Shown in pieces: positions 1 to 64,000 of a stretch of DNA of 64,000 bases. Numbering within the stretch: the stretch's first letter is position 1; every line of letters starts with the position of its first letter. The stretch spans positions 88,313 through 152,312 of the forward strand of contig JAZDNO010000005.1 of assembly GCA_043799545.1 (NCBI GenBank), written 5' to 3'. The notes beneath the pieces are model-generated. The model did no database searches, was not told where the DNA came from, and saw only the letters and a list, made by a program, of their open reading frames with translations. This DNA comes from Methanobacteriota archaeon. GTDB taxonomy: Archaea > Thermoplasmatota > Thermoplasmata > SG8-5 > DAIRED01. Made by a program: the position numbers and the translations under genes.

Positions 1-1597
1 TCGGCAGGCCCGGCATCCGGGTTATCTCCCCGGCTATGGGTATGAGGAATCCAGCGCCTGTGGATATCTTGACCTCGCTGACGTGGACCTCGAACCCCTT
101 CGGGGCGCCCAGGAGCTTGGGGTCGTCGGAGAAGGAATATTGGGTCTTTGCAACGCACAGCGGCAAGCCCCCGCAGCCCAGCTCCTCCCAGGTCTCAATG
201 TCCTTCTTGGCTTCCGGCGAATAGACCACCCTGCCCGCATGGTATATTTTCGATGCCAGCGCGTCCATCTTATCCGCGATGCCATCGTCCAGGGGATAGG
301 CGAACCTTGGCTCCAGTTCGTTCACCGACGACATCACGGCTCGGGCCAGGTCGAGGGAGCCTTCGGAGCCCCTTGCATGGGCCTCGGTCGCGACGCATTC
401 AGCATCGAACGACCGGCACAGCTCGCTCACCAGCTTAATTTCGTTCGGCGTGTCGTTCCTGTTTACGTTTAAGGCTATCACGGGCTTCCAGCCGAACGCC
501 CGTACGTTCTCGATGTGGCGCTGGAGGTTCACGAATCCCGATTCGAGCGCTTTCAGATTCTCAGTGCCCAGGGCATTCTTGCCGACGCCCCCGTGATACT
601 TGAGTGCCTTCACTGTGGCGACAATGACGACGGCGGCAACCGGCAGACCTGACTTCCTGCAGAAGATGTCGAAGAACTTCTCCCCTCCCAGGTCGGAGCC
701 GAATCCCGCTTCGGTGACATAGTAATCAGCGAAGCTCAGGCCCAGTCTGGCGCCAATCAGGGACGACGTGCCGTGCGCGATGTTTGCGAACGGGCCCCCG
801 TGGATAATCGCCGGCGTCCCCTCAATGGTCTGGACCAGGTTCGGTTTTATGGCGTCCTTGAGCAGGACGGCCATCGCCCCAGAGGCCTTCAGATCCCGGC
901 AGAAGACTGGCTTATCGTCGGTTGTGAAACCCACGAGGGCGTTGCCGAGCATCTCCTTGAGCTCAGCAGGGTTCCTGCACAGGCAAAGTATGGCCATGAC
1001 CTCGGACGCGGCGGTGATGTCGAACTGGGTCTCGTCCACCATGCCGCCCTCCTTCCCGCCCAGGCCGACGACAATCCTGCGCAGCGAGCGGTCGTTCACG
1101 TCCATGACTCTCGGCCATTCGATTCTCCGCGAGTCCAGATTCAGCTTGTTGGAGAAATGCAGGCTGTTGTTTACCAGGGCGGAGAGCAGGTTGTGGGCCG
1201 ATGTAATCGCGTGAAGGTCCCCCGTGAAATGCAGATTGATGTCTTCCATGGGGAGCACTTGGGAATACCCGCCGCCGGCCGCGCCGCCCTTCATCCCGAA
1301 CACGGGGCCGAGGGACGGCTCTCTCAGTCCGACCACGGCATTCTTCCCCAGCTTGCAGAGCGCCATAGCCAGGCCGATGGCCATAGTTGTCTTCCCCTCC
1401 CCCGCGGGGGTGGGGCTCATGGCCGTCACGAGGATAATCTTCCCTTTCTTCCGGGAAAGGTCGATTCCATCCACGGCGACCTTGGCCTTGTCGCATCCAA
1501 AGGGCAACAGAAGTTCGGGGTCTAGACCCAACCTCCCCGCGATGGCGTGCATGGGCTCCGGGGGCCTCCCTCGCGCAATCTCGATGTCTGCGAGCAA
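1..1597 (-). CDS. fhs: Formate--tetrahydrofolate ligase; 3' end runs off the window start
   Basis: Not in the ORF track (no stop in window). Manual translation from TTG at 1597 (GGGTGA SD): MLADIEIA...TAMSPTPAGEGKTT...LREPSLGPVFGMKGGAAGGGYSQVLPMEDINLHFTGD, the Fhs signature. Confidence 0.95.
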   Translation of the reverse strand, partial: MLADIEIARGRPPEPMHAIAGRLGLDPELLLPFGCDKAKVAVDGIDLSRKKGKIILVTAMSPTPAGEGKTTMAIGLAMALCKLGKNAVVGLREPSLGPVFGMKGGAAGGGYSQVLPMEDINLHFTGDLHAITSAHNLLSALVNNSLHFSNKLNLDSRRIEWPRVMDVNDRSLRRIVVGLGGKEGGMVDETQFDITAASEVMAILCLCRNPAELKEMLGNALVGFTTDDKPVFCRDLKASGAMAVLLKDAIKPNLVQTIEGTPAIIHGGPFANIAHGTSSLIGARLGLSFADYYVTEAGFGSDLGGEKFFDIFCRKSGLPVAAVVIVATVKALKYHGGVGKNALGTENLKALESGFVNLQRHIENVRAFGWKPVIALNVNRNDTPNEIKLVSELCRSFDAECVATEAHARGSEGSLDLARAVMSSVNELEPRFAYPLDDGIADKMDALASKIYHAGRVVYSPEAKKDIETWEELGCGGLPLCVAKTQYSFSDDPKLLGAPKGFEVHVSEVKISTGAGFLIPIAGEITRMPGLP

Positions 1598-1601
1598 TGG
1601 C

Positions 1602-3272
1602 TCACCCTGCCAGGCTCGCGTCCATAGTTGCCATCACAGAGTCGCGGACGCCCGCGGCGTCTTTCTTCAGCTTGTTAACTGCCGATATCATTGCGTTCTT
1701 GTAGGTCTCGTCCTTGACCTCTTTCAAATTGATGAGCACGTTCATGAGCGCACCCTCCACCCCGGTCCAGGCCGCCAGCGCAGCCACTCCAGCATCGGAG
1801 GCCGAGTTTTTATTGCCTTTTTCTGCCACTTCCTTCGCGAGCTCAAGGGCGCGCAAGCACAGCTTCGCCGTTCCCAGCGGCACGCCTATCGCTTTTTTAT
1901 AACCATCCTGGATAGCCGCGTCCCGAGCCGAGATTTGCTCCGGCGTCTTTTTTGGCAGGCGCATCGCCTCCATCAAGGAGTTGAAGGCGCTGGTGTCGTC
2001 GTCCACGCACCTGCATAATCTGTCCTTCACAGATTGCGCCTCGCGCGATAGCTCGTCCATCCTCGCGAAGTCTTGCTCGTACCCTTTCTTGCCCACTGTG
2101 AGGTTCGCCACCATCGCGGCCAGGGCGGCCCCGAGCGCTCCAGACAGGGCGGCAACGCTGCCGCCTCCGGGCGCTGGGGAATCTGAAGAGACTTCGTCGA
2201 CGAAACGCTTCGCGGTCATGGACATGAGCGGAGCATGGGGCGAGAACTGGTATTCGATTACCTTCTTCGAAGGGTCGAACTCGGAGAGCTGGTCTAGGCC
2301 GAGCGATTTCACGGCCATGGCTATGAGCTCGTAGTCTGGAACCCCCGTCGATTTGCCCTGCCTTTTGAAATAGTATCTCCCAGCCTCCAGAAGGGGCTCG
2401 AGGGGGATGAGCCCGACCAGCTCGCTGCCCGTTACCCGCAGGCCAAGTTTGTGGGCTCCCTCGCAGGCAGCCTCGAAGACGGCGTGGGGCGGGGTCATTT
2501 TCCAATTGGTCAGGTTGATGGAAATCTGTGCCTGGCCGTACTGCTCGATGTACCATCCTACGGCCTTGACCGCTTTGAACTTCCCCGGAATTTTGACAGT
2601 GTTGCCGTCGGCGTCCTTCAGGGTCTTCCCGTCAGGACCCTTCTTGGGTCTTCCAGCCTCGCGGATGTCCAGCGCGATTTCGTGCGCCAGCTTCTTGTCC
2701 TTTGTGTTCAGGTTGACGTTGTACGCTATGAGAAAATCGCGCGCCCCGATTATAACCGCCCCGGTCTTAGGCTTGAATTCCGAGGGGCCGAAATCTGGCT
2801 TCCATTCGGATTTCTTCAGCTTCTCCAGGAGACCCTCGTACTCACCCGCTCGTACTTCAGCTAGGTTGCGGCGCTCCGGTTTTGTAGCCGCATGCTCGTA
2901 GAGATATACGGGTATCTCCAGCTCCCTGCCTACGCGTTCCCCGACCTCCCGCGCGAGCGCCACGCAGTCATCCATGGTCACCCCGGAGACTGGAATGAAC
3001 GGGCAGACGTCGGTGGCGCCCATGCGCGCGTGCGCGCCGTGGTGCTTGCCCATGTCAATGACCTCGGAGGCTTTTCTAATCGCCTGGAAGGCAGCTTCCT
3101 TGACCCCCTCGGGCGAACCGACAAAGGTCACTACTGTGCGGTTCGTATCGGCTCCGGGGTCGACGTCCAGAAGCTTCACGTCCGGCACCTCCTTGATGGC
3201 ATCGGTTATGGCTTCTATCTTCTTCAGGTCCCGCCCCTCGCTGAAGTTCGGAACGCACTCGACGATTCTCAT
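1602..3272 (-). CDS. ftcD: Bifunctional glutamate formimidoyltransferase / formimidoyl-THF cyclodeaminase
   Basis: N-terminal ECVPNFSEGR, HHGAHARMGATDVCPF, C-terminal cyclodeaminase SPAPGGGSVAAL. Confidence 0.95.
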   Translation of the reverse strand: MRIVECVPNFSEGRDLKKIEAITDAIKEVPDVKLLDVDPGADTNRTVVTFVGSPEGVKEAAFQAIRKASEVIDMGKHHGAHARMGATDVCPFIPVSGVTMDDCVALAREVGERVGRELEIPVYLYEHAATKPERRNLAEVRAGEYEGLLEKLKKSEWKPDFGPSEFKPKTGAVIIGARDFLIAYNVNLNTKDKKLAHEIALDIREAGRPKKGPDGKTLKDADGNTVKIPGKFKAVKAVGWYIEQYGQAQISINLTNWKMTPPHAVFEAACEGAHKLGLRVTGSELVGLIPLEPLLEAGRYYFKRQGKSTGVPDYELIAMAVKSLGLDQLSEFDPSKKVIEYQFSPHAPLMSMTAKRFVDEVSSDSPAPGGGSVAALSGALGAALAAMVANLTVGKKGYEQDFARMDELSREAQSVKDRLCRCVDDDTSAFNSLMEAMRLPKKTPEQISARDAAIQDGYKKAIGVPLGTAKLCLRALELAKEVAEKGNKNSASDAGVAALAAWTGVEGALMNVLINLKEVKDETYKNAMISAVNKLKKDAAGVRDSVMATMDASLAG

Positions 3273-3358
3273 GGCGACCACTGCCCCTAAATTGAACTAA
3301 TACTATAAGTGTTTGACCCGCCGCGCTCATGTTTTGGCTTTCTGGGCATGCAAAACCC

Positions 3359-3365
3359 TTATAAA
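3359..3365 (+). promoter_or_regulatory. Probable TATA box for the zinc-finger/EF-1beta operon
   Basis: TTATAAA about 32 nt upstream of ATG 3397. Confidence 0.55.
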
Positions 3366-3396
3366 CGGGCTCCGTTTCACCAACCCTGCGATTTAC

Positions 3397-3564
3397 ATGA
3401 ACGACGAAGTGGCATGCAACTCCTGTGGCATCAGGCTGATAGGAAACAAGGACACCAAGTTCAACTGTCCAGACTGCGGCGCGGTCATAATGGGCCGATG
3501 CGAGCAGTGCAGGGACCAGAGCATAGTATACAAGTGCCCCAAGTGCGGGTTTGCGGGACCGTGA
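3397..3564 (+). CDS. Small zinc-finger protein (DUF1610 / HVO_2753-like)
   Basis: Four CxxC pairs (CNSC, CPDC, CEQC, CPKCGF.GP); conserved archaeal position directly before EF-1beta. Confidence 0.85.
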
Positions 3565-3568
3565 GCCA

Positions 3569-3838
3569 ATGGGCGACGTGTTGATATTCTTCCAGGCGGC
3601 GCCAGAGGGACTGGAGACTGACCTGGGCAAGATGCGCGCCGGCCTCGAAGCCGTTGCCAAAAAGCACGGCAGGCTCCCAGGTCCAATCGAGCAGAAGCCG
3701 CTGGCATTCGGCCTCGAGGCGCTGATAGTCAAGGTCATCATCCCCGACAAGGCGGGCCTCATGGACAAGCTGGAGGCGGAGCTGAGGGCGGTCGAGGGCG
3801 TCAGCAACGTAGAGACGCTGGATATGAGCCTGATTTGA
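3569..3838 (+). CDS. ef1b: Elongation factor 1-beta
   Basis: MGDV...PLAFGLEAL...LEAELRAVEGVSNVE pattern, 89 aa. Confidence 0.92.
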   Translation: MGDVLIFFQAAPEGLETDLGKMRAGLEAVAKKHGRLPGPIEQKPLAFGLEALIVKVIIPDKAGLMDKLEAELRAVEGVSNVETLDMSLI

Positions 3839-3970
3839 GGCTATTCAAAGAGTCACGTTAATTATAAAATAGGTATCCGTCAGACAAGAAATATTGGACG
3901 ATTTTGATAGCTAACTGGTTGGACGCGTCTCTCGGCGTTTGTTAATTGTTAGTTCTGTCAGATTGGCTCG

Positions 3971-4318
3971 CTATTTTGAATTCATTCTCTCAATTAAATC
4001 CGTTTTTGTATATTTAGTGGTTATATTATTATATGAACGTTTTCGTACTTCTGCAGCATGTACAAATACTGCGCGCTGAAGCAATTCGACGTAGGCACTT
4101 CTTTTCAATCGATATAGCTTTATTCTTCCTTTCCCAACAGGCCTAGATTCAACGATTATTGCAACTCGCTCTAGATATAAAAGAGAATCTCTAATGGCTG
4201 GAAGTGATCGATCCAATGCTTCAGCAATTTCACTCACGACGTAATCGAATCTAGGATGCGCCAAAAGAAAATCAAATACTTCTATATCGAGTTTGGATCG
4301 AAACATATCTTCAATCAT
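3971..4318 (-). CDS. Winged helix-turn-helix DNA-binding protein
   Basis: DFLLAHPRFDYVVSEIAEALDRSLPAIRDSLLYL...RPVGKGRIKLYRL wHTH pattern; GGAGG SD; ATG 4318 overlaps the upstream stop; AT-rich. Confidence 0.7.
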   Translation of the reverse strand: MIEDMFRSKLDIEVFDFLLAHPRFDYVVSEIAEALDRSLPAIRDSLLYLERVAIIVESRPVGKGRIKLYRLKRSAYVELLQRAVFVHAAEVRKRSYNNITTKYTKTDLIERMNSK

Positions 4319-5585
4319 GTTTCTCTCCTCCAATTAAATTGTATGTTTTGCATATAATAATACAAATTTTTCTATGCCCTGATATAATAAATGTTAGTGA
4401 TATGAGTAACGCATAATTGTTTAATTTATTATATAAAGAATCTAACTTATTTGTATTATAAAAAATAGATAAATTTCTATCGACACTTTTATAAAAATAA
4501 CAATAAAACTCATTTTCCACATCGCATTTTACAATGAAGCCCAACCTTGAAATCTTATTATTATCATTAAGTTGTAAAAGGCAAAGTAATAAGATTGCCA
4601 GTTGTAAATACTGGTGAAGATCATTTTTGTTATTTATTGCGATGGTAAGATTCGTTGATGCACTCATTCTATTGAAGACATCAAGTGCGTTCGTGTTCTT
4701 AGAGGCATCAACTTCGAAAGGGAGTATTAAGATTCCAATTGTTGAAATTCCCATTGATTTTGCAACTTCAGTTACATATGGGGCGGCACCAGAGCCAACT
4801 CCTCTGCTGAGATCTGCGAGGACGATGGTTTTGTCGGCGCCTTCTAGCACGTCATGGATCTCTTTATCACACCTGGCAGAGCACGCCTCTCCAATCTCGG
4901 GGTAGGTATCGGACTTACCAAACGTCGGGTCCATATCCTTGCAGAAACCCAGTCCCTTGGCCCGGTGGAGGTTCTCGTTGTCCATGGCGATGGTCAGGTT
5001 AGTCGAGCCCTTCATTCTTTTGAGATACTCCATGGCGGCCGCGCGCCTCGGCGCCTCGGCCGCGAACGGCAGGACGACTATGTCGAAGGTGAAAATCCCC
5101 ATGGACTTCGCCACGTCCGCAACGTAAGGCGCGGCGCCGGAGCCGACACCTCCTCCGAGGCCGGCCACGACAATGGCCATGTCCGCCCCGTTGAGGGCCT
5201 TGCGGATTTCCGCGTCGCATCTGGCCGTGCACGCCTCCCCCACCCCGGGATAGACCGCCGATTTGCCGAAGGTGCGGTCTCTGCCGACCTGCACGACTTT
5301 GCCCGATTTGGCTTTCGTCAGGCTTGCCCAATCCGAGTTGAGGTAAGTTGCGGTGATGTTTGGCAGAGCGCTGGTGATATGTTTGTCAGGTTTGTAGCCT
5401 GCGTCGCAGCAGGCGATTATTCGCAAGCCGTGGTTCCAGGTCAGCTCTCGTTTACACTCATCGCGCTCTCTGGACATCACGTCTGATTCGCAGATTATGG
5501 CTGGTGTCATCTTCTTTCCTCCACTTTCGCTAGCTCTTTGCGACGTGCTGTCGTCGTGCATCCCATCCTTCCGCCCGGCTGGCAT
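4311..5585 (-). CDS. Divergent FtsZ/tubulin-like GTPase-domain ORF with internal duplication (may be degenerate or chimeric)
   Basis: GADMAIVVAGLGGGVGSGAAPYVA matches the tubulin/FtsZ signature loop; VVLPFAAEA follows. No recognisable T7 loop or FtsZ C-terminal domain. Start codon uncertain (5585, 5510 or 5477). Confidence 0.6.
   Translation of the reverse strand: MPAGRKDGMHDDSTSQRASESGGKKMTPAIICESDVMSRERDECKRELTWNHGLRIIACCDAGYKPDKHITSALPNITATYLNSDWASLTKAKSGKVVQVGRDRTFGKSAVYPGVGEACTARCDAEIRKALNGADMAIVVAGLGGGVGSGAAPYVADVAKSMGIFTFDIVVLPFAAEAPRRAAAMEYLKRMKGSTNLTIAMDNENLHRAKGLGFCKDMDPTFGKSDTYPEIGEACSARCDKEIHDVLEGADKTIVLADLSRGVGSGAAPYVTEVAKSMGISTIGILILPFEVDASKNTNALDVFNRMSASTNLTIAINNKNDLHQYLQLAILLLCLLQLNDNNKISRLGFIVKCDVENEFYCYFYKSVDRNLSIFYNTNKLDSLYNKLNNYALLISLTFIISGHRKICIIICKTYNLIGGEKHD
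4620..5273 (-). repeat. Gapless tandem duplication, 2 x 306 nt (4968-5273 and 4620-4925), 42-nt spacer
   Basis: Hand alignment of TFGKS...DNENL with TFGKS...NNKND: 60/102 aa identical, no indels. Confidence 0.9.
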
Positions 5586-5644
5586 GGCTTACCCCGCCTG
5601 CTCGCGAGAGCCGGGCGACCGAGAGTCTAAACATCGTTGAGGTC

Positions 5645-6037
5645 TCATCTAGAGGCTATCAACTGCTTGTTCTCGGTTACACTGAGGGCTACTTCCTGTC
5701 CCGAGGACCGCGCCATGACCCTGAACCGCTCCTCTAGCCGCTTGACCTGGTCGGCCTCGAAGAAGATGTCAATCATTCGCCTGAGAGCCTTCTCCCTGCC
5801 CGAAAACCATCCGTTCTTCACGATGCTATCGAGGTAGTTTATCTCGGCCGGAGACAACTCAACGCAGATTGGCACGTCCTGACCCGGCGACGGTTCCTCC
5901 ATCGCTTGGTCCAGGGCGATTCTGACCAGCTCGGACCTCGTGAGCCCGAGCCTCTTGGCCCTCTCCGTCACGCTGTTCACGTACTCGGGAGAGAGTCGTA
6001 TGGTCATTCGCTCGTTTACTTTTTCCGCCTGATCCAT
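5645..6037 (-). CDS. Ribbon-helix-helix (CopG/CdrS-like) protein, probably two RHH units
   Basis: ERMTIRLSPEY...LGLTRSELVRIALD, then a second unit ICVELSPAEINYLDSIVKNGWFSGREKALR. Confidence 0.8.
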   Translation of the reverse strand: MDQAEKVNERMTIRLSPEYVNSVTERAKRLGLTRSELVRIALDQAMEEPSPGQDVPICVELSPAEINYLDSIVKNGWFSGREKALRRMIDIFFEADQVKRLEERFRVMARSSGQEVALSVTENKQLIASR

Positions 6038-6066
6038 TGTTCACCCTTTGCGTCGGTTATTCATCA

Positions 6067-6158
6067 TAGGACGCTGTAGGACATATATATCCTTCTTAAT
6101 ATAATATGTTTTCGCTTAAATTTATATATTTACCACTTTCAATTTTTAGGTGTAGGAC
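6067..6158. promoter_or_regulatory. TAGGAC direct repeats at the RHH promoter (candidate operator)
   Basis: TAGGAC at 6067, 6077 and 6153; the first two are 10 bp apart, between an ATATATAT box (6083-6090) and the RHH start at 6037. Confidence 0.4.
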
Positions 6159-6358
6159 AGAAATAATTACTAATATTATATAATATTTTAGAAAATTATA
6201 TATATGAATTTACAGAAGATAACTTTATATAGCGATATAATCATAATAGTCACAATGAAAAATAGGCTTGTTGTTAGAGTGCATCCCATCCTTTGTGCTG
6301 GGGCAAAGAATCCTCTCATCATGTTACTTACATTCACCATCTCCTGGGGAGGGTTATT

Positions 6359-6682
6359 ATGAAGAAAAAAGGGGCGATTTTGACCGATTTTGATTTAATG
6401 TGTGCAATTATATACCTATTATGTATGTATAACACCCCTACAAGTGAAACCGAGATTCTCATGGGATCTCCACTTTCAATAAGGCTGCGTGTAAAAAAGC
6501 TTCTGTGTCTCCATTCGCAGGGCAATATTCCAATATTTCGCAAGGAACGCCGAAATGGTGTTTGGTATTATTGGATAAATCCAGAGGTTTATTCCGCTTG
6601 TATAGATTTACTGGCAGAAGAGAACTTTATTAAATTTGAGGATGCGTGTAAAATATTACAAAGGAAGAAGCCAGTAAAATAA
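6359..6682 (+). CDS. Hypothetical protein, possible wHTH-like fold
   Basis: 107-aa AT-rich ORF with GGGAGG SD; RKERRNGVWYYWI resembles a wHTH wing. Confidence 0.5.
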   Translation: MKKKGAILTDFDLMCAIIYLLCMYNTPTSETEILMGSPLSIRLRVKKLLCLHSQGNIPIFRKERRNGVWYYWINPEVYSACIDLLAEENFIKFEDACKILQRKKPVK

Positions 6683-6710
6683 ATCTATGATTATTTAATA
6701 CACAAACCTA

Positions 6711-6880
6711 GCCCTAATTCCCCGACCTTCAGGTTGGGGATGTAGGGCGGGTAAGCATCGGCTAACCCGGAGCATCTTTTTAGCCATACAAGGGTGTACC
6801 GCTTTACCAAACACGGGAGGAAACCATGTTCGAAACCTCCGTGTTTCTCATTCCTCACGGACGGGGGTACCCCTCTCGGG
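6711..6880. mobile_element. Possible IS200/IS605-family end remnant / MITE, no transposase
   Basis: Hairpin GCCCTA-att-CCCCGACC-ttca-GGTTGGGG-atg-TAGGGC (6711-6748) resembles IS605-type subterminal palindromes; second hairpin at 6809-6846. Right boundary is approximate. Confidence 0.45.
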
Positions 6881-6934
6881 CGACCATGGCGCGTTTTTCG
6901 ATAGTTTAATTACCCCCAATGGGTTGAGCAAATC

Positions 6935-7261
6935 ATGGCCAAGAGCCACAAGTTCGACCGCATGAAGCGCCAGCGCCAAGAAATCGCCGCCTCGCGCATC
7001 GAAACCCTGATGTCCCTGGCCGACGACCGGGGAAAGTCGCACGACCTCAAGTACGCTTCAAGGTACGTCACGCTCGCAAGGTCGATAGGGATGCGCTACA
7101 ACGTGCGGCTTCGGTCTGCCGAGAAGCTGAAGGTCTGCAAGGGCTGCGGGGCATATCTGCTGCCGGGGATAACCCTGAGGGTTCGCACGGGCAGGAAAAC
7201 CTTAGTGAGGACTTGCCTCGAATGCGGCCTCGTCAGAAGGATGCCGCTGGAGAAAAGGTGA
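6935..7261 (+). CDS. rnp4: Ribonuclease P protein component 4 (Rpp21)
   Basis: IAASRIETL...ASRYVTLARSIGMRYNVR...CKGC...L.PG...RVR...CLECG. Confidence 0.93.
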   Translation: MAKSHKFDRMKRQRQEIAASRIETLMSLADDRGKSHDLKYASRYVTLARSIGMRYNVRLRSAEKLKVCKGCGAYLLPGITLRVRTGRKTLVRTCLECGLVRRMPLEKR

Positions 7262-7265
7262 AACC

Positions 7266-7514
7266 ATGGATTCGAAAACCCGCGCCATGTTCAAGGGAAA
7301 GGCTCAGTCGCTGAAGGTCACGCTCCGCGCCGGAAAGGCAGGATTGACGGAGACGCTGGCAAAGGAGCTGGACTACCAGCTAAAGGAGAACAAGCTCGTG
7401 AAAGCTAGGATACTGAAAGGCGATGTCGAGGACATAGCCCGAAAGCTCGCGGAGGCCGCGAGGGCTGAGCTGGTCGAGGTCCGCGGAAAGACCGCGGTTT
7501 TCTGGAGAAAGTAG
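7266..7514 (+). CDS. yhbY: YhbY/CRM RNA-binding protein
   Basis: LRAGKAGLT...QLKENKLVKARIL...VEVRGKTAVFWR; typical neighbour of rnp4. Confidence 0.88.
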   Translation: MDSKTRAMFKGKAQSLKVTLRAGKAGLTETLAKELDYQLKENKLVKARILKGDVEDIARKLAEAARAELVEVRGKTAVFWRK

Positions 7515-7607
7515 CCCTCGATTGCGCAAAGGTTAAGTCCGCGGTCGCGCATACGAGCGCCGGGATTGCACTCGCTTAGAAGCGGCGCTTTCATTCGGGG
7601 GTAGCTG

Positions 7608-10600
7608 ATGGGTTCGGGGGACGCCTCTCTCGCGATTCGCTCTTATTTCGAGGGCATCGAGAGTGAGCTGGACCGGGCATACGCGGCAGCGCGGGCGGCG
7701 AGGTCGAGGGGCTTCGACCCGGCGCCGGACGTGGAGGTCAAGCGCACGCGCGACATGGCCGACAGGGTCGAGAGGCTGCTGGAGGTCGAGGGCGTCGCCA
7801 GGGAGATACGCGAGCTCGCCGGGAAGATGAACCGCGAGGAGCTGTCGATTGAGATTGCCAAGCGCACGGCGCGGATGGGAGGCTTCGAGGTCGAGGACGC
7901 GCTGGAGAAGAGCGTCCGGGTCGGGCTGGCGATACTCACCGAGGGGATTCTCGTCGCGCCGATAGAGGGGATTGCCAAGGTCAGGATTCGCCACGAATCG
8001 GACGGCTCGAACTATGTGGCAGTCTATTTCGCCGGCCCGATTCGCTCGGCGGGAGGGACCGGGCAGGCGATGAGCGTGCTGCTGGCGGACATCGTGCGAA
8101 GGGAGCTGCGAATCGGGGCATACAAAGCCACCCAGAGCGAGATTGAGAGGTGGAAGGAGGAGATACCGCTTTACAAGCAAGCCCAGCACCTTCAATACTC
8201 CCCGACGAACGATGAGATAGACCTCATCATAGGGAACTGCCCGATTTGCATCGACGGGGAGGGGACCGAAGACGTCGAAATCTCCGGTTTCCGCGACCTC
8301 CCCCGAATTGAGACCAACAGGGTCAGGGGGGGCGCGTGCCTCATCATCGCCGAGGGCCTTTCACAGAAGGCGGCGAAGATACAGAAGCACGTGAAGAAGC
8401 TCAAAATCGACGGCTGGGAGTTCATAGACCATCTGCTGAAAAAGAAGGGCGGCACGGATTCCGAGAGCTCCGAATACAAGCCGAGCTGGAAGTACATGAA
8501 GGACCTCGTGGCCGGCAGGCCGGTGCTGAGCCACCCGAGCGCGGTCGGCGGCTTCAGGCTCAGGTACGGCAAGTCGCGCACGAACGGGCTGGCTGGTCTC
8601 TCGATGCACCCGGCTCTGATGCCATTGCTCGGCGACATCCTTGCAATCGGCACCCAGATAAAGATCGAGCGCCCGGGCAAGGCCGGGATAGTCACCCCCT
8701 GCGACGAGCTCGAACCGCCGATTGTCCTGCTCAAGAACGGCTCGCTGGTCGAAGTCGCGACGGTCGAGGACGCGAAGCGCCTGTATTCCCAGGTCGACAA
8801 GATACTGGACATAGGCGAAATCCTGGTGCCGTTCGGCGAATTCCTGGAGAACAACCAGCCCCTCGCGGCGGGGGCGTTCGACGTAAACTGGTACGAGGCC
8901 CTGTGGGTCGCTGGCGGCGGGAAAGTTCCGGCAAACATCGGAGACCCGACGTTCGAGGAGGCGCTGGCATGGTCTAAGGAGCGCAGCCTGCCCTTGCACC
9001 CGAACTTCAACCTTTTCTGGCACGACCTCCGCTCCGAAGACATAGTCAAACTCTCCGAGCTGGTCGAAAAGACCGGTATTTTTGAGGGCAGGTCTCTCAA
9101 GGTTTCGCGCACCGCCGAGACGAAAGCCCTGCTGGAGGCGCTTTGCGTCCTCCACGAGGTGAGGGGGAACGAGATAATCGTCGGGAGGCATTCTGCGGCT
9201 CTGGCATACTGTCTGGGGCTCGATGTCACAAAAGATGGAAAGCTGCGGCGGCGCGCTCAGGCTAAGGTTGGAAAGGACGGGCTGGCGACGGTTTCCGCCT
9301 TGGCCGGAATCGCGGTGAAGGCGCGCGGCCCGACGCGCATCGGGGCAAGGATGGCCAGGCCCGAGAAGGCGAAGGAGCGGGAGATGAAAGTCCTCGTGCA
9401 CGCGCTCTTCCCTGTTGGCGAGGCCGGCGGCTCGCAGAGGCTCTTCAGCGAGGCTTCGAAGGCCATGCGCCCTGTCGACGTCGAGCTGGAAGAGAGGGGC
9501 TGCAAGGGCTGCCACACGATAACGCCGTTGAAGGCCTGCCCCAATTGCGGGGCGCAGACGCGCTCGACGGGGCAGATGCGGAAGATGCCGTTGGACATCA
9601 GGGCGATGTTCGAACCCGCGGCCAAGAGCATGGAGATGCCCCAGGGCACGAAGGTCAAGGGCGTGAAGGGGATGCTGTCGGAATCCAAGATTCCGGAGCC
9701 AATCGAGAAGGGCATCCTCAGGGCGAAGCACGGGCTTTCCGTTTTCAAGGACGGCACGATCAGGTTCGACATCACCGACGCGCCGCTCACGCATTTCAAG
9801 CCCAGGGAGATAGGGCTGACCGTGGAGAGGGCGAGGGAGCTGGGCTACGACACGGACTGCCTGGGGCGGCCGCTGGAGTCCGCCGAGCAGGCCGTGGAGC
9901 TGAGGCCGCAGGACGTTATCATCAGCGAATCCGGGGTCGAGTACCTCCTGCGCATCGCCCAGTTCCTCGACGAGCTTCTCGTCAGATTCTATAATGTCGA
10001 GCCTTACTACAACGTGAAGCGCCCGGAGGACATGATCGGCCAGGCATTGCTAGGCCTGTCCCCGCACACGTCCGGCGGCGTGTGCTGCAGGCTCATCGGC
10101 CACACGGGGGCGAGCGTGTGCTACGCTCACCCGTACTTCCACGCGGCAAAGCGCAGGAACTGCGACGGCGACGAGGATTGCGTGATGCTCCTCATGGACG
10201 CCCTCTTGAATTTCTCTTTCGCGTACCTGCCGGTGAGCCGCGGCGGGCGGATGGACGCGCCCATGATTCTCTCCTCCAGAATCGATCCGGCCGAGATAGA
10301 CAAGGAGGCGCTGAACATAGACGCGGTCTCAAGCTATCCAGCCGAGTTCTATGCCATGGCCGAGGCGAGGCGCCCGCCCAAGGACGCGGAGCGGCTCATA
10401 GACAACGCGGGGAAGCGCCTGGGAAGCCTGCTTCAATACGAAGGGCTGATGTTCACCCACGATACGCACGACATCGCAGCCGGGACGATGGTCTCGGCAT
10501 ACAAGACGATCGAGGACATGAACGGAAAGATGGAACTGCAGATGAGCCTCGCAAAAAAGCTGGCCGCGGTGGACGAGAACGACGTCGCCGAGCGCCTCAT

Positions 10601-10964
10601 CAACGCCCACCTGCTGCCCGACATGATAGGGAACCTGAAGAAGTTCACCACGCAGGGTTTCAGGTGCACGTCCTGCGGGGCGAAGTTCCGCCGCATGCCA
10701 GTCACTGGGAAGTGCAAGTGCAAGAACGGGGTCATCCTCACGGTCCATCCCGGAAGCGTCACGAAGTACCTGGAGAAGACTAAAAGGCTCTCCACCGATT
10801 ACGAGGTGAACAACTACACAAGGCAGAGGATAGCATTGATCGAGCTTTCCATGGCCTCCCTGTTCCACGATGACCGAGGGAAGACGTTGATGGATTTCGG
10901 AAAGCCCCTTGAGCCGAAGGAAGGTCCGGAAATCCCCGTGGTTGGATTAGAAGAGGTGGAATGA
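7608..10964 (+). CDS. polC: DNA polymerase II (PolD) large subunit DP2
   Basis: GILVAPIEGI, FAGPIRSAGGT, catalytic KRRNCDGDED, C-terminal zinc finger; 1118 aa, no intein-sized insert. Confidence 0.98.
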   Translation: MGSGDASLAIRSYFEGIESELDRAYAAARAARSRGFDPAPDVEVKRTRDMADRVERLLEVEGVAREIRELAGKMNREELSIEIAKRTARMGGFEVEDALEKSVRVGLAILTEGILVAPIEGIAKVRIRHESDGSNYVAVYFAGPIRSAGGTGQAMSVLLADIVRRELRIGAYKATQSEIERWKEEIPLYKQAQHLQYSPTNDEIDLIIGNCPICIDGEGTEDVEISGFRDLPRIETNRVRGGACLIIAEGLSQKAAKIQKHVKKLKIDGWEFIDHLLKKKGGTDSESSEYKPSWKYMKDLVAGRPVLSHPSAVGGFRLRYGKSRTNGLAGLSMHPALMPLLGDILAIGTQIKIERPGKAGIVTPCDELEPPIVLLKNGSLVEVATVEDAKRLYSQVDKILDIGEILVPFGEFLENNQPLAAGAFDVNWYEALWVAGGGKVPANIGDPTFEEALAWSKERSLPLHPNFNLFWHDLRSEDIVKLSELVEKTGIFEGRSLKVSRTAETKALLEALCVLHEVRGNEIIVGRHSAALAYCLGLDVTKDGKLRRRAQAKVGKDGLATVSALAGIAVKARGPTRIGARMARPEKAKEREMKVLVHALFPVGEAGGSQRLFSEASKAMRPVDVELEERGCKGCHTITPLKACPNCGAQTRSTGQMRKMPLDIRAMFEPAAKSMEMPQGTKVKGVKGMLSESKIPEPIEKGILRAKHGLSVFKDGTIRFDITDAPLTHFKPREIGLTVERARELGYDTDCLGRPLESAEQAVELRPQDVIISESGVEYLLRIAQFLDELLVRFYNVEPYYNVKRPEDMIGQALLGLSPHTSGGVCCRLIGHTGASVCYAHPYFHAAKRRNCDGDEDCVMLLMDALLNFSFAYLPVSRGGRMDAPMILSSRIDPAEIDKEALNIDAVSSYPAEFYAMAEARRPPKDAERLIDNAGKRLGSLLQYEGLMFTHDTHDIAAGTMVSAYKTIEDMNGKMELQMSLAKKLAAVDENDVAERLINAHLLPDMIGNLKKFTTQGFRCTSCGAKFRRMPVTGKCKCKNGVILTVHPGSVTKYLEKTKRLSTDYEVNNYTRQRIALIELSMASLFHDDRGKTLMDFGKPLEPKEGPEIPVVGLEEVE

Positions 10965-11707
10965 TGAAAGTCCCGAGGAGCCATCCCCGATACAAATCCC
11001 TTAAAACCCGCGAGGCGCTGTCGAGGCTCTCCGACGGCGGCGTCGTCGCCAGAACCGGACTCATAGCCCACGGCCGTGGCGAGGCGTTCGACTACATGCT
11101 GGGGGAGCGGACCCACCCGTTCGCCCTGGAAGCCGCGAAGGCCGCAGCGGCGCACCTGCTGCTGGCGAAAACCCCGGTCCTATCGGTCAACGGCAACGTC
11201 GCGGCGCTCGCTGGAAGGGAGATGATTGCCCTGTCCAAGGCGGTCCCGGCGAAGCTGGAGGTAAACCTGTTTCACAGGTCGCCTGCGCGGATAGCGCGCG
11301 TCGTCGCGCACATGGAGGGGCTCGGAGCGAAGGGCGTGTTGGGAAAAGGGGCGACCGAGCTGATACCCGGGCTGGCTCAGCCTCGCGCTCGCTGCACCAC
11401 CGAGGGAATATTCTCCGCCGACGTCGTGTTCGTCCCCTTGGAGGACGGAGACAGGGCGGAGGCGCTGGTGCGCATGGGCAAGACCGTCATCGCAGTGGAC
11501 CTGAATCCTCTCTCGCGGACGGCCAAGGCCGCGACCGTGACGATAGTGGACGAGCTGACTCGCGCGGTGCCGAACGTGACCCGCGCCGTGCTTGGGATGA
11601 AGGCGTGGCCAGAGGCTAGAATCCGAAGGCTCGCGGAAGGCTTTGACAATGAGAGAAACCTCAAGGACGCGGGAAAGGCGATGGCGAGGCACGTTCTCGG
11701 CGGCTGA
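10961..11707 (+). CDS. pps: 4-phosphopantoate--beta-alanine ligase (archaeal phosphopantothenate synthetase)
   Basis: PRSHPRYKSL, GLIAHGRGEAFDYMLGE, SVNGN, VPLEDGDR, DLNPLSRTA. Confidence 0.93.
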   Translation: MMKVPRSHPRYKSLKTREALSRLSDGGVVARTGLIAHGRGEAFDYMLGERTHPFALEAAKAAAAHLLLAKTPVLSVNGNVAALAGREMIALSKAVPAKLEVNLFHRSPARIARVVAHMEGLGAKGVLGKGATELIPGLAQPRARCTTEGIFSADVVFVPLEDGDRAEALVRMGKTVIAVDLNPLSRTAKAATVTIVDELTRAVPNVTRAVLGMKAWPEARIRRLAEGFDNERNLKDAGKAMARHVLGG

Positions 11708-11759
11708 AACCCACGAAAACCATTTAACAGGCTTGGCTCATTGCCCCGCGGTGTCTCCA

Positions 11760-12998
11760 ATGGACGACCTTTTGCAAAAGGGCATACTGCGCCTCGAGTG
11801 GGCGAAGGAGCACATGGGCGTGCTGGCCCAGGTGCGCGGCGAGATGGTCAGGAACAAGTCGCTCAAGGGCAAGCGCGTGGGCATGGCGCTTCACGTCGAG
11901 GCGAAGACGGGCATACTAGCGCTGACGCTGAAGGAGGCCGGCGCGACAGTCCGCCTGACGAGCTGCAACCCCCTCTCGACGGACGATTGCGTCGCGGTCG
12001 CTCTTAACAAGCACCACAAGCTCGAGACGTACGCCAAGAAATGGCAGACCAACAAGCAGTACTACGAGAGCCTCCAGAAAGTGCTGGACATGAAGCCCGA
12101 CATCGTGGTGGACGACGGCGGCGACCTGATTTTCCTCCTCCACACGGAGCGGAAGGAGCTGCTCGACGGCATCATGGGGGCCAACGAGGAGACGACGACG
12201 GGAATCATCAGGCTCAAGGCGATGGCCAAGGAGGGAGCGCTCAAATTCCCAGTCATGGCCGTGAACAACGCAAAGATGAAGCACCTGTTCGACAACCGAT
12301 ATGGTACGGGCCAGTCCACATTCGACGGCATCCTCAACGCGACGAACCTGCTCATAGCGGGAAAGAGGTTCGTGGTCGCAGGCTACGGATGGTGCGGCCG
12401 CGGCATCGCAATGCGCGCCAGGGGGATGGGCGCCATAGTGACAGTTTGCGAGGTGGACCCGGTCAGCGCGATTGAGGCGCATCTCGACGGCTTCGACGTC
12501 ATGCCAATGGCCAAGGCCATCGCCGGGGCGGACTTCCTGGTGTCGGTGACGGGATGCAAGGACATCGTCACGGCCGAGCATTTGAAGCTGGCCAAGGACG
12601 GCATAGTCCTGGCCAACTCCGGTCATTTCGACAACGAAGTTTCCAAGACCGATTTGATGAGGCTATCCAAATCCGTGAGAAAGGTGCGCGAGCTAGTGGA
12701 CGAGTACACATTCAAGGACGGCAAGCGCGTCTATCTGCTGGCCGAGGGGCGCCTGGTCAACCTGGCCGCGGGCCAAGGACACCCCGTAGAGATAATGGAC
12801 ATGAGCTTCGCGATACAGGCGCTGTGCGCGCAGCACCTCGCGGTGAACGGCCGGAAGATGAAGCCCGGCGTCTACGATGTACCAAAGGACATGGACGACA
12901 GGGTCGCCGAGCTGGCGCTGAAGACGAGCGGAATCGAGCTGGACTCGCTGAGCAAGAACCAGAAGGCGTACCTGGGAAGCTGGAGGGAAGGGACCTGA
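11760..12998 (+). CDS. ahcY: Adenosylhomocysteinase
   Basis: SCNPLSTDD, EETTTG, KHLFDNRYGTGQS, GYGWCGRG, GRLVNLAAGQGHP. Confidence 0.97.
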   Translation: MDDLLQKGILRLEWAKEHMGVLAQVRGEMVRNKSLKGKRVGMALHVEAKTGILALTLKEAGATVRLTSCNPLSTDDCVAVALNKHHKLETYAKKWQTNKQYYESLQKVLDMKPDIVVDDGGDLIFLLHTERKELLDGIMGANEETTTGIIRLKAMAKEGALKFPVMAVNNAKMKHLFDNRYGTGQSTFDGILNATNLLIAGKRFVVAGYGWCGRGIAMRARGMGAIVTVCEVDPVSAIEAHLDGFDVMPMAKAIAGADFLVSVTGCKDIVTAEHLKLAKDGIVLANSGHFDNEVSKTDLMRLSKSVRKVRELVDEYTFKDGKRVYLLAEGRLVNLAAGQGHPVEIMDMSFAIQALCAQHLAVNGRKMKPGVYDVPKDMDDRVAELALKTSGIELDSLSKNQKAYLGSWREGT

Positions 12999-13012
12999 GC
13001 GCAGGAAAGAAA

Positions 13013-13972
13013 ATGGCGGCTTCTGGCGCGATGCTTCCCCGGAAGGAAAATTTCCTCGGCGTGTTCGGCCACACGACCATCGACCATATCATCGAAGTCC
13101 CGAAATTCCCCGAGCCGAACACGTCCATCGAGGTCGCGAGCCACACGACGTACAGGGGGGGAACGGGAGCGAACATAGCCTTCATCGCGGGGGGGCTAGG
13201 TGTCCCTGTCGCGCTCGCCTCGTTCGTGGGCGATGATTTTCCTTCGGATTTCAGGGAGGCGCTGGGCAAGGCGGGTGTGGACTCGACGGACCTCAAGGTG
13301 GTGAAAGGTTACACGACTCCGACGTGCTGGATAATGACCGAACCAGGCCAGGACCAGGTGGCGGTCATCAACCAGGGGCCCATGAGAGACGCCGCGAAGT
13401 TTCCCGTGGCGAGGCATTCGGTCGATTCTTCCCGGTACGTGCACATCTGCACCGGCAGGCCGGAATACTATGCCAAGGTCGTCGCCTACGCAAAGCGGAA
13501 GGGCAAGATGGTCTCCTTCGACCCGGGCCAGGAACTACATTATGTTTACACGCCGGAATCTTTCAGGGCAATTCTGAGGCAATCGGACATCTTCTTCGCC
13601 AACGAAAGCGAAGCCAGGCGGGCGCTCAAATACCTCAAGCTCAAACAAACCGGGGAGCTGCTGGAACACGTCGATACGCTTGTTCTCACCAGGGGCAAAA
13701 AGGGGAGCGAGGTTCTTACCTGCGATGAAAAGTTCAGCATCCCCATAGTCGAGGCGGACCGTTTCGAGGACCCAACGGGAGCCGGGGACGGTTACCGCGC
13801 TGGCTTCTACGCGGGCTTGCACAGGGGGTTTGGGCTCCGCGACGCGGCCATGGCGGGCGCGGCTGCGGCGAGTTTCATCATCGAGGCGAAGGGTTGCCAG
13901 ACCAATCCTCCGACATGGGCTAAGCTTGAATCGAGGCTTCGGAAAAGAGGCATGAAGCTCGAAGGATGCTAG
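13013..13972 (+). CDS. PfkB-family nucleoside/carbohydrate kinase
   Basis: GGTGANIA and DPTGAGDGYRAG PfkB motifs; follows ahcY, consistent with adenosine salvage. Confidence 0.9.
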   Translation: MAASGAMLPRKENFLGVFGHTTIDHIIEVPKFPEPNTSIEVASHTTYRGGTGANIAFIAGGLGVPVALASFVGDDFPSDFREALGKAGVDSTDLKVVKGYTTPTCWIMTEPGQDQVAVINQGPMRDAAKFPVARHSVDSSRYVHICTGRPEYYAKVVAYAKRKGKMVSFDPGQELHYVYTPESFRAILRQSDIFFANESEARRALKYLKLKQTGELLEHVDTLVLTRGKKGSEVLTCDEKFSIPIVEADRFEDPTGAGDGYRAGFYAGLHRGFGLRDAAMAGAAAASFIIEAKGCQTNPPTWAKLESRLRKRGMKLEGC

Positions 13973-13973
13973 T

Positions 13974-14792
13974 TCACGGGCACTTGTCGATTAGCGCCTT
14001 GCGCCGCACGAGGTTACGCGATATCTCCTCTGGAGACTTGAAATTCTGCTCCGCCTCGGCCAGCAGGCGCACAGCTTCGTGGAGCCCCGCCTTCGTGGGG
14101 TTCGAGATGTCGAGCCCTGCCTTGGAGAACTGAGTCCTCACCATCGCCATCGCGAGCTCCGGGTCGCCGAACGATTCCGTGAAGTCGATTATCATCATGT
14201 CGGCCACGTCCGTCAGGTTGTGCGCTTCCTTCTTCGCGACGGCTTCCGAGCCCTTTGGCATGGCGTCCAAGGATGCAGCCATCTCCGCGATGTTGGAGAA
14301 AAGCCCCTCAACGTTCTCGCCGGTCTTCGCGCTTGAAAGGTAGTGCTGCGCGTGCATGGTGCCAGCAAGGCGGTTTATCTCCTCGTCTGAAACCTGGCGC
14401 TCGCCGAGAAGGTCCACCTTGTTCCCGACGAGGACCGAGGGCACGTTCCCCGCGACCTTCGCAAGTTCGGGGCGCCAGTATTTCTCGATGCTGGCGAGCG
14501 TTTCCTTCCTTGTCAGGTCGAAGACGAAAATCGCTCCCTGGGTTCCGAGATAGCTCTTCGACTGGGTTCCGGTGTACCCCTGCTGGCCAAGGATGTCCCA
14601 TATCATCATCGACATCGAGATTTGGCCTTTTGACCCCTTGACCACGGTCTCCTTCTTCGTTATTTTCGTCCCTATGGTCGTGATGTAGCTGTCGTCGAAC
14701 GAGTCCAGCACGAAACGCCTTATGAGGCTTGTCTTGCCTACTGCGCTGTCGCCGAGCAGCACGATCTTCCTCTTCAGGTCAGGTTGTCCCAT
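13974..14792 (-). CDS. Rab-like small GTPase with C-terminal helical extension
   Basis: G1 GDSAVGKTS, G2 TIG, G3 WDILGQ, G4 NKVD, G5 SAK. Confidence 0.9.
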   Translation of the reverse strand: MGQPDLKRKIVLLGDSAVGKTSLIRRFVLDSFDDSYITTIGTKITKKETVVKGSKGQISMSMMIWDILGQQGYTGTQSKSYLGTQGAIFVFDLTRKETLASIEKYWRPELAKVAGNVPSVLVGNKVDLLGERQVSDEEINRLAGTMHAQHYLSSAKTGENVEGLFSNIAEMAASLDAMPKGSEAVAKKEAHNLTDVADMMIIDFTESFGDPELAMAMVRTQFSKAGLDISNPTKAGLHEAVRLLAEAEQNFKSPEEISRNLVRRKALIDKCP

Positions 14793-14979
14793 TCTTCACA
14801 TGCTCCGGGGACAATATCGCCGTCAGGATACAAATAGGTATTGCGGGAAATGCACAGATTCCATGTTCATCGGCAAACCGTACCGGCGAAGCGGGGCACC
14901 CCAAAATATAATGACGAGCATGCCCATTCCCCCTTGGGCGGGTTAATTCCCCGGGGAGGCTCCCGTCCGAGGTGAGTCC

Positions 14980-16248
14980 ATGGCAGACGGTTTCGAGCAT
15001 CTGTTTTCGGAGAGGGCCAGGGGGATGAAGGCATCGATGATAAGGGAGCTTCTCAAACTCACTCATCAGAGAGATATTGTCCTGTTTGCAGGAGGGCTTC
15101 CTAATCCGGCCGCGTTCCCCGTGGAGGACGTCAAGGGCATATGCAAGGACCTTCTAGCCAAAAGCAGCGAGAAAACGCTCCAGTACGGCACGACCGAGGG
15201 GGTCACCGAGCTGAGGGAGCAGCTGGTCGAGAGGATGAAGCGCAAGTCCATTGACTGCGACATCAAGAACACGATAATCACCAGCGGTTCCCAGCAGGGG
15301 CTGGACCTCGTGAGCAAGGTCTTCATCGACCCGAAGGACATGGTCGTGGTTGGCGCCCCGACGTTTTTGGGAGGGGCGGGGGTCTTCACGTCGTACCAGG
15401 CGCAGATGGAGGCTATACCAATAGACGAAGAGGGCATGCCCCCGGATGTTCTTGAGGACAGGCTCTGGAAGCTCCACAGGCACGGGCGCAACTTCAAGAT
15501 GCTCTACATGCTGCCGACGTTCCAGAATCCGTCTGGGGTCACGTCCCCGGAGAGCCGCAGGAAGAAAATCATAGACATCTGCGCGGAGCTGGACATGATA
15601 ATAATCGAGGACGACCCGTACAGCGACATCAGATACTCGGGCGATGACCTGAGGCCAGTGAAGTCCTTCGACAAAGAGGGCCGCGTGATTTACATGAGCA
15701 CCTTCTCCAAGATACTCGCCCCCGGACTGAGGGTCGCATGGCTCACGGCCAGCGAGGACATAGTGTCCAAATTGGTCATTGCGAAGCAATCCACGGACCT
15801 GTGCACGAACACCTTCGGCCAGTACATCGCCCACGAGTACATGGCGCGTGGACTAGTCGATAAACACATCGAGGTCATAAAGAAATTATACAAGGCGAAG
15901 CGCGACATCATGCTGAAGTCCATGAAGGACCATTTCCCCGAAGGCGTCAAGTGGACCCGGCCAGACGGCGGGATGTTCTGCTGGGTCACCGTTCCGGATT
16001 ACATAGACACGCCGGGAATGTTCGACAAGGCGATAGAGAACAACGTCGCCTACGTTCCCGGGAACGCCTTTTACACCAACGACGGGGGGCGCGACTCGAT
16101 GCGCCTGAACTTCACACACCCAACGGATGAGATGATTGGCGTCGGAATCGAGCGCCTCGCCAAGGTAATCAAGGACGAGATGCGCCACCACGCGAAGCAC
16201 GAAATTGCCGCGCCCAGGGACAAGGACGGCATGATAGAGGGCGTGTAA
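14980..16248 (+). CDS. PLP-dependent aminotransferase, class I (LysN/ARO8-like)
   Basis: FAGGLPNP, ITSGSQQGLD, FQNPSG, EDDPY, STFSKILAPGLR. Confidence 0.93.
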   Translation: MADGFEHLFSERARGMKASMIRELLKLTHQRDIVLFAGGLPNPAAFPVEDVKGICKDLLAKSSEKTLQYGTTEGVTELREQLVERMKRKSIDCDIKNTIITSGSQQGLDLVSKVFIDPKDMVVVGAPTFLGGAGVFTSYQAQMEAIPIDEEGMPPDVLEDRLWKLHRHGRNFKMLYMLPTFQNPSGVTSPESRRKKIIDICAELDMIIIEDDPYSDIRYSGDDLRPVKSFDKEGRVIYMSTFSKILAPGLRVAWLTASEDIVSKLVIAKQSTDLCTNTFGQYIAHEYMARGLVDKHIEVIKKLYKAKRDIMLKSMKDHFPEGVKWTRPDGGMFCWVTVPDYIDTPGMFDKAIENNVAYVPGNAFYTNDGGRDSMRLNFTHPTDEMIGVGIERLAKVIKDEMRHHAKHEIAAPRDKDGMIEGV

Positions 16249-16309
16249 TACCATCGTGAAGGGCGAACCGTTTAAATCTCCGAAGGCGATGTCGCTTCAG
16301 GGTGAGCGC

Positions 16310-17254
16310 ATGAGGATACTCGTTTCCGACTCGATAGCGAAGGAAGGCGTGGAACTGTTGAAGACCGCGGGCGAAGTCAACGCGACCGAGCTGACGCCGG
16401 AGGAACTGCTCGCGCAGATTGGCGAATACGACGCGCTGGTTGTTCGGTCACGCACGAAGGTGACTAAGGAGGTCATAGAGAAGGCGGCCAACCTGAAGGT
16501 CATCGGGCGCGCTGGCATAGGCGTCGACAACATCGACGTAAAGACCGCGACGGCAAAGGGAATCGTTGTGGTGAACGCACCGAGATCGAGCACGACCTCA
16601 GTCGCCGAGCTGGCCATCGGCCACATGCTTTCCATCGCCAGGTCCCTGCCCAGAGCCGACCGCGGGATACGCGAGGGCAAGTGGGAGAAGAAGCAGCTCA
16701 AGGGAGCAGAGCTATTCGGCAAGACCCTGGGCTTCATCGGCTCAGGCCGCATAGGCGCCGAGGTGGCCGTCAGGGCGCGCGCCTTCGGCATGAAGACGCT
16801 AGCATACGATCCGTACCTCTCGCCCGACGCTGCGAAGAACGCAGGGGTCGAACTGTGCAACCTTGACCGGATTCTCAAAGAATCGGACTTCGTCACCATC
16901 CATGCCATGCTGACTGACGAGACGCGCGGGATGGTCGGCGTCGCCGAGTTTGCGAAGATGAAGCCGACGGCTTACATCGTGAACTGCGCCCGCGGCGGGA
17001 TTATCGACGAGACCGCGCTCTACAACGCGCTTAAGGACAAAAAAATCGCCGGAGCAGCGCTCGACGTCTTCGCCAAGGAGCCGCTCGTCGACAGCCCCCT
17101 GGTGAAGCTGGACAACATCGTCTTCACGCCCCACATAGGCGCATCCACGAAGGAGGGGCAGGAGCGGGCGGGAATGCAGGTGGCGGAGCAGGTAATCAAG
17201 GCGATAACGAAGACGAAGCCGGACTCGATGGTCAACCCAGAGGCGTGGAAGTGA
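16310..17254 (+). CDS. serA: D-3-phosphoglycerate dehydrogenase-like D-2-hydroxyacid dehydrogenase (short form, no ACT domain)
   Basis: VRSRTKV, RAGIGVDNID, GSGRIG, NCARGG, TPHIGAST; TTTAAA box at 16271. Confidence 0.85.
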   Translation: MRILVSDSIAKEGVELLKTAGEVNATELTPEELLAQIGEYDALVVRSRTKVTKEVIEKAANLKVIGRAGIGVDNIDVKTATAKGIVVVNAPRSSTTSVAELAIGHMLSIARSLPRADRGIREGKWEKKQLKGAELFGKTLGFIGSGRIGAEVAVRARAFGMKTLAYDPYLSPDAAKNAGVELCNLDRILKESDFVTIHAMLTDETRGMVGVAEFAKMKPTAYIVNCARGGIIDETALYNALKDKKIAGAALDVFAKEPLVDSPLVKLDNIVFTPHIGASTKEGQERAGMQVAEQVIKAITKTKPDSMVNPEAWK

Positions 17255-17595
17255 AGCACCGGCACTACACGGACATAGAGGCGGAGGACCCCGGTCAGGG
17301 CTCCAAGGACATCACGATACGCTGGCTGATAACCAAGAAAGACGGCGCGCAGCATTTCGCCATGCGCCTATTCGAGATGCAGCCCGGAGGATACACGCCG
17401 TATCACAGCCACGACTGGGAGCACGAAGTTTTCATAGTCGAGGGGGACGGTGTGCTCAAAACCGCCAAGGGCGACGAGCCGTTCAAGCAGGGCGACTTCA
17501 TCTTCGTGCCCGCAAACGACATGCACCAGTTCAGGCAGGCAGGGAATGGAGCGACGAAGTTCCTGTGCCTGATACCGAACAAGGACAATTACTGA
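17251..17595 (+). CDS. Cupin-domain protein
   Basis: PGGYTPYHSHDWEHEVF...GDFIFVPANDMHQF cupin motifs. Confidence 0.9.
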   Translation: MKHRHYTDIEAEDPGQGSKDITIRWLITKKDGAQHFAMRLFEMQPGGYTPYHSHDWEHEVFIVEGDGVLKTAKGDEPFKQGDFIFVPANDMHQFRQAGNGATKFLCLIPNKDNY

Positions 17596-17632
17596 GGTGT
17601 CGGCGCTACAACTGGAAAAAACAATCTTCGCA

Positions 17633-18184
17633 TCACGCTGCTGGCGGAGGCGGGACCATGTCGTAGCGGTCTGCCAATGTGAGCAGCTTGCCAGCGTATC
17701 TCTCGGGGTCCGCATATGCTCTTTCCAGGAAGCGCAGGATTCCGCGGGCTTTCTCCATCCCATCCTTCTCGATGACGCGCGCCAGGAGCCCCATGATGGC
17801 CGTCGGGCATGCCAATCGTTTCAGGCTCGCCGCCACGACGGCGTCACATTGCGGGGCTCCGGTAATCGAGCCTCGCACTGGCTCCCCGCAGTATGCCCGA
17901 AGCTTCTTTGACATCGCAAATAAGTAATATTTTGACTGTATTAAATGGTAAATTTCAGCCTTGCTGGTTTCGGCCTTTTTCGCTGCTGATTTGTAAGTGA
18001 ACTTATTCCGCACCAAGTGCCATCGGTTCTCGTCGACGAACGACAACAGGCTCCTGCGCCTGGGAATCTCCCACAGCTCATGTGTCCTTCCGGTCTTGAT
18101 TGCGCGCCTGGCTCGGTCGCGGCCTGGACGAGCATCTCTGTGCTCCGTCGACGGTTTGCTTTTCAGGAAATCGAACAGTCCCAT
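17633..18184 (-). CDS. Hypothetical protein (ORFan-like)
   Basis: Fills the gap; MGLFDFLKSK start; no recognisable motif; contains a local AT-rich patch. Confidence 0.5.
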   Translation of the reverse strand: MGLFDFLKSKPSTEHRDARPGRDRARRAIKTGRTHELWEIPRRRSLLSFVDENRWHLVRNKFTYKSAAKKAETSKAEIYHLIQSKYYLFAMSKKLRAYCGEPVRGSITGAPQCDAVVAASLKRLACPTAIMGLLARVIEKDGMEKARGILRFLERAYADPERYAGKLLTLADRYDMVPPPPAA

Positions 18185-18202
18185 GTCATCCACCGCTTAG
18201 GG

Positions 18203-18354
18203 ACCTGGGCGCCCGTGAAGGCGCCCAGGTGGGTTATTCAGGCCATCTGGGGGCGAAGCCCCTGGATGACCTGTGACTAACGTTGCTTGCCAACGTTAGG
18301 CATGGTATCATGGTCATCGCGGTCTTCCGCTCACGAGCAGTGAATGCCCGTGGG
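18203..18354. ncRNA. Candidate structured RNA or ssDNA element (four consecutive hairpins)
   Basis: Stems at 18203-18230, 18239-18273, 18277-18299 and 18330-18354, found by manual base pairing; family not identified. Confidence 0.4.
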
Positions 18355-18357
18355 AGT

Positions 18358-19416
18358 TTAAAAAGGATTTGATGTGAACGAGTCGGCAAGTGCGATTCTG
18401 GTCACGCCCTCAGCGATCAAGCACCCAGTCGCCGCATCGACCGTGCTAGGGACTTTGATAATCCTATGCATGTCCAGGCAGCGGGTGCCTATCCGCTCGA
18501 ATGAGAAATCGTCGACGATAGCGCTGATTTCGTTCAGCGCTTCAGCGGTTGCCAGGTATTCAGCGGCGCTCACCTCTTTATCTAGGTGAAGGTGGAATCC
18601 CTTTGTACCGGAGAACAGAAGCCTCGCCACGGGGAATTCGCCGAGTGCCTTGTCTGCTTTAGAACGCGCGTTTTTGAAGCATTTCGAGCATACGCCATCC
18701 GCCCCGATTAGGTGCTCAGAATGGTCCTTGTCCGCATCGATGTCGAAGATTGCCAGCATTCGGTCCAATGGCCTGCCGCGCCCTCGCGCCTCCATCCTCG
18801 GGTCGAGCATCCTCGCCAGGCTGACGTAGCACTTGGCCACGTTCCCGGGCCGCCCCAGATCGAAGACCAGCTTGCTCGATGGGCTGTGCTTGGAATCCGA
18901 ATACCTTCTGGACTGGAAGCGGAAAGTGCCGTCGAGCGCCTGGAACCTGAAGTGGCGCATCTTGACGAAAGGCGCGAAAAAAGGAGGGAACCTGTAATTT
19001 TTATAGAACTCGTCCAGCGCCTTCATGTCCAGCCTGAAGGACGGCGCGAGAGGCGTCCTCGCGAGCGCAATGACCTGCGCGCCATGGGTCCCCTCGTAGT
19101 ACTCCAGCTCACCTTCATCGGCTAACGACGGGACGAAGCGGAACCTATGGCCTCCAGCGGCGACGTCCATCCCCCGCATCTTAGCATCATTTCCAGAGAT
19201 GGAGGCGAGAAGTGTGGCGGCGCGCCTCACGAGCAATTCTCTGGAAAATCGCGTCCGCCGGTTGTCCTGGTACACGACAAAATCATCGCCGCGCAGGAGT
19301 TCGTAGGGCCCCTTCAGGGGGCGCTTGGCATCAGCCCGGAGCTCTCCATTCATGCGGGCGAGGTCGTACTCGCCTATCGAATAAGTCCTTCTCTCCCTGA
19401 AATGAACGAGCTTCAA
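18358..19416 (-). CDS. Archaeo-eukaryotic primase (AEP/PriS-like) with N-terminal extension
   Basis: Motif I LAIFDID, motif II FSGTKGFHL, motif III DMHRIIKVP; His/Cys cluster HSEH...CSKC; TTG start with GGGGTG SD. Confidence 0.8.
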   Translation of the reverse strand: MKLVHFRERRTYSIGEYDLARMNGELRADAKRPLKGPYELLRGDDFVVYQDNRRTRFSRELLVRRAATLLASISGNDAKMRGMDVAAGGHRFRFVPSLADEGELEYYEGTHGAQVIALARTPLAPSFRLDMKALDEFYKNYRFPPFFAPFVKMRHFRFQALDGTFRFQSRRYSDSKHSPSSKLVFDLGRPGNVAKCYVSLARMLDPRMEARGRGRPLDRMLAIFDIDADKDHSEHLIGADGVCSKCFKNARSKADKALGEFPVARLLFSGTKGFHLHLDKEVSAAEYLATAEALNEISAIVDDFSFERIGTRCLDMHRIIKVPSTVDAATGCLIAEGVTRIALADSFTSNPF

Positions 19417-19454
19417 CGCACCCCGAGTCTCATGCGTGGATTTCTCTCTTTCGC

Positions 19455-20393
19455 TCAGGCGATAATCCTCGTCCCCGCCTTCCCCCGCACAGCCTCCACA
19501 AGGTTGTCGTGGCTGGCGATTATCGCTCGCCTCCCGCCGTTCTCTATGAATTCTATCGCCGCTTCTATTTTCGGACCCATCGAACCGGGCGGGAAATGGC
19601 CATCGGCGAGATGCCGCTTCGCATCAAGGACTGACAGCACATCGAGGTCGACCTGGTCCGGTTTGCCAAAGTTGACGGAGACCTTGTCCACCCCCGTCAG
19701 GATTATAAGCTCGTCGATGTCCAGCTGCTGCGCCAGCTTGGAAGATGCGTAGTCCTTGTCCACGACAGCCTCGACGCCGTCTAGCAGTCCGTTCTCGAGC
19801 TGTACTACCGGCAGTCCTCCTCCGCCGCAGGCAATGACAATCTTGCCCTTCTCCAGCAAATCCCTGATGGTGTCCCTCTCAACTATCCTGGTAGGCTTGG
19901 GCGAGGGGACCACGCGTCGCCATCCGCGGCCGCTGTCCTCCACAACCGTCCACTTCTCGGTCTTGGCGATATCCTCAATGTCCTGCTTCGAGAAGAACTG
20001 GCCGATGGGCTTTGTCGGATTGTCGAAAGACGGGTCGCTGCTGTCGACCACGACCTGGGTGATGATGGTCACCACGTCCTTGCGGATATTTGACTTCTTC
20101 AAGGCGTTCTGCATCGTCTGCTGGAGCATGTACCCCATGCTTCCGACGGTCTCGGCGACGCACACGCCCAGCGGGTACGGTGGAATTGTCTTCCTCGAAT
20201 TCTCGTGCCGCCTGATGGAATCGCCGACCTGCGGACCGTTGCCGTGCGTCAGAATGATGTCGTAGCCCATCTCCACGACCTTGATGAGCTTGGCACAGGT
20301 CTCGCGGGCGTTCGCGAACTGCTGGTAGATGTTACCTTCCTCGCCCTTTTTTATAAGCGCGTTCCCGCCTATTGCCACGACTGCCGTTTTCAT
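19455..20393 (-). CDS. arcC: Carbamate kinase
   Basis: AIGGNAL, THGNGPQVG, NPTKPIG, GWRRVVPSP, VDKD, GSMGPKI. Confidence 0.96.
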   Translation of the reverse strand: MKTAVVAIGGNALIKKGEEGNIYQQFANARETCAKLIKVVEMGYDIILTHGNGPQVGDSIRRHENSRKTIPPYPLGVCVAETVGSMGYMLQQTMQNALKKSNIRKDVVTIITQVVVDSSDPSFDNPTKPIGQFFSKQDIEDIAKTEKWTVVEDSGRGWRRVVPSPKPTRIVERDTIRDLLEKGKIVIACGGGGLPVVQLENGLLDGVEAVVDKDYASSKLAQQLDIDELIILTGVDKVSVNFGKPDQVDLDVLSVLDAKRHLADGHFPPGSMGPKIEAAIEFIENGGRRAIIASHDNLVEAVRGKAGTRIIA

Positions 20394-20509
20394 GCGACGC
20401 TCCGAAGGGAATGAGTGAACGGGTACTGATATATAATTGTTGCCAGAAACCGGATAGTTTATTATGGCAAAATCCGATGTGGATGCGCGCCAGGAAAGAG
20501 AGGGATAGG

Positions 20510-21142
20510 ATGCCGACAACGACGATAGACGACCTCACGAGCGACCACAGGCTGCAGGGCCATTGGTTGTCCCGATTCATAGCCGGGATAATCGACGGTT
20601 TGTTAACCGGGATGGTGGCTCTCGTCGGCTGCATCCCGCTCTTCATCATCGCCAACCTTGCTCTGGTGGGGTGGTTATCCGGCACGATTTTTCCCCTGGC
20701 ATGGGGTCTTGTGTACGTAGCCTACTCCTCTGTTATGGAGTCGTCGCGAGGCTCCACCCTAGGCAAGCGCATGATGAACCTTCGGGTGATGGCCATCGAC
20801 GGCGTCATGACCTTCGACAAGGCGCTCAAGCGCAACATCTCCAAGATATACTGGGTCGCGCTCCTCCTGGACCTGATAATCGGCTTCTTCACAGAGGGAG
20901 ACCCGAGGCAGAGGTATCTTGACCGCGTGGCAGGAACGACGGTTGTGTTCACGGAGCCTGCCCCAACTGTTCCGTACACCCCCCAGCCTCCGGCGCCACC
21001 GCAATACACACCCTCTCGGGAGGAGGCGCCTCCTGTGCCGCCGCCCGCCCCGGCGCCGTCCGAATGCGCAGCCTGCGGGGGAAGGTTGATTAATACGGGC
21101 GACAGCAGGCGCCAGTGCATCAGGTGCGGAAAAGTGTTATGA
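20510..21142 (+). CDS. RDD-family membrane protein with Pro-rich linker and C-terminal zinc ribbon
   Basis: SRFIAGIID, TLGKRMMNLRV, RQRYLDRVAGTTVV; CAAC...CIRC. Confidence 0.85.
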   Translation: MPTTTIDDLTSDHRLQGHWLSRFIAGIIDGLLTGMVALVGCIPLFIIANLALVGWLSGTIFPLAWGLVYVAYSSVMESSRGSTLGKRMMNLRVMAIDGVMTFDKALKRNISKIYWVALLLDLIIGFFTEGDPRQRYLDRVAGTTVVFTEPAPTVPYTPQPPAPPQYTPSREEAPPVPPPAPAPSECAACGGRLINTGDSRRQCIRCGKVL

Positions 21143-21174
21143 CTATCATTGACATGAGGGGCAAGGTGGAATAA

Positions 21175-21957
21175 ATGACAGGCATCGACGACATCGAGGT
21201 GACGAGGGCGATTGTGGAGCGGTTCAACCAGGAGTTCACAGACAGGCTCCATTCGGACGTGGTTGTAGCCGGGGCGGGGCCGTCGGGATTAGTAGCCGCC
21301 ATGAGGCTCGCCCAGGATGGGCACAAGGTCACGGTTTTCGAGCGCAAGCTCTCGCCTGGCGGTGGCATGTGGGGCGGAGGCATGACCTTTCCGGTCATAG
21401 TAGTCCAGAAAGAATCGAAGCGAATCCTGGATGAGGTGGGGGCCAAAAGCCAGAAGACTCCCCAAGGCTACTACACCGTTGATTCGATAGAGTCGGTTTG
21501 CAAGCTCTGCTCGTCGGCGATAGACGCCGGAGCGCGTATCTTCAACACCATCTCCATAGAGGACGTGATGATGAAAGGTGGCAAGCGGATAAACGGGGCC
21601 GTGATAAACTGGTCGGCCGTGGAAATTGCAGGCCTGCATGTAGACCCGTTGACCGTTGGAACCAAGGCAATAATAGACGCGACCGGCCACGCTGCCGAGG
21701 TTTGCAAGATAGTCCAGCGCAAGGCTGGCGTGCTGAACACGCCGTCGGGAGGAATTGAGGGCGAGCGCTCGATGTGGGCCGAGGCGGGCGAGAGGACCGT
21801 TGTGGAGAACACCAAAGAAGTTTTTCCAGGCCTTTTCGTCGCTGGGATGGCCGCGAATGCGGTATACGGCGCGCCGAGGATGGGGCCGATATTCGGAGGA
21901 ATGCTCCTGTCCGGGGAAAAAGTAGCCAGAATGGTCTCAAAATCTATCCGGAAATAA
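21175..21957 (+). CDS. thi4: Sulfide-dependent adenosine diphosphate thiazole synthase
   Basis: [19 protein letters not shown] (His form, not Cys), [19 protein letters not shown]. Confidence 0.93.
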
Positions 21958-22049
21958 ACATGGGGCAAATTGGGCAACCGAGTCAACCACAAAGCCCGGC
22001 CGCAGCACCAACCTAAAGGTTTATGTGCCCCCAGTACTATCAATGGCCG

Positions 22050-22382
22050 ATGGTGGACCCGGAAAAACTGCTCAAGGAGTACGCCTCCAAGCACATGGAC
22101 GAACCCTTCACGGCATCCCAGGTCAGGGGGGCGCTCAAGATTGGCGAGCCAGCCTTGCAGGCGCTACTTTGCGACATGGTGAAGAGCGGAGAGCTGGTGG
22201 GGCTTCAGTCCGGTAGGTTCCTTTACACGACCAACGCGGACGTCGCAGCCTTTCACATCATGCGCGAGATTGCGCCAAACATCACATTCCAGGAGTTCAT
22301 GCTCCATAGGGACGAACCGCACCTTCTGGCGCGCGCCTCGAGGGACCGCGATATCGTAAAGGACCCCCGAGGTGGGATTTGA
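22050..22382 (+). CDS. Hypothetical protein with N-terminal wHTH-like region
   Basis: FTASQVRGALKIGEPALQALLCDMVKSGEL; coupled to the next ORF (TTGA overlap). Confidence 0.65.
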   Translation: MVDPEKLLKEYASKHMDEPFTASQVRGALKIGEPALQALLCDMVKSGELVGLQSGRFLYTTNADVAAFHIMREIAPNITFQEFMLHRDEPHLLARASRDRDIVKDPRGGI

Positions 22383-22717
22383 CAATCCGCAGGGGTCCCC
22401 GGAAGCCATTCAAGAGCGGCGGAAGGGGTGGCGCGAGACGGGGGGGATACCCTCAGAAGAAGGTCCAATCCGTCAGGAAGCGCAGGCTCAATCTCAAGCG
22501 CATGACCGAGTTCAAGTGGGAGATAAACCAGCTGATGATGGACCTCCCTGAGAACCAGCGCGGCACAGTCAAAGGTTCTTTGATTGCCAAGGCCGACAAG
22601 CTGGACATCAATGCGGCGCTCGATTTCGTCCAGACGAAAATCGACGAAGGCGTGCTGAACAAGGAGATGGCGGACCGCATCGCCGACCTGCTTCTGAAGT
22701 TCTCCACATACCGCTGA
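22379..22717 (+). CDS. Hypothetical basic protein
   Basis: Arg/Gly-rich N-terminus, helical C-terminus, host-like codon usage. Confidence 0.7.
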   Translation: MTIRRGPRKPFKSGGRGGARRGGYPQKKVQSVRKRRLNLKRMTEFKWEINQLMMDLPENQRGTVKGSLIAKADKLDINAALDFVQTKIDEGVLNKEMADRIADLLLKFSTYR

Positions 22718-22752
22718 GAGAATTTATTAACGCCCAAAGCATTGGACTTATC

Positions 22753-23802
22753 GTGATTCAAGTATATGGCCCATGGCTATTCGACGGCGAAGAGTTCGTC
22801 GAGGGCGGAATTGCGGTCGAGGGCGGCGTCATCGTCGACGTCTGCGGCTCGCCGCCGGAGGACATCACCCGCCGAGGCATAGTTTTTCCAGCGCTGGTCA
22901 ACGCCCACACCCACATCGGCGACGCCTTCATAAGGCGCGTACCCAAGGGCTCTATAGAATCCATCGTCGCGCCGCCGGACGGATACAAATTCAAGATGCT
23001 GGCAAAGGCCTCGGAAAGGACAATCGTGAATGGCATCTACAAGGCCGCCACGGAGATGGCGGGAACAGGGACTGGGGCGTTCGTGGACTTCAGGGAGGGC
23101 GGCCTTTCGGGGGTCAGGGCTTTGCGCGAAGCGCTGAGCGGGCGGTCTCCAAAAGCCACGGTTCTTGGCCGACCGAAAGGGATGAACTACAATGAAGGCG
23201 AGGTCGCCTCAATCCTCAATGCCGCAGACGGCATAGGAATCTCCAGCGTCAGCGAATGGCGGAAGAGCGACCTCGAAGGAATGTCCTGCCAGGCCCGCAA
23301 GGCGCGCAAGCTGTTTGCGATTCATGCGAGCGAAAGGGTCCGTGAGCCTTTCGAACGGGTCGCAACGCTCGAACCGGATTTCGTCGTCCACATGCTCAAG
23401 GCCAGCCAAAAGGATTTGAAGGATTGCGCCAAAGCCGGAATTCCTGCCGTGGTTTGCCCGCGCAGCAACGCCTTCTTCGGGATGAAGCCATCCGTTCGGA
23501 AGATGCTCGACGCCGGGATAGACGTCGCACTGGGGACGGACAACGCGATGCTGGCAAGGCCCGACATGCTCGCTGAAGCGAGGTTCCTCGCCAGGACGCA
23601 GCGGGACCTCGGTCCGATCGAGATTGCGCGCATTGCGATTTCGGCCCCGAGGAAAGTTTTAAATCTGGAACCTGGGTTAAGGTTGAAGAGGGGAAATCCC
23701 GCCGAATTCGCAGTGCTGGCCGCGGGGCGGGGCGACCCGGCGAGGGCTTTTCTGGCGCCCGGAAAACTCCCGCTCATCGTGCGCGGCGCGAGTGTGAGGT
23801 GA
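22753..23802 (+). CDS. Metal-dependent amidohydrolase (deaminase-like)
   Basis: PALVNAHTHIGD, HASE, LGTDN motifs. Confidence 0.88.
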   Translation: MIQVYGPWLFDGEEFVEGGIAVEGGVIVDVCGSPPEDITRRGIVFPALVNAHTHIGDAFIRRVPKGSIESIVAPPDGYKFKMLAKASERTIVNGIYKAATEMAGTGTGAFVDFREGGLSGVRALREALSGRSPKATVLGRPKGMNYNEGEVASILNAADGIGISSVSEWRKSDLEGMSCQARKARKLFAIHASERVREPFERVATLEPDFVVHMLKASQKDLKDCAKAGIPAVVCPRSNAFFGMKPSVRKMLDAGIDVALGTDNAMLARPDMLAEARFLARTQRDLGPIEIARIAISAPRKVLNLEPGLRLKRGNPAEFAVLAAGRGDPARAFLAPGKLPLIVRGASVR

Positions 23803-23806
23803 GAAC

Positions 23807-25501
23807 GTGGAGGAGAACAAGCTGATGGCGCTGGCCAAGCGCAGGGGTTTTTTCTACCCGGCATTCGAGATATACGGCGGCGTGGCCGGGATGTACGACT
23901 ACGGGCCTCTCGGCGCCTTGCTGAAGCGGAACGTTGCCGACCACTGGCGCAGCCTCTACATCCTGGGCGAGGGTTGCGGCGAGATAGATTCTCCGAACGT
24001 CTCGCCTGAGGCGGTATTCGTGGCATCCGGCCACGTGGCAGAATTCTCCGACTTCGGGGTCCAGTGCGACGGGTGCAAGGAATCCTTCAGAGCCGACCAT
24101 CTGCTAGAAGGCCTGGTGCCGAACCCGGATTCGCTCGATGCGGAGGCACTTTTCGCAGGGCTCCGCGCGCACGGTGTGAAATGCCCCTCCTGCGGGGGAT
24201 CGCTCGGCGAACCGCAGTCGTTCAACCTAATGTTCCAGACAAAAATCGGACCTGGAGATGGAAGGGCTGGCTACCTAAGGCCCGAGACGGCCCAGGCGAT
24301 GTTCTTCAATTTCGGGACGCTCTACCGCCACTTCAGAGAGGCGCTGCCGTTCGGAGTCGTGCAGGTTGGCAAGGGTTTCAGGAACGAGATATCCCCCAGG
24401 CAGGGCATGATACGCCTGCGCGAGTTCAATATGATGGAGGCGGAGATATTTGTCAGACCAGATGACAAATCATGGCCCCGCTTCGACGACGTAAAGGGCG
24501 ACGTTCTCCGCCTGGTCCCCCAAAGCGGCCAAGAGATTTCAGTCACCGCAGCGGAAGCCGCTGAGAGGGGGGTAATCAAGAACGAGGCATTGACATACTT
24601 CGTCGCCCTGACGAGGCGATTCCTTCTGGACGTAGGCGTGGACGACAAGCGCCTCAGGTTCAGGCAGCACCTCAGCGAAGAGATGGCTCACTACGCCTCC
24701 GATTGCTGGGACGCCGAAATCGAGCTCTCCATCGGTTGGACCGAGGCGGTCGGCATTGCAGACCGGGGCAGCTACGACCTGGAGCAGCACATAAAGCATT
24801 CCGGCGCCGACCTGAGGGCGTTCGAGCGCTTCGACCAGCCCGTCGAGACCGAGCGCGATTCGCTCGTTCCGGTCTCCGCAAAGCTCGGTCCGCTTTTTAA
24901 AAAGCGCGCGGCCGAGGTCAAGGAGGCGCTCGCAACGGCAGAGCCATCGGCTATCCAGCCTGACGGCTCGGCAAGACTGAACCTCGGCGGAGACGCAGTC
25001 ACGGTTCCGGCGGACTGCTTCGAGCTCAAGGGGGTCAAGGAGAAGGTCCACGGCCGCAGGTTCGTGCCGCACGTCATCGAGCCGTCATATGGCCTGGACC
25101 GCATCCTGTATTCTGTGCTGGAGCACGCATTCTTCGAGAAGGACGATTACGCAGTGTTGAGGCTGAAGGCGAAGGTTGCGCCTGTGAAGTTCGGTGTCTT
25201 TCCCCTGATGACCAGGGACGGTCTCGATGCGGAGGCTAGAAAAATCGACGCCACGCTGCGCGCGCAGGGCATGGTCACGTATTACGACGACGGCGGCTCG
25301 ATCGGGCGCCGCTACGCGAGGATGGACGAAATCGGGACGCCGTTCTGCATTACATTCGATTACGATTCTTTCCAGGACAAGGCCGTCACCATCCGGGACA
25401 GGGACTCGCAGAAGCAGGCCAGGGTCCCCATAGTTTCTCTGGGCCGGGTTGCGCAGGACCTCCTAGAAAGGGGGCCGGACACCCTACATGGCTGGAAATG
25501 A
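23807..25501 (+). CDS. glyS: Glycine--tRNA ligase (alpha2 type)
   Basis: YDYGPLG, LRPETAQ, FRNEISPRQGMIRLREF, IEPSYG, SIGRRYARMDEIGTP. Confidence 0.97.
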   Translation: MEENKLMALAKRRGFFYPAFEIYGGVAGMYDYGPLGALLKRNVADHWRSLYILGEGCGEIDSPNVSPEAVFVASGHVAEFSDFGVQCDGCKESFRADHLLEGLVPNPDSLDAEALFAGLRAHGVKCPSCGGSLGEPQSFNLMFQTKIGPGDGRAGYLRPETAQAMFFNFGTLYRHFREALPFGVVQVGKGFRNEISPRQGMIRLREFNMMEAEIFVRPDDKSWPRFDDVKGDVLRLVPQSGQEISVTAAEAAERGVIKNEALTYFVALTRRFLLDVGVDDKRLRFRQHLSEEMAHYASDCWDAEIELSIGWTEAVGIADRGSYDLEQHIKHSGADLRAFERFDQPVETERDSLVPVSAKLGPLFKKRAAEVKEALATAEPSAIQPDGSARLNLGGDAVTVPADCFELKGVKEKVHGRRFVPHVIEPSYGLDRILYSVLEHAFFEKDDYAVLRLKAKVAPVKFGVFPLMTRDGLDAEARKIDATLRAQGMVTYYDDGGSIGRRYARMDEIGTPFCITFDYDSFQDKAVTIRDRDSQKQARVPIVSLGRVAQDLLERGPDTLHGWK

Positions 25502-26261
25502 ATCCGTAGAAGATTATCCGTACCGGGCGGAAGCGCACAGGATGGGTATCGCCATTTCCAAGGCGTGCGAGACGGCAACGGGTGGTCGCGATAAAGTCGC
25601 CGTGGCATTTTCCGGCGGGCTCGACAGCGCCCTTCTGGCGTTCATATGCGCGAATCACACCGAAGTTAAGCTCTATGTCGCCGGAAAGCCCGGATGCCAC
25701 GATTTCAGGGCCGCGGAGAGCGCGGCGCGGGCGCTCTCCCTACCGCTTGCCAGGATTGAAATCGAACGGGGCGGTTTGCAGGCCGTCGCCGAGCGGGTCG
25801 CTTCGGCGGTTGATAATCCCGCCCCAATCGAAATCGCCGTCGCGGTGCCTCTCGCATACGTTTGCGGCGCGGCGGTCGAAAGCGCGGTCGTGACCGGGAC
25901 AGGCGCGGACGAGCTTTTCGGCGGGTATGCAAGGTATTCAAGGATGCCCTCCGGGGAGCGGCTCGGCGCCATGCGGTGTGATTACGGAAGATTAAAGGTT
26001 CGAGGGGTCGCGACAGAGGCTAATCTTGCTTCGTCGTATGGGAAAGTGGCGATCCAGCCTTACATGGACCCGGTGGTGGAGCTAGCATTTCGGGAGGTCG
26101 GCATCGGCGCCCATTTCTGGAACGGCCGCCCGAAGGCGTTGCTCAGGTACGCGGCGGTTTCCTGCGGGCTACCGATGGAGCTGGCCATGCGTCCGAAGAA
26201 GGCCGCGCAATACGGCAGCGGAGTGGCACGGATGCTGTCCAAGGCGCGCGGCAATTCATGA
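25488..26261 (+). CDS. Asparagine synthase C-terminal (synthetase) domain protein, no glutaminase domain
   Basis: AFSGGLDS, TGTGADELFGGY, K.LLR, RPKKAAQYGSG. Confidence 0.88.
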   Translation: MAGNESVEDYPYRAEAHRMGIAISKACETATGGRDKVAVAFSGGLDSALLAFICANHTEVKLYVAGKPGCHDFRAAESAARALSLPLARIEIERGGLQAVAERVASAVDNPAPIEIAVAVPLAYVCGAAVESAVVTGTGADELFGGYARYSRMPSGERLGAMRCDYGRLKVRGVATEANLASSYGKVAIQPYMDPVVELAFREVGIGAHFWNGRPKALLRYAAVSCGLPMELAMRPKKAAQYGSGVARMLSKARGNS

Positions 26262-26325
26262 TGATTCTCTCATGCGGAAAGAATATTAAAGAGCGAGACG
26301 TTATCTTGAACACAAGGAATTGGCC

Positions 26326-27141
26326 ATGGAATTGAAGCGGATAAAGCGCAAGGCCCTTCTTCTCGGGGACGGGGCCGTTGGGAAGACCAGCCTAATTCGC
26401 AAGTTCGTCACTGACAAGTTCGATGACAAGTACATCACCACCATCGGCACGAAGATAACCAAGAAGGAGATGGCCTTCAAGGAGCTGAACGTTGAGCTGA
26501 CTCTGATGATGTGGGACGTTCTAGGCCAGAAAGGGTACACTTCGATCCAGTCATCCAGCTACCGCGGGGCGGAGGGGGCGATAATGGTGTGCGACCTGAC
26601 ACGCGCTGAGACCTTGCGCAGCCTGGAAGAGTACTGGATGCCGGAACTCGCGAAGGTCGTCGGCGACGTTCCGCTGGTATTCGTGGGGAACAAGGTCGAC
26701 CTAATCGAGCAGAGGCAGGTCGAGGAGGACGAACTGGCTGCCTTCGCTGGACGCCATTCGGCACCGTTTTACATGAGCAGCGCCCGCACGGGCGAACGCG
26801 TCGAGGACCTCTTCAAAAAGCTCGGCGAACTTGTTCTAGCTGACAGGATGGATGTGAGCGTCGAGGGTGGAGACATAAAGGAAATAAAGACAATTGTGGA
26901 CGCCACGGATTTCGTGATAATGGATTTCTGCAAGTCTTACGCCGACCAGGAGACAGCCATGGCCATCGTCCGAACCCAGTTCGCGAAGGCGGAACTGGAC
27001 GTCAAGGCTCCGACCAGGCAGGGCTTGCTGAAGGCTATCGATTTGCTGGCGGAAGCGGAAAAAGGGTTCAAGGACGAGCCCGCCATTTTTCAGAACCGCA
27101 TGCGCCGCAGACAGACCGTAGACCACGCAGGGGGCCATTGA
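26326..27141 (+). CDS. Rab-like small GTPase with C-terminal helical extension
   Basis: GDGAVGKTS, TIG, WDVLGQ, NKVD, SAR. Confidence 0.9.
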   Translation: MELKRIKRKALLLGDGAVGKTSLIRKFVTDKFDDKYITTIGTKITKKEMAFKELNVELTLMMWDVLGQKGYTSIQSSSYRGAEGAIMVCDLTRAETLRSLEEYWMPELAKVVGDVPLVFVGNKVDLIEQRQVEEDELAAFAGRHSAPFYMSSARTGERVEDLFKKLGELVLADRMDVSVEGGDIKEIKTIVDATDFVIMDFCKSYADQETAMAIVRTQFAKAELDVKAPTRQGLLKAIDLLAEAEKGFKDEPAIFQNRMRRRQTVDHAGGH

Positions 27142-27684
27142 ATGACAGGCAGGAAGATAATGAAGAAGATTTGCCTTCTGGGCGACGGCGCCGTCGGGAA
27201 GACCACGCTCATCAAGAAGTTCGTGTACGACAAGTTCGACGACAAATACATCATGACCTTCGGGACAAAGGTGACGAAGAAGGGCGTGTGTCTGACCACC
27301 GGCGGTGTCGATTTCGACCTCACCATGATGATTTGGGACATCCTCGGCCAGCGCGTTCACGATGCCCTCCACGCGACATATTACCAGGGCGCCGCTGGGG
27401 CGCTGCTGGTCTGCGACGTGACGCGCCGCGAGACCCTGGCAGGGCTTGAGGAGTGGGCCCGTGTGTTCAGGGGCGTCTGCCCCGAGGCGCCGATAATATT
27501 CCTCGGGAACAAGTCCGACCTGAAGGAGCAGATCCAGGTGACCGAGGCGGACCTGGGCGCGCTGGCGTCCAAATATGGCACAATACATTTCATGACGAGC
27601 GCAAAGACGGGCGACCACGTCGAGGAGTCGTTCCTGCGGCTCGGCAACCTGATTGCCGAGAGCATGCTCCGAAGGGAGGTGTAG
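27142..27684 (+). CDS. Rab-like small GTPase (G domain only)
   Basis: GDGAVGKTT, TFG, WDILGQ, NKSD, SAK; 180 aa. Confidence 0.9.
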   Translation: MTGRKIMKKICLLGDGAVGKTTLIKKFVYDKFDDKYIMTFGTKVTKKGVCLTTGGVDFDLTMMIWDILGQRVHDALHATYYQGAAGALLVCDVTRRETLAGLEEWARVFRGVCPEAPIIFLGNKSDLKEQIQVTEADLGALASKYGTIHFMTSAKTGDHVEESFLRLGNLIAESMLRREV

Positions 27685-27714
27685 GAGCTGCCGGACCAGA
27701 TAAGCTTCTTCGTT

Positions 27715-28671
27715 ATGTCCGGCGAGGCGCTCAAGAGCCTCGGGGACGAGCTGCAGATATTGGCGGGCGAAACGTCCGCAAGGGAGACTATCGAACGGTA
27801 CGGATTCAGGTGCGGGGAGGGCCTGGCGCAGAAGCTCGGCCTTGGCATAGTGAACTCGGTCGAACTCCGAGACCTCATTCCTGACCTGCTGATCGAGACT
27901 GGCCTGGGTCGGTCGCGCGCCGTGGACGTTTCAGAAGACAGGGTCGTCATAGATTTCGAGGACTCGGTCGAGGCCGGGGCGGTGGGAAAAGTAGCGGTGC
28001 CCTCATGCAGGTTCACCAGCGGATACCTTTCAGGGCTGCTGTCCTCGTTGTTAGACAGGCGCTTCGAAGGCACGGAGGAGACTTGTATAGCTGCCGGAGA
28101 GTCTTCATGCAGGCACGTTTTCACGCCTTCGAAGGCGGTTTTCAAACCCGCCAACGAGGCCCCCGTAGCGAGCGAATGCAAGTATTGTTTGAACGAGGCC
28201 ACCGGGTACCTCGTCAAGGAGGAGACGGGGGAGAAGAGCTACGATGTGTTCACGGAGAATGTCACCCACGGCCACCAGGGGCTCTGCATCACGAGGGATT
28301 TTCCGACGAAGATAAGGAAGAGGTACGGGCTGGAGAGGACCCCGATAATATGGCTGTCGACGGCCGAGACGACGGAGGCGACGGTCGCCCCGCAGAACCT
28401 TTCCGCGCTCTACTACCAGATAGAGAGTTTCCTGAAGAAGAGCGAAAAAGGAATAGTTCTATTGTCGGGCATGGAATACATGATTTCGCAGAACTCCTAT
28501 CAGAGCGTCCTTAAGTTCATACAGCTCCTAAACGAGCTCATAGCGGTGAGGGGCGCAATCCTGCTCGTGTCCCTGAGCCCCCTGACTCTCGACGAGAAGG
28601 ACCTCAAGACCCTGGAGAGGGAGCTGGAGGCTTTCGTCCCCAACCAAAAGGTAGTCAACATGATGGAGTGA
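27715..28671 (+). CDS. V4R-domain + DUF835 protein
   Basis: V4R: C.FTSGYLSG...ETCIAAGESSCRH. DUF835: GLCITRDFP, IIWLS, LLSGMEYMISQN, LDEKDLKTLERE. Confidence 0.82.
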   Translation: MSGEALKSLGDELQILAGETSARETIERYGFRCGEGLAQKLGLGIVNSVELRDLIPDLLIETGLGRSRAVDVSEDRVVIDFEDSVEAGAVGKVAVPSCRFTSGYLSGLLSSLLDRRFEGTEETCIAAGESSCRHVFTPSKAVFKPANEAPVASECKYCLNEATGYLVKEETGEKSYDVFTENVTHGHQGLCITRDFPTKIRKRYGLERTPIIWLSTAETTEATVAPQNLSALYYQIESFLKKSEKGIVLLSGMEYMISQNSYQSVLKFIQLLNELIAVRGAILLVSLSPLTLDEKDLKTLERELEAFVPNQKVVNMME

Positions 28672-28736
28672 GGCGGCTCACAAAGAGTTTCGGAAGGAAT
28701 GAAGGCTCGCTGGGTTGGCAATGCGAGTGCGCGCAA

Positions 28737-29003
28737 TCAAACCGCTATCGTGTCGTAAATGTCCTTTGCGGCCTTCTCAGCTATCGCAGATTCCACAGTT
28801 TTAACAAGAATCCTGCCGCTCGAATAAAGCGTGGCCTCGACGCCCTCCTTCTCGACGACGCACATGATTCCGGCGTCGGCGACCTCCCGCCAGGATTTGG
28901 CCTTGAGGGATGACAGCGCCTTTCCGATGTCGACCTTCACCAGCGCCTGAGGTATGGCATCGTACGCCTCAGCCGAGCAGCATTTGACGACCGCGAAGTT
29001 CAT
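28737..29003 (-). CDS. Hypothetical protein, possible TBP-like fold
   Basis: KCCSAEAY...EATLYSSGRILVKT; coupled to thiI. Confidence 0.7.
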   Translation of the reverse strand: MNFAVVKCCSAEAYDAIPQALVKVDIGKALSSLKAKSWREVADAGIMCVVEKEGVEATLYSSGRILVKTVESAIAEKAAKDIYDTIAV

Positions 29004-29632
29004 CAGGCCAGCCTCCTCATGCCGGCCATCTCGGCCTCCACTATCGCGGCGACGTCGAGCTTCCTCTCCTCTGCAAGTATTCTGGTCAACGACGCCGCCG
29101 TCGCTGGCTTTTCCGGAACGATTGTGCAGCAGAGCCCGGGCGCGGTCGACACCTCGAACGTGCCGAGCTTGCGGGCGCGTTCCACGACTTCCGACTTGTC
29201 CAGCCCTATGAGCGGCCTCAACACCGGCAAGGCCGTCGCCCCGTCCTCCGCCATTATGTTCTTGAGCGTCTGGGAAGCGACCTGTCCGAGAGATTCGCCG
29301 GTCACGACGAAGTCAGCCCCGACCTTGCGGGCCAGGGCATCGGCGGTGCGGAGCATGAACCTCCTGCAGAGGACGCAGTGAAAATGCCGGTCGCAATTCT
29401 TTGCCACCATGGCCTGAGCCGCCAGGCCGTGCGGCGCCGCGTAGGCTTCCAGCTCGCGCCCGGCCAAGTCCCTGAGCATCTTCACGAGGCCGAGGAGCTT
29501 CCCGTATTCCCTGTCATCCGTGAACGGCCTGTTGTCCATGTGCAGGAGTGCCAGGTCGAGCCCGCGCTCCAGCATCATGGCTCCTGCGATTGGCGAGTCG
29601 ATGCCACCCGACAGCAGCAGGATGCCTTTCAC
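29003..29632 (-). CDS. thiI: ThiI-like sulfurtransferase, PP-loop catalytic domain only
   Basis: LLSGGIDSP, VTGESLGQVASQT, VLRPLIGLDK, CC; no THUMP or rhodanese domain. Confidence 0.85.
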   Translation of the reverse strand: MKGILLLSGGIDSPIAGAMMLERGLDLALLHMDNRPFTDDREYGKLLGLVKMLRDLAGRELEAYAAPHGLAAQAMVAKNCDRHFHCVLCRRFMLRTADALARKVGADFVVTGESLGQVASQTLKNIMAEDGATALPVLRPLIGLDKSEVVERARKLGTFEVSTAPGLCCTIVPEKPATAASLTRILAEERKLDVAAIVEAEMAGMRRLA

Positions 29633-29840
29633 GCTACCCTCCCGAAAAAACTTCGACGACCTCGATTACATCGTCGTGCGAAAGCTTCTCGTCCGACGGT
29701 ATCGGCCTGCCCTCGCGCAGCACGAGATGGTGGGTCAGGGCCAGCTCCAGCGACTTGAGAGCGTCCGACGCGCATGAACCCTTGGGCAACCGCACGCGGC
29801 GCTCTATCATGGACGTTTTGACAGTTATCTGCATCGCCAT
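29629..29840 (-). CDS. MoaD/ThiS/SAMP-like ubiquitin-like sulfur carrier
   Basis: About 68 aa ending VFSGG (di-glycine). Confidence 0.88.
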
Positions 29841-30021
29841 CCAATCCGCGCCCGGATATTTAATCTTTCCAGCGGATTGTCCGATATTGGCATCGATTTT
29901 AGAGTCTTTTCATCGGCTCACCATGGGGGCTCCTTGGCGGATTGCTTGTGCCGTCGACGAATCGTCTCGTGCGCGGGCCTCCCCGCAAAGTTGATGCACC
30001 CGTTGGAGATGGTGGGGTCCG

Positions 30022-30498
30022 ATGAAATACGTCCTGGATTCGTCCGCGCTGCTCTCGGGTAAGCCCACGCCTCCAATCTGCGACTGTATTGTCTCTCCAT
30101 CTGTCGTGGCAGAGGTGCGCAAAGGGCGGGCCGGACGAAACCTGGATTTTCTCCTGGAAGCCGGGCTGGAGGTCAGGGAGCCAAGCGCCGAGCGTGTTAG
30201 CGCGGTGCATGCGGCGGCGATAAAAACCGGGGACTCGCTGCGAGTCTCGCCGGCGGACGTTGAAGCGCTGGCGCTGGCGTTCGAAACCGGCTGGACTCTG
30301 CTCACGGACGATTACTCGATGCAGAACCTGGCGACGGTCATGAACGTTCAATTCCAGGCAGTCTCGCAGCGGGGAATCTCGCAGGTGTGGGGATGGGTGC
30401 GCAGGTGCAGGGGCTGCAGGAAGGAGTGGCCCGAGGGAGTGGCGGAATGCCCGGACTGCGGGTCTGAAATCATCACCAAACGGAAGAAAAGTTCCTAG
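30022..30498 (+). CDS. nob1: NOB1-family PIN endonuclease
   Basis: VLDSSALL, TGD...S.AD..LALA, TDDYSMQN, zinc ribbon CRGC...CPDCG. Confidence 0.92.
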   Translation: MKYVLDSSALLSGKPTPPICDCIVSPSVVAEVRKGRAGRNLDFLLEAGLEVREPSAERVSAVHAAAIKTGDSLRVSPADVEALALAFETGWTLLTDDYSMQNLATVMNVQFQAVSQRGISQVWGWVRRCRGCRKEWPEGVAECPDCGSEIITKRKKSS

Positions 30499-31274
30499 GC
30501 GCCCTTCCTTCTCTTCCTCTGCTGGTACGAGCGTATCGCCCTTAAAAAATCGATTTTACGCAAGCCCGGCCAATAAACGTCAGTGAAGTACAGCTCCGAG
30601 TACGCCAGCTGCCAAAGCAGGAAGTTCGATATGCGCTCCTCGCCGGATGTGCGCAGAATGAGGTCGGGGTCCGGCAGGTCTGCGGTGTAAAGGTGCTGGG
30701 TGAAGAGCTTCTCGTCTATGTCCTCGGGGCTCAGCTCGCCGCTCTTGACCTTCGCCGCCACGGCCCGAAGGGCATTCAATATCTCCTCGCGCCCGCCGTA
30801 TGCGACGCAAACGTTGAAGCTGTAGTTGGAATGCTCCTTGGTCTTATCCTCGGCGTAGGCGATTGCATTCTGGACCTCTTGAGGCAGCAGGTCGCGCTGG
30901 CCCAGGACGCGTATGCGAATTTTATGCTTGTGGACGCGCTCGTCGTCTCCTACCTCGCGGAAGCTCTTCTCGAAGAGGGCCATGAGCCCCTTCACCTCGC
31001 CGTCGGTCCTGGCGAAGTTCTCGGTGGAAAAAGCGTACACAGTCAGGTTCTTTATCCCGAGCTCAAGGCACCATTCCAGGAGTTCCTCCAGCTTGTTGCG
31101 CCCTTCCCTGTGCCCATCTCCATGGTCCATACCCAGCTCTTCGGCGAACCTGCGGTTTCCGTCCATTATGACCGCGACGTGGGCGGGGACATCGTCGGCC
31201 TTCACCGCCTTCGCCAGCCGCCTCCCGTATACTCTGTAGACCCTCCATAGAATGGGGCTCTTTATGCCTGCCAC
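30495..31274 (-). CDS. uppS: Polyprenyl (undecaprenyl) diphosphate synthase
   Basis: HVAVIMDGNRR, YAFSTENF, YGGREEI, RTSGEERISNFLLWQ. Confidence 0.96.
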   Translation of the reverse strand: MAGIKSPILWRVYRVYGRRLAKAVKADDVPAHVAVIMDGNRRFAEELGMDHGDGHREGRNKLEELLEWCLELGIKNLTVYAFSTENFARTDGEVKGLMALFEKSFREVGDDERVHKHKIRIRVLGQRDLLPQEVQNAIAYAEDKTKEHSNYSFNVCVAYGGREEILNALRAVAAKVKSGELSPEDIDEKLFTQHLYTADLPDPDLILRTSGEERISNFLLWQLAYSELYFTDVYWPGLRKIDFLRAIRSYQQRKRRKGA

Positions 31275-31321
31275 GTTTCACCCAAGGGAAGGGGGATATA
31301 AAGATTATTCGCCATGGCGTC

Positions 31322-31774
31322 TCACATCAGCTCGTCCAGAGGTACCCTTTCCCTGGAGAACTTGGTCTTGAACCTGTGCCTGGTAGTCTTAGCCGGGAAA
31401 ACCCCCCTACCAAGGCCCATCTTGATTACATCCCTTTTGCTAAGCTTGCAGACGGACGATGCAGGCCAAAGGTCGAGGGTGACGCTGGTTGAGAAGTAGT
31501 CTACGAGATAGACTGGCACGCGCTTGCATCCCAGCTTCTTCAGCGCGTTGAATCTGTGGTGCCCGTTCAATATGACGAGATATTCTCTATCGGCAACGAT
31601 GGGAACTACGCTGCCGTATTCCGCGATGTCCCTCTCGCGCAGCAACAAGTTGTCTGGATTGATGGCCTCATGCTCGTGAAGGCTTTCGACGGATACGAGC
31701 ACGTACTCCTTGGGATATGGGGCCGCAATCCCGGGTTTGTTCGCTTTTATACAGTCATTCTCGTGAGCGCCCAT
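31322..31774 (-). CDS. ParB/Srx-fold protein, SerK/SbnI-like
   Basis: LHEHE...PIVAD...ILNGHHRFNALKKLG...FPAKTTRH. Confidence 0.75.
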   Translation of the reverse strand: MGAHENDCIKANKPGIAAPYPKEYVLVSVESLHEHEAINPDNLLLRERDIAEYGSVVPIVADREYLVILNGHHRFNALKKLGCKRVPVYLVDYFSTSVTLDLWPASSVCKLSKRDVIKMGLGRGVFPAKTTRHRFKTKFSRERVPLDELM

Positions 31775-31776
31775 GG

Positions 31777-33051
31777 TCACAGCGTCTCGCCCGGCTGGAT
31801 GTCCATCATCGTGACGCCTGAGACCATCTTCGGATAGAAGTCGGTGCTCTTCTCGGGCATGCGCTCCCCGTTCTTCGCGCACTTTAGGACCTGCTCTGGC
31901 CTGGTGGCGTTGAGCAGGAACGCGACCTTTGCCTGGCCATCGTCCACAGCCTTTATGGCGTCGTCCGCCCAGCGGAAGTAATCGATCGTTTCATGAATTT
32001 TCAGGTCCTTGAGCCCCAACAGGGCCTCGAAGACGGCGTCCCTCAGGACGACGACGTCCAGCCCCTTGTAGTCCGGGCTGTATTCTGGCTTGAGGAACTT
32101 GTCGACCGCGCCCTTCCTCTTCATGGTCATCCCTGTGAATAGCTTGCCGTCGTAGGCGACGAAGCAGATGGCGTCCCGGTTCTTTTTCAAGTAAGCATCG
32201 ACCTCGGCCCTCTTCAACTCCTTCAGGTCGAAGTACTCGGCGGCCTTCTTCAAGTGCGCCCCCGTGAGGCCGTCCTTTAGCAGCGCGCGGTGCCCTGGCA
32301 GGACGACGAGCCCCTTGTCGTCCACGGCAACCATCAGGGTCATGGAAAAGTTGAAGGCAGAATCGGCTGGAGCTCCTGGATTGGCAGCGCGCATCTCGTC
32401 CCTGAAGCTCACCCCGGTCTCGTACCTGTGGTGCCCGTCAGCGATGACGACCTGCTCTCCCTTTAGCGCGTCGCCAAGCATCCTCGTCTTCGCGGGGTTG
32501 TCCATCCTCCAGAGCCTGTTTCTCACATTGTACTCGTCGACTACGTCGATTATCGGGACGCCCTTGGACGCGTCGTCGAGGAGCGCCAGTATCTCCTTCT
32601 TCGGGTCGGGGTAGAGCATGAAGCCCATCTCCAGGTTCTTCTGAGTTGCCTGGTACATCTTGAGCCTGTCCACCTTTGGCCCGGCGTGCGTCTTCTCGTG
32701 CGGGAGGACGACCTTCTCGACGAAGGGAGTCAGTTTCACGGCGCCGACGAACCCTTTGCGGGTGTGCTTGGCACCCAGTACCTCGAAGTCTTGGAAATAG
32801 ACGTATATCGCCGGGGTGGAATCCTGCGCGAGGGCCGCGTCATTCAGCCAATTGCCCGTGCGCTCCTTTGCGATGTCGTATCTGTTCTCCTCTATAGGGA
32901 GGATGAGCCTGCAGTAGTTATGCTCGCTCTGGGCATAGTACTTTTTCTGCATCTCGGGCGTTATCTTGTCGTACGGTTGCGTTATGAGTTTGGCGATGTC
33001 CCCCGGCTTCTGGGTGTAGCGGATTGCCTTGAAAGGCCTGACTTCGACCAT
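31777..33051 (-). CDS. DUF1015-family protein
   Basis: VRPFKAIRY, PYDKI, VLPHEKT, IADGHHRYET, MPEKSTDFYPK.SG. Confidence 0.92.
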   Translation of the reverse strand: MVEVRPFKAIRYTQKPGDIAKLITQPYDKITPEMQKKYYAQSEHNYCRLILPIEENRYDIAKERTGNWLNDAALAQDSTPAIYVYFQDFEVLGAKHTRKGFVGAVKLTPFVEKVVLPHEKTHAGPKVDRLKMYQATQKNLEMGFMLYPDPKKEILALLDDASKGVPIIDVVDEYNVRNRLWRMDNPAKTRMLGDALKGEQVVIADGHHRYETGVSFRDEMRAANPGAPADSAFNFSMTLMVAVDDKGLVVLPGHRALLKDGLTGAHLKKAAEYFDLKELKRAEVDAYLKKNRDAICFVAYDGKLFTGMTMKRKGAVDKFLKPEYSPDYKGLDVVVLRDAVFEALLGLKDLKIHETIDYFRWADDAIKAVDDGQAKVAFLLNATRPEQVLKCAKNGERMPEKSTDFYPKMVSGVTMMDIQPGETL

Positions 33052-33073
33052 TTGTTTTCCCCCTTTCAGCAGC

Positions 33074-34150
33074 CTATTCTTTCCAGATCTCGTCGATATG
33101 CCAGAGGAGGGATTTAATCTCGTCCAGGTTCCACTCGCCCATGTGCCCTATCCTGAAGGTCTTGTCCTTGAGGTCGCCGTAGCCGTTCGCAATCTGGTAT
33201 CCCTTCTTTCCGAGCGCCTTGTTGAGGTCGCCGATGTTCCTGCCTTTCGTGTTTTTTATAGTCGATACGGTGATTGATTCGTAACCCGGCTCCGGGAACA
33301 TCTCAAAGCCCGCTTCGACGGCCCACTTGCGGGTGTATTCGGCCATCGCCAGGTGGCGCTCGTACCTCTTATGGGCGGTCTCAAGGAGCATCCTGTCGAG
33401 CTGGTAGTCGAGAGCATACAGAAGCGAGATGTTCGGCGTCGTCGGGTTCTGCTGCTTCTTTACGAAATAGTCGTGGATGGCTATCAGGTCCGTGTAGTGC
33501 CCCCTCGATTTCACGGTGCGCGCCCGCGCGACGGCGGCTTCGGAATAGATGCCGATCGAGAGCCCGGGCGGGAGGGCGAAGCACTTCTGTGTCGAAGTGA
33601 ACAAGACGTCGGTGTTGAGCTTCTCCGGCACGAGCAAATCCCCTCCGGCGGACGAGACGGAGTCGACGACGAAGATGATGTCCGGGTACTCTTTCTTGAC
33701 AGCCTTGCCGATATCCTCAATGGGGTTGCGCACACCCGTCGCCGTCTCGTTGTGGACGATGATGAGCGTGTCGTAGTCGTCTTTCTTGAGCGCGTCCATG
33801 ACCATCTCCGGTTTTATGGCCTTGCCTAGTTCGACCGAGAGTGGCGTCGCCTCCTTGCCCGAGTCCAATACGGTCTTATACATCCTCTCGGAGAACGCGC
33901 CGCAGACGCCTGCCAGCGCCTTCTTCTTGACTATGCTCCGCCCCGTGATGTCCATCCACAACGTTCCGGACGCGGTCGTGACCGTGGCGTGCTGCTTCGT
34001 GTCGAAGTATTTTTTAATCTTGTCTAAAATGCCCGTGTAGAGGGCCGTGTAATCTGAGCCTCTGTGCCCTATCATCCATCTCGTCTGCTGCTGGAGAACC
34101 TCCGCCGAGACCTCCGTGGGGCCCGGTATGAGCAATCTCTTGTGGGTCAT
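33074..34150 (-). CDS. Class V aminotransferase (serine-pyruvate / phosphoserine aminotransferase-like)
   Basis: LLIPGPTEV, IGHRG, HNETATG, VDSVSS, STQKCFALPPG, FRIGHMG. Confidence 0.92.
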   Translation of the reverse strand: MTHKRLLIPGPTEVSAEVLQQQTRWMIGHRGSDYTALYTGILDKIKKYFDTKQHATVTTASGTLWMDITGRSIVKKKALAGVCGAFSERMYKTVLDSGKEATPLSVELGKAIKPEMVMDALKKDDYDTLIIVHNETATGVRNPIEDIGKAVKKEYPDIIFVVDSVSSAGGDLLVPEKLNTDVLFTSTQKCFALPPGLSIGIYSEAAVARARTVKSRGHYTDLIAIHDYFVKKQQNPTTPNISLLYALDYQLDRMLLETAHKRYERHLAMAEYTRKWAVEAGFEMFPEPGYESITVSTIKNTKGRNIGDLNKALGKKGYQIANGYGDLKDKTFRIGHMGEWNLDEIKSLLWHIDEIWKE

Positions 34151-34227
34151 GGTAACACCGGAGGTCAATCAAGAAAGGGGGCTATAAACCTATTTGACGG
34201 CGTGACCCATACGTCGACGCAATCGTT

Positions 34228-34740
34228 TCAAGGAGGATTGGAATATTGCCTATAAACGCCTTCTTTGTGCCTCTTCGCCAGCTCCCTGTACGTTGCAGCG
34301 TTCTCGGCAGCGTGTCCCCGCAGCGAGGCATCCCCCTCCCGGATGGCCTTTCCAGGCACCCCGACCACGAGGCTTCCGGGCGCGATTTTCATGCCTTCCT
34401 TCACCAGGGCGTTGGCGCCGATGATTGAACCAGCCCCGACGACGCTTCCGTTCAGGACGGTGGCGTTCATGCCGATTATCACGTCGTCTTCGATGGTGGC
34501 TCCGTGGACTATCGCGCCGTGGCCGAGCGACACGCTCCTCCCGATTGCAACTGGAAAACCGTGTGAGCAGTGGACCACGCAGCAATCCTGTACGTTCGAC
34601 CCGTCGCCAATCCTTACGGTATTCTCATCGCCCCGGACAACCGCGTGGGGCCATATGCCGCAATTCTGGCCTATTTCGACGTCGCCGATGATGATGGCAG
34701 TTCCGTGAACGTAGCTGCTGGCGTGGACCTTGGGCATCAT
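34228..34740 (-). CDS. Gamma carbonic anhydrase-family hexapeptide-repeat protein
   Basis: AVVRGD, SNVQD..VVH, SLGHGAIVHG; ATG at 34740 overlaps the nfnB stop. Confidence 0.9.
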   Translation of the reverse strand: MMPKVHASSYVHGTAIIIGDVEIGQNCGIWPHAVVRGDENTVRIGDGSNVQDCCVVHCSHGFPVAIGRSVSLGHGAIVHGATIEDDVIIGMNATVLNGSVVGAGSIIGANALVKEGMKIAPGSLVVGVPGKAIREGDASLRGHAAENAATYRELAKRHKEGVYRQYSNPP

Positions 34741-36191
34741 TTCGACCACTTCTTCGCGAGGTCTTCGTCTATGGCCTTCGCCGCCAGCCGTCCCGCGCCC
34801 ATTGCCAGTATGACCGTCGCCGCCCCGGTGACTATGTCCCCGCCTGCGTACACGTACGGGATGCTGGTCCTGCCGAACTCGTCCGCCTCGATGTATCCCC
34901 ATTTGTTCAGCTTGAGGTTTGGGATGGTTGCCGTGAGCAGGGGGTTGGCGTTGGTGCCTATTGCTATGATGACCGTGTCGACGGCCAGCTCGAATTCCGA
35001 ACCTGGCGTGGGCACTGGCTTGCGCCTGCCATCCGGCCCCGGCTCCCCTAGGTGCATCTTGATGCACTTCATGGCGCGGACCTTGCCCTTGTCGTCGCCT
35101 AGAATCTCCACGGGGTTGTTGAGGAGCAAGAACTGGACCCCCTCCTCCTCGGCGTGGTGAATCTCCTCCGCCCTCGCGGGCATCTCCTCCCGCGAGCGGC
35201 GGTAGACGAGGTAGGCGTTCTCAGCGCCAAGCCTCAGGGCAGTCCTGACGCTGTCCATGGCCACGTTCCCTCCGCCCACGACCGCCACGTTCTTGCCTTT
35301 AATGATGGGGGTGTCGTATTTGGGGAACAAGTAGGCCTTCATCAGGTTCGAGCGCGTGAGATACTCGTTCGCGCTGTAGACGCCGTTGAGGTTCTCGCCA
35401 GGAATGTTCATGAAGCTGGGCAGGCCCGCGCCAATCCCTATGAAGACGGCGTCGAACCCCATGTTGCCCATGAGATCGTCGATTGTGAACGTCCTGCCTA
35501 TCACCGTGTTCATGTGCATCTCGACCCCCATCTTCTTCATGGCGTCGATTTCGTACTGGACTATCGCTTTCGGAAGCCTGAACTCGGGGATTCCGTATAT
35601 CAGCACGCCGCCGGGCTTGTGCAATGCCTCGAAGATGTGCACCTCGTGGCCGGACCTGGCGCAATCGGCTGCGACCGCGAGCCCCGCAGGGCCCGAGCCT
35701 ATTATTGCCACGCGCTTTCCCGTCGGGGGGGCGCACTCCATGCAGCATTTCTCGACTGCCGAGCGCTCAAGGTCAGCGACGAACCTTTCCAACCTGCCGA
35801 TGCCGACCGCCTCCCCGCTCGTTTTGCAGTGGGTGCAAGGCCCCTCGCACTGGACCTCCTGGGGGCATACGCGACCCGTTATCGCGGGCAAAGCGTCGTC
35901 CTCCTTGATTACGGTGAGCGCCTTCGCGAATTCTCCCCGCGCCACCAGATCTATGAATTCAGGTATCTTCACATGTACTGGGCAGCCCGCGGAGCAAGGG
36001 AACTTCGGGCAAAGGAGGCAGCGCTTCGCCTCGGCGATGGCAGTTTCAGCGGTGAATCCAAGGTTGACCTCATCGAAGTTGCGCGCGCGCGCCTTCGGGT
36101 CCTGTTCAGGCATGCCGTGCCGCTTGAGCTTCGTGCGCTCCTTGAACTCGGCCGGCGGGAGCCTCCTTACGTTCATCTTCCGCTCAGCCAT
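34737..36191 (-). CDS. nfnB: NfnB/SudA: large subunit of electron-bifurcating transhydrogenase (GltD-like)
   Basis: EAKRCLLC...C..GCP, TGRVCPQE.QCEG.C, GSGPAGL, GGGNVAMD, GDIVTGAATVILAMGAG. Confidence 0.9.
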   Translation of the reverse strand: MAERKMNVRRLPPAEFKERTKLKRHGMPEQDPKARARNFDEVNLGFTAETAIAEAKRCLLCPKFPCSAGCPVHVKIPEFIDLVARGEFAKALTVIKEDDALPAITGRVCPQEVQCEGPCTHCKTSGEAVGIGRLERFVADLERSAVEKCCMECAPPTGKRVAIIGSGPAGLAVAADCARSGHEVHIFEALHKPGGVLIYGIPEFRLPKAIVQYEIDAMKKMGVEMHMNTVIGRTFTIDDLMGNMGFDAVFIGIGAGLPSFMNIPGENLNGVYSANEYLTRSNLMKAYLFPKYDTPIIKGKNVAVVGGGNVAMDSVRTALRLGAENAYLVYRRSREEMPARAEEIHHAEEEGVQFLLLNNPVEILGDDKGKVRAMKCIKMHLGEPGPDGRRKPVPTPGSEFELAVDTVIIAIGTNANPLLTATIPNLKLNKWGYIEADEFGRTSIPYVYAGGDIVTGAATVILAMGAGRLAAKAIDEDLAKKWSK

Positions 36192-37105
36192 CAGAGCACC
36201 CCCTTCGCGTACCATTCCATCGCCTGCTTCTCCTGCTCAAGGTAGGTGCGCTGCCTCAGGACCAGCAGGTCCCAGTCGACCTGATGGCCGTCGAACTCCG
36301 GGCCGTCGACGCACCCGAACTTGGTCTTTCCGCCGATGCTCACGCGGCAAACGCCGCACATCCCCGTGGCATCGACCATTATCGGGTTGAGGCTCACGAC
36401 GGTCTTGACGCCGAACGGCTGCGTCGTCTTGGCGCAGAACTTCATCATGATGCCAGGGCCTATGGAATAAACGCATTTCACCGCACCTTTCTCCCGTTCG
36501 AGAATCTCTTTAAGGGGTTCCGTGACCAGGCCCTTCCGACCGAACGTGCCGTCGTCGGTCGTGATGACATGCTCCCTGCTGACGGAAGCGAGTTTGTCCT
36601 GCCAAAAGAGCAGGTCTTTCGTGCGCGCGCCTTGTATGGAAATGACCTTCACCCCCCTCTCGCGGAAAGCCTTCGCGATGGGGTATATCGGGGCGGTCCC
36701 GACGCCTCCCGCGACCATCACGACCGTTCCGTGGTCCTCGATTTCCGATGGGTGGCCCAGCGGCCCCGTGACTGCGAACAGGTTTTGCCCGACACACATC
36801 TTCGAGAGCTTCGCGGTCGAAGCCCCGACGACCATGAAAATCAATGTCAGGGTGCCTTTTCCGCAGTCCCAGTCCGCGAGCGTCAGGGGTATCCGCTCCC
36901 CTATTTCGTCCGGAATCACGACGACGAACTGGCCCGCCTTGGCCTTCGTTGCGATGTTCGGGGCTGACACGACCATTTCGAATATACCCTTGACAAGCTC
37001 GCGCTTCTCCAAAATCGTCGGTACGAGCTCTTTTCCAAGTTCGTCCGCTTGAGACAGGCTCCTGCAGGACTGTCCTCCCCCGCCGCTGTGATGTTCTCCA
37101 GTCAT
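36191..37105 (-). CDS. nfnA: NfnA/SudB: small subunit (PyrK-like, FAD/2Fe-2S)
   Basis: AGQFV...GERIPLT, GPLG, AGGVGTAP, MVDATGMCGVCRV...CVDGPEFDG. Confidence 0.92.
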   Translation of the reverse strand: MTGEHHSGGGGQSCRSLSQADELGKELVPTILEKRELVKGIFEMVVSAPNIATKAKAGQFVVVIPDEIGERIPLTLADWDCGKGTLTLIFMVVGASTAKLSKMCVGQNLFAVTGPLGHPSEIEDHGTVVMVAGGVGTAPIYPIAKAFRERGVKVISIQGARTKDLLFWQDKLASVSREHVITTDDGTFGRKGLVTEPLKEILEREKGAVKCVYSIGPGIMMKFCAKTTQPFGVKTVVSLNPIMVDATGMCGVCRVSIGGKTKFGCVDGPEFDGHQVDWDLLVLRQRTYLEQEKQAMEWYAKGVL

Positions 37106-37178
37106 AACGCACCTTCGTGCCAGGCCGGAAAAGGTGACGAATTATTAATAGGATTGGCGTTGCGATTCGTTACAACGG

Positions 37179-37694
37179 TCATTTTTCAGAGACAATCTGA
37201 ACGATTTTATCGGATATTTCCCCGATTGCTCGAAGAACCGGTTCGGAAACACCCACCACCACGCCGCATTTGCCCGTCTGAACACCGACGAACCCGGTTT
37301 TGCATCCGCAGCTCTCCTCAAGATGTTCCGCCAGCGCCGCGAGGGGGATCCGGTGTGTGGAGGTCATTGTCCTGTCCAGCTCTCCCCTCCCGAGCATCCC
37401 CCAGCCTCCGGGGCTCAGCCCCATCTCCGCGGCGTCGACGATCAGGACGTGCGACGGTTTGAGCTTGATTATCTTCCCGGCCATGGACTCGGGCGAGGTG
37501 TGGCCTTCCAGGGCGACAAGCCCGATGGACGACCCATCTCCTGCATTTCCCGCCTGACGCGCTGGGAACGATTCCGCCAGCCTCCGGGCCACCAGAATCC
37601 CCGCGGCGTCGTCGCCGCGCAACTCGCTGCCGACTCCCAGGACGACCGCCAGTGACGCGCCTTGCAGAAAACCGGCCAACTGGTCATTCGCCAT
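37179..37694 (-). CDS. hycI: Hydrogenase maturation protease (HycI type)
   Basis: LGVGSELRGDDAAG, PE, IVDAA, STHRIPL. Confidence 0.92.
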   Translation of the reverse strand: MANDQLAGFLQGASLAVVLGVGSELRGDDAAGILVARRLAESFPARQAGNAGDGSSIGLVALEGHTSPESMAGKIIKLKPSHVLIVDAAEMGLSPGGWGMLGRGELDRTMTSTHRIPLAALAEHLEESCGCKTGFVGVQTGKCGVVVGVSEPVLRAIGEISDKIVQIVSEK

Positions 37695-37714
37695 CGGAAC
37701 TGGTGCCTTCCTGC

Positions 37715-38056
37715 TCACCTGACGATGACCTCTCCTTTCACATAATGTGCAAGCTCGAACTCCGTCGTCATCTCTATGGCATCCTTGGGGCAGCTCTCCA
37801 CGCACTGCTCGCAGAAGAGGCACCTCTCTATGTAGAAGACCGGGCGGTTTTTATCGTGAATCTTCTCCATGACGCAGGCGTTCGACGGGCAGTTGCGGGC
37901 GCAGGCCGAGCAGCTTATGCATTTCTCAAGGTTGAAGGCCAGCTTGCCCCGCAACCGGTCGGGCACGGGCGTCCTCTGCGCCGGATACAGGACAGTCACA
38001 GGCTTGCTGACGAGATACTTGAGGATGCTTGGCAGCATGGTTCCAGAGTACCTCAT
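37715..38056 (-). CDS. Hydrogenase 2x[4Fe-4S] subunit (NuoI/MbhN-like)
   Basis: VTVLYP...RGKL, CISCSACARNCP, CLFCEQCVESCP. Confidence 0.92.
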   Translation of the reverse strand: MRYSGTMLPSILKYLVSKPVTVLYPAQRTPVPDRLRGKLAFNLEKCISCSACARNCPSNACVMEKIHDKNRPVFYIERCLFCEQCVESCPKDAIEMTTEFELAHYVKGEVIVR

Positions 38057-39039
38057 CAGAACACCTCCATGGCACGGAGCACCAGGACAAGGAGTATCTG
38101 CACCACCCCGAGCTGGATGAGCCATTTGTACGAAACCTTTACCATCTGGTCGATGCGTATCCTTGCGACCACTGACTTCATCAGTATCAATAGCAGTATC
38201 ACGAACAGGGTCTTTACCAGGAAGATGGCGAAGCCTACAGTCCATCTGAGAATCGCCGGGTCGAGCGAGGACAGGTCGAAGAATACGGCGGAGGGGCCGC
38301 CCAGGAATACGGCCGCCAGCAGTCCGGCCCCGACCACCATCTCCACGTCGCGGAGCAGCCGGAAGAGGGCGAGCCTGCGCCCCGAGTACTCAGTCAACGG
38401 ACCGCCGACTATCTCCGTCTCCGCGTCGGGTATGTCGAACGGCAGCCTCTCCAGCTTCCCTTGAAGCGCAATCACTGCCACGAAGAATCCCAGCAGAGTC
38501 ACGAAGAGAGCGAGAGGGTTGTCAGAAACGAAACGAATGATTTCGGCCATGTTCCACGAGCCCGCCATGAGCGCCGGCGCCAGGAGCGCCAGGAAGAACG
38601 GGACCTCGTAGGAGAAGAGCTGAGTCGCCACGCGCATCGCGCCGACCTGGCCGAACTGGTTCCCCGAGTGCCAGCCCGCCAGGAAAAGGGCGAGCGACGG
38701 AATTGTCAGGAGGTAGAGGACCATTATCAGGTCGCCCTGGAACGAGAAGAGCGATGTCATTGCGACGACGGGTATGTACAAGGCCGCGCAAAGCACGGCC
38801 GCGAGCGCGAACACGGGCACCGCTGAGAACATCCCCGAATCGGCCTGCTCGGGCACAATGTCCTCCTTGGCCATGAGCTTGATGAAATCGGCGATGGGCT
38901 GGATGAACGGCGGCCCCACGCGCCTCTGCATGCGGGCGTACCCTTTCCTGTCAATCCATTCGACCACGGTGGAGAACCCCAAGACGAACAGGAACCCAGG
39001 GAAGACGAAGATGTACACGAGGGATAGGAGCCAGTTCAT
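38056..39039 (-). CDS. Hydrogenase membrane subunit (NuoH/MbhM-like)
   Basis: RKGYARMQRRVGPP..QPIADFIKL, R.PFDIPDAETEIVGG...EYSG. Confidence 0.94.
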   Translation of the reverse strand: MNWLLSLVYIFVFPGFLFVLGFSTVVEWIDRKGYARMQRRVGPPFIQPIADFIKLMAKEDIVPEQADSGMFSAVPVFALAAVLCAALYIPVVAMTSLFSFQGDLIMVLYLLTIPSLALFLAGWHSGNQFGQVGAMRVATQLFSYEVPFFLALLAPALMAGSWNMAEIIRFVSDNPLALFVTLLGFFVAVIALQGKLERLPFDIPDAETEIVGGPLTEYSGRRLALFRLLRDVEMVVGAGLLAAVFLGGPSAVFFDLSSLDPAILRWTVGFAIFLVKTLFVILLLILMKSVVARIRIDQMVKVSYKWLIQLGVVQILLVLVLRAMEVF

Positions 39040-40226
39040 GGCTTATACCCCCTTTCCGCGTACCAATCAATCCCGTGCTGCCTCAGCCGTTCCCAGTCCA
39101 TGACCTTTGCGGCCTCGCCAGGCCGGTTCACCTTCTTCACCAGGGCGCGGTCCATGCAGCCCATGCACGGGTCTATTGCCGCGACGATGATGGGAACGTC
39201 CGCCAGGTTGCACCCCTTCAGCATCTCCGCAGTCGCGGGCAAATTCGCCATCGTCGGTGTGCGAATCCGGACCCTGTCCGGTTTGTCGGTTCCGTTGGAC
39301 CTCATGTAGTGTATGTCCTCTCCCCTCGGTGCCTCGGTGTGGCTCGAAGCCTCGCCTTCTGGTACCTTCTTCGGAGCCTTGACCGTGAGCGGACCCGCGG
39401 GCATGTCGTTGAGCAGCTGCCTGCACATTTTGATGGACTCGAGCAGCTCCAGCGCCCTGACGATCACGCGCCCGTATACGTCGCAGGTGTCTGTGGTGAT
39501 GACCTTGAAATCCAAGTCCGCGTACGAGGCGTGCGGGTCATCTTTTCTGATGTCGGCTGTGATTCCTGAAGCGCGTATCGTCGGCCCTACCGCGCACAGT
39601 CTCCTGCCGACCTCCGGCTTCAGTATGCCCACGCCCTCGACCCTCTTCAGGAACGTCTTCTCCCTCGGCACCACGTCAATGTAGTAATTGGTGCGCTTCT
39701 CAAGCTCGTCGAGAACGTCGAGAGTCCGCCGCTTCTGGTTGTCGTCGACGTCTCTCCTGACGCCGCCGATTGTGTTCATCGCGTAGTTGACCCTGTTGCC
39801 GGAGATGAGCTCAAGGATGTCCTGCACCAACTCGCGGTCCTGCCAGGTGTACATGAAAAGCGTGTCGAAGCCAAGCTCGTGGCCCGCGACGCCGACCCAG
39901 AGATAGTGGCTGTGCAGGCGCTCAAGCTCGAGAAAGAGGGTGCGGATGTAGCTTGCCCGTTTAGGTATTTCGAGGTTGAGCAGTTCTTCCACGTTTTGAG
40001 CGTAGTTAGTCGTGTGCGTGTAGGAGCATATCCCGCAGACGCGCTCGACCAGGTAGAGGTTCTGTATGTAGTTTTTAGTCTCCATGAGCTTCTCTATGCC
40101 CCTGTGGCAGTAACCGATGTTGATGTCTATGTCGACGACCTGCTCGCCTTCGACGTAGATTGTGAAGTTCTCAGGTTCCTTGAGGGCCGGGTGCTGCGGG
40201 CCGATTGGAATGGCCACTTTAACCAT
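39036..40226 (-). CDS. Group 4 [NiFe]-hydrogenase large subunit
   Basis: L1 ERVCGIC and L2 DPCMGCMDR with all four Ni/Fe Cys, followed by a ~36-aa C-terminal extension. Confidence 0.95.
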   Translation of the reverse strand: MVKVAIPIGPQHPALKEPENFTIYVEGEQVVDIDINIGYCHRGIEKLMETKNYIQNLYLVERVCGICSYTHTTNYAQNVEELLNLEIPKRASYIRTLFLELERLHSHYLWVGVAGHELGFDTLFMYTWQDRELVQDILELISGNRVNYAMNTIGGVRRDVDDNQKRRTLDVLDELEKRTNYYIDVVPREKTFLKRVEGVGILKPEVGRRLCAVGPTIRASGITADIRKDDPHASYADLDFKVITTDTCDVYGRVIVRALELLESIKMCRQLLNDMPAGPLTVKAPKKVPEGEASSHTEAPRGEDIHYMRSNGTDKPDRVRIRTPTMANLPATAEMLKGCNLADVPIIVAAIDPCMGCMDRALVKKVNRPGEAAKVMDWERLRQHGIDWYAERGYKP

Positions 40227-40227
40227 C

Positions 40228-40695
40228 TTACTCACCCCCTTCCGGCCAGACCGCCGGTTGCTTCCATTCCTTCATCATCGGGTTTCCGCCAGGCCAGTTC
40301 TCCGGCAGAACGAGCCTCACGAGGTTTGCGTGCCCCACCGGCGTGACTCCCACCATCTCGTAGAACTCGCGCTCGTAAAGGGTGGCGCCAGGGAAGACGC
40401 CCGTTATCGTATCGACCTTCGGGTCGGACTTAGGCACAAAGACCTTGAGATTCAGCATGACCCCGCCGTGGAAGAAGTGATAGACCAGCAGTATGCCAGC
40501 TTCGCCGGCGTCCGCCCCGCTTATCAGCGCGATGTGCTCGAATCCCATGGGCTTGGACAGGTGTTTCACGACACGCACAAGGTCCTCCCTCGCCAGCATG
40601 ACCCAGACCCGCCTGTGCCGCTGGATGTGCACCTCCAGTTTGCCAGGGAAGGCCTTCTGCAGAGCGTCCCTGAGGTTCTCTTCCTTGCTGCCCAT
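40228..40695 (-). CDS. Hydrogenase subunit, NuoC/MbhK-like
   Basis: ISGAD...LVYHF, A.LYEREFYEMVG...GH.NL..L.LPE.WP. Confidence 0.9.
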   Translation of the reverse strand: MGSKEENLRDALQKAFPGKLEVHIQRHRRVWVMLAREDLVRVVKHLSKPMGFEHIALISGADAGEAGILLVYHFFHGGVMLNLKVFVPKSDPKVDTITGVFPGATLYEREFYEMVGVTPVGHANLVRLVLPENWPGGNPMMKEWKQPAVWPEGGE

Positions 40696-41130
40696 CTATT
40701 CACCCCCTTTGTCTATCTTCGCCAGAAGCTTCACCACGCCGTCCAGTATCGCCTCGGGCCTCGGCGGGCATCCAGGTATGTACGCGTCCACGGGTATGAC
40801 CTTGTCTACACCGCCCTCGACGCAGTATGCCCCGTCGAAGACGCCGCCAGAGCTCCCGCAGGAGCCCACGACGACGACGAACTTGGGCTCGGCCATCTGG
40901 TCGTACACCCTTTGAAGCCGCTTCTTCATCTGCCTCGTCACCGGGCCGGTGCAAACTAGCACGTCCGCGTGCCTGGGCGAGCCCCTCAGGAGCACCCCGA
41001 ACCTCTCCGCGTCGAGTCGCGGAATGAGGGCGACGAGAATCTCGATGTCGCATCCGTTGCACGACCCGCAGTTCATGTGCGCTATCCAAGGCGACTTTAT
41101 GCGCGCCCACTTCACCAAACCGTCAAGCAT
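40696..41130 (-). CDS. Hydrogenase small subunit (NuoB/MbhJ-like)
   Basis: GSCNGCDIE, SPRHADVL, GSC...GG, YIPGCPPRPE. Confidence 0.95.
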   Translation of the reverse strand: MLDGLVKWARIKSPWIAHMNCGSCNGCDIEILVALIPRLDAERFGVLLRGSPRHADVLVCTGPVTRQMKKRLQRVYDQMAEPKFVVVVGSCGSSGGVFDGAYCVEGGVDKVIPVDAYIPGCPPRPEAILDGVVKLLAKIDKGGE

Positions 41131-41461
41131 TCGGCTCACCTCCCCTGAAGATGAGGACAAGGGCGCTCACACCCACGACCACCGCCGTGAGGACGGCCAG
41201 CCATGCCATCTCCCCCGCCGGGGCCGTAGCAACTACAAGCACTCCCACATGCAGGATTGTGAAGAGGAACGCCACATGGAACAGCCCGTACGACTGCTCC
41301 ACTTTTCCGCCCGGGAAGTCCTCGCCGCACGCGTATGCCTTGAGCTTGCCCTTCGCCTCCCGGAAGGGCATGGCGGCCATCTTTCCGCCAAGCCAGTAGA
41401 TGAACAGTACGACGAGCAGGGCGAGCCCGAACGTAATCACAGGCAGCTCCAGCACGTTCAT
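41123..41461 (-). CDS. NuoA-like membrane subunit
   Basis: Hydrophobic segments flanking the loop KLKAYACGE. Confidence 0.8.
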   Translation of the reverse strand: MNVLELPVITFGLALLVVLFIYWLGGKMAAMPFREAKGKLKAYACGEDFPGGKVEQSYGLFHVAFLFTILHVGVLVVATAPAGEMAWLAVLTAVVVGVSALVLIFRGGEPNA

Positions 41462-42972
41462 GTCAGCACCCCCCCGGCGAGCTGGGAAAGCAGATCCACT
41501 GCGGGTTTGACCACCCTGAGGCCCAGCTCCGGCCAGATTCCGAGAGCGATTGTGATGGCCGCCAGCGCGACAATCGGCGCGAGCATGTAGGGCGACGGGT
41601 CCTTTGCCTTCAGAACTTCCTTTGTCTTGGCGCCGAGGTAGATGTTCTTAATCGTGGGCAGGTAGTATCCCAAAGCCAGCAGGGTGTTGAAGAGCGCGAT
41701 GCCGATGATGGCGACGCTCCAGCTGCCGATGATGGGGGACGTGTCCATCGCTCCCCTGAATATGAGCCACTCGGACATGAACCCGCTGAGCGGGGGCGCG
41801 CCGGCGAGCGACAGCAGCGCGATTGCGAGGCAGAACCCGGTGATTTTCATGGAATGGCCGATACCGCGCATGCACTTCACGTCGCGCGTGCCGAGCTCGT
41901 GTATTATCGCGCCGGCACAGAGGAAAGCGAGCCCTTTCATGAAGGCGTGCGTCATGATGTGGAAAAGCCCACCTTCGAAACCGGAGCGCACTCCGTATTC
42001 GAGCCCGAGGCCTATGCCTAGGACGATGTAACCCATCTGCGCCACGCTGGAGTATGCCAGGATGCGCTTCAGGTCCGCCTTCTGGAATGCGAACTGGACG
42101 TAGGCCATCAGGTTCCCGACAGTCATGGTGATGAGCGCCATGACTATCAGCAACCCGCCGTAACTCACACCTGTACCGGCGAATACCAGCAAAGCCTTCA
42201 TGAGCGCGAAGAGCCCGCCCTGTATCACTATTCCAGAGAGCATCGCGGATATCCCCGACGGCGCGGCAGAGTGCGCGTCTGGCAGCCACGTGTGGAGCGG
42301 GACCAGCGCGGCCTTGAACCCGAAACCGAGAACGAGCATCAGTACTGCCGCCTTCGAAATCGCCCCGCCCGCCAAGACTCCCACGAGCCCTGAGTAAGAG
42401 AGCGTTCCTGCCTCCATGTATATCAGCGAGATGCCAAAGAGGGCGATTACCGAGCCTACCGCGCTCATCATGATGTACTTCAGGCCGGCCTCGACCGCCT
42501 CCCATTTGTCCTTGCGGAAGGCCACGAGCGCGTACGACGGTATCGCCATCAACTCGAAGAACACGAACAGGACCAGCAGATCCGTCGCCATTGTTATGCC
42601 CAGGATTCCCGCGACCATCAGCATGAGCAGCGGATAGTACAGGTCGGTCCCCTTGTCATCTTCCATGTACTTTACGGAATAAAGCGAGACCGCCGAGAGC
42701 AGCCCGAGCGCAGTCAGGGACATCAGCGCTGTCAGCGCGTCGAATTGAAGGGTGCTTCCGCCGAGAGTGAAGAGCATCGGGCCGTTGTCCCAGACGTCAA
42801 GCGCTGCGCAGGCCGTCGTCGCGAAGGCCGTTGCCGCGAAGGCGAACGCCGCCAACCCCCCCCGGGATTTGTTGCCGGAAGCCAGGCCGTATCTTGCGAT
42901 TGCCATCGAGAAGAGCGCTCCGCCGAGCAGCAGCAGCAGGGGCAGAATCGCCAGCACCATCTCAAAATCCAT
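41458..42972 (-). CDS. Antiporter-like membrane subunit (NuoN/MrpD/MbhH-like)
   Basis: FFELM, EAGLKY, KAALVPLHTWLPDAH, KRILAYSSVAQMG, HAFMK. Confidence 0.92.
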   Translation of the reverse strand: MDFEMVLAILPLLLLLGGALFSMAIARYGLASGNKSRGGLAAFAFAATAFATTACAALDVWDNGPMLFTLGGSTLQFDALTALMSLTALGLLSAVSLYSVKYMEDDKGTDLYYPLLMLMVAGILGITMATDLLVLFVFFELMAIPSYALVAFRKDKWEAVEAGLKYIMMSAVGSVIALFGISLIYMEAGTLSYSGLVGVLAGGAISKAAVLMLVLGFGFKAALVPLHTWLPDAHSAAPSGISAMLSGIVIQGGLFALMKALLVFAGTGVSYGGLLIVMALITMTVGNLMAYVQFAFQKADLKRILAYSSVAQMGYIVLGIGLGLEYGVRSGFEGGLFHIMTHAFMKGLAFLCAGAIIHELGTRDVKCMRGIGHSMKITGFCLAIALLSLAGAPPLSGFMSEWLIFRGAMDTSPIIGSWSVAIIGIALFNTLLALGYYLPTIKNIYLGAKTKEVLKAKDPSPYMLAPIVALAAITIALGIWPELGLRVVKPAVDLLSQLAGGVLT

Positions 42973-44796
42973 TTAAGCACCTCCCAAGAAGAAGAGCGCC
43001 GCGAACATCACGAGCAGCGCGATGGCCACTCCGGTCAGGTTGATGTTCAGGTCGCCGGTGTGCGTTCGCCTGAACTTTACAGAAATCTCGCGCAACCCCA
43101 ACATCATGCCGTTGTATATGGTGTCAAAACCATAACCCGCCCTGACAATCCTCACTGGCCACTTCATGCAGGACATCTCAAAGATTGGCTTTCGGACGTA
43201 CCACAGGCCGACGCCGGCGAAGAAGGCGATGAGCGAGAATGCCGCCGCGGGGCTTGCGAAAGTCTCGGTGACGAGGTCCATGACCCCGAGCGCGTGGACT
43301 CCCTCGAATTCGAAGGCGTGGAAGGCCCTCGTGAAGTATCCGAAGGCGAGCCACGATATCGCCGCTCCGATTGCCAGGATTACCAGGGGTATGCTCATGG
43401 CCAGGGGCGCGTCGTGCGCCTTCCGGTCGCGCCTGCTCTCGCCCCAGAACACCAGGTTGAGCATCCTGAACGAGTAGAGGGCGGTCAGAATCGCAGTAAC
43501 GACAATCACCGCAAGCGGGAAGTAGTTGTGGCTCTCCCAGGCCGCCGCGAGGATGAGGTCCTTGCTCCAGAACCCGCTGAGGCCTATCAACCCTGCGAGC
43601 GAGAGGGCGCCGATGAGCATGGTGACGTATGTGAGCTTCATCTCCTTCGCGAGCCCGCCCATCTGGTACATGTTGCGCGTGCCCGAGGAGTGTATCACAG
43701 CCCCGGCCCCGAGGAAAAGGAGGGCCTTGAAAATTGCGTGGCTGAAGAGGTGGAAGCCCGCCGCGACGAAACCCATGAACAGCACGGATTCTGGGCCGTC
43801 GAACTTGATGAGCCCGGCCGCGAACATCATGAATCCGAGCTGGCTGACCGTGGAATACGCAAGCAGCCGCTTCAAATCCGGTTCGACGGCGGCCATCGTG
43901 GCCGCAAGTATCGCCGTGACCGCGCCGACGGTCATCACGATGGTCCCCCAGCCCTGCATGTGCCCGAACAGGGGCATCGTGCGCAGGATTAGGTAGACGC
44001 CCGAGTTGACCAGCGTCGCTGCGTGGATGAGTGCGCTGACCGTCGTCGGAGCCTCCATGGCGTCCGGCAGCCAAACGTGAAGCGGGACCTGGGCCGATTT
44101 GCCCATGGCGCCGATTATGAACCCCAACCCGGCTCCGCCGAGGGTGACTGAGGACAGCTGTCCGGCGTGGGCGATGAGCCACTGGATGCTGAACGCCTCG
44201 TCTATGGTCGCCCCGATGTCCCTCGCACCCGCGAAGAGGGCGAAGATGCCTATTAGGAAGGCCAGGTCCCCGACCCTTGTGGTGACGAAGGCCTTGATGC
44301 CCGCCTTGGCCGCCTTCTGGTCTGTCTGGTTGAATCCGATGAGGGCGTAGGAGCAGAGCCCGATTATCTCCCAGAAGAAGTACAGGACGAGGAGGCTGTC
44401 CGTGAAGACCAGCGCGACCATCGAGCCTATGAATAGCAGGACGAGGGCGTAGTATCGGCTCAGCCCGGGGCTTCCCTCCATGTACTTCACGGAGTAGAGG
44501 ACTACGAGCGCCCCGATGCAGCCCGCCACGAAGGCCATCATGACGGCCAGCGGGTCGAGGTAAATAGTGAAATTGAGCCCGATGGACGGCGCCCAGTCAA
44601 AGCTCAGCGCCACGGCCTGGACGTTGTCTATCCAGACGTCCCAGAGGAGCATCACGGTGCCGAACGCGCCGATGAACGCCATCACAACCGCGAAGATTGC
44701 CAGATACATTTTCCCTAGCTTGCCGACGATTGGGGCCAGCGCTGTTCCGATGAGCGGGATGCCGATTGCAATCATCACCATCATTTCGTAGTCCAA
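42973..44796 (-). CDS. Antiporter-like membrane subunit (NuoL/MrpA-like)
   Basis: FWEIIG, TTRVGD, GKSAQVPLHVWLPDAMEAPTTVSALIHAAT, GFWSKD; TTG start with SD. Confidence 0.94.
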   Translation of the reverse strand: MDYEMMVMIAIGIPLIGTALAPIVGKLGKMYLAIFAVVMAFIGAFGTVMLLWDVWIDNVQAVALSFDWAPSIGLNFTIYLDPLAVMMAFVAGCIGALVVLYSVKYMEGSPGLSRYYALVLLFIGSMVALVFTDSLLVLYFFWEIIGLCSYALIGFNQTDQKAAKAGIKAFVTTRVGDLAFLIGIFALFAGARDIGATIDEAFSIQWLIAHAGQLSSVTLGGAGLGFIIGAMGKSAQVPLHVWLPDAMEAPTTVSALIHAATLVNSGVYLILRTMPLFGHMQGWGTIVMTVGAVTAILAATMAAVEPDLKRLLAYSTVSQLGFMMFAAGLIKFDGPESVLFMGFVAAGFHLFSHAIFKALLFLGAGAVIHSSGTRNMYQMGGLAKEMKLTYVTMLIGALSLAGLIGLSGFWSKDLILAAAWESHNYFPLAVIVVTAILTALYSFRMLNLVFWGESRRDRKAHDAPLAMSIPLVILAIGAAISWLAFGYFTRAFHAFEFEGVHALGVMDLVTETFASPAAAFSLIAFFAGVGLWYVRKPIFEMSCMKWPVRIVRAGYGFDTIYNGMMLGLREISVKFRRTHTGDLNINLTGVAIALLVMFAALFFLGGA

Positions 44797-44800
44797 TCGC

Positions 44801-45088
44801 TCACCCCCTCAGCTTCGTGAATGCGCCCAGGTCCAGAGTGCCCGAGTGCCTGTATGCGTTCACGATCATGGCCAGCATCAGCGCGGCGATTATCGCGTCT
44901 ATCGCTATCGCGACGATTACCGTGACCTGGGCGACCATCCCGCCCGCGGCTAGGAAGCTCAGGGCGACGCCCTTCGCCATTATTTCAACGCCTATGACAG
45001 TCTTCACCATGTTCCGCTTCGTCATGACGCAGTAAACTCCAAGGATTAGGAAGGCGAACGCCAGTCCGAGGTTGAGGCTCAGCGCCAT
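44801..45088 (-). CDS. NuoK/MrpC-like membrane subunit
   Basis: GVYCVMTKRNMVKTVIGVEIM...AIDA..A..LAMIV..YR. Confidence 0.88.
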   Translation of the reverse strand: MALSLNLGLAFAFLILGVYCVMTKRNMVKTVIGVEIMAKGVALSFLAAGGMVAQVTVIVAIAIDAIIAALMLAMIVNAYRHSGTLDLGAFTKLRG

Positions 45089-45324
45089 TTCATCTCACCC
45101 CCGACGAGCGCCAGGATGCCCAGCGCGCCTGCGAAGATGATTATCCCTATGACGACCGCCGCCCAGGCGTAGTCGTTCCAGAGGGCGTTGGACAGGGCGC
45201 CTTGGTCTGCCGGCAACTCCCTGTCTGCTGCATCGACCCCGAAGTCCGCGTACAATCCTATCATGACAAGGGCGAACAGCCCGGCCGCGGCTGCCACAAA
45301 CATGAACTTATTCCCGCTGTTCAT
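45079..45324 (-). CDS. Small membrane subunit (NuoJ C-terminal half / MbhE-like)
   Basis: GALSNALWNDY...IIFAGALGILAL pattern. Confidence 0.65.
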   Translation of the reverse strand: MNSGNKFMFVAAAAGLFALVMIGLYADFGVDAADRELPADQGALSNALWNDYAWAAVVIGIIIFAGALGILALVGGEMKWR

Positions 45325-45580
45325 GCTCCGCCTCCTTGTCTGTGGTCATGCTCACCGCGGAGAGCAACAGCACGGTAATCAGCCCCGCGCAGACGCTCAG
45401 CTCGAAGACTGCCGCGAACGGAGCCCCGAGGATGAAAAAGACCGCCGCCAATAGGGCGCTGGAAATCCCCAGGGCGATGGCCGACTTGATGAGGTCCCTG
45501 AGTTCAATCGCAACCAGAACGAACAGCACCGCGACGGCCCCGAGACCGACGTTTGCAGCGCCTGCGATGTCGAATGCCAT
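45308..45580 (-). CDS. Small membrane subunit (NuoJ N-terminal half / MbhD / DUF4040-like)
   Basis: RDLIKSAIAL...LGAPFAAVFELSVCAGL.TVL. Confidence 0.75.
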   Translation of the reverse strand: MAFDIAGAANVGLGAVAVLFVLVAIELRDLIKSAIALGISSALLAAVFFILGAPFAAVFELSVCAGLITVLLLSAVSMTTDKEAEHEQRE

Positions 45581-45684
45581 GGATTTGCACCCCAGCCCCA
45601 CTAGGAGCAGATGGCGGGGGTGATGCCTCTATTTTTATATATATGTATTGACGGGCAAATGCGGAGGATTGCATATCGCAATAA

Positions 45685-46158
45685 TCAGCCTAGCTTGCGG
45701 ACCTGGACATTCGCCTCGTTAAGGACTTCCAATGCGAGCTCGTCCGGGTAACCGGCTTCGTATATCACGGAGGTTATTCCGGCGTTGACAATCATCTTCG
45801 CGCACACGCTGCACGGGCTGTTGGTGATGTACATCGTCGCGTCCTTGATGCTGACGCCGAAGTACGCGGCCTGGATTATGGCGTTCTGCTCAGCGTGGAC
45901 GCCGCGGCAGAGCTCGTGCCTTTCCCCGCTTGGCACTCTAAGCTTCTCACGCATGCAGCCAACTTCCTCGCAGTGCCTCATCCCCTTTGGTGCGCCGTTG
46001 TATCCGGTCGTGAGGACGCGCTTTTCTTTCATTATGACCGCCCCGACTGCCCGCCGGACGCAGGTCGAGCGAGTGGCAGCTAGATGCGCCATGCGCATGA
46101 AGTACTCGTCTATCGTGGGTCGTTTCGCTGCGGCCCGCTTGTCCGTTTTGCCTTTCAT
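45685..46158 (-). CDS. dCMP deaminase-family zinc deaminase
   Basis: RSTC.RR.VGA, TGYNG, HAEQNA, PCSVC. Confidence 0.92.
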   Translation of the reverse strand: MKGKTDKRAAAKRPTIDEYFMRMAHLAATRSTCVRRAVGAVIMKEKRVLTTGYNGAPKGMRHCEEVGCMREKLRVPSGERHELCRGVHAEQNAIIQAAYFGVSIKDATMYITNSPCSVCAKMIVNAGITSVIYEAGYPDELALEVLNEANVQVRKLG

Positions 46159-46235
46159 CGCAATTCCCGAAGCGCTTTGGCTTGATAAATCTTTATATCC
46201 CGAAGAGGCTTCTGTCGCGCAGGAAGGTCTGAACG

Positions 46236-47297
46236 ATGGACCCGGAGAAGCGCCAGTCGTACAAGGCAGGAACCGTCAGTTTCCTCAAGGAGGTCGCGAT
46301 AGCGGCAATAGCGGTTGGCATTATCATGGGCGGGCTGTACGCTTACAGCGGAGTGTGGCCACCTCTGGTCGTCGTTGAGTCGGGTAGCATGCAGCACAGC
46401 GACACCGTGAGTTCCGTCGGAGTCATCGATACCGGGGACATGGTGCTTGTCAGGTCCATTAAATCCCACAATCAGGTCACGACCTACATAGACGGAAGGG
46501 AGAACGGAATGAGCAATTACGGTGACTACGGGCACGTCATCGTTTACAGGCCGTACGGAAACAAGACAAAGGTCCCGATCATCCATCGCGCCGTCGCCTG
46601 GGTGGAGGTTAATGATACCAGGGTGCAGCAGCTTCCGAACGGGAGAATCGATTGGGGGAACTACTCCTTCGACGTGCCTGTGCTTGGCGAAGTTGGGATG
46701 AACATCCTCGAATTCCCGATACAGGGGTACGGGTATGCGGAGGTCACAATCACGATAGACCTCAGGACAATCCTGAGGTGGCAGGAGTTAAAGGGCAAGC
46801 TGCCTCACGACGGCTTCGTCACGGCTGGGGACCACAACATCGTCAAGTACCACGGCGGTTACGACCAACTGCAGCCGACAATATGCGCTGACCTCGTCGC
46901 ACCGGATTGGGTGATAGGAATCGCTTTCGGCGAGCTGCCGTGGGTCGGGCTCTTGAAACTCATGGTGTCCGGAGGGGCGGGGAGCGAGGTGCCGTCGAAC
47001 AGCTGGTGGATGCTGGGCCTGGCCGTATTCCTGGCGTTGGCCGTGCCGTTCAGCATCGATCTGGGCCTTCCGAAAGCGAAGGTTTGGTGGCGCAAGTGGA
47101 AAGGCACCGGACCGGATGGAGCCGGGGTGAAGGGCGATAAGGAGGGCCAAAAGGAGCAAGATGTGCCGCCCGATGCTAAAACGGAGGGGGGGAAAGAGAA
47201 GCCTGGCGCGCCGCCGGGCGATTCAGGAGAGAGACCGTCTCAACCAACCGAGCCCGCGGGAGGGAAACCTGCTGTGCCACCCGACGGAAAAAAATAA
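46236..47297 (+). CDS. Signal peptidase I (S26, archaeal type) with C-terminal TM helix and low-complexity tail
   Basis: VVESGSMQH, GDMV, IIHRA, TAGDHN. Confidence 0.88.
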   Translation: MDPEKRQSYKAGTVSFLKEVAIAAIAVGIIMGGLYAYSGVWPPLVVVESGSMQHSDTVSSVGVIDTGDMVLVRSIKSHNQVTTYIDGRENGMSNYGDYGHVIVYRPYGNKTKVPIIHRAVAWVEVNDTRVQQLPNGRIDWGNYSFDVPVLGEVGMNILEFPIQGYGYAEVTITIDLRTILRWQELKGKLPHDGFVTAGDHNIVKYHGGYDQLQPTICADLVAPDWVIGIAFGELPWVGLLKLMVSGGAGSEVPSNSWWMLGLAVFLALAVPFSIDLGLPKAKVWWRKWKGTGPDGAGVKGDKEGQKEQDVPPDAKTEGGKEKPGAPPGDSGERPSQPTEPAGGKPAVPPDGKK

Positions 47298-47425
47298 TTC
47301 GCCGAAGCTAAAAGGGCGCAAACGGTCCAACAGAGCCAACCTTATTAAATGAAAACGCTATATACCTACCTCAATCGAAGGCCGCCTGCGCAGGGCGTCC
47401 AACGGTGCAAGTTGGTGTTCACCAG

Positions 47426-47971
47426 ATGGGCGGAATAGTCAAAATCGGCATCACTGGGTTGCCGAGCGCGGGCAAAACCCAGACCCTTATTAAAATCATA
47501 GAAATGCTTGAGGCGGAAGGCAGAACAATAGGCGGCATGATAACGGAGCCCATAATCCAAAAGGGCCGGCGCGCCGGGTTTTACGTCGTGGACTGGGCCA
47601 CGAAGGAGAAGAAGGTCTTCGCCCACACGAACATAGAGTCCAACATAATGGTCGGCAAATACGGGGTCAAGATAGAGGCGCTGGAGACCGTTGGGGTCCA
47701 GGCCATCAGGGGCGCGGCGGAGAAATGCGAGATAATAGTCATCGACGAGGTCGGCAAGATGGAGGTGGAGTCGGAGCTCTTCATCGCCGCCGTGAAGGAC
47801 GCGCTCGACGTGGAGAAGCCGATGATAATCACGCTCCATAAAAAATCCCGCAACCCGCTCCTCCAGGACATCCGCAGGCGCGACGACATACGGATACTCG
47901 AGGTTACGCCAGTGAACAGGAACCTCCTGCCGTACAAGGTCGTCAAGCTTTTCAAGGGCGAGCTCCTGTGA
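47426..47971 (+). CDS. NTPase (THEP1/NTPase_1 family)
   Basis: TGLPSAGKT, GKYGV, IDEVGKME. Confidence 0.92.
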   Translation: MGGIVKIGITGLPSAGKTQTLIKIIEMLEAEGRTIGGMITEPIIQKGRRAGFYVVDWATKEKKVFAHTNIESNIMVGKYGVKIEALETVGVQAIRGAAEKCEIIVIDEVGKMEVESELFIAAVKDALDVEKPMIITLHKKSRNPLLQDIRRRDDIRILEVTPVNRNLLPYKVVKLFKGELL

Positions 47972-49059
47972 GCCTCAGGCTGCTTAAGGAGGGCGCAGTT
48001 GAATTCTATGCCGAGCCCGCCGGCACGACGGTAGGTCCGGCATCCAGCGATTCACCCGTTTTCTACAACCCCGCGATGAGGCACTCCCGCGACGTGTCCG
48101 TGTGCCTTTGCGGCGCGCTCGGCTTCGCTGCCGGAAAGCGCCTGCTGGACGGGATGGCCGCGAGCGGGGTCAGGGGCCTCAGGCTCGCGGTGGAGGCGTG
48201 TCCAGGGGCCGAGGTCACAATCAACGACCGCGACGACGAGGCGTTCGAGGCAATCGGGCGCGGAATCGAGAGGACCGGCGCATCGAACGCGGTCGCGTCC
48301 AACGAGGACCTGCGCCACCTTCTTCACCGCGGCAGATACGATTACGTGGATGTGGACCCTTTCGGCAGCCCGGTCCCGTTCGTGGACGCAGCCATTCGCA
48401 GCTGCAAGAAGATGGCGGTGCTGGCCGTGACCGCGACGGACACGGCGGCCCTGTCCGGGACGTTCCCCCGGACGTGCGAGAGGCGATACATGGCGCGCTC
48501 GTTGCTCAACGAGTGCGCGCACGAGCTTGGGGCGAGGTTGCTCGCGGGTTTTGTGGTGCGCCAGGGGGCAGTGCACGACATTGCGGTGCGGCCTCTGCTG
48601 TGCTACTCCAGGGAGCACTACTTCCGCTGTTATTTTCAAGTCCGGGCGGGTGCCGGTCGCGCCGACGCCTTGCTGACCCAGGCAGGCTATGCAAATTTCG
48701 ACCCGGATGGGGAGCGCTGGACATCGAAACACCCGGAGGCGAAGCGGTGGGCGGGCCCGTTGTGGTCGGGAGAAATGTTCGACCCGGATTTGCTCGACGC
48801 GATGGTTGGATTCGAATCTGGCTCGGAGATAGAAATATCCAAGGACCTCCGTTTGTGGCGCGCCGAGTCCGGCGGCCCGGCGTACCACAGGGACGTCGCC
48901 GAGCTTTCGCGCAGGTTCAAGACCTCGCAGCCGAGGATGGACAGATTGCTGGAAAGGCTCAGAGGGGACGGATATTTCGCAGAGCGCACGTCGTTCGCAC
49001 CCACGGGGATACGGACGGACGCGACTACGGAGGAACTGCGGTTCCTCTTCTCCGAATGA
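47968..49059 (+). CDS. trm1: tRNA (guanine26-N2)-dimethyltransferase
   Basis: VFYNPAM..SRD, ASGVRGLR, DVDPFGSP, VTATD, ELGARLL. Confidence 0.93.
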   Translation: MSLRLLKEGAVEFYAEPAGTTVGPASSDSPVFYNPAMRHSRDVSVCLCGALGFAAGKRLLDGMAASGVRGLRLAVEACPGAEVTINDRDDEAFEAIGRGIERTGASNAVASNEDLRHLLHRGRYDYVDVDPFGSPVPFVDAAIRSCKKMAVLAVTATDTAALSGTFPRTCERRYMARSLLNECAHELGARLLAGFVVRQGAVHDIAVRPLLCYSREHYFRCYFQVRAGAGRADALLTQAGYANFDPDGERWTSKHPEAKRWAGPLWSGEMFDPDLLDAMVGFESGSEIEISKDLRLWRAESGGPAYHRDVAELSRRFKTSQPRMDRLLERLRGDGYFAERTSFAPTGIRTDATTEELRFLFSE

Positions 49060-49117
49060 GCGGGGCTTTAGCAAAATATTCTAACGCGGAGACCGATGCG
49101 GGTGCGGAGGCATAAGG

Positions 49118-49576
49118 ATGGCATCGAAAGGTCCAGCGGACGAGATAGGATATTGCGGGCTGTACTGCGCGGAGTGCCCGAGCCACACCGGGAAGATAGC
49201 GGATCTGGCGCGCGACCTCAGGAAGGAGCTGCGGGCTATGCGCTACGAGAGGGCCGCGGAGCAGCTGTCCAAGATTTCGTTTTTCAAAGCCCTCGAGAAA
49301 TACCCCGATTGCTACGAGGTTCTCGGCCAGCTGGTAAAGATGCGCTGCAACAAGGTCTGCAAGACCGGCGGGGGGAATCCGTCGTGCAAGGTGAGGGTTT
49401 GCGCTCGCAAGAGCGGGTACGAAGGATGCTGGGAGTGCGCGGAGTTCGAGAAGTGCGGTAAGATGGACTTCCTCAAGGGCGTGCACGGGTGCGCGAACGT
49501 GACGAACCTGAGGGCGATAAAGAAGGGCGGCGTGCCGAAGTTCTTGAAGGGGAAGAAGTACTGGTACTGCGATTGA
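49118..49576 (+). CDS. DUF3795 Cys-rich protein
   Basis: IGYCGLYCAECP, C...C..GGG...C.VR.C...GY.GCWEC. Confidence 0.85.
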   Translation: MASKGPADEIGYCGLYCAECPSHTGKIADLARDLRKELRAMRYERAAEQLSKISFFKALEKYPDCYEVLGQLVKMRCNKVCKTGGGNPSCKVRVCARKSGYEGCWECAEFEKCGKMDFLKGVHGCANVTNLRAIKKGGVPKFLKGKKYWYCD

Positions 49577-49629
49577 ATATTTGAATTTCAGTTGTATTCA
49601 TTAACGCTTGAAATCCCCCCGATTATAAG

Positions 49630-51351
49630 TTATCTCGGTTCGAAGTCCGCCACCGGGCACGGGCTCATGCATACCAAACACTTCTTGCATTTATCAACAT
49701 CAAGCCGCACCTTTCCCCCGCGCAGCTCCAGCGCCCCCTCCGCGCACCTCGCCACACATATCCCGCAGGCCTGGCAGTGGAGCGCCTTGACGACGAGCTT
49801 TTTTCCGTCCAACGATTCTGCGCTCCCGTCCGTGATGAACAGCATCTCCGCGACACGCGCTTTTTCCTCGTCCGTCATCGCCTTCTCCGCGCGCGGCTTC
49901 GCCTCTCCCCGCATCGGCCCCTTGCACAAGGCCGCCATTTCCTGTGGCGCGCCGTCCTTCCAGCGCCAGAGCCCGAGCTTCACCCAATCATCTGGGTAGC
50001 CGTTCTCCGACGCAAAGCGTTTCAACTCCTCCGTGTAGCGCCCGTAGCCATTGTACTGCACCCGCATCGCCTCCACGTCCGCCAGGTCCGCGGACGGGCA
50101 GGTCCAGCAGCCGATGCGAGGCATCCCGCGCTCGTACCATACGTTATAGGGCGCCCCCTGCTGGAAGATGTAGAGCCAGACGTGCAGCGCCGTCCATTCC
50201 TGTATCGGCGACGCCGCATCCTGGCCGGGCACCCAGGGGTTCATCCAGACGCTCCCCTTCTTCGAGCGCTGCTCCGATTCGTAGCGCCTCTGGCCTATGA
50301 GGGAAAGCACCCCTCCGGGGAACCTTCTGCGGATGATGCGCGACGTGGGGCCGAGCTTGCAGGTCTTACAACACCAGCGGAAATCCTTCGCTGGCGGGCC
50401 GAAATGGGACATGCCGTTCCAGAACGAGTCCGGGGCGCGCTCCTCGACAAGCTCCAGCCCGTATTTCGCGGCGACGTCGTGGACGTGCGCAACGGTCTCC
50501 GGAAGCTCAATCCCGGTATCAACGAAAATCATCGGCGGCTCCAGCCCCGATTCCAGGGCGAGCAGCAGCACCGCCAGGCTGTCCTTCCCCCCGCTGAACG
50601 AGACTGCGATTGGCTTTCCGCGATTGACAAGCCCGGTGATGAATTTTCTTGCGGTGGCGCGCCTTTTATCCAGGGCCTTCCTGCTGGCCTTGACCGCATT
50701 CGCCCAAGTCTGCCCCGCCGGGAGGATTTTTGGCTCCGTTGGCACCTCCGCCCAGCGGTTTTTCACGGCCGGGCCTCTCCCGCCGACCATACCCGAGCCA
50801 GGCATTCTCGACGTTCCAACGGAGAGAGCGAGCTTGTCCTTCGTCACCACCAAGACCTCGTCGCCAGGCGCAATCGCCGGGTCGCAGTTCAGAACGCCGA
50901 CGGCCATTGCGCTCGCCCCCTTCAGCATCGGGCCGACGGCCCCGTCGTCTATGACAACGAACGACTTTGTGGCGATTTTAGCAATCCTTCTGGCCCCGGG
51001 CATCCTCAGCAGCATCTTCCAGCCTTGTCCAGGATCGAACCGCATCATCGCGACGGGCTCGCCGTCGACGATTACCTCGTCCATCGCATCCAAAGCGGGA
51101 ACTCTGTTCAACAGGGCTAGTTTGCCGTCGGGAACGAGGGCGGCGCCGCATCCCGTACCAAACTGTGCGTCGGTTGTCGCGCGCACGCGGAGAACGTCGC
51201 ATTCGAAAGCCGGGCGGGCATCGCCCGGAGGGGTGACGGCGACGGGAAAAGTATCCGAGTCACACACGCCGCATTTTCCGCTCTCCAGAACCGGCAGGTT
51301 GCAGCTGCAGCACCAGCGCAGGTGGATGCGTCCGAGCCTGACCGCTGGCAC
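49630..51351 (-). CDS. PAPS-reductase-family protein with N-terminal zinc ribbon, PUA domain and C-terminal 4Fe-4S
   Basis: FSGGKDS, DTG.E.PET, RWCCKTCKLGP, PRIGCWTCP, CQACGIC...CKKCLVC. Confidence 0.88.
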   Translation of the reverse strand: MPAVRLGRIHLRWCCSCNLPVLESGKCGVCDSDTFPVAVTPPGDARPAFECDVLRVRATTDAQFGTGCGAALVPDGKLALLNRVPALDAMDEVIVDGEPVAMMRFDPGQGWKMLLRMPGARRIAKIATKSFVVIDDGAVGPMLKGASAMAVGVLNCDPAIAPGDEVLVVTKDKLALSVGTSRMPGSGMVGGRGPAVKNRWAEVPTEPKILPAGQTWANAVKASRKALDKRRATARKFITGLVNRGKPIAVSFSGGKDSLAVLLLALESGLEPPMIFVDTGIELPETVAHVHDVAAKYGLELVEERAPDSFWNGMSHFGPPAKDFRWCCKTCKLGPTSRIIRRRFPGGVLSLIGQRRYESEQRSKKGSVWMNPWVPGQDAASPIQEWTALHVWLYIFQQGAPYNVWYERGMPRIGCWTCPSADLADVEAMRVQYNGYGRYTEELKRFASENGYPDDWVKLGLWRWKDGAPQEMAALCKGPMRGEAKPRAEKAMTDEEKARVAEMLFITDGSAESLDGKKLVVKALHCQACGICVARCAEGALELRGGKVRLDVDKCKKCLVCMSPCPVADFEPR

Positions 51352-51408
51352 GCTTACACCTCAAAGGCCACGGTCTAGGTCTCCCATCTCGATATTGTGC
51401 GAGCTAGC

Positions 51409-52146
51409 TCACTCGCTCTCAATCCTCGGCGCGAGCAGGTACTGCCCCTCTCCTTTGCCCGAGGCTATTGTGAAGTCTATCTTGACCGGGTAGTCGTTCC
51501 CCATCTGCATCATTAGAGTCGGGGCGCTCTGGATGGCCTTTATCATGTTCGAGAAGTAGTCCAGCGGAAAGAGCGAGCGTGCGGATTCCTTGCATTCCAG
51601 CAGTTCGAGCGCGTCCTTCGGCAGCTTGAGGTCCACGTGGTCGGTGTCCCCCTCGGCGACGACTTCGAAACTGTCTGGGTTGGCAACGAGGGCTAGGTGG
51701 TCCGATATAGACTCGGACGCCCGTATGCCCTGGCGCAGTTGCTCAGTGCTGATGACAATCTTGACCGGGAGGTTGAGGTTCGGGACCTTGGGGTCGGACA
51801 TCCCGGCGGGGTCCACGAGGGCCATCGTCCTGTTGATGTTGCCCACCTTGAACTGGAGGACGTTCTTCTCCTCGTTGTGCTCTATGGAGATTATGTCGCC
51901 CGGCTTGGCCAGCCTCAGGACTTCCTTGACCTTGTCCAAGTCAACGCCCAGCTCCGTTTCGGTGGCGCTGTATTCCTCGAAGGCGTCCTTCTTCAATGTG
52001 ATGTCCACCATCGCGACGTGCGCCGGGTCGACGGCCTTGACGACGAGCTTGCTCTTCGTCGCCGTGAACTTGGCCTCGTCGACCAGGACGGACACGATGT
52101 CCACAAGCTCTTTCAGCACTTCTGGTTTAATCTTCGTCTTGAACAT
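51409..52146 (-). CDS. pcn: PCNA sliding clamp
   Basis: KAVDPAHVAMV, GNDYPVKI, YLLAPRIE. Confidence 0.97.
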   Translation of the reverse strand: MFKTKIKPEVLKELVDIVSVLVDEAKFTATKSKLVVKAVDPAHVAMVDITLKKDAFEEYSATETELGVDLDKVKEVLRLAKPGDIISIEHNEEKNVLQFKVGNINRTMALVDPAGMSDPKVPNLNLPVKIVISTEQLRQGIRASESISDHLALVANPDSFEVVAEGDTDHVDLKLPKDALELLECKESARSLFPLDYFSNMIKAIQSAPTLMMQMGNDYPVKIDFTIASGKGEGQYLLAPRIESE

Positions 52147-52250
52147 GCTCCCCCTCTTTATCGGTTGTAGGTGGTGAAGGAGGTATGGTTTATAAGGATT
52201 TCGTGGTGAGACCGCCAAATGATTTATAGGGGGGTGCACATCGAAGAGCG

Positions 52251-53189
52251 ATGCTTGATATCAGGCCTTATGCGAAAGGAACGGACGAGCCAATCCAGGT
52301 GCGTATATGCAACGAATGCTTCGCGAACGAGCCGGACTACGTCCCACTCACAGTCGAGGAGCTGAAGATTTTTCAGGAGGCTCCAGATGCCGACAACTCT
52401 GGCAAGTTAGTTGCCGAGTTGGATGGCGAGCCAATTGGATTTTGCAATGCACGCGTCGAGAAGAACAGTCCCGAGAAGAAGGGATTCATCCCAGATTTCG
52501 CGATACTGCCTCAGTACCGCAGAAAGGGTTATGGCAGGTTGCTATACGCGAAAGCGCTCGAATCCCTAACGGCACGAGGAATGGAATCTGTTGAAATCTG
52601 GATTTGGGACGGCGCCTGGCAAGCACGGGAATTCCTCGAATCACTGGGCTACGGGCTCGTCAGGACCTCCGGCATCATGGGAAGGCAGCTGGCTGCTCCG
52701 TTAAAAGATGCGCCATCGGTCGAGGGGGTCAACATTGTCTGCTCGGACCTTTCCGCTGGCGATTTGGCCATTCAGAACCGCCTGGACAACGAGGCGTTCA
52801 AGGAGCATTACAACTATCGCCCCCGAACGATGGAGGAGACAGAGTTTCTGCTTTTCAAAAACCCGGGGTTGGAACGGCCACGCATGTTCTTTGCTATGAT
52901 GGGTGGGGAGCCAGTCGGGTACACGATTGTCATAGAGGACACGAAGTGGCGGGAGCAAAAGGGTGAAATACGCGGCTGGATACTGGACATCGGCGTCCTA
53001 AAGTCGCACCGCGGCGGAGGAATAGGGGCCGCGCTGATGGCGTTCGGGTTAGGGGCGCTGAAAGACGCCGGGATGGCCGAAGCAGTGCTGGGCGTCGACG
53101 CGATGAACGAAACGGGGGCGCTCCGGCTCTACGAGAGGGCGGGTTTTAAGTTCAAGAGTCGATACCAGGCATACCTTAAAACAATCTGA
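52251..53189 (+). CDS. Tandem GNAT acetyltransferase
   Basis: Two acetyl-CoA motifs (ILPQYRRKGYG, VLKSHRGGGIG); ALRLYERAGF. Confidence 0.9.
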   Translation: MLDIRPYAKGTDEPIQVRICNECFANEPDYVPLTVEELKIFQEAPDADNSGKLVAELDGEPIGFCNARVEKNSPEKKGFIPDFAILPQYRRKGYGRLLYAKALESLTARGMESVEIWIWDGAWQAREFLESLGYGLVRTSGIMGRQLAAPLKDAPSVEGVNIVCSDLSAGDLAIQNRLDNEAFKEHYNYRPRTMEETEFLLFKNPGLERPRMFFAMMGGEPVGYTIVIEDTKWREQKGEIRGWILDIGVLKSHRGGGIGAALMAFGLGALKDAGMAEAVLGVDAMNETGALRLYERAGFKFKSRYQAYLKTI

Positions 53190-53234
53190 ATTCCAGGGCG
53201 CAACGTTATTCTACAATCCCGCAATGAGGGATAC

Positions 53235-53483
53235 ATGCGCTGCCGCATTTCCATCACTTTCGAGCTGGACTCGCCAGAGCAGGCCAAAGCCGTTGCAGCC
53301 GCGGTCAGAGTGGACGATGATTGTTACGTTAAAACGGGGGTCGAAGGGAAAACAGTCCGAGCGACCGCGGAGGCAGACAGCCCGAAGGCCCTGATGCACA
53401 CGCTCGACGACTACATCTCCTGCGCGTCCGTCGCCATCAAGGCTTCGTCCTCGCGGCCTGCCCGAGCCCCTCTCGGACCTTGA
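53235..53483 (+). CDS. pcc1: KEOPS complex subunit Pcc1
   Basis: Small alpha/beta protein: AVRVDD...AEADSPKALMHTLDDYISC. Confidence 0.8.
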   Translation: MRCRISITFELDSPEQAKAVAAAVRVDDDCYVKTGVEGKTVRATAEADSPKALMHTLDDYISCASVAIKASSSRPARAPLGP

Positions 53484-55401
53484 CCGCCATGCCCTTTTTA
53501 AAATCCAGCATCTCGTCTGGCGCCATCACGAGCTGCCCGGCGGCCAGGAACTCGTCTTTTTCAGTGACCACGATGCACTCGTCCCCCGGCCTGAGCCCGG
53601 GGTCGCAGGCCAGAATGAAGCCCGCGAAGGCGCTCTTGCCCTGGACTACGAACTCCGCCGCATCTTGATGCACGGCGACTCTCAGCCTCGGCGCGTCCGT
53701 CGCCCCGAACAAGATGTGCGCACCCTCCAGCTTCAAGGTGAACATGCCGTCTTCGGCGCGCATCGAGAGAACGTGGCGCTCGTCCAGATAGACGTTCCGT
53801 ATCTTTCCCGTGTTTTTGGAGGTGACCAGCCGGACCTTTCCATCCGTCAGCGCCGCGCCAGCGCCCTTCCCGAACTGGTAATCGGCCACTGCCGCCACGC
53901 GCTCGATGTCCAGATTCCTGTCTCTTCTCGGGTCGATTCTCGCCAGCGCTTCCAGCTTGCACTCCATGTCGCATACGACGAACTCCAGCGCTCCGCCGAA
54001 GCGTTCCCGGAACCCCTTCGACGACCCGCGCGCACGCTCCCGCGATTCTCCGTCCAGCATTTCCGGCACCATCGATTGCGCAATCGGGTAGACCTCGTCC
54101 AACCCTATCGGAACAGTGCCGAAGTACCCCTCCACCCCAATCTCGGCCCCACTGCACTGGACTATGCCCTCAATCATTCGGGCCCAGTCCCTGGAGTACG
54201 GCTTTCCCCTCTCGGGCAGCAATGCCATCGCCTTGGCATCGCCGGGGTGCCAGCGCTCGAACACGCGCGTTTCGAACCTCTTGACCGCGGGCCTCAGCCT
54301 CGATTCCGGTCCGAGATGGAAGAACGCGCCCGGCCTGCTTATGGGCTCATGTCTTTCCATGAAATCCGCGTGCTCGGGCAGAGCCCTCAGCGCATCCAGG
54401 AGCTGGGGGTGCGCCCTGGCGCGGTTCTCCGCAAGCTCCCACAGCCGGCCCTCGCGTATGGCCTCCCTCACGCGCCTGAGCTCTCCGAAGCTGACGTGCA
54501 AGTTGTGCTCGGCCAGGAGCCTGACCTTGTTCTCAGATTTTTCGACTTCCGATGGTGTGTGGGTAGAGCACATGGGGCACTCGCAGGGGAACTCCTTCAT
54601 GCCTGCCAGGTCGCGCGTGCCGTCGGGGAAGAGCATCCTGCCGTCCGCAGAGAACTTAGCGTATGAAGCGGAATCGAACATGTCGCAGCCAAGCAGGGCC
54701 AGCAGCGGAAATACCATCGGATGCCCCGCGCCGAAGGCGTGGACCGGCCGGGCCAGGGTGAGCCCCCTCTTAGCAGAAGCTACGGCGTGAACGAGGTCCG
54801 TGAATCGGTACGACTCCATCAGAGGGACTATCCCCCCGACGGGATGGATCTCGAAATCGAGCTTCGACATCTCATAGGCGCAGCTCTCGCGCAAGTCGCG
54901 GTAAACGCCGCCCTGTATCGGCCCGGCGAGGGCCATCTCCCCCTTAAGCCCGCAGGCCTCCCGTCCCCTGGCGAGGTTTTCTCCGACGGCATTCATCGCC
55001 ATCTGTTTGTCGTCTCCGGGCTCGGAGAAGATGTCCAGAATCGTCCCGATGTCCGAGCCTATGTCCCGCTGGAATTCCACAATATCTCGATTCGTAACAT
55101 CGACGCGCCCGTAAACGTGCGCCTGGAAAGTGCCCGAGTCCGTCATTATCGGCCCTTCGAAGTCAAGGAGGCCGTGCAGGCCTTCCGCCAGCGCGCGCTC
55201 CCTCAATTCAGGGGTGCGCCTGATGATGTAGCTGTTCGTGATAAAAGCCTGGCAGCCGAAGCGCTCCGCCATCTCCTTGGGGGGAACGAGAATCTTGTTG
55301 GGGTTGATGACTGGCAGCAGGGCCGGCGTTTCCAGCGTGCGCTTGCCCAGGGTCAGCCTGCCGATTCGGCCGAGGCCGTCGCGCTCCGTGACATCGAACA
55401 T
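53437..55401 (-). CDS. tgtA: Archaeosine tRNA-guanine(15) transglycosylase with PUA domain
   Basis: RDGLGRIG, ETPALLPVINP, MTDSGTFQ, HAFGAGHP, DMFDSASY, C.CP.C, C-terminal PUA. Confidence 0.96.
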   Translation of the reverse strand: MFDVTERDGLGRIGRLTLGKRTLETPALLPVINPNKILVPPKEMAERFGCQAFITNSYIIRRTPELRERALAEGLHGLLDFEGPIMTDSGTFQAHVYGRVDVTNRDIVEFQRDIGSDIGTILDIFSEPGDDKQMAMNAVGENLARGREACGLKGEMALAGPIQGGVYRDLRESCAYEMSKLDFEIHPVGGIVPLMESYRFTDLVHAVASAKRGLTLARPVHAFGAGHPMVFPLLALLGCDMFDSASYAKFSADGRMLFPDGTRDLAGMKEFPCECPMCSTHTPSEVEKSENKVRLLAEHNLHVSFGELRRVREAIREGRLWELAENRARAHPQLLDALRALPEHADFMERHEPISRPGAFFHLGPESRLRPAVKRFETRVFERWHPGDAKAMALLPERGKPYSRDWARMIEGIVQCSGAEIGVEGYFGTVPIGLDEVYPIAQSMVPEMLDGESRERARGSSKGFRERFGGALEFVVCDMECKLEALARIDPRRDRNLDIERVAAVADYQFGKGAGAALTDGKVRLVTSKNTGKIRNVYLDERHVLSMRAEDGMFTLKLEGAHILFGATDAPRLRVAVHQDAAEFVVQGKSAFAGFILACDPGLRPGDECIVVTEKDEFLAAGQLVMAPDEMLDFKKGMAVKVREGLGQAARTKP

Positions 55402-55570
55402 CGTACCTTGAAAGGTGTGGGGGATAAAAAGGGCGCGGCACCCGGTTGGAACGCCCATGCGGGGCATCGATGCCGGGGGCGGCGTTAAAAAATTATGACT
55501 GGACGGCGCACTCCGTGTCGACGAATCCATGGCAAACCTTCAAGTATCCCGAAATCGATTCGCCAGACCG

Positions 55571-56320
55571 ATGGCAAAAAGGAAGAAATCCAAGGCAGAG
55601 GTCCGGCAGGGCTCGACTAAAAGCCTGGCAAGACGATATTACATATGGATGCTGACGGTCGCCGTGGCCATCGTAGTCGTGACGGCGCTGTATTATCAGA
55701 TTCAGGACGATGGGGGGGGCGGGGGTAGCAACCGGAACCGCCTGGCAGACCCCAGTTTCGAGAACAGCCCGTCGGGATGGACCTACCTCTCTTGGTCCGA
55801 ATTCTGGATACCTTTCAGCATAAGCGACGGGGTATCATACAGCGGCGCACACTCGGCCCAGCTGACCATCCGGGCGACGCCTTATTCGAGAAACACGACG
55901 GTGTGCGGGGTATCGCAGGACATTGCGATAGGCGTCATGCCCGAGAAGATTGGCGGATACTACCAGGTCAGGAACTGGACTCGGGGGGCTGCAAAACAGT
56001 ACATTCAGTGTGTCGTCATGGCTTTCAACGCCACCGGCATGGAGTACCCAGTCCAGCTCAGGTACATCATGGCCGGTGCGAATGAGGCCCCATTCGAGCT
56101 CGGAAACGCCAAGTTCATATTCATAACGCAGAGCGAGCCCGTCGAAAATACCTGGGTCCGATTCGAGAGGAATCTGTGGCAGGACTATACGGAATACTGG
56201 GCTTTCGTCCCTTCGGACTTTACCTCCATGCGCGTGGCGTTCGAGGTCAGGTACGAGGATGTTCCCTACGACGTCGCCTCGGCGGACGTGTACTGGGACG
56301 ACGTGTACTTGGGCGGATGA
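55571..56320 (+). CDS. Membrane-anchored extracellular protein with probable carbohydrate-binding beta-sandwich
   Basis: Basic N-terminus, TM helix, Gly linker, NRLADPSFE...GW and YWDDVYL (CBM4/9-like ends). Confidence 0.7.
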   Translation: MAKRKKSKAEVRQGSTKSLARRYYIWMLTVAVAIVVVTALYYQIQDDGGGGGSNRNRLADPSFENSPSGWTYLSWSEFWIPFSISDGVSYSGAHSAQLTIRATPYSRNTTVCGVSQDIAIGVMPEKIGGYYQVRNWTRGAAKQYIQCVVMAFNATGMEYPVQLRYIMAGANEAPFELGNAKFIFITQSEPVENTWVRFERNLWQDYTEYWAFVPSDFTSMRVAFEVRYEDVPYDVASADVYWDDVYLGG

Positions 56321-56427
56321 AATTTACAATTGTTCGAATGCACAAAACCGATGGCAGGATTGCGTACATGAGCCAGGGCCCGAAGACGGGCCTCAACGGG
56401 GGCACATAAGCGATGGACAGCCGCGTT

Positions 56428-57807
56428 TCAGGGCGCCGGAGCGCCCTCTCCATCCTTCTTCGCCCTTTTTTCCAGGCGCCCGGCCAGATAAGCCTGTATC
56501 CCCTCATCCATGAACGTCTTGGTGAAGGAACAGAACGGCGAGGGGGCGTCCAGTTTGCCAGTATATGCGTACGAGTGCATCCGGCATCCTCCGCCGCAGA
56601 CCCTCAGCCACACGCATCCTCGGCAATCGGCAAGCCCCTCGATCTTGAGTGAATTCCTCCAAAGTTTTGAAGGCTCGGAGTTTTTCCATATCTCCTCAAG
56701 CGGGGATTCTTTGACGCCACCCAGGCGGAACTGGGGGAAGTGCGACGACTGACACGGATACACCGAACCGTCGGCGTCGATGCTCAGCGAATCGAGGCCA
56801 GCGCCGCAGGAGTAAGCGCCGTCGAACGTCCCGGCCATGAACGTCGACTGCGTCCCCTCGTTCTCCACCCTGATGTTTATCTTCGCCGCCGTCAAACGCG
56901 CGTGCATCTCTCTCCAGAACATCTCGAAGTCGCCTTCGTCCAGCATCAGCACCCTGTCGCCCTTCCCGAACGGCATCAGTATCCCGGTCTTGATGCACTG
57001 GATGGCATGGCGCTCGGCCACGTCGACGACGTGGAAGACGTCCCTGAGATTCTTTTTAGAGACAGTAGCGGAAATCTTCACGCGCGCCCCTGCGGCGGAC
57101 AGCAAGCGGATGGCTCGCAGCGCTTTTGAGTAACTCCCGCGCCCGCGCATCGCGTCATGCACCTCCTCCGTGCCGTCAAGGCTTACCTGCACCTCCACGA
57201 ACCGCTTGGCGATGTGGGGGGCGTTCTCCTCGGTGACGAGCGTGCCGTTCGTCGCCAGCCACATCCGGACCTCCCCCCCGTTGCGCCCCGTCGCCGCGGC
57301 ATAATCGCACAGTTCCCAAAAATCGGGATGGAGCATCGGTTCACCGCCCGTTATCGCTATCCCCTGCACCTTCCCGCCCAAGGCCCTCACTTGGTCTATG
57401 ACACCCTTCAGCGCATCCGTGGAAAGTTCTCCTTCCAGACCTTTGCCTGCTGAGAGGTAGCAGTAGCTGCATCCGAGGTTGCACCGCCTTGTAAGGTGCA
57501 GGTATGCGACATCGAGGTCGTGCGCCTTCGCGCCGATGGGAGCCCCCTCACTCTCGAGGAAGCCCTGACGATCGAGCAGCGCGAGCATGTTCTTTGCAAG
57601 AATCGCCGCCTTCTCCGGCGGCAGGCTATGCTTCTCGACAAGTTCGCGCGAGACGCCTTCAACCGTCCGCGTCCCGTCGAACAGGCGCATCGCGTCCAGA
57701 TCGGTTCGCGTGCCGGACCACCATCCAGGCTTGTGCGGGTTGAAGACGAAGTACTCGCCTTTGAACTCTCGCACCATGCAATCCGTGATGGCCTTGTGCC
57801 TCTCCAT
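56428..57807 (-). CDS. Radical SAM/SPASM peptide maturase with N-terminal PqqD/RRE-like domain
   Basis: CNLGCSYC, ITGGEP, SLDG; 7-Cys SPASM C-x12-G-x4-C...CxxC-x5-C-x3-C-x17-C; N-terminal FDGTRTVEGVSRELVEKH...LLDRQGFL wHTH; AGGTGA SD before ATG 57807. Confidence 0.92.
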   Translation of the reverse strand: MERHKAITDCMVREFKGEYFVFNPHKPGWWSGTRTDLDAMRLFDGTRTVEGVSRELVEKHSLPPEKAAILAKNMLALLDRQGFLESEGAPIGAKAHDLDVAYLHLTRRCNLGCSYCYLSAGKGLEGELSTDALKGVIDQVRALGGKVQGIAITGGEPMLHPDFWELCDYAAATGRNGGEVRMWLATNGTLVTEENAPHIAKRFVEVQVSLDGTEEVHDAMRGRGSYSKALRAIRLLSAAGARVKISATVSKKNLRDVFHVVDVAERHAIQCIKTGILMPFGKGDRVLMLDEGDFEMFWREMHARLTAAKINIRVENEGTQSTFMAGTFDGAYSCGAGLDSLSIDADGSVYPCQSSHFPQFRLGGVKESPLEEIWKNSEPSKLWRNSLKIEGLADCRGCVWLRVCGGGCRMHSYAYTGKLDAPSPFCSFTKTFMDEGIQAYLAGRLEKRAKKDGEGAPAP

Positions 57808-57855
57808 GCGTTCACCTAGAAACAATAAGATGTTAAGGGTTTTTGTGCTGTCCGA

Positions 57856-57999
57856 TTATGGCTGGATCGGGTTCCCCGCCCACGGGCCGATTATTATCAT
57901 TATTCCCGCGGTGCCTGGCGGCAGGCCGTGGTCGCACGGGCCGTGGCACGAGTTCATCGAACCGCCCTCTCCATTGCTCTCGTTTACTACATCGCTCAT
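57856..57999 (-). CDS. Putative RiPP precursor peptide, 47 aa: MSDVVNESNGEGGSMNSCHGPCDHGLPPGTAGIMIIIGPWAGNPIQP
   Basis: Manual translation (below the ORF-track cutoff); GGAGG SD 7 nt before ATG; TATA-like boxes at 58025-58032 and 58073-58082; stop is 48 nt before the rSAM start. Confidence 0.75.
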   Translation of the reverse strand: MSDVVNESNGEGGSMNSCHGPCDHGLPPGTAGIMIIIGPWAGNPIQP

Positions 58000-58255
58000 T
58001 TATTTTCCTCCCTTCAACAGGGTACTTTTATAGCGCCCCTACTCGGCGCTTCGGCACGAAATAATGGCGTTCTTATATAAATGTTGCGACGCGGGCCTCA
58101 TAAAATGACGCCATATGCGATGGAACATGCGTTCCGGCATTCATGAGGGGGGAGTCGCAACGGACGGCATGCGCAAAGGGGGAATGATGCGCGAGGGGAG
58201 GGAGCTTTACCTCTTCGTCAATGGGTGAAGCAAGGTTGGACGGCGTCCCGGGCTT

Positions 58256-58927
58256 CTACTGAGCCGACGTTATGATTATGTGCACCAGCTCGCTTGAGCT
58301 CTTGACGTTGTCGAGGGCGTTCTCCAGCGCGTAGAGCAGATCGCGCATGACCGAGATGACCCGGGGGTCGATGTCCGAGAGCATCAGGTCCTTCTTTATC
58401 GCGAAGTAGTCGTCGTCCACTTCGTGTTCGAGACGGTCCACGTCGGCGGCGTATCTTCCAATGTCCTGGTTGTTCACGCCGAGGCTGTCCATGAGTCCCT
58501 TGAGCGCTGTCACGGCCGAGACGGCCTTGAGGGTGATTACCCGGTATTTGCCCCACATCTCTGGCGGAATTTTGACGTTGCTCTCGATCAGTATCTCCAG
58601 GTTCATCGCCGCACTCTTAATCCAATCGGAGATGTGGTCCTGGCGCTTGACGAGGTGCATGAGGTCCTCCCTCTCCTTCGATGGCAGATCTCCCGTCGCA
58701 AGGGTCTCGTGCATCCTGAGCTCGATGTTGTCCGCCGCCTTTTCGGCCAAAATCACGCGCTGTATGTCCTTGAGCGCCTCGGCCTTCTCCCCGCCCTCGA
58801 CATGCATCATCGCCGTGTCCATGTCCCGCGCCGAGTCCAAAATTTTTAGCAGGTGCTCCCTTGCGGTGTCGAGCACGGTCGATTCCCTTCTCTTCCTGAA
58901 CCACGAGCTAAGCGCCTTCTCATTCAA
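58256..58927 (-). CDS. DUF47 / PhoU-like transport regulator
   Basis: EKAADNIE, REDLMHLV..QD.ISD, EHEVDD...K, LENALD. Confidence 0.88.
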   Translation of the reverse strand: MNEKALSSWFRKRRESTVLDTAREHLLKILDSARDMDTAMMHVEGGEKAEALKDIQRVILAEKAADNIELRMHETLATGDLPSKEREDLMHLVKRQDHISDWIKSAAMNLEILIESNVKIPPEMWGKYRVITLKAVSAVTALKGLMDSLGVNNQDIGRYAADVDRLEHEVDDDYFAIKKDLMLSDIDPRVISVMRDLLYALENALDNVKSSSELVHIIITSAQ

Positions 58928-60014
58928 GTTTCAACACCTCCGCCAAACCTTCCCTTGGAGTCTGATACACCAGGCAGCGGTCGGGGTCCATGTCCACCCT
59001 CACCGCTTCTCCCCTATTAAACGTTCTCGTTTCCGTGTGCGCGTCGACTGCGATGTCCTCGCCGCTCAGCAGCCTTGCCCGGTATCTCGTGAAAGAGCCC
59101 ATGAACGTGGTTTCAGCCATCGTTCCGGGCATCCCCGGTCCGTCGGACGATATCGAGCAATTCTCCGGCCTGCAGGCAACCACGACGGGCGAACCGGTCA
59201 AGAAATTCCGCTCCTCGTCCAGGGCGCGGATTACCGTTCCGTTTCTGGCAATCACCACCGCATATCGCTCATGCCTCTCGACGACAGTCCCTTCGATGAA
59301 GTTCATCTCCCCTATGAAGTTGGCTGTGAACAGGCTCTTTGGTTTTTCGTAGAGGTCTGATGGCGTGCCTTCCTCGATTATCCTGCCCGCCCGCATGAGG
59401 ACGATGCGGTCGGAAACGGACATCGCTTCCTCCTGGTCGTGGGTGACGTGGACCGCCGTGAGGCCCAGTTCCTTGACGTACCTTCGTAGCTCGTAACGCA
59501 GCGAGACCCTCACGCGGGCATCCAGAGCGCTCAGCGGCTCGTCGAAAATGACAATCTTCGATTCCGAAGCCAGCGCGCGGGCGATTCCGACCTTCTGCTG
59601 CGCCCCACCACTCAGCTCTCCCGGCATCTTGCCTTCCGAGCCTTCCAGCCTCGCCCTCGACATCATCGCCGAGGCGATTTCTCCCGCCTTTTCCCTTTTC
59701 CCCTTGACGATTGGGGAGTAGGTGACGTTCTGCATTACGCTCATGTGGGGGAAGAGGGCGATGTTCTGGAACACGTAGCCCACGTCGCGCTCGCATGTGG
59801 GTGTGTTTTCCATCTTCTTATCGTCTATGAACGCCTCCCCCTCCGTGGGGTCCCATATCCCCGAAATGATTTTGACGAGGGTCGTCTTGCCGCAACCGCT
59901 CGGACCCAGTATAGTCACATACTCTTTGTCGGCGACCTTGAGATTCACATCCTCGGCGGCCGTCACCGGACCGAAGCGCTTCGCGACCTTGCGGAGCTCT
60001 ATGCTCGGCATCAA
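58920..60014 (-). CDS. ABC transporter ATP-binding subunit (PotA/CysA/FbpC-like)
   Basis: GPSGCGKTT, LSGGAQQ, DEPLSALD, HDQEEA, TOBE tail. Confidence 0.95.
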   Translation of the reverse strand: MMPSIELRKVAKRFGPVTAAEDVNLKVADKEYVTILGPSGCGKTTLVKIISGIWDPTEGEAFIDDKKMENTPTCERDVGYVFQNIALFPHMSVMQNVTYSPIVKGKREKAGEIASAMMSRARLEGSEGKMPGELSGGAQQKVGIARALASESKIVIFDEPLSALDARVRVSLRYELRRYVKELGLTAVHVTHDQEEAMSVSDRIVLMRAGRIIEEGTPSDLYEKPKSLFTANFIGEMNFIEGTVVERHERYAVVIARNGTVIRALDEERNFLTGSPVVVACRPENCSISSDGPGMPGTMAETTFMGSFTRYRARLLSGEDIAVDAHTETRTFNRGEAVRVDMDPDRCLVYQTPREGLAEVLKLE

Positions 60015-61102
60015 TCCACCTCCAGTTCGGCAGCCAATCCAATCGACGGGACCTTGAAAAGCTTGACATGCTCCGGTGGCAGGTGTATCCAGACGGTTTT
60101 GCCCTCATCCCGGCCCGCCGCCTCCCTGGCCGTCATTTTGCAGCGCAGCAGCCCGCACTCCGTCTCCACCTCGAGCATCACATACTTTCCGAGGAAGAGC
60201 CTGCGCACGACTTTCCCATCGATTGCCGTATTCGTCTTTTTATCCCCGACGGCGACCCTCTCGGCCTTGATTCCAGCCACGCATCGGCCGAGCCCCTCAT
60301 AATCGTCCTGGATTCCTTCGATTTCAAGGTGCCTGTCAGCTTCGAACTCCCAGGCCCCATCCTCATTCTCGACCTTGCCTTCGAAGAAATTCGCCTCACC
60401 CACGAACTGCATCACGAAAGGCCGCGAAGGCGATTCGTAAATCTCCTTGGGGGTGCCGGCCTGAACCAGGCGCCCCTTTCGTAAAACCAGGATGCGGTCG
60501 GATATCGCCATCGCCTCCTCCTGGTCGTGGGTGACGTGCAGGACAGTCAAACCCAGTTCTTTGGCCAAAACCTTGATTTCGTGCCTTAGCTCTATGCGGA
60601 GTCTGGCATCCAGCGCCCTCAGCGGCTCGTCAAGGAGGAGGATTTGCGCGTCGGCGGCGAGCGCCCTGGCGAGCGCGCACCTCTGCGACATCCCCCCGCT
60701 GAGCTCCCGCGGAAAAGCGTCCTTGCGCTTGAACAGGCGGACCATCTCGAGCATTTCCCTTCCGACGATTTCCACCTTGTCCTTGCGCCATTCGCGGGCC
60801 TTCGGTCCGAACGTGACGTTGTCCCAGACATCCATGTGGGGGAAAAGGGAGTAGGTCTGGGGGAGGAAGGCAATCCTGCGCTTCTCGGGCGCGAGGCCGT
60901 CCACGTTCTTTCCGTCTATGAAGACCTCGCCAGAATCCTGGCGGGTGAGGCCGGAGATGACGCGCATCAGGGTGGTTTTGCCGGCTCCCGACGGGCCCAA
61001 AAGGGTGACGTACTCTCCGGGCTTCACGTCGAAGGAGAAATCGTCCACGGCCGTCGTGTCGCCGTACTTTTTCGTGATGCCCTTTACGACGAGGGTGGTC
61101 AT
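60011..61102 (-). CDS. ABC transporter ATP-binding subunit (second paralogue)
   Basis: GPSGAGKTT, LSGGMSQR, DEPLRALD; ATG 61102 overlaps the permease stop. Confidence 0.95.
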   Translation of the reverse strand: MTTLVVKGITKKYGDTTAVDDFSFDVKPGEYVTLLGPSGAGKTTLMRVISGLTRQDSGEVFIDGKNVDGLAPEKRRIAFLPQTYSLFPHMDVWDNVTFGPKAREWRKDKVEIVGREMLEMVRLFKRKDAFPRELSGGMSQRCALARALAADAQILLLDEPLRALDARLRIELRHEIKVLAKELGLTVLHVTHDQEEAMAISDRILVLRKGRLVQAGTPKEIYESPSRPFVMQFVGEANFFEGKVENEDGAWEFEADRHLEIEGIQDDYEGLGRCVAGIKAERVAVGDKKTNTAIDGKVVRRLFLGKYVMLEVETECGLLRCKMTAREAAGRDEGKTVWIHLPPEHVKLFKVPSIGLAAELEVD

Positions 61103-62721
61103 CCGCGCCCGCCCTCCTTCTTGGTAATGAATCGCATGGATATGATGGCGACGAAGGAAACCCCTATCAACACGATGCAAGCCAGCGCGGCCGCGTACAG
61201 GTTGTCGGCCTTGACCAGCTTCACGATGTAGACAGGAGCCGTCTGCGCAGACGACACCACGGCCTGGGTGGCACCGGTCTCACCCAGACTCCTGGTGAAT
61301 GCCATAATCGCACCCGCGAGGATGGACGCCTTGGTCAGCGGGTAAAGGATGCGCTTGTAGACGCCAAACGGTTTTTCGCCAAGCGTCCTCGCGGTCTCCT
61401 CAAGGGCGGGGTCAACGCCTTCTATCGCGCCTGCAACATTCCTCACGACCAGGGGGTAGGTGAAGGCCACGTGCGCGAAGACCAGCAGCATGAACGACCC
61501 TATGTTCACGTCCGCCCAGAAAAGGCCCAGGGAGAAACCCAGCGCCGCCGTTGGCACCACCAGCGGGACGTTGACTAGGGTGTCCAGCACGGCAGCGACC
61601 TTCTTGTTCTCGCTTCGCGTGATGATTATCGCCAGCGGTATCCCCATCGCCAGGTCTATCCCCGTGACGACCGCCGCCAGCGCGAAGGAGTATCCGATGC
61701 TCCCGCCGAACTCGCCCCAGTTCACGGCGCCCGTGACGGGCTGGGCCGCGTAGGCCATGATGAAGAACGACGGCAGGGTGACGAAGAGTATGAGAAATGC
61801 CATCGCCGACGTGTTCTTGAATCCTGCCGCGTAAGCGGTGCTTAGCCTCTTCTCGACCTTCCTGTACACCCTCTTCATCGGAAGCTTCAGCTTCACGACG
61901 GTTATTTTCAAAGCGGCCAGGAGAATCAGCGAGAGGATAATGAGGAGGATGCTCACGAAAGCCATCGCCGGCACCATCCCTCCCGCGGACTTCCATGTGC
62001 CGATGAGGACGGGGCCCGTCATGAGGGTCGAATCGATGACCGAGAGCGCAATCATCGTCCCGCCAGTCTCGCTCAGGCTGCGCGCAAGGCAGAGGATTAT
62101 CCCGGTGACGAGGCCGGCCCTGAACAGGGGCAACGTGATTGTCCGAACGGCGGTGAACTTGGACGCGCCCAGGGTTTCCCCCGCCGTTTCGTACGTCGTG
62201 TCAATCTCCTCCAGAATCGCCGCGAGGGAGCGCACCATGTACGGATACGTGAATACGATGTGCAGGAGTATCATGATGATTACCGGCGACGATACAAAGG
62301 GGAGGGCTCCGAACGGCCTTTCGCCGTGAACGGAGGTCGCCCAGAAAAGCGCCGTCGAGAGCCCCAGCGCAGCCGTCGGAACGGCCAAAGGCAAATCGAT
62401 GAGCGTATCGAGGATGGCCTTTCCGCGGAACTTCCTCCGGACCATTATCCACGCCATCGGCAAACCGGCGAGGATATCTATCACAACGACCACGGCGGCG
62501 AGCTCGAAGGAGAAGACGACCGCGTCCCACACCAGCTTGGATGTGACGGGGTCGCCCATGACACCCTGGATTCCGTTCCAGTCCGTGAAAACGTAGCTGA
62601 GGACGAATATCGTCGGGACGATGACGAGGAGTACGAAGAAGAGGATGACGAAGCCGTACCAGCCCTTTATCATTCGGCGGTTGGAGGCTAATTCCGAGAG
62701 CTTTTCCGTCAATCCCGACAT
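61099..62721 (-). CDS. ABC permease with two fused TM domains (CysT/CysW-, ModB- or FbpB-like)
   Basis: Two LP.VP.AALG repeats and two EAA loops (YETAGETLGA, LEETARTLGE), SLSET/SLGET. Confidence 0.92.
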   Translation of the reverse strand: MSGLTEKLSELASNRRMIKGWYGFVILFFVLLVIVPTIFVLSYVFTDWNGIQGVMGDPVTSKLVWDAVVFSFELAAVVVVIDILAGLPMAWIMVRRKFRGKAILDTLIDLPLAVPTAALGLSTALFWATSVHGERPFGALPFVSSPVIIMILLHIVFTYPYMVRSLAAILEEIDTTYETAGETLGASKFTAVRTITLPLFRAGLVTGIILCLARSLSETGGTMIALSVIDSTLMTGPVLIGTWKSAGGMVPAMAFVSILLIILSLILLAALKITVVKLKLPMKRVYRKVEKRLSTAYAAGFKNTSAMAFLILFVTLPSFFIMAYAAQPVTGAVNWGEFGGSIGYSFALAAVVTGIDLAMGIPLAIIITRSENKKVAAVLDTLVNVPLVVPTAALGFSLGLFWADVNIGSFMLLVFAHVAFTYPLVVRNVAGAIEGVDPALEETARTLGEKPFGVYKRILYPLTKASILAGAIMAFTRSLGETGATQAVVSSAQTAPVYIVKLVKADNLYAAALACIVLIGVSFVAIISMRFITKKEGGRG

Positions 62722-62802
62722 CGTTCACCTTAGTTTTTCAAATGAATATAGAGATGCGGGTATTAAGCGTTACGCAATAGTTGGCCACATAGCGATATTG
62801 AG

Positions 62803-62823
62803 AACTATAGAGATTCTATAGTT
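62803..62823. promoter_or_regulatory. Palindromic candidate operator AACTATAGA-gat-TCTATAGTT
   Basis: Perfect 9-bp inverted repeat in the divergent ABC/GINS intergenic region. Confidence 0.5.
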
Positions 62824-62945
62824 TTCAGGTAAAACGACAACGTGTTTTCCATAATCGCCTTGTTTGGGCACATGCCCTCGGGCGGATGCGCATGCGACGA
62901 TTTTTCTAAAACTCTAAATACGCACAAGCGTTCCCCCGGCGCGTC

Positions 62946-63560
62946 ATGTCCGAGGACGTCATTGAATTCGGGGAGGTTTCGAACATCTACAGGCTCGAGC
63001 GCGAGAAGCGCGGACAGCTCGCGAAAATCCCCGACGACTTCTTCCAGCGCCTGCGGGAGCACATCACGGAACTCCGCAGGCAGGCCGGGGTGGAGGAGGC
63101 GCAGAGCCCGGGCTCCAAGAAGGCGATGATGCTTCTCGAAGATGTGAAGAAGCTCTCCACGATGTCGGACTCGATTCACGACAGCCGCGAGAGGAAGATT
63201 GTCATCCTGGCGCAGCAGCGGAGCGACCTGTCCAAGGCGAGCCTCACCAACCACGAGCGCGAGCTCGTGAAGCACCTCCGCGAAAGGCTGGACGTTCACA
63301 GGGACATGCTGGAGGGGAAGCACGCCCATGGCAAGGACTGCCGCCCGATGGAGGGGCCTTCGACGGGACCGCATCATGAAACCGAGCGCGAAGCCATGCA
63401 GGGCAACTCGGTGCTCCAAGTCCTTGAGGACGTAGGCGAGTTCGCCACAGCGGAGCGCGATTACAGCCTCCACAAATCGGACGTGGTCAGCCTGCCGAGG
63501 GAGTTCGCGAAGGTGCTGATAGACCAGGGGAAGGCGAAGGAATTACTGGTCGCTCCATAG
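62946..63560 (+). CDS. GINS complex subunit (Gins51-like)
   Basis: Helical A domain (LAKIPDDFF...RERKI) and C-terminal B domain (YSL..SDVVSLP..FAKVLIDQGKA). Confidence 0.8.
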   Translation: MSEDVIEFGEVSNIYRLEREKRGQLAKIPDDFFQRLREHITELRRQAGVEEAQSPGSKKAMMLLEDVKKLSTMSDSIHDSRERKIVILAQQRSDLSKASLTNHERELVKHLRERLDVHRDMLEGKHAHGKDCRPMEGPSTGPHHETEREAMQGNSVLQVLEDVGEFATAERDYSLHKSDVVSLPREFAKVLIDQGKAKELLVAP

Positions 63561-63602
63561 CCATCGAGCACGCTTTGGTTTTACCCGGTGGTATAGTTAC
63601 TA

Positions 63603-63609
63603 TTTTATA
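63603..63609 (+). promoter_or_regulatory. Probable TATA box of the 23S rRNA transcript
   Basis: TTTTATA about 210 nt upstream of the mature 23S 5' end. Confidence 0.6.
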
Positions 63610-63816
63610 CCCCCGGCGTATTCGGGGGAATCCCCTGCATGCAGGTACCCAAGCTTTTGGGCCGCTTGCGCTACGCAGGTCATTGACGTGCACCCGACGA
63701 CTTAGAACTCGCCGGGGAAGGGTGGAGGCGGCGCCGCCAGGATCAGGTATGCGGCGCTTCGCCGATGACCGCCGTTCATACGCAACCTGGACGAGTGCCA
63801 AGCAGTAGGTTATACT

Positions 63817-64000
63817 GTTAGCTGCGCTGCCTGGGGAATGGTTTGGTTCGGGCGCCGACGAAGGTCGTGCCAAGCTGCGATATGCGTCGGGTAGGTGCAA
63901 GGAGCCTGTGATCCGACGATGGCTTAATGGGACTTCCTATTCTTCGGAATGGTCAGTAATGATCGGGAACGCGGGGGATTGAAGCATCCTAGTACCCGCA
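63817..64000 (+). rRNA. rrl: 23S rRNA, 5' end (partial)
   Basis: GGTTCGGGCGCCGACGAAGGTCGTGCCAAGCTGCGATA and GGGAACGCGGGGGATTGAAGCATCCTAGTACCCGCA match conserved archaeal LSU domain I; 5' boundary approximate. Confidence 0.95.

Follow-up and report, generated by a model that had tools for sequence, protein, structure and literature searches.

A two-copy FtsZ-like open reading frame in an archaeal genomic island, probably a chimeric and degenerating copy of a conserved gene

An FtsZ-like open reading frame (ORF) in the genome of a Methanobacteriota archaeon (Thermoplasmatota; GenBank assembly GCA_043799545.1) contains two consecutive copies of part of a GTPase domain. Does it encode a new kind of tubulin-fold protein, or is it a product of recombination? 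The ORF is located in a 64,000-nucleotide stretch of contig JAZDNO010000005.1, here called the window (Table 1). The initial annotation offered two readings: a pseudo-dimeric, non-polymerising protein of the tubulin fold, or a mosaic with an AT-rich donor. The two-copy ORF is real. It is probably an extra copy of a conserved gene that has become chimeric and is degenerating, formed when AT-rich foreign DNA entered a spare second copy of a cell-division operon. A one-off fusion is most likely, and a tubulin-fold protein of a new kind improbable.

Table 1. Location of the island and of its parts in the window
Feature	Coordinates	Strand	Remarks
Species-specific mosaic island	3841..6880	.	~3 kb, between EF-1beta and RNase P Rpp21-type genes
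Remnant of interrupted gene	3888..3921	-	codons NQ.A.KIVQ.F; 22/27 nt (26/34 extended) identical to C31
Inferred AT-rich insertion	3922..4931	-	~1 kb: copy 2, tail and winged-helix gene, inside paralogous half-FtsZ gene
Winged-helix (MarR/ArsR-like) ORFan gene	3971..4318	-	start overlaps ORF stop by 8 nt
Chimeric FtsZ-like ORF	4311..5585	-	424 aa; probable true start M26 at 5510
AT-rich orphan tail	4311..4619	-	102 codons + stop, ~25% GC, hydrophobic stretch at residues 392-412
Copy 2 of repeat	4620..4925	-	from another half-FtsZ homolog, HMM positions 78-182; T4 = SRGVGSG
N-part, residues 26-219	4932..5510	-	paralog of intact half-FtsZ P0004, contig C31; T1 degenerate
Copy 1 of repeat	4968..5273	-	host-like GC3 0.84; T4 motif GGGVGSG intact
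Tandem ribbon-helix-helix gene	5645..6037	-	directly upstream of ORF, co-oriented; cdrS-like position
RHH upstream region	6038..6118	-	within block 76% identical to C31:13173-14346

The Pfam Tubulin profile (PF00091) matches the ORF in two stretches (E = 1.9e-38), in agreement with its assignment as FtsZ/tubulin-like. An HMM of the half-FtsZ family (described below) aligns its positions 1-194 with residues 26-219 (306 bits); the match then restarts, with positions 78-182 aligned to residues 219-323 (E = 2e-45). Because the family HMM matches twice, the repeat is far beyond chance, and its unit is 116 codons. The two copies are identical at 60 of 102 amino acids without a gap. At the nucleotide level, 78/102 first, 83/102 second and 28/102 third codon positions are identical. 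The initial annotation had described both the gapless repeat and its diverged third positions correctly, and its motif readings are all accurate: copy 1 carries GLGGGVGSG, copy 2 carries DLSRGVGSG, and the T1 loop reads ACCDAG (CDAGYK), against GGAGCN in the half-FtsZ family. The family alignment also suggests that translation starts at M26. The duplicated piece comprises about two-thirds of one GTPase domain, less than a whole fold unit. HMM positions 195-257, which correspond to two helices and a tail, are not matched in the ORF. The ORF also has no C-terminal subdomain (no match to Pfam FtsZ_C, PF12327) and no T7 motif (N.D..D), and it scores 157 bits against the NCBIfam ftsZ model (cut-off 295). 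The lack of T7 loop and C-terminal domain had been noted as a feature of this ORF; they are indeed absent, but this is a trait of the whole family.

That family is encoded in an operon present in genomes sampled across the Methanomassiliicoccales-type order. A gene for a tandem ribbon-helix-helix (RHH) protein of ~128 aa is followed by a gene for a "half-FtsZ" of ~255-295 aa, which consists of the FtsZ GTPase domain, two helices and a disordered tail; the T7 loop and the C-terminal domain are missing. An intact copy of the operon is present elsewhere in the same genome, on contig C31; the half-FtsZ gene (product P0004) is at C31:12982-13809, with the RHH gene upstream. P0004 matches FtsZ chains at E = 7e-28, and its predicted model (mean pLDDT 84) superposes on FtsZ N-domains at 1.4-1.6 A over ~187 columns. 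This operon recurs as a second copy in the GC-rich core of the island (4932-6118): positions 4925-6118 share 76% DNA identity with C31:13173-14346. The N-part is 71-73% identical to P0004 in amino acids, copy 1 is identical to the C31 copy at 83 of 102 residues, and the RHH proteins are 89% identical. A conserved GGATGGGATGCAC motif in the spacer between the RHH and half-FtsZ genes is present in the window operon too. Against NCBIfam, the RHH protein has only a weak match, to the aCcr1 family (E = 0.008). The nearest relatives of the ORF are all single-copy proteins of 254-275 aa, and no homologue with the same duplication was found among them. A metagenome scan with junction and tail peptides returned distant FtsZs only, and the protein family of the ORF (P0002) has one member on one contig.

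GC content falls along the ORF from 0.70 to 0.13-0.29. A GC-to-AT gradient had been proposed; the drop is genuine, though by BIC a single step in GC3 at codon ~257-261, from 0.73 to 0.25, fits it better than a smooth gradient. The step sits 40 codons inside copy 2, away from the copy 1/copy 2 junction; the insert may thus itself be mosaic, or its history may be more complex. The winged-helix gene has a GC3 of 0.25, the RHH and EF-1beta genes one of 0.76-0.81. The AT-rich frame stays open for ~100 codons, as first observed, and does so beyond chance (P<1/20000): the tail was open in 0 of 20000 mononucleotide and 0 of 5000 dinucleotide shuffles, and the other five frames of the region hold 5-14 stops. 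The tail has no relative among 1.84 billion representatives and no family-HMM match in any of six frames; its recognition in the Atlas is low, and it scores like non-protein sequence. A weak BLASTP alignment raised the possibility that the tail is an AT-drifted family C-terminus, which the six-frame HMM search does not support. Neutral decay was rejected as the source of the AT-richness, since the frames of the tail and the winged-helix gene are still open. The ORF stop (4313-4311) overlaps the winged-helix ATG (4318-4316), and GGAGGAG is located just upstream of this ATG; the suggested coupling of the two genes is thus borne out. The winged-helix protein has fold-level matches (TM 0.65-0.79) but no sequence relatives, no viral-contig relatives and no PHROG match. 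Nothing else in the genome resembles the AT-rich genes, and these searches yielded no donor.

The island is absent from the sister genome, G001, where its flanks are 13 nt apart. Within the island, the AT-rich piece sits in frame after codon 219. Homology to C31 ends at the copy 1/copy 2 junction and resumes at 3921-3888 in the same orientation, in a remnant which begins 5 nt after the break point. The remnant's score was reached by 2 of 300 shuffles (p ~0.007 before counting its position). It is short, which weighs against an insertion. An IS200-type end repeat is found at 6706-6790. The island and two repeat loci contain no tRNA and no Rfam family, and no tRNA-type attachment site was therefore found. 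No convincing direct repeats flank the island; there is possibly a short GTT(T)AATTA at both edges. The AT-rich flanks contain no remains of the 5' half of the donor gene.

From this arrangement we infer the following history. The second copy of the RHH/half-FtsZ operon lies in a 3-kb island that is missing from the sister species, and a ~1-kb AT-rich foreign piece would have entered this copy in frame after codon 219. At the start of the insert would be part of another half-FtsZ homolog, AT-shifted and truncated at its 5' end (copy 2); the insert would continue with the orphan tail of the donor gene and the overlapping winged-helix gene. The internal duplication would be apparent only, because a homologous fragment was placed directly behind the first GTPase domain. 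The initial suggestion of a mosaic with an AT-rich donor is supported by the GC3 step, the long branch of copy 2 (see below), the absence of the island from the sister genome and the remnant beyond the AT-rich block.

The ORF has diverged from its relatives in ways that point to relaxed constraint. The N-part has lost the order-wide invariants G52, G53 and E106 (P0004 numbering), the two glycines showing no variation among 23 relatives. In copy 2, 6 of 13 order-wide invariants are changed, including three T4 glycines. Lineage N/S counts are 37/22 for the window copy, 5/17 for the C31 copy and 11/19 for G001; the window lineage differs from the other two pooled (16/36; Fisher p = 0.001). GC-to-AT changes number 52, against 16 AT-to-GC changes. 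The amino-acid changes are unevenly spread and cluster in the T1/H1 region. Pairwise dN/dS against C31 is 0.15 for the N-part, no higher than between orthologs, and ~0.1 for the copy 1 core. The dS to C31 is 0.47 for the RHH gene and 1.13 for the FtsZ part; since the RHH gene has thus diverged less from C31 than the FtsZ part has, a further event, for instance gene conversion, is needed.

Structure prediction separates the two parts of the ORF. AlphaFold2 models residues ~30-210 with pLDDT 75-97, whereas residues 212-424 are mostly below 50, and neither copy 2 nor the tail is folded with confidence. The pseudo-dimeric reading thus fails on three counts: no relative has two copies, copy 2 has no predicted fold, and the repeated unit is a partial domain. 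The predicted product would comprise a single FtsZ N-domain in which the nucleotide pocket is broken (T1 GGAG to CDAG), without the C-terminal helices of the family and with ~200 residues lacking predicted structure. It is expected neither to bind GTP normally nor to polymerise. The ORF is most likely a relic, its frame kept open by recency and by the in-frame junction; at most, it may hand transcription and translation on to the winged-helix gene.

Some observations speak against a relic. All 424 codons can be read without a stop, and in the tail this goes far beyond chance, so that the tail, at least, was genuine coding sequence until a short time ago. Copy 1 is well conserved in its core, and dN/dS of the N-part is not raised over orthologs. 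The stop/start overlap and ribosome-binding site resemble a working operon joint. Several of these features would suit a functional new protein: the fusion would be expressed, and its FtsZ N-domain, independent of GTP, together with the hydrophobic tail would cap host FtsZ or half-FtsZ filaments, serve as a decoy for them or tether them to the membrane. It corresponds to the earlier idea of an FtsZ modulator, possibly one serving the mobile DNA that brought the ORF. The intact upstream RHH gene and promoter-proximal region are also in its favour, as is the coupling to the winged-helix gene, and the changes clustered in T1/H1 could reflect adaptation. A functional protein is nevertheless rather unlikely. 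The architecture is a one-off seen in no relative, no fold is predicted for copy 2 or the tail, and copy 2, as a partial domain, cannot fold alone as a Rossmann-type unit. Both nucleotide-pocket motifs are damaged (T1 in the N-part, T4 in copy 2), substitutions are biased from GC to AT as in relaxed sequence, and the tail resembles non-protein sequence in the Atlas.

The repeat could also have arisen in situ, by tandem duplication of a 348-bp segment of the paralog and divergence of the downstream copy, with no foreign homolog. With a length of exactly 116 codons, no gap and an unbroken frame, the unit looks as such an event would leave it. Phylogenetically, copy 1 falls with P0003 and P0004, and copy 2 is placed elsewhere in the same narrow clade on a terminal branch of 0.58; forcing the copies together costs 5.0 lnL (AU p = 0.055), which does not strictly reject a joint clade. 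Tandem duplication is improbable all the same. A local duplicate could not reach a GC3 of 0.25-0.43 beside one of 0.84 if one mutational regime acted on both, no sub-block has more than random-level identity at third positions, and copy 2 retains ancestral residues where copy 1 is derived. HMM positions 195-257 should come next after the repeat; the AT-rich orphan tail is found instead, and the true continuation is 1 kb away. Two variants were considered and rejected: recent gene conversion between the copies, by the random-level third-position identity in all six sub-blocks, and deamination-type hypermutation of a duplicate, by third positions randomised in both directions, beyond transitions alone. 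Between the copies, dN is 0.285 and synonymous sites are saturated, so that dN/dS is well below 1; this low value reflects the separate past of the copies as working genes and is no measure of constraint on the fusion.

It is very improbable that the ORF is a division modulator borne by a mobile element, with the fusion made, independent of GTP, built out of parts of the host's division gene, and brought in along with a winged-helix regulator of its own on AT-rich mobile DNA. An assembly chimera, in which reads of a GC-rich archaeon and an AT-rich replicon were joined, is also very improbable: the 31-contig assembly is apparently a MAG, the ORF is found in this assembly only and the composition change is sharp, but both flanks are syntenic host genes adjacent in the sister species (a chimera would require several false joins, each independent of the others), the copies share no exact stretch longer than ~12 nt able to mislead a k-mer assembler, the junction is in frame, and the remnant is placed where a real insertion would leave it.

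As a probable chimeric relic, the ORF alone matters little, being a single-genome recombination product with broken GTP-binding motifs. It does show how a fragment of a homologous gene, inserted behind its counterpart, can mimic an "internal duplication". The order-wide RHH/half-FtsZ operon is a better lead than the ORF; its product has kept the GTP pocket, and the T7 loop and C-terminal domain are absent. A half-FtsZ could accept a neighbour's T7 loop and would offer none, which makes it a natural candidate for a filament-end regulator; no description of such a role was found in the literature searched.

Among known systems, the ORF is closest to the RHH-linked half-FtsZ family (P0003-P0011). 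The N-part is alignable over HMM positions 1-194, and the upstream tandem-RHH gene and spacer motif are the same. In members of this family, one GTPase domain precedes two helices (P0004 residues 206-250) and a tail that is disordered, whereas the window ORF has a second partial domain and an orphan tail instead, and the T1 glycines invariant in the family are gone. Canonical FtsZ (S. aureus 4DXD/7OJC; M. jannaschii FtsZ1 1FSZ/1W5A) has the same GTPase-domain fold and motifs. Its T4 signature, GGGTG(S/T)G, corresponds to GGGVGSG in copy 1 and to SRGVGSG in copy 2. Compared with canonical FtsZ, the ORF lacks the C-terminal subdomain, the T7 synergy loop and Pfam FtsZ_C, and its T1 loop (canonically GGGG.N) is broken.

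TubZ/TubR-type partition cassettes combine a tubulin-like GTPase with a small DNA-binding protein on mobile DNA. The window locus presumably resembles them in having a tubulin-superfamily gene beside small DNA-binding genes in acquired DNA. However, its best sequence and fold matches are to FtsZ, not TubZ, the RHH-FtsZ pair is chromosomal and order-wide, and no replicon or centromere-like repeats were identified at the locus.

The cdrS-ftsZ2 locus of haloarchaea, the synteny of which is reported to be widely conserved in archaea (Darnell et al. 2020, PMC7439475; see also Liao et al. 2021, PMC8406309), resembles the window locus in that an RHH gene directly precedes an FtsZ homolog in the same orientation. 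The likeness is one of gene position. The window RHH protein is ~128 aa long with two RHH-like halves. FtsZ2 is reported to have the FtsZ C-terminal domain (PMC7439475), whereas the downstream gene in the window has none, and the window locus is a second, damaged copy. The Tubulin_2 (PF13809) FtsZ-like families, a divergent part of the tubulin superfamily, are like half-FtsZ in being without FtsZ_C or Tubulin_C domains, as relayed in PMC9871819 (Makarova and Koonin 2010, PMC2875224). The window protein and the half-FtsZ family match PF00091 rather than PF13809, and by sequence as well as by fold they stand near true FtsZ.

The FtsZ/tubulin-like ORF at window positions 4311-5585(-) is real in its two-copy form. 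It is open for 424 codons and gives two matches to the Pfam Tubulin/FtsZ GTPase model (E 1.9e-38). It is best read, with moderate confidence, as a fusion: AT-rich foreign DNA carrying a homologous fragment was inserted in a spare, decaying copy of an operon of ribbon-helix-helix (RHH) and half-FtsZ genes. The gapless 102-aa duplication described in the initial annotation was recovered on recomputation; copy 1 (4968-5273) and copy 2 (4620-4925) are identical at 60/102 amino acids. Their claimed third-position divergence is also present, with nucleotide identities of 78/102, 83/102 and 28/102 at codon positions 1, 2 and 3. In a family profile made from the closest relatives, residues 26-219 correspond to positions 1-194 and residues 219-323 to positions 78-182 (second match, E 2e-45), which sets the repeat unit at 116 codons, about two-thirds of one GTPase domain. 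The long open AT-rich stretch and its coupling to a winged-helix start were likewise borne out. The final 102 codons are open, against 0/20000 mononucleotide and 0/5000 dinucleotide shuffles, and each of the other five frames has 5-14 stops; the ORF stop and the next gene's ATG overlap over 8 nt, and GGAGGAG precedes that ATG.

A search of a 5.8-billion-cluster protein collection gave nine closest relatives, 254-275 aa long, with 58-73% identity to the ORF's first half. Homologues with the same duplication were looked for, and all nine have a single copy of the segment, with PF00091 only and no FtsZ_C. One of them, P0004, is encoded at C31:12982-13809 of the source genome, directly downstream of an RHH gene. 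Its predicted structure (mean pLDDT 84) fits the FtsZ N-terminal domain of S. aureus and M. jannaschii to 1.4-1.6 A when superposed; the sequence matches have E-values near 1e-27. Matches occur in 20/22 genomes of the order. Their open frames (~255-295 aa) share a GTPase domain, two helices and a variable linker; one half-FtsZ family ends in a conserved C-terminal peptide (..SDQNLVEMGGLFQRF). No half-FtsZ member contains the N.D..D T7 motif and the relatives lack FtsZ_C, so lacking the T7 loop and the C-terminal domain is a family trait; their absence from the ORF was noted correctly but is not peculiar to it. A ~128-aa tandem-RHH gene lies upstream in all 10 inspected loci with enough flank, and the operon loci (C31:12982-14265 and related loci L010-L026) consist of this gene and, after it, a half-FtsZ of 255-295 aa. 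The source genome also has two adjacent full-length FtsZ-type genes (C6:28010-29720), one more at C1:40814-41296, and weaker partial matches to the tubulin superfamily at C10:100797-101054 and C30:37908-38420.

The degeneration claimed for T1 and for T4 of copy 2 is evident. The family-invariant T1 glycines GGAG read CDAG, E106 (P0004 numbering) is also altered, and of the 13 residues within its range that are invariant across the order, copy 2 has lost 6, three T4 glycines among them. Lineage-specific non-synonymous/synonymous changes number 37/22 in the window, 5/17 in C31 and 11/19 in the sister species (Fisher p = 0.001); 25 of the 37 non-synonymous ones lie within aligned codons 1-66. GC-to-AT changes in the window lineage outnumber the reverse by 52 to 16. 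This excess and bias are a signature of relaxed constraint, and on these comparisons the window lineage is under relaxed constraint. A dN/dS near 1 between the copies was looked for; it is low instead (dN 0.285, synonymous sites saturated), a value that reflects how long the two evolved apart as working genes. An AlphaFold2 model (26-row alignment) gave pLDDT 75-97 for residues ~30-210. Residues 212-424 are mostly below 50, leaving copy 2 and the tail without a confident fold. The ORF tail matched nothing among 1.84 billion representatives besides one low-complexity hit, and scored in Atlas like non-protein sequence. If made, the product would be expected to lack normal GTP binding and polymerisation. 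A functional GTP-independent modulator survives best among the rival explanations, though it is unlikely: the open frame speaks for it, the relaxed constraint and poorly modelled second half against it.

For the favoured fusion, the simplest reading is that 3922-4931 would be an insertion into a paralogous half-FtsZ gene. DNA similarity to C31 ends exactly at the copy 1/copy 2 junction and returns 1 kb on, at 3921-3895(-) (22/27 nt); extended to 3888 it reaches 26/34 nt. The stretch matches the C31 codons for NQGALKIVQ(NF), which start 5 nt past the break point, in the same orientation. The remnant score was reached anywhere in 2/300 shuffles of the AT-rich parts, position and orientation not being counted. 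The insert would start with a 5'-truncated piece of another half-FtsZ homolog (copy 2) and go on with 102 orphan codons, closing with a 115-aa gene whose start lies across the ORF stop. This gene has a predicted winged-helix, MarR/ArsR-like fold; the relative search found no sequence relatives. The reported GC-to-AT gradient holds as a fall in GC from ~0.70 to 0.13-0.29; the best GC3 change point is at codon ~257-261, 40 codons into copy 2. Copy 1 has a GC3 of 0.84, against 0.43 for copy 2 and 0.25 for the winged-helix gene; the RHH and EF-1beta genes have 0.76-0.81, and this pattern agrees with insertion. So does the tree, where copy 1 clusters with the single-copy relatives P0003 and P0004 and copy 2 has a terminal branch of 0.58 within that clade. 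GC3, remnant and tree favour the AT-rich-donor mosaic first offered as an alternative. In-situ tandem duplication, to which the shared clade might point, is more doubtful than the modulator; constraining the two copies to group lowers the log-likelihood by 5.0 units (AU p = 0.055). An assembly chimera might explain the abrupt change in composition but is very improbable.

The RHH gene (5645-6037) is closer to its C31 paralog than is the FtsZ part (4932-5510), with dS 0.47 versus 1.13 and amino acid identity 89% versus 71%. This difference suggests later gene conversion between island and C31, confined to the RHH gene. The dS gap and the change point inside copy 2 therefore indicate at least two recombination or conversion events.

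The flanking EF-1beta-type and Rpp21-type genes are 13 nt apart on one contig of the sister species, which marks window 3841-~6880 as a 3-kb island peculiar to the source genome. Its GC-rich core (4925-6118, 76% DNA identity to C31:13173-14346) comprises the RHH gene with ~80 nt of its upstream sequence and half-FtsZ codons 1-219; the remainder is AT-rich. An 85-bp hairpin-containing repeat at 6706-6790 is 91% identical to C12:59048-59132, which adjoins an IS200-type transposase gene (Pfam Y1_Tnp, E 2.6e-30). Many more copies occur at contig ends of a related genome (G002), and the repeat is probably an IS200/IS605-family end or miniature derivative. The right part of the island contains an AT-rich ORF, 6293-6682(+), of 109-129 aa. 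It has no relatives in Pfam, PHROG or within the genome and, to judge from its sequence, may encode a small DNA-binding protein.

The RHH/half-FtsZ spacer of the order-wide operon contains a motif with GGATGGGATGCAC (..GTCAGAGGGATGGGATGCACTCTG..) that is conserved throughout the order. All genomes searched also have one related 33-nt site each in an unrelated intergenic region, at 91% identity. Neither matched Rfam; the motif could be a small RNA or the operator bound by the RHH protein. The sequence TGTAGGACA occurs twice upstream of the RHH gene, at 6075-6089 and 6151-6165, 76 nt apart, the first copy inside the C31-shared block and the second outside; the pair may be a regulator binding site.

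Positions of the island flanks and of the spacer motif with its related site (G000, source genome; L035, a locus)
Feature	Position	Remark
EF-1beta-type gene	window up to 3840	flank of island
Rpp21-type gene	window from about 6891	flank of island
Spacer motif and related 33-nt site	window 5556-5570 and 6265-6297; G000 C31:~13790; G000 C2:~23010 (L035 ~997-1029)	

No description of an order-wide operon of tandem-RHH regulator and half-FtsZ was found in the literature searched. As a candidate regulator acting at the ends of FtsZ filaments, the operon can be tested. Its RHH-FtsZ gene order is that described for cdrS-ftsZ2 in haloarchaea, which is reported to be widely conserved in archaea (PMC7439475); the comparison is one of gene arrangement.

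Follow-up and report, generated by a model that had tools for sequence, protein, structure and literature searches.

The analysed window, a stretch of DNA of 64,000 nt from an uncultured Thermoplasmatota archaeon, carries on its plus strand a cassette of three genes at positions 26326–28671, designated gA, gB and the V4R-DUF835 gene. The first of them, gA (26326–27141, plus strand), encodes a "long" Rab-like small GTPase of 271 aa, and its ATG start at 26326 was confirmed by its homologues, which begin with MELKR or MEVK. The stop codon of gA is located at 27139–27141 and the ATG of gB at 27142, so there is zero spacer between both genes. gB (27142–27684, plus strand) encodes a "short" Rab-like small GTPase of 180 aa, and the V4R-DUF835 gene (27715–28671, plus strand), with a product of 318 aa, begins 30 nt past gB. 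This layout is in accordance with the first-pass annotation of the locus, which had also indicated a TATA-like string at about 26283. The string, ATATTAAA, is present at 26283–26290 of the plus strand, 36–43 nt 5' of the gA start and inside the 64-nt gap preceding gA, and as read from the sequence it is a possible archaeal promoter. A sigma-70 promoter scan yielded 0 sites, although the sigma-70 model does not apply to archaea, and terminator-like sites showed no excess over shuffles.

Upstream of the cassette, and given here as context only, are the genes of a glycine-tRNA ligase (23807–25501, plus strand; NCBIfam TIGR00389, 8.6e-201) and of an Asn-synthase-like PP-loop protein (25488–26261, plus strand; Pfam Asn_synthase, 1.4e-22). 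Both accompany the cassette with conserved synteny at 16 related loci, but they are not a required part of it, since they are missing from its other contexts. A third GTPase paralogue had been placed about 12 kb away; it was located at 13974–14792 of the minus strand as a stand-alone gene of the long form, 55% identical to gA over 264 aa, with HMM matches to both the G domain and the gA-type C-terminal domain. In the tree described below it does not group with the cassette clade, and it is not a member of the operon. Adjacent Roadblock/MglB genes are absent, as had been noted before, and a genome-wide search gave 3 Robl_LC7 matches, all of them on two other contigs (C18 and C29). Among the listed neighbours, here and at 6 sampled homologue loci, no longin gene was annotated by Pfam.

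Proteins encoded by the cassette

Both GTPases are complete Ras-superfamily G domains with the catalytic Gln, as previously proposed. gA matched Pfam Ras (PF00071) at residues 9–169 (3e-39; 134.7 bits, cut-off 21.6) and TIGR00231 small_GTP (78.6 bits, cut-off 42.5), and gB matched the same models with 122.6 bits (1.5e-35) and 70.9 bits, respectively. The G1 motif GDGAVGKT, the switch-I Thr, the G3 motif WDxLGQ including the catalytic Gln, the G4 motif NKxD and the G5 motif SAK/SAR are kept in gA and gB, and motifs G1–G5 are invariant in the alignments of both the long and the short GTPase families. The top solved relatives of gB were the Thorarchaeota Rab 7ezb (1.6e-28), followed by Sec4, Rab27B, Rab21 and Rab2A. 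Neither C-terminus, ...DHAGGH in gA and ...LRREV in gB, carries a Cys prenylation motif (CC, CxC or CaaX).

The AF2 model of gA (mean pLDDT 88.7) consists of the G domain (residues 1–172), a low-confidence linker and a C-terminal domain of about 85 aa (residues 190–267, nt 26893–27126), which is modelled as four helices (190–204, 208–221, 231–245 and 251–267) and no strands. This type of domain is almost restricted to the end of GTPases with a length of about 265–300 aa (229 representatives, E ≤ 0.001). Searches with it gave no Pfam match, no language-model neighbour and no sequence relative in the PDB, and an Atlas shape search returned GTPase clusters only; the domain is family-specific. A Gtr1_RagA match of gA (21.4 bits) lies under the cut-off of 22 and beneath the much stronger Ras match, and assignment to the Rag/Gtr GTPases was rejected on this basis and because the C-terminal domain is composed of four helices and is not a Roadblock domain.

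The third gene had been read as a V4R-DUF835 fusion, and both domains were recovered with Pfam: V4R (PF02830) at residues 78–137 (6.7e-10; 39.4 bits, cut-off 31) and DUF835 (PF05763) at residues 171–304 (5.6e-33; 114 bits, cut-off 33.1). In the AF2 model (mean pLDDT 89.3) the structural domains extend over residues 1–145 for V4R (nt 27715–28149) and 160–310 for DUF835 (nt 28192–28644). Their folds were compared with solved structures by means of Foldseek and VIA-align. The V4R domain was nearest to the phenol sensors MopR and PoxR (Z 18–19, rmsd 2.2–2.5 Å over 137–142 residues, 19–26% identity), and lower values were obtained against the V4R domain of MJ1460 (Z 14.8), Thor-TRAPPC3 7yh3_D (Z 14.8, rmsd 2.8 Å, 138 residues) and Bet3 1wc9 and 1sz7 (Z 14.2–14.3). 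The Foldseek match to TRAPPC3/Bet3 had an E-value of 3e-6 and a TM by target of 0.66–0.71. The protein gave no Pfam TRAPP_Bet3 match at E ≤ 0.01 and is not assigned to the Bet3/TRAPPC3 sequence family, whose fold it shares. In the family alignment C33, C98 and E121 are invariant and C124 and C132 are conserved in at least 90% of the sequences, and MopR and PoxR share the spacing C98-x22-E121-x2-C124-x7-C132, with no gap in the alignment. We take these Cys and Glu positions to be those of the MopR zinc-site ligands, and the domain appears to be a zinc-stabilised sensor fold with a putative metal site.

The best fold matches of the DUF835 domain were FlaH (Z 13.3–13.6), KaiC (Z 13.3) and PH0284 (Z 13.2), in agreement with its earlier description as a KaiC/RecA-like fold. 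The Walker A motif [AG]xxxxGK[ST] is absent from 71 of the 71 sequences of the V4R-DUF835 family; the genome's own KaiC keeps it as GPPGTGKT. The domain is a pseudo-KaiC, with a KaiC/RecA-type fold but without the P-loop. An hhalign comparison of the V4R-DUF835 profile with the KaiC of the same genome gave nothing significant, so the relationship of DUF835 to KaiC is based on structure and literature. DUF835 has been described as an inactivated KaiC (iKaiC) that provides the output of archaeal response regulators, with REC-DUF835 proteins of Methanomicrobia and Thermoplasmata as an example (PMC5847659).

Conservation of the gene order

The linkage of GTPase and V4R-DUF835 genes, for which neighbourhood analysis had been suggested in the first-pass annotation, is conserved in other genomes. 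A lack of conservation in relatives had been named there as a refutation, and this refutation failed. Among the 32 species-level V4R-DUF835 loci having upstream DNA, 31 contain a Rab-like GTPase gene immediately upstream and on the same strand, and gB is the orthologue of this GTPase; at locus L029 no GTPase gene was detected in 6 kb of upstream DNA. That other species show an identical order at 31 of the 32 informative loci indicates that the arrangement is not due to chance. Six further metagenomic homologues (36–59% identity) all have 1–3 adjacent Ras-family genes, the adjacent GTPase being immediately upstream in 5 and immediately downstream in 1, while the remaining neighbours are all different. 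A description of this linkage was not found in the literature, although it may be mentioned in the 2017 mBio paper on KaiC hubs.

Two architectures were found: 19 loci have the order long GTPase, short GTPase and V4R-DUF835 (type I), with -29 to +18 nt between both GTPase genes, and 12 have a short GTPase and V4R-DUF835, in most cases with a V4R-only gene behind them. The spacing is operon-like, and no more than about 115 nt separate the stop codon of the GTPase from the residue of V4R-DUF835 that comes first in the alignment. The conserved core is one short GTPase plus V4R-DUF835, and the long GTPase is an addition in one subclade. GTPase and V4R genes occur in differing ratios (2:1, 1:2 and 3:2), and for this reason a single complex is not implied.

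Of the 401 genomes sampled in the phylum, 30 contain a full-length V4R-DUF835 match, the genome of the window counted, and in several families every sampled genome has one (6/6, 5/5 and 2/2). Two additional cassettes are present in the same genome, one with a long GTPase, a short GTPase and a V4R-only gene (contig C28) and another with a GTPase and V4R-DUF835 (contig C6), and three of the four V4R genes of this family in the genome stand immediately behind GTPase genes. Contig C30 contains a pair of long and short GTPases without any V4R gene and the family of long GTPases greatly exceeds that of V4R-DUF835 in size, from which it follows that the GTPases do not always need a V4R partner. In a quick tree of Thermoplasmatota GTPase paralogues only, with SH-aLRT support and several long branches flagged, the long GTPases of the cassettes group in a single clade (94), and their short GTPases do so in a second one (88–91). 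The remaining GTPase paralogues of the genome fall outside both clades, which suggests that the operon was inherited as a unit.

The cassette loci span more than 10 distinct genomic contexts, and in one of them (L009) the gene order is inverted. A total of 16 loci share a wider synteny with amidohydrolase, GlyRS and AsnS-like genes and for this reason are not independent witnesses; part of the conservation is then inherited gene order, as would be expected if the synteny reflected no functional interaction at all. This explanation is very improbable, considering that the pair recurs in unrelated contexts with its genes abutting or overlapping, that paralogous cassettes exist inside one genome and that the genes beyond the pair are not conserved.

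Proposed function and alternatives

The conserved, tightly spaced gene order in many contexts gives strong support to a functional coupling between the GTPases and the V4R-DUF835 protein, and since the pairing is kept across the phylum in many contexts, they very probably make up a single signalling module. The first-pass annotation had gone further, with a ligand-sensing V4R-DUF835 protein as regulator or effector of the GTPase pair. The coupling stands; physical binding, ligand sensing, the direction of signalling, exchange-factor or GAP activity and the partnership of gA and gB are what we infer beyond it, and the direction of signalling is not readable from gene order. A complex prediction for gB and the V4R-DUF835 protein, from alignments of 30 rows each, scored 0.08 against a mark of 0.32, a value that we use neither in support of binding nor as evidence against it.

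We consider it slightly more probable than not that the operon encodes a cytosolic GTPase switch module with a dedicated ligand-sensing V4R-pseudoKaiC partner which couples an input to the nucleotide state. gA and gB, with intact catalytic motifs, would act as nucleotide-dependent switches, and the V4R-DUF835 protein would be their dedicated partner. Its V4R domain, zinc-stabilised, MopR/PoxR-like and probably dimeric and ligand-binding, would be the small-molecule sensor, and the DUF835 domain a protein–protein adaptor, probably towards the expanded KaiC-type networks of the genome. Most likely, the V4R-pseudoKaiC protein would make the nucleotide state of the neighbouring short GTPase depend on this input, as exchange factor, GAP or scaffold. 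In the gA-carrying subclade, the long GTPase may work jointly with the short one via its extra helical domain.

Alternatively, and with a smaller though appreciable probability, the V4R-pseudoKaiC protein could be an effector, recruited by GTP-bound gB that is regulated from elsewhere and directed to KaiC-type ATPases or other DUF835 partners; the V4R domain would then be a dimerisation domain or a co-input domain for a lipid or ligand. DUF835 was matched 15 times in the genome, in proteins of varied architecture; there, as in archaea generally, it follows modules such as REC, PAS, TPR, IleRS and DnaA-like and is used for output or as an adaptor. The genome also encodes a fusion of a KaiC-like domain, without Walker A, to a small GTPase, adjoining Roadblock, DUF835 and KaiC genes; this fusion family comprises at least 205 clusters from Thermoplasmatota, Asgard archaea and Archaeoglobaceae, and so joins KaiC-like domains straight to small GTPases, which counts in favour of the first reading as well. 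The Roadblock-like candidates elsewhere in the genome are possible true regulators. On the other hand, V4R domains are typical input sensors, and those operon partners of prokaryotic GTPases that have been studied are regulators (MglB) or proposed to be so (ArvB/C) (PMC4316618, PMC10927574). The data do not separate the effector role from that of a partner which sets the nucleotide state.

A narrower proposal, rather unlikely in our estimation, is that the V4R domain is a ligand-gated exchange factor, or the core of one, for the adjacent Rab-like GTPase, and hence a non-Asgard archaeal forerunner of the TRAPP–Rab pair. If true, the Bet3-fold/Rab pairing would predate eukaryotes and would have been rebuilt later with longin subunits, and the pseudo-KaiC domain would connect the switch to the archaeal KaiC signalling network.

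Another alternative, improbable on the available data, is an amino-acid or translation-status sensor, in which a Rag-like heterodimer of the long and short GTPases would be tied to aminoacyl-tRNA synthetases through V4R-DUF835. The position of the cassette immediately behind the GlyRS and Asn-synthase-like genes in 16 loci is compatible with it, as are the weak sub-threshold Gtr1_RagA matches of gA and the IleRS of the genome, which is fused to DUF835 (frames of similar length ending in DUF835 are present in many genomes of the phylum). Nevertheless, the GlyRS neighbourhood is missing from every other cassette context, the Ras match of gA is far stronger, and its all-helical C-terminal domain is not the Roadblock domain with which Rag proteins dimerise. 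A defence function, with V4R as sensor and NTPase partners answering an infection-derived small molecule, is very unlikely: V4R domains were assigned in a 2026 preprint to predicted immune systems, together with ParA, TIR and HEPN partners (10.64898/2026.10.19.760177), but no PADLOC model matched any of the three cassette proteins, an effector domain (nuclease, TIR or pore) is absent from them, the neighbours are housekeeping genes, and the clades of the cassette have the look of vertical inheritance and are complete within families.

To our knowledge, archaeal small Ras-superfamily GTPases are mostly known as sequences and most of them have no known partner. A Rab-like GTPase whose partner is constant throughout a phylum and encoded in the same operon offers a concrete pair for assay. 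As the sensor domain of the partner, V4R, is of the fold superfamily from which the Bet3 subunits of TRAPP arose, the roles of V4R/Bet3 folds before TRAPP, and whether they were already partners of GTPases, become testable. Archaeal KaiC-like proteins have been proposed as signalling hubs (Makarova 2017), and the module would tie small GTPases to such hubs.

Comparison with known systems

A GTPase with a dedicated operon partner is also found in MglA–MglB, the actinobacterial conservons (CvnA–D), Rup group 1 and ArvA–ArvB–ArvC of Haloferax, whose pairing is likewise conserved across a lineage (PMC4316618, PMC10927574). The cassette differs from them in its partner, a V4R-pseudoKaiC protein instead of Roadblock/MglB, DUF742, DUF2073 or DUF2072, and in its two tandem GTPases, one of them with a private helical domain. 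The G3 motif of its GTPases is a full DxxGQ, and their highest scores are to Rab structures and not to MglA or Arf. An MglAB module was rejected for lack of an adjacent Roadblock/LC7 gene. In the Arv module the DUF2073 and DUF2072 partners are downstream of an Arf-like GTPase (PMC10927574), and this assignment was also rejected, as neither domain was matched in the three cassette proteins.

TRAPPC3/Bet3 belongs to TRAPP, the exchange factor of eukaryotic Rabs, whose longin subunits contribute much of the Rab-binding surface. A Rab-like GTPase and a protein of V4R/Bet3 fold are likewise found together in TRAPP with Rab1/Ypt1 and Rab11/Ypt32, and in the case of Thorarchaeota TRAPPC3. The V4R model aligns to Bet3, TPC6 and Thor-TRAPPC3 (Z 13.4–14.8, 127–146 residues), including Bet3-family chains of the TRAPP–Ypt1 complexes 3cue and 7kmt, and homology of V4R and Bet3 was already proposed by Podar et al. 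in 2008 (PMC2253512). However, the V4R domain is only 12–17% identical to the Bet3 chains, it is closer to the MopR/PoxR sensors and keeps their zinc-site residues, no longin subunits (Bet5/Trs23) were annotated among the listed neighbours of the cassette, and the fused pseudo-KaiC domain is absent in TRAPP. In the cultured Asgard archaeon MK-D1 the partners of GTPases are not guessable from gene order, and the GTPase genes are generally not operonic with TRAPPC3, Roadblock or longin genes (PMC10933270), whereas in the cassette the linkage is operonic.

With regard to the DUF835 proteins, no mention was found in the literature of a V4R input together with an obligate Rab-like GTPase neighbourhood, although the 2017 mBio paper on KaiC hubs may contain one. 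The NtrC-family regulators MopR, PoxR and DmpR share with the cassette protein the Cys/Glu metal-site spacing and the order of a sensor domain followed by a domain of P-loop fold. In them, this second domain is an active AAA+ sigma-54 activator, while in the cassette it has a KaiC/RecA-type fold without the P-loop; besides, the cassette protein has no DNA-binding domain and its partner genes are GTPases. A parallel for this half of the protein is that of the iKaiC/DUF835 output domains (Makarova 2017; Galperin 2018), in which an inactivated KaiC is likewise used in signalling.

Genes and products of the operon

The cassette was composed of three co-oriented genes on the forward strand, separated by 64 nt from an Asn-synthase-like gene on the 5' side and bordered 3' by a convergent gene. 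The long Rab-like GTPase gene gA (26326-27141) encoded 271 aa; the short one, gB (27142-27684), started at the base right after the gA stop and encoded 180 aa; and the V4R-DUF835 gene (27715-28671), 30 nt after gB, encoded 318 aa. The ATG was adopted as start of gA instead of the TTG at 26320, since homologues begin at the same Met. An amidohydrolase, a glycine-tRNA ligase and an Asn-synthase-like PP-loop protein were encoded 5' of the cassette (22753-26261), the genes of the last two overlapping by 14 nt. Pfam matches to Ras (gA 3e-39, gB 1.5e-35), V4R (residues 78-137 of the third protein) and DUF835 (residues 171-304) were all above curated cut-offs, and all G motifs were intact in both GTPases, so that the tandem of GTPases with retained catalytic Gln followed by a V4R-DUF835 protein, as described in the first-pass annotation, was correct in each particular. 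Its TATA-like ATATTAAA was read 5' of gA at 26283-26290, and its third paralogue, 12 kb from the cassette, was the gA paralogue at 13974-14792 (minus strand).

The best solved relatives of gB were Thor-Rab, Sec4, Rab27B, Rab21 and Rab2, and several homologues carry the NCBI name 'Rab family GTPase'; Rab-like is thus a fair description. We stop short of placing gA and gB in the Rab family itself, since a prenylation motif is missing (no C-terminal Cys in either). In the AF2 model, residues 190-267 of gA formed an extra C-terminal domain of four helices, kept in all five long paralogues of the source genome. Among 1.84 billion representatives this domain gave 229 matches (E <= 0.001), nearly all at the C-terminus of GTPases roughly 265-300 aa long; shorter matches also carry it C-terminally and look like gene fragments. 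A Rag-type assignment of these long GTPases was rejected because the domain is not Roadblock.

The AF2 model of the V4R-DUF835 protein showed two domains (mean pLDDT 89.3). In structure the V4R domain (residues 1-145) most resembled the phenol sensors MopR and PoxR, matching their sensor domains at Z 18-19 (rmsd 2.2-2.5 A over 137-142 residues, 19-26% identity). Thorarchaeota TRAPPC3 and the V4R protein MJ1460 followed, each at Z 14.8, and then Bet3/TPC6 of mammals and yeast at Z 13.4-14.3, among them the Bet3-family chains of the TRAPP-Ypt1 and TRAPPII-Ypt32 complexes. The fold common to V4R and TRAPP Bet3 makes it attractive to regard the V4R part as a TRAPP-like exchange factor for the Rab-like GTPase, though its greater resemblance to ligand sensors and the lack of an annotated longin gene in the cassette neighbourhoods examined weaken that reading. 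Residues C33, C98, E121, C124 and C132 were conserved across the V4R-DUF835 family. In weak phmmer alignments with PoxR and MopR, gapless over residues 80-138, the last four fall on MopR 155, 178, 181 and 189, which we take to be its zinc ligands. Tran et al. (PMC10933270) reported Zn sites for both PoxR and Thor-TRAPPC3, as well as cavities for ligands throughout the V4R/TRAPPC3 superfamily.

The DUF835 domain, also called pseudo-KaiC (modelled residues 150-318), gave Z 13 with FlaH/ArlH, with the CII domain of KaiC and with PH0284, an ATPase of the RecA superfamily. Its P-loop is dead: the Walker A motif, present in the source genome's own KaiC, was found in none of 71 V4R-DUF835 family members. 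This loss and the KaiC-type fold agree with the label 'DUF835 (iKaiC)' of Galperin et al. 2018 (PMC5847659).

Conservation of the linkage

The source assembly comprised 2.06 Mb in 31 contigs (94% complete). All close homologues of these proteins were in MAGs bearing the labels Thermoplasmatota, Thermoplasmata, 'Methanomassiliicoccales archaeon UBA...' or Proteinoplasmatales. The nearest V4R-DUF835 locus among species-representative genomes was L012 (71% identity), and homologues of metagenomic origin reached 86%. When 401 sampled genomes of the phylum were searched with a profile, 30 of them, counting the source genome, had full-length matches; in several families every searched genome was positive (6/6, 5/5, 2/2), and in others none was.

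In a species-level scan, the family alignment was compared with one genome per species, yielding 37 loci, of which 34 were V4R+DUF835; a contig edge cut off the start of two of the 34, which were left out. The linkage, on whose conservation in relatives the first-pass annotation had made its proposal depend, was kept: a GTPase gene lay directly upstream on the same strand in 31 of the 32 informative loci (L029 being the sole exception), and one to three Ras-family genes directly adjoined V4R-DUF835 in 6/6 contig-inspected homologues (36-59% identity), after it instead of before it in L009. All other neighbours differed among these six. Type I architecture (long GTPase, short GTPase, V4R-DUF835), that of the window, was found in 19 loci, and type II (short GTPase, V4R-DUF835, then mostly a V4R-only gene) in 12; with G for GTPase, VD for V4R-DUF835 and V for V4R-only, mixed forms were G-G-VD-G-V (L011) and G-VD-G-V (L030). 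Spacing was operon-like, from -29 to +18 nt between the paired GTPase genes of type I and 25-115 nt from the GTPase stop to the first aligned V4R-DUF835 residue. Pure synteny is a minor rival explanation of the linkage. Sixteen loci, the window included, have a longer block in common (amidohydrolase, 279-aa gene, GlyRS, AsnS-like, cassette) and therefore count as one witness, not sixteen; even so, the pair occurs in more than ten unrelated contexts.

The cassette of one relative (L008:6073-9051) runs on with V4R-only, DUF8166 and DUF87 (HerA-like ATPase) genes, and has a ubiquitin-like/E2/JAB gene set upstream on the other strand.

Paralogous loci and other pseudo-KaiC proteins

By family HMM, a GTPase gene directly preceded three of the four V4R genes of the source genome. 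The second cassette, C28:18574-20336 (L001:4574-6336), encoded a long GTPase, a short GTPase and a V4R-only protein, and the third, C6:6947-8828 (L002:4947-6828), a GTPase with a possible N-terminal extension and V4R-DUF835, then a PKD-domain protein. An abutting pair in the opposite order, short then long, at C30:72322-73689 (minus strand, L003:5322-6689) had no V4R gene, a DUF192 protein being next; the pair can thus exist without a V4R partner. In a quick, midpoint-rooted ML tree of 62 G domains with long branches, the long cassette GTPases formed one clade (SH-aLRT 94) and the short ones another (SH-aLRT 88-91), the two branching alike internally; neither clade took in any of the remaining paralogues of the genome, and type II GTPases branched below both. 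This topology fits vertical inheritance of the operon and a putative origin of the long/short pair by duplication.

Giant DUF11/Ig-like surface proteins were encoded after the C28 cassette (1588 aa, C28:20270-25036; L001:6270-11000) and adjoining the C10 long Rab-like GTPase (1082 aa, C10:199168-202416; L004:6168-9416). Both end in a TM helix and a cytoplasmic domain of some 120 aa that is homologous between them. About 19 proteins encoded in the genome contain this domain, including stand-alone forms, STAND AAA_16-TPR proteins and a DUF835-TPR protein. Since one stand-alone copy has a sub-threshold Robl_LC7 match (E 0.0086, 16.2 bits, cut-off 23), the paralogous GTPase loci, not the window cassette, may have Roadblock-like partners, which is offered as a lead.

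The gene row C18:60398-66688 (minus strand, L006:3398-9688) encoded a CHASE4-HAMP sensor, a KaiC-like-GTPase fusion, Roadblock/LC7, two small ORFs, a DUF835 protein and a true KaiC. The fusion, 382-420 aa, joins a KaiC-like domain without Walker A to an Arf/Ras-like GTPase; its family (at least 205 clusters) extends to Asgard archaea (Freyarchaeum, Jordarchaeum, Lokiarchaeia) and Archaeoglobaceae. Such a domain fusion provides an independent line of evidence for joint action of KaiC-fold domains and small GTPases in archaea.

Elsewhere, a 1639-aa isoleucine-tRNA ligase (C12:21475-26394, minus strand, L049; TIGR00392 2.5e-242) carried additional HHH and TPR regions and, at its C-terminus, a DUF835 domain. 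Many Thermoplasmatota genomes contain frames of roughly 1350-1465 aa with DUF835 at the end, and a housekeeping synthetase may therefore be connected to the pseudo-KaiC network. A 732-aa protein (C24:80932-83130, L050) combined a bacterial-type DnaA AAA+ domain (TIGR00362 3.7e-97, residues 306-566), unexpected for an archaeon, with a following DUF835.

Proposed function and comparison with known systems

We lean slightly towards a joint reading in which the V4R-pseudoKaiC protein would be the dedicated partner of the short GTPase: its V4R domain would receive a small-molecule input, its pseudo-KaiC domain would dock onto other proteins, and the protein would set or read the nucleotide state of the GTPase, with which the long GTPase would cooperate in type I. 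Minor weight was given to a defence system or a Rag-like amino-acid sensor.

V4R was proposed as the Bet3 ancestor by Podar et al. 2008 (PMC2253512), where GTPases are unmentioned. Surkont and Pereira-Leal 2016 recorded one Rab-like sequence each from a Thermoplasmatales archaeon and from Aciduliprofundum, and nothing on genomic context or neighbour genes was found in that paper. Wuichet and Sogaard-Andersen 2014 described archaeal Rup group 2 without conserved neighbours, and in MK-D1, GTPase genes as a rule do not share operons with Roadblock, longin or TRAPPC3 genes (Tran et al. 2024, PMC10933270). The GTPase/V4R-DUF835 linkage is a real, conserved module. With no description found in the searchable full-text literature on V4R, KaiC, DUF835 and Thermoplasmatota small GTPases, and a prior mention in a 2017 KaiC-hub paper possible, this module, for which the mechanism is a proposal, is to that extent a new form of the prokaryotic systems of a small GTPase plus partner.

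Follow-up and report, generated by a model that had tools for sequence, protein, structure and literature searches.

The stretch of archaeal DNA analysed here (the window; 64,000 nt) contains a 47-aa open reading frame (ORF) upstream of a gene for a radical-SAM enzyme, raising the questions of whether so short an ORF is a gene at all, whether its product is the substrate of the neighbouring enzyme, and which modification that substrate would then carry. A first-pass annotation had proposed that the two genes form a minimal RiPP system. The translation it gave for the peptide was reproduced exactly from the minus strand, the Shine-Dalgarno-like and TATA-like signals it assigned to the ORF can be read directly in the DNA, and the distance from the peptide stop codon to the enzyme ATG at 57807, which we re-measured, is 48 nt as it had stated (Table 1). 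The peptide is not unannotated as had been claimed, in that gene callers do find the ORF, and it is already in a public protein collection as a predicted, unnamed protein (P0121). Its parts are a polar leader (residues 1-13) ending in GG, a Cys core, an Ile/Met hydrophobic tract, and a Gly-Pro-Trp tail. The enzyme ATG has an AGGTGA site 4 nt in front of it; an alternative TTG start at 57825 gives a longer frame and is less likely. Next to the peptide gene's distal TATA-like box, on its upstream side, is an imperfect inverted repeat (58083-58104 and 58140-58161; 22-nt arms, 77% complementary, 35 nt apart) that may act as a regulator site or form a hairpin.

Table 1. Coordinates of the peptide and enzyme genes, their signals and domains, and the surrounding segment.
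Feature	Position in window	Strand	Basis or remark
Segment of ~2.8 kb, present in window, absent from same-genus genome G001	55437-58250		
263-aa membrane-anchored protein gene	55529-56320	plus	
RRE-radical SAM-SPASM enzyme, 459 aa, presumed maturase	56428-57807	minus	Pfam, NCBIfam, alignments, AF2 model
SPASM domain, seven invariant Cys	56518-56820	minus	PF13186 and invariant alignment columns
N-terminal RRE (PqqD-like winged helix), predicted, residues ~1-85	57553-57807	minus	AF2 model, PF05402 on homologues
Putative precursor peptide ORF, 47 aa	57856-57999	minus	ORF list, homologues, profile, selection
Shine-Dalgarno-like GGGAGG	58012-58007	minus	7 nt before peptide ATG, read directly
Candidate promoter region, two TATA-like boxes	58025-58081	minus	Read directly
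Proximal TATA-like box	58032-58025	minus	26-33 nt upstream of peptide ATG
Distal TATA-like box TTTATATA	58081-58074	minus	75-82 nt upstream of peptide ATG

A short ORF in a genome of 59% G+C, where open frames are common, might be a chance open frame in the 5′ region of the enzyme gene. The first-pass annotation had named enzyme homologues without a conserved short ORF as the observation that would count against a precursor; we looked for these, and at each of the six readable loci of the enzyme clade the enzyme gene is preceded on its own strand by a short ORF with a two-Cys core. The six are the window, one locus each in genomes G014 and G006, two in G016 (contigs C77 and C16), and a paralogue on contig C18 of G000, the genome from which the window comes. 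The enzyme's nearest homologues from beyond the species set, P0002 (58% identity), P0004, P0006, and P0007, are not part of this count, and scans of genome and metagenome contigs, which matched generic radical-SAM motifs (relatives of 25-34% identity only), were left out of the peptide census.

The upstream ORFs of G014 (35 aa) and G006 (37 aa) share the core of the window peptide: a Cys, Pro-Cys, a His, Leu-Pro-Pro-Gly, a Gly-Ile-Met-rich tract, and Gly-Pro with an aromatic residue. The 57-aa ORF of G016:C77 resembles the window leader in its N-terminal part and diverges in its core after the second Cys, and the peptides of G016:C16 and G000:C18 are of a more distant type, in which two Cys again lie close together and a hydrophobic stretch comes after them. 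When a profile built from the six upstream peptides was searched against sets of 5.8 billion and 1.84 billion proteins, it matched nine further short peptides of 39-84 aa besides the inputs, at E values from 1e-13 to 5e-5; the one match that is not short, a 1,033-aa protein (P0133; E 2e-6), is probably spurious. The precursor family had not been recognised in the first pass, and the family peptides have no match in Pfam, nor in NCBIfam at E 0.1 or better.

An alignment of 11 close peptides shows four positions without variation (C18, P21, C22, and G32) and two, Y31 and I35, that are almost as constant; at position 31 the window peptide has Ala. Roles had been suggested for H19, the repeated HG (H24), and W40, but these find no support in the conservation, the four positions just named being the only invariant ones. 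Family peptides carry two or three Cys each, the two Cys are retained in the paralogue type (G016:C16 and G000:C18), and apart from the Cys the most conserved feature is the hydrophobic tract that follows the second of them.

Over their first 30 codons, the orthologous peptide genes of G014 and G006 differ at 14 codons synonymously and at two non-synonymously (pN 0.028, pS 0.82; pN/pS ~0.03), and a AAAGGAGGTA site is kept at the equivalent position before both. From the homologous peptides, the low pN/pS, and the kept ribosome-binding site we infer that the ORF is translated and under strong purifying selection. Judged by its conserved homologues and this selection, it is a real gene, far beyond chance; the chance-frame explanation, against which the homologues (E down to 1e-13), the selection, the kept Shine-Dalgarno site, and the gene-finder calls all speak, is effectively refuted by the conservation.

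How the peptide is organised is suggested by two further comparisons. The metagenomic peptide P0128 joins the first 12 residues of the window peptide to a G016-type core, which suggests that leader and core are separable modules, as in RiPP families. The G014 and G006 peptides have just eight residues before the first Cys and yet are strongly constrained, which argues that a classical N-terminal leader would not be universally required as a recognition element. The hydrophobic strand after the Cys pair may be a recognition element, a modification site, or both.

The neighbouring enzyme has the domains that had been assigned to it. Pfam identifies a radical-SAM domain (PF04055, E 8e-26) and a SPASM domain (PF13186, E 1.5e-10); the CxxxCxxC motif (C109/C113/C116) and the seven SPASM Cys (C334, C352, C395, C398, C404, C408, and C426 in the 459-aa numbering) are invariant across 40 homologues, and the latter are predicted to bind two auxiliary Fe-S clusters. 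The Pfam PqqD model does not match the window enzyme itself, and PF05402 is precomputed on its close homologues P0004 and P0006. In the AlphaFold model (mean pLDDT 91.7; about 90-98 in the RRE region), strands at residues 11-15, 18-23, and 28-32 followed by helices at 34-42, 49-60, and 64-80 place a predicted RRE fold at residues 11-80. The N-terminal PqqD-like domain noted earlier is borne out by this fold, by PF05402 on the homologues, and by an alignment to StsB that begins at residue 22. A complex prediction of enzyme, peptide, SAM, and three clusters scored 0.02 and speaks neither for nor against the pairing.

Relatives of the enzyme are 58, 46, 45, 44, 39, and 33% identical to it, those of G014 and G006 being at 46-47%, and the homologue records are named just 'radical SAM protein [Thermoplasmata archaeon]'. 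The clade occurs in four genomes of one order, the window genome included, among the ~840 Thermoplasmatota genomes searched.

A CxxxCxxC motif, a 7-Cys SPASM domain, an RRE fold, and a short precursor gene beside the enzyme are the features of the RRE-dependent radical-SAM/SPASM RiPP class, and since every one of these sequence-level features is present, the system looks like a member of that class. We consider it highly probable that the 47-aa peptide is a precursor and the adjacent enzyme its maturase. The short ORF might instead encode a small protein that the enzyme leaves unmodified, the enzyme acting on a tetrapyrrole (as AhbD and NirJ) or on a protein (as anSME). Models or structures of AhbD, NirJ, and anSME do score in the range of the peptide maturases; but these three enzymes have no RRE and the window enzyme has one, no heme-pathway or sulfatase genes are adjacent, and peptide and enzyme are still adjacent where the enzymes are no more than 32-47% identical and the peptides are of two types. 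We regard a substrate of that kind as quite improbable, and the heme-maturase (AhbD/NirJ) reading in particular was rejected on the model cut-off, the presence of the RRE, and the gene context.

Classification against the TIGRFAM models had been recommended in the first pass, and the enzyme fits no NCBIfam equivalog: no cut-off is reached among the best 25 of 80 matches. The top match is MftC (TIGR03962; 179 bits against a cut-off of 265), followed by StsB (NF045574; 164 against 625), with AhbD at 155 against 500, PapB at 127 against 340, and SkfB at 100 against 300. The StsB, PapB, and SkfB families were rejected on these scores. StsB, of the StsB/StsA sactipeptide system, is the sole match among those 25 to span the RRE, its alignment running from RRE to SPASM (enzyme residues 22-425); however, its score lies far under its cut-off, and the StsA precursor is unrelated to the window peptide. 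MftC is a C-C bond former that acts on a C-terminal Gly-Val-Tyr and makes no thioethers. Its likeness to the window enzyme is in the catalytic and SPASM part, and its substrate MftA is likewise a small peptide; but in mycofactocin systems the RRE is a separate protein (MftB) rather than fused to the enzyme, and the precursor ends in Gly-Val-Tyr, whereas the C-termini of the window family vary and none is of this kind. Moreover, no other mft genes are present at the window locus, and relatives of that locus have exporters. Membership in the mycofactocin family was rejected on the score and on the lack of the Gly-Val-Tyr terminus.

The closest solved structure is the thioether synthase CteB (5WGG/5WHY; profile E 5e-50), which is the best match by Foldseek as well, at ~21% identity, a likeness that partly reflects shared architecture; anSME, SkfB, SuiB, TigE, ChlB, and PqqE follow, and EpeE lies far below CteB. 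CteB and its substrate CteA (SCIFF, thermocellin) of Clostridium thermocellum present the same order of fused N-terminal RRE, radical-SAM barrel, and 7-Cys SPASM domain, and likewise a short Cys-bearing peptide encoded beside the enzyme. However, a SCIFF peptide carries six Cys within about 45 residues, whereas those of the window family carry two or three, and the host here is an archaeon. The peptides have no match to any SCIFF model, the best 25 of the enzyme's 80 NCBIfam matches include no SCIFF maturase, and SCIFF membership was rejected on the Cys counts and the absence of a model match. Because neither the cut-offs nor the precursor features agree, we do not place the system with SCIFF, StsB, PapB, or mycofactocin.

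A review gives no ruling on whether seven Cys imply an open cluster site (PMC10114670). In CteB itself, a substrate Cys is reported to ligate an auxiliary cluster according to the paper on that enzyme. Within the archaea, CrpC of Methanococcus voltae (TIGR04463) was described in 2026 as an RRE-radical SAM-SPASM enzyme that installs ranthionine thioethers in CrpA, a Cys-bearing substrate encoded beside it as here, but one that is a large repeat protein rather than a ~40-aa peptide (PMC13692751). TIGR04463 is not among the best 25 of the 80 NCBIfam matches, and M. voltae belongs to a different organism group from the window host.

The first-pass annotation had noted no exporter or protease next to the pair, and this agrees with what we see: there is no exporter, protease, or second radical-SAM enzyme among the adjacent genes of the window locus, which has the peptide and one enzyme alone, and the neighbouring ABC genes (58920-62721) are importer-type, with TOBE_2 and BPD_transp_1 domains. 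Its description of a minimal two-gene system holds for the window but not for the relatives, in which genes for a DrrA-like ATPase and an ABC-2 permease flank four of the six loci and a second radical-SAM enzyme gene is found at three. In G006 the peptide, enzyme, ATPase, and permease genes all lie on one strand, and in G014 the same ATPase and permease pair is divergent from the peptide and enzyme genes. Both G016:C77 and G000:C18 have the order ATPase, permease, peptide, RRE enzyme, and then a second radical-SAM/SPASM enzyme without an RRE, whereas at G016:C16 there are the peptide and two radical-SAM enzymes, with no pump seen.

The G000:C18 locus is a paralogous five-gene cluster in the window's own genome (32824-37976 of the contig; locus L181 4824-9976; also L014), with a 45-aa two-Cys peptide (P0123) and an RRE enzyme 35% identical to that of the window, and the sole DrrA/ABC-2-type pump found in this genome adjoins it. 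On G016:C16 there is in addition a third RRE-radical SAM gene (L180 9867-11225), with a 43-aa ORF ~300 nt upstream of it (L180 9435-9566, plus strand) that has two Cys and a hydrophobic tail and may be yet another precursor type. On metagenome contig L097, the gene for a distant RRE-radical SAM enzyme (29% identity) is preceded by three ORFs with a repeated Arg-rich unit of ~29 residues (2021-2563, plus strand), which may represent a repeat precursor in one frame or another.

The bare window locus, without exporter or protease, would also suit a precursor of a redox cofactor of the mycofactocin or PQQ kind rather than of a secreted product, and it is MftC that scores best among the curated models. 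But MftC falls short of its cut-off, the peptides lack both a Gly-Val-Tyr end and the Glu/Tyr pair of PqqA, the RRE is fused and not a separate MftB or PqqD, and the locus has no other mycofactocin or PQQ genes; with ABC-2 exporters at four related loci as well, we consider a cofactor precursor very improbable.

For a modified peptide, the reading that we tentatively prefer, at a little short of an even chance for the chemistry itself, is thioether formation from the two invariant Cys onto the conserved downstream segment. We favour it because no reactive side chains other than the Cys are invariant, because no aromatic residue is fixed across the family, and because the nearest characterised enzymes of the same full architecture make thioethers. 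The RRE domain would dock the peptide, the SAM-bound [4Fe-4S] cluster would give rise to a 5′-deoxyadenosyl radical, and this radical would take a hydrogen from a residue of the conserved stretch that follows the second Cys; the thiols of C18 and C22 would bridge to that stretch as thioethers, closing the peptide into a small hairpin like those of sactipeptides and ranthipeptides. In the relatives the product would probably be exported by the adjacent DrrA/ABC-2 pump, as the gene adjacency suggests, and for the window peptide export would be either in trans or absent.

Alternatively, the same pair could carry out other chemistry, such as a C-C or ether cross-link onto an aromatic residue, or epimerisation of residues in the Ile/Val/Met-rich tract to the D form (as by EpeE/YydG), which would yield a membrane-active peptide, and the Cys would then be cluster ligands or form a disulfide or a metal site. 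The strong conservation of the hydrophobic tract is consistent with this, as are SuiB, TigE, PqqE, and EpeE among the structural matches and a C-C bond former, MftC, as the top NCBIfam match; and given that three loci have a second radical-SAM enzyme, more than one type of reaction is likely in the family. But no aromatic residue holds a constant place throughout the family (position 31 is Ala rather than Tyr in the window peptide, and G016-type peptides have no W40), the Cys stand alone as invariant reactive side chains, and EpeE ranks far below CteB among the structures. We regard these other chemistries as unlikely, although a serious consideration.

For the thioether reading, the two invariant Cys and the nearness to CteB, SkfB, and StsB point toward the sactipeptide or ranthipeptide type. 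Counting against the explanation as a whole, the enzyme lies below every curated cut-off and its top NCBIfam match is no thioether maker, the likeness to CteB amounts to just ~21% identity, the window locus is without exporter or protease, the peptides of the closest relatives are nearly leaderless, and the family, at four genomes, is rare. Taken whole, the precursor and maturase pairing with thioether chemistry included, we hold the explanation to be somewhat more probable than its negation. We speculate further that the enzyme recognises the hydrophobic strand after the Cys pair and not an N-terminal leader, in a structurally new archaeal RiPP class with novel cross-links or D-residues. This is distinctly improbable as we see it; if true, it would explain how near-leaderless peptides are functional in the closest relatives, and the product would have a cross-link pattern, or D-residues in the Ile tract, not seen in bacterial sactipeptides and ranthipeptides.

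The peptide, enzyme, and 263-aa protein genes lie together in a strain-variable segment of the genome (Table 1), since the tgtA side and the DUF47 side that flank it, separated by 2.8 kb in the window, come much closer on contig C134 of G001: BLAST coordinates put 65 nt between them, and the junction alignment about 90-130 nt. The G+C content of the segment matches that of the genome, and a search for flanking direct repeats around it found no clean or convincing ones. The 263-aa protein combines a basic N-terminus and a single membrane helix with a beta-sandwich domain that faces outward; its Atlas leads are CBM_4_9 and DUF3047-like. It was found neither in 40 relatives nor beside any homologous enzyme locus, and because of this we rejected it as a part of the peptide system. 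The longest frames of the nearby tgtA-like gene (53437-55530, minus strand; 697 aa) and PCNA-like gene (51409-52239, minus strand; 276 aa) probably overrun the true starts; homology of the tgtA-like gene with G001 stops ~35 nt upstream of an internal Met codon near 55403.

Archaeal radical-SAM peptides have been predicted by the thousand in genome mining, with essentially none of known structure or role (PMC12144867), and it was not until 2026 that an archaeal SPASM enzyme making thioethers was first reported, one of a different family with a protein as its substrate (PMC13692751). Our literature searches found no description of the window peptide family, which, on the comparative evidence, we judge to be a real family of archaeal peptide/maturase pairs, conserved yet rare, whose precursor type is new and uncurated. 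Because many uncharacterised radical-SAM/SPASM families share this architecture, it is one candidate among many, and its value is that of a tractable example rather than a surprise. With two genes, a core that is both conserved and defined, and naturally occurring variants that have or lack a leader and have one enzyme or two, it is a compact test case that could show both the chemistry and the recognition logic of archaeal maturases.
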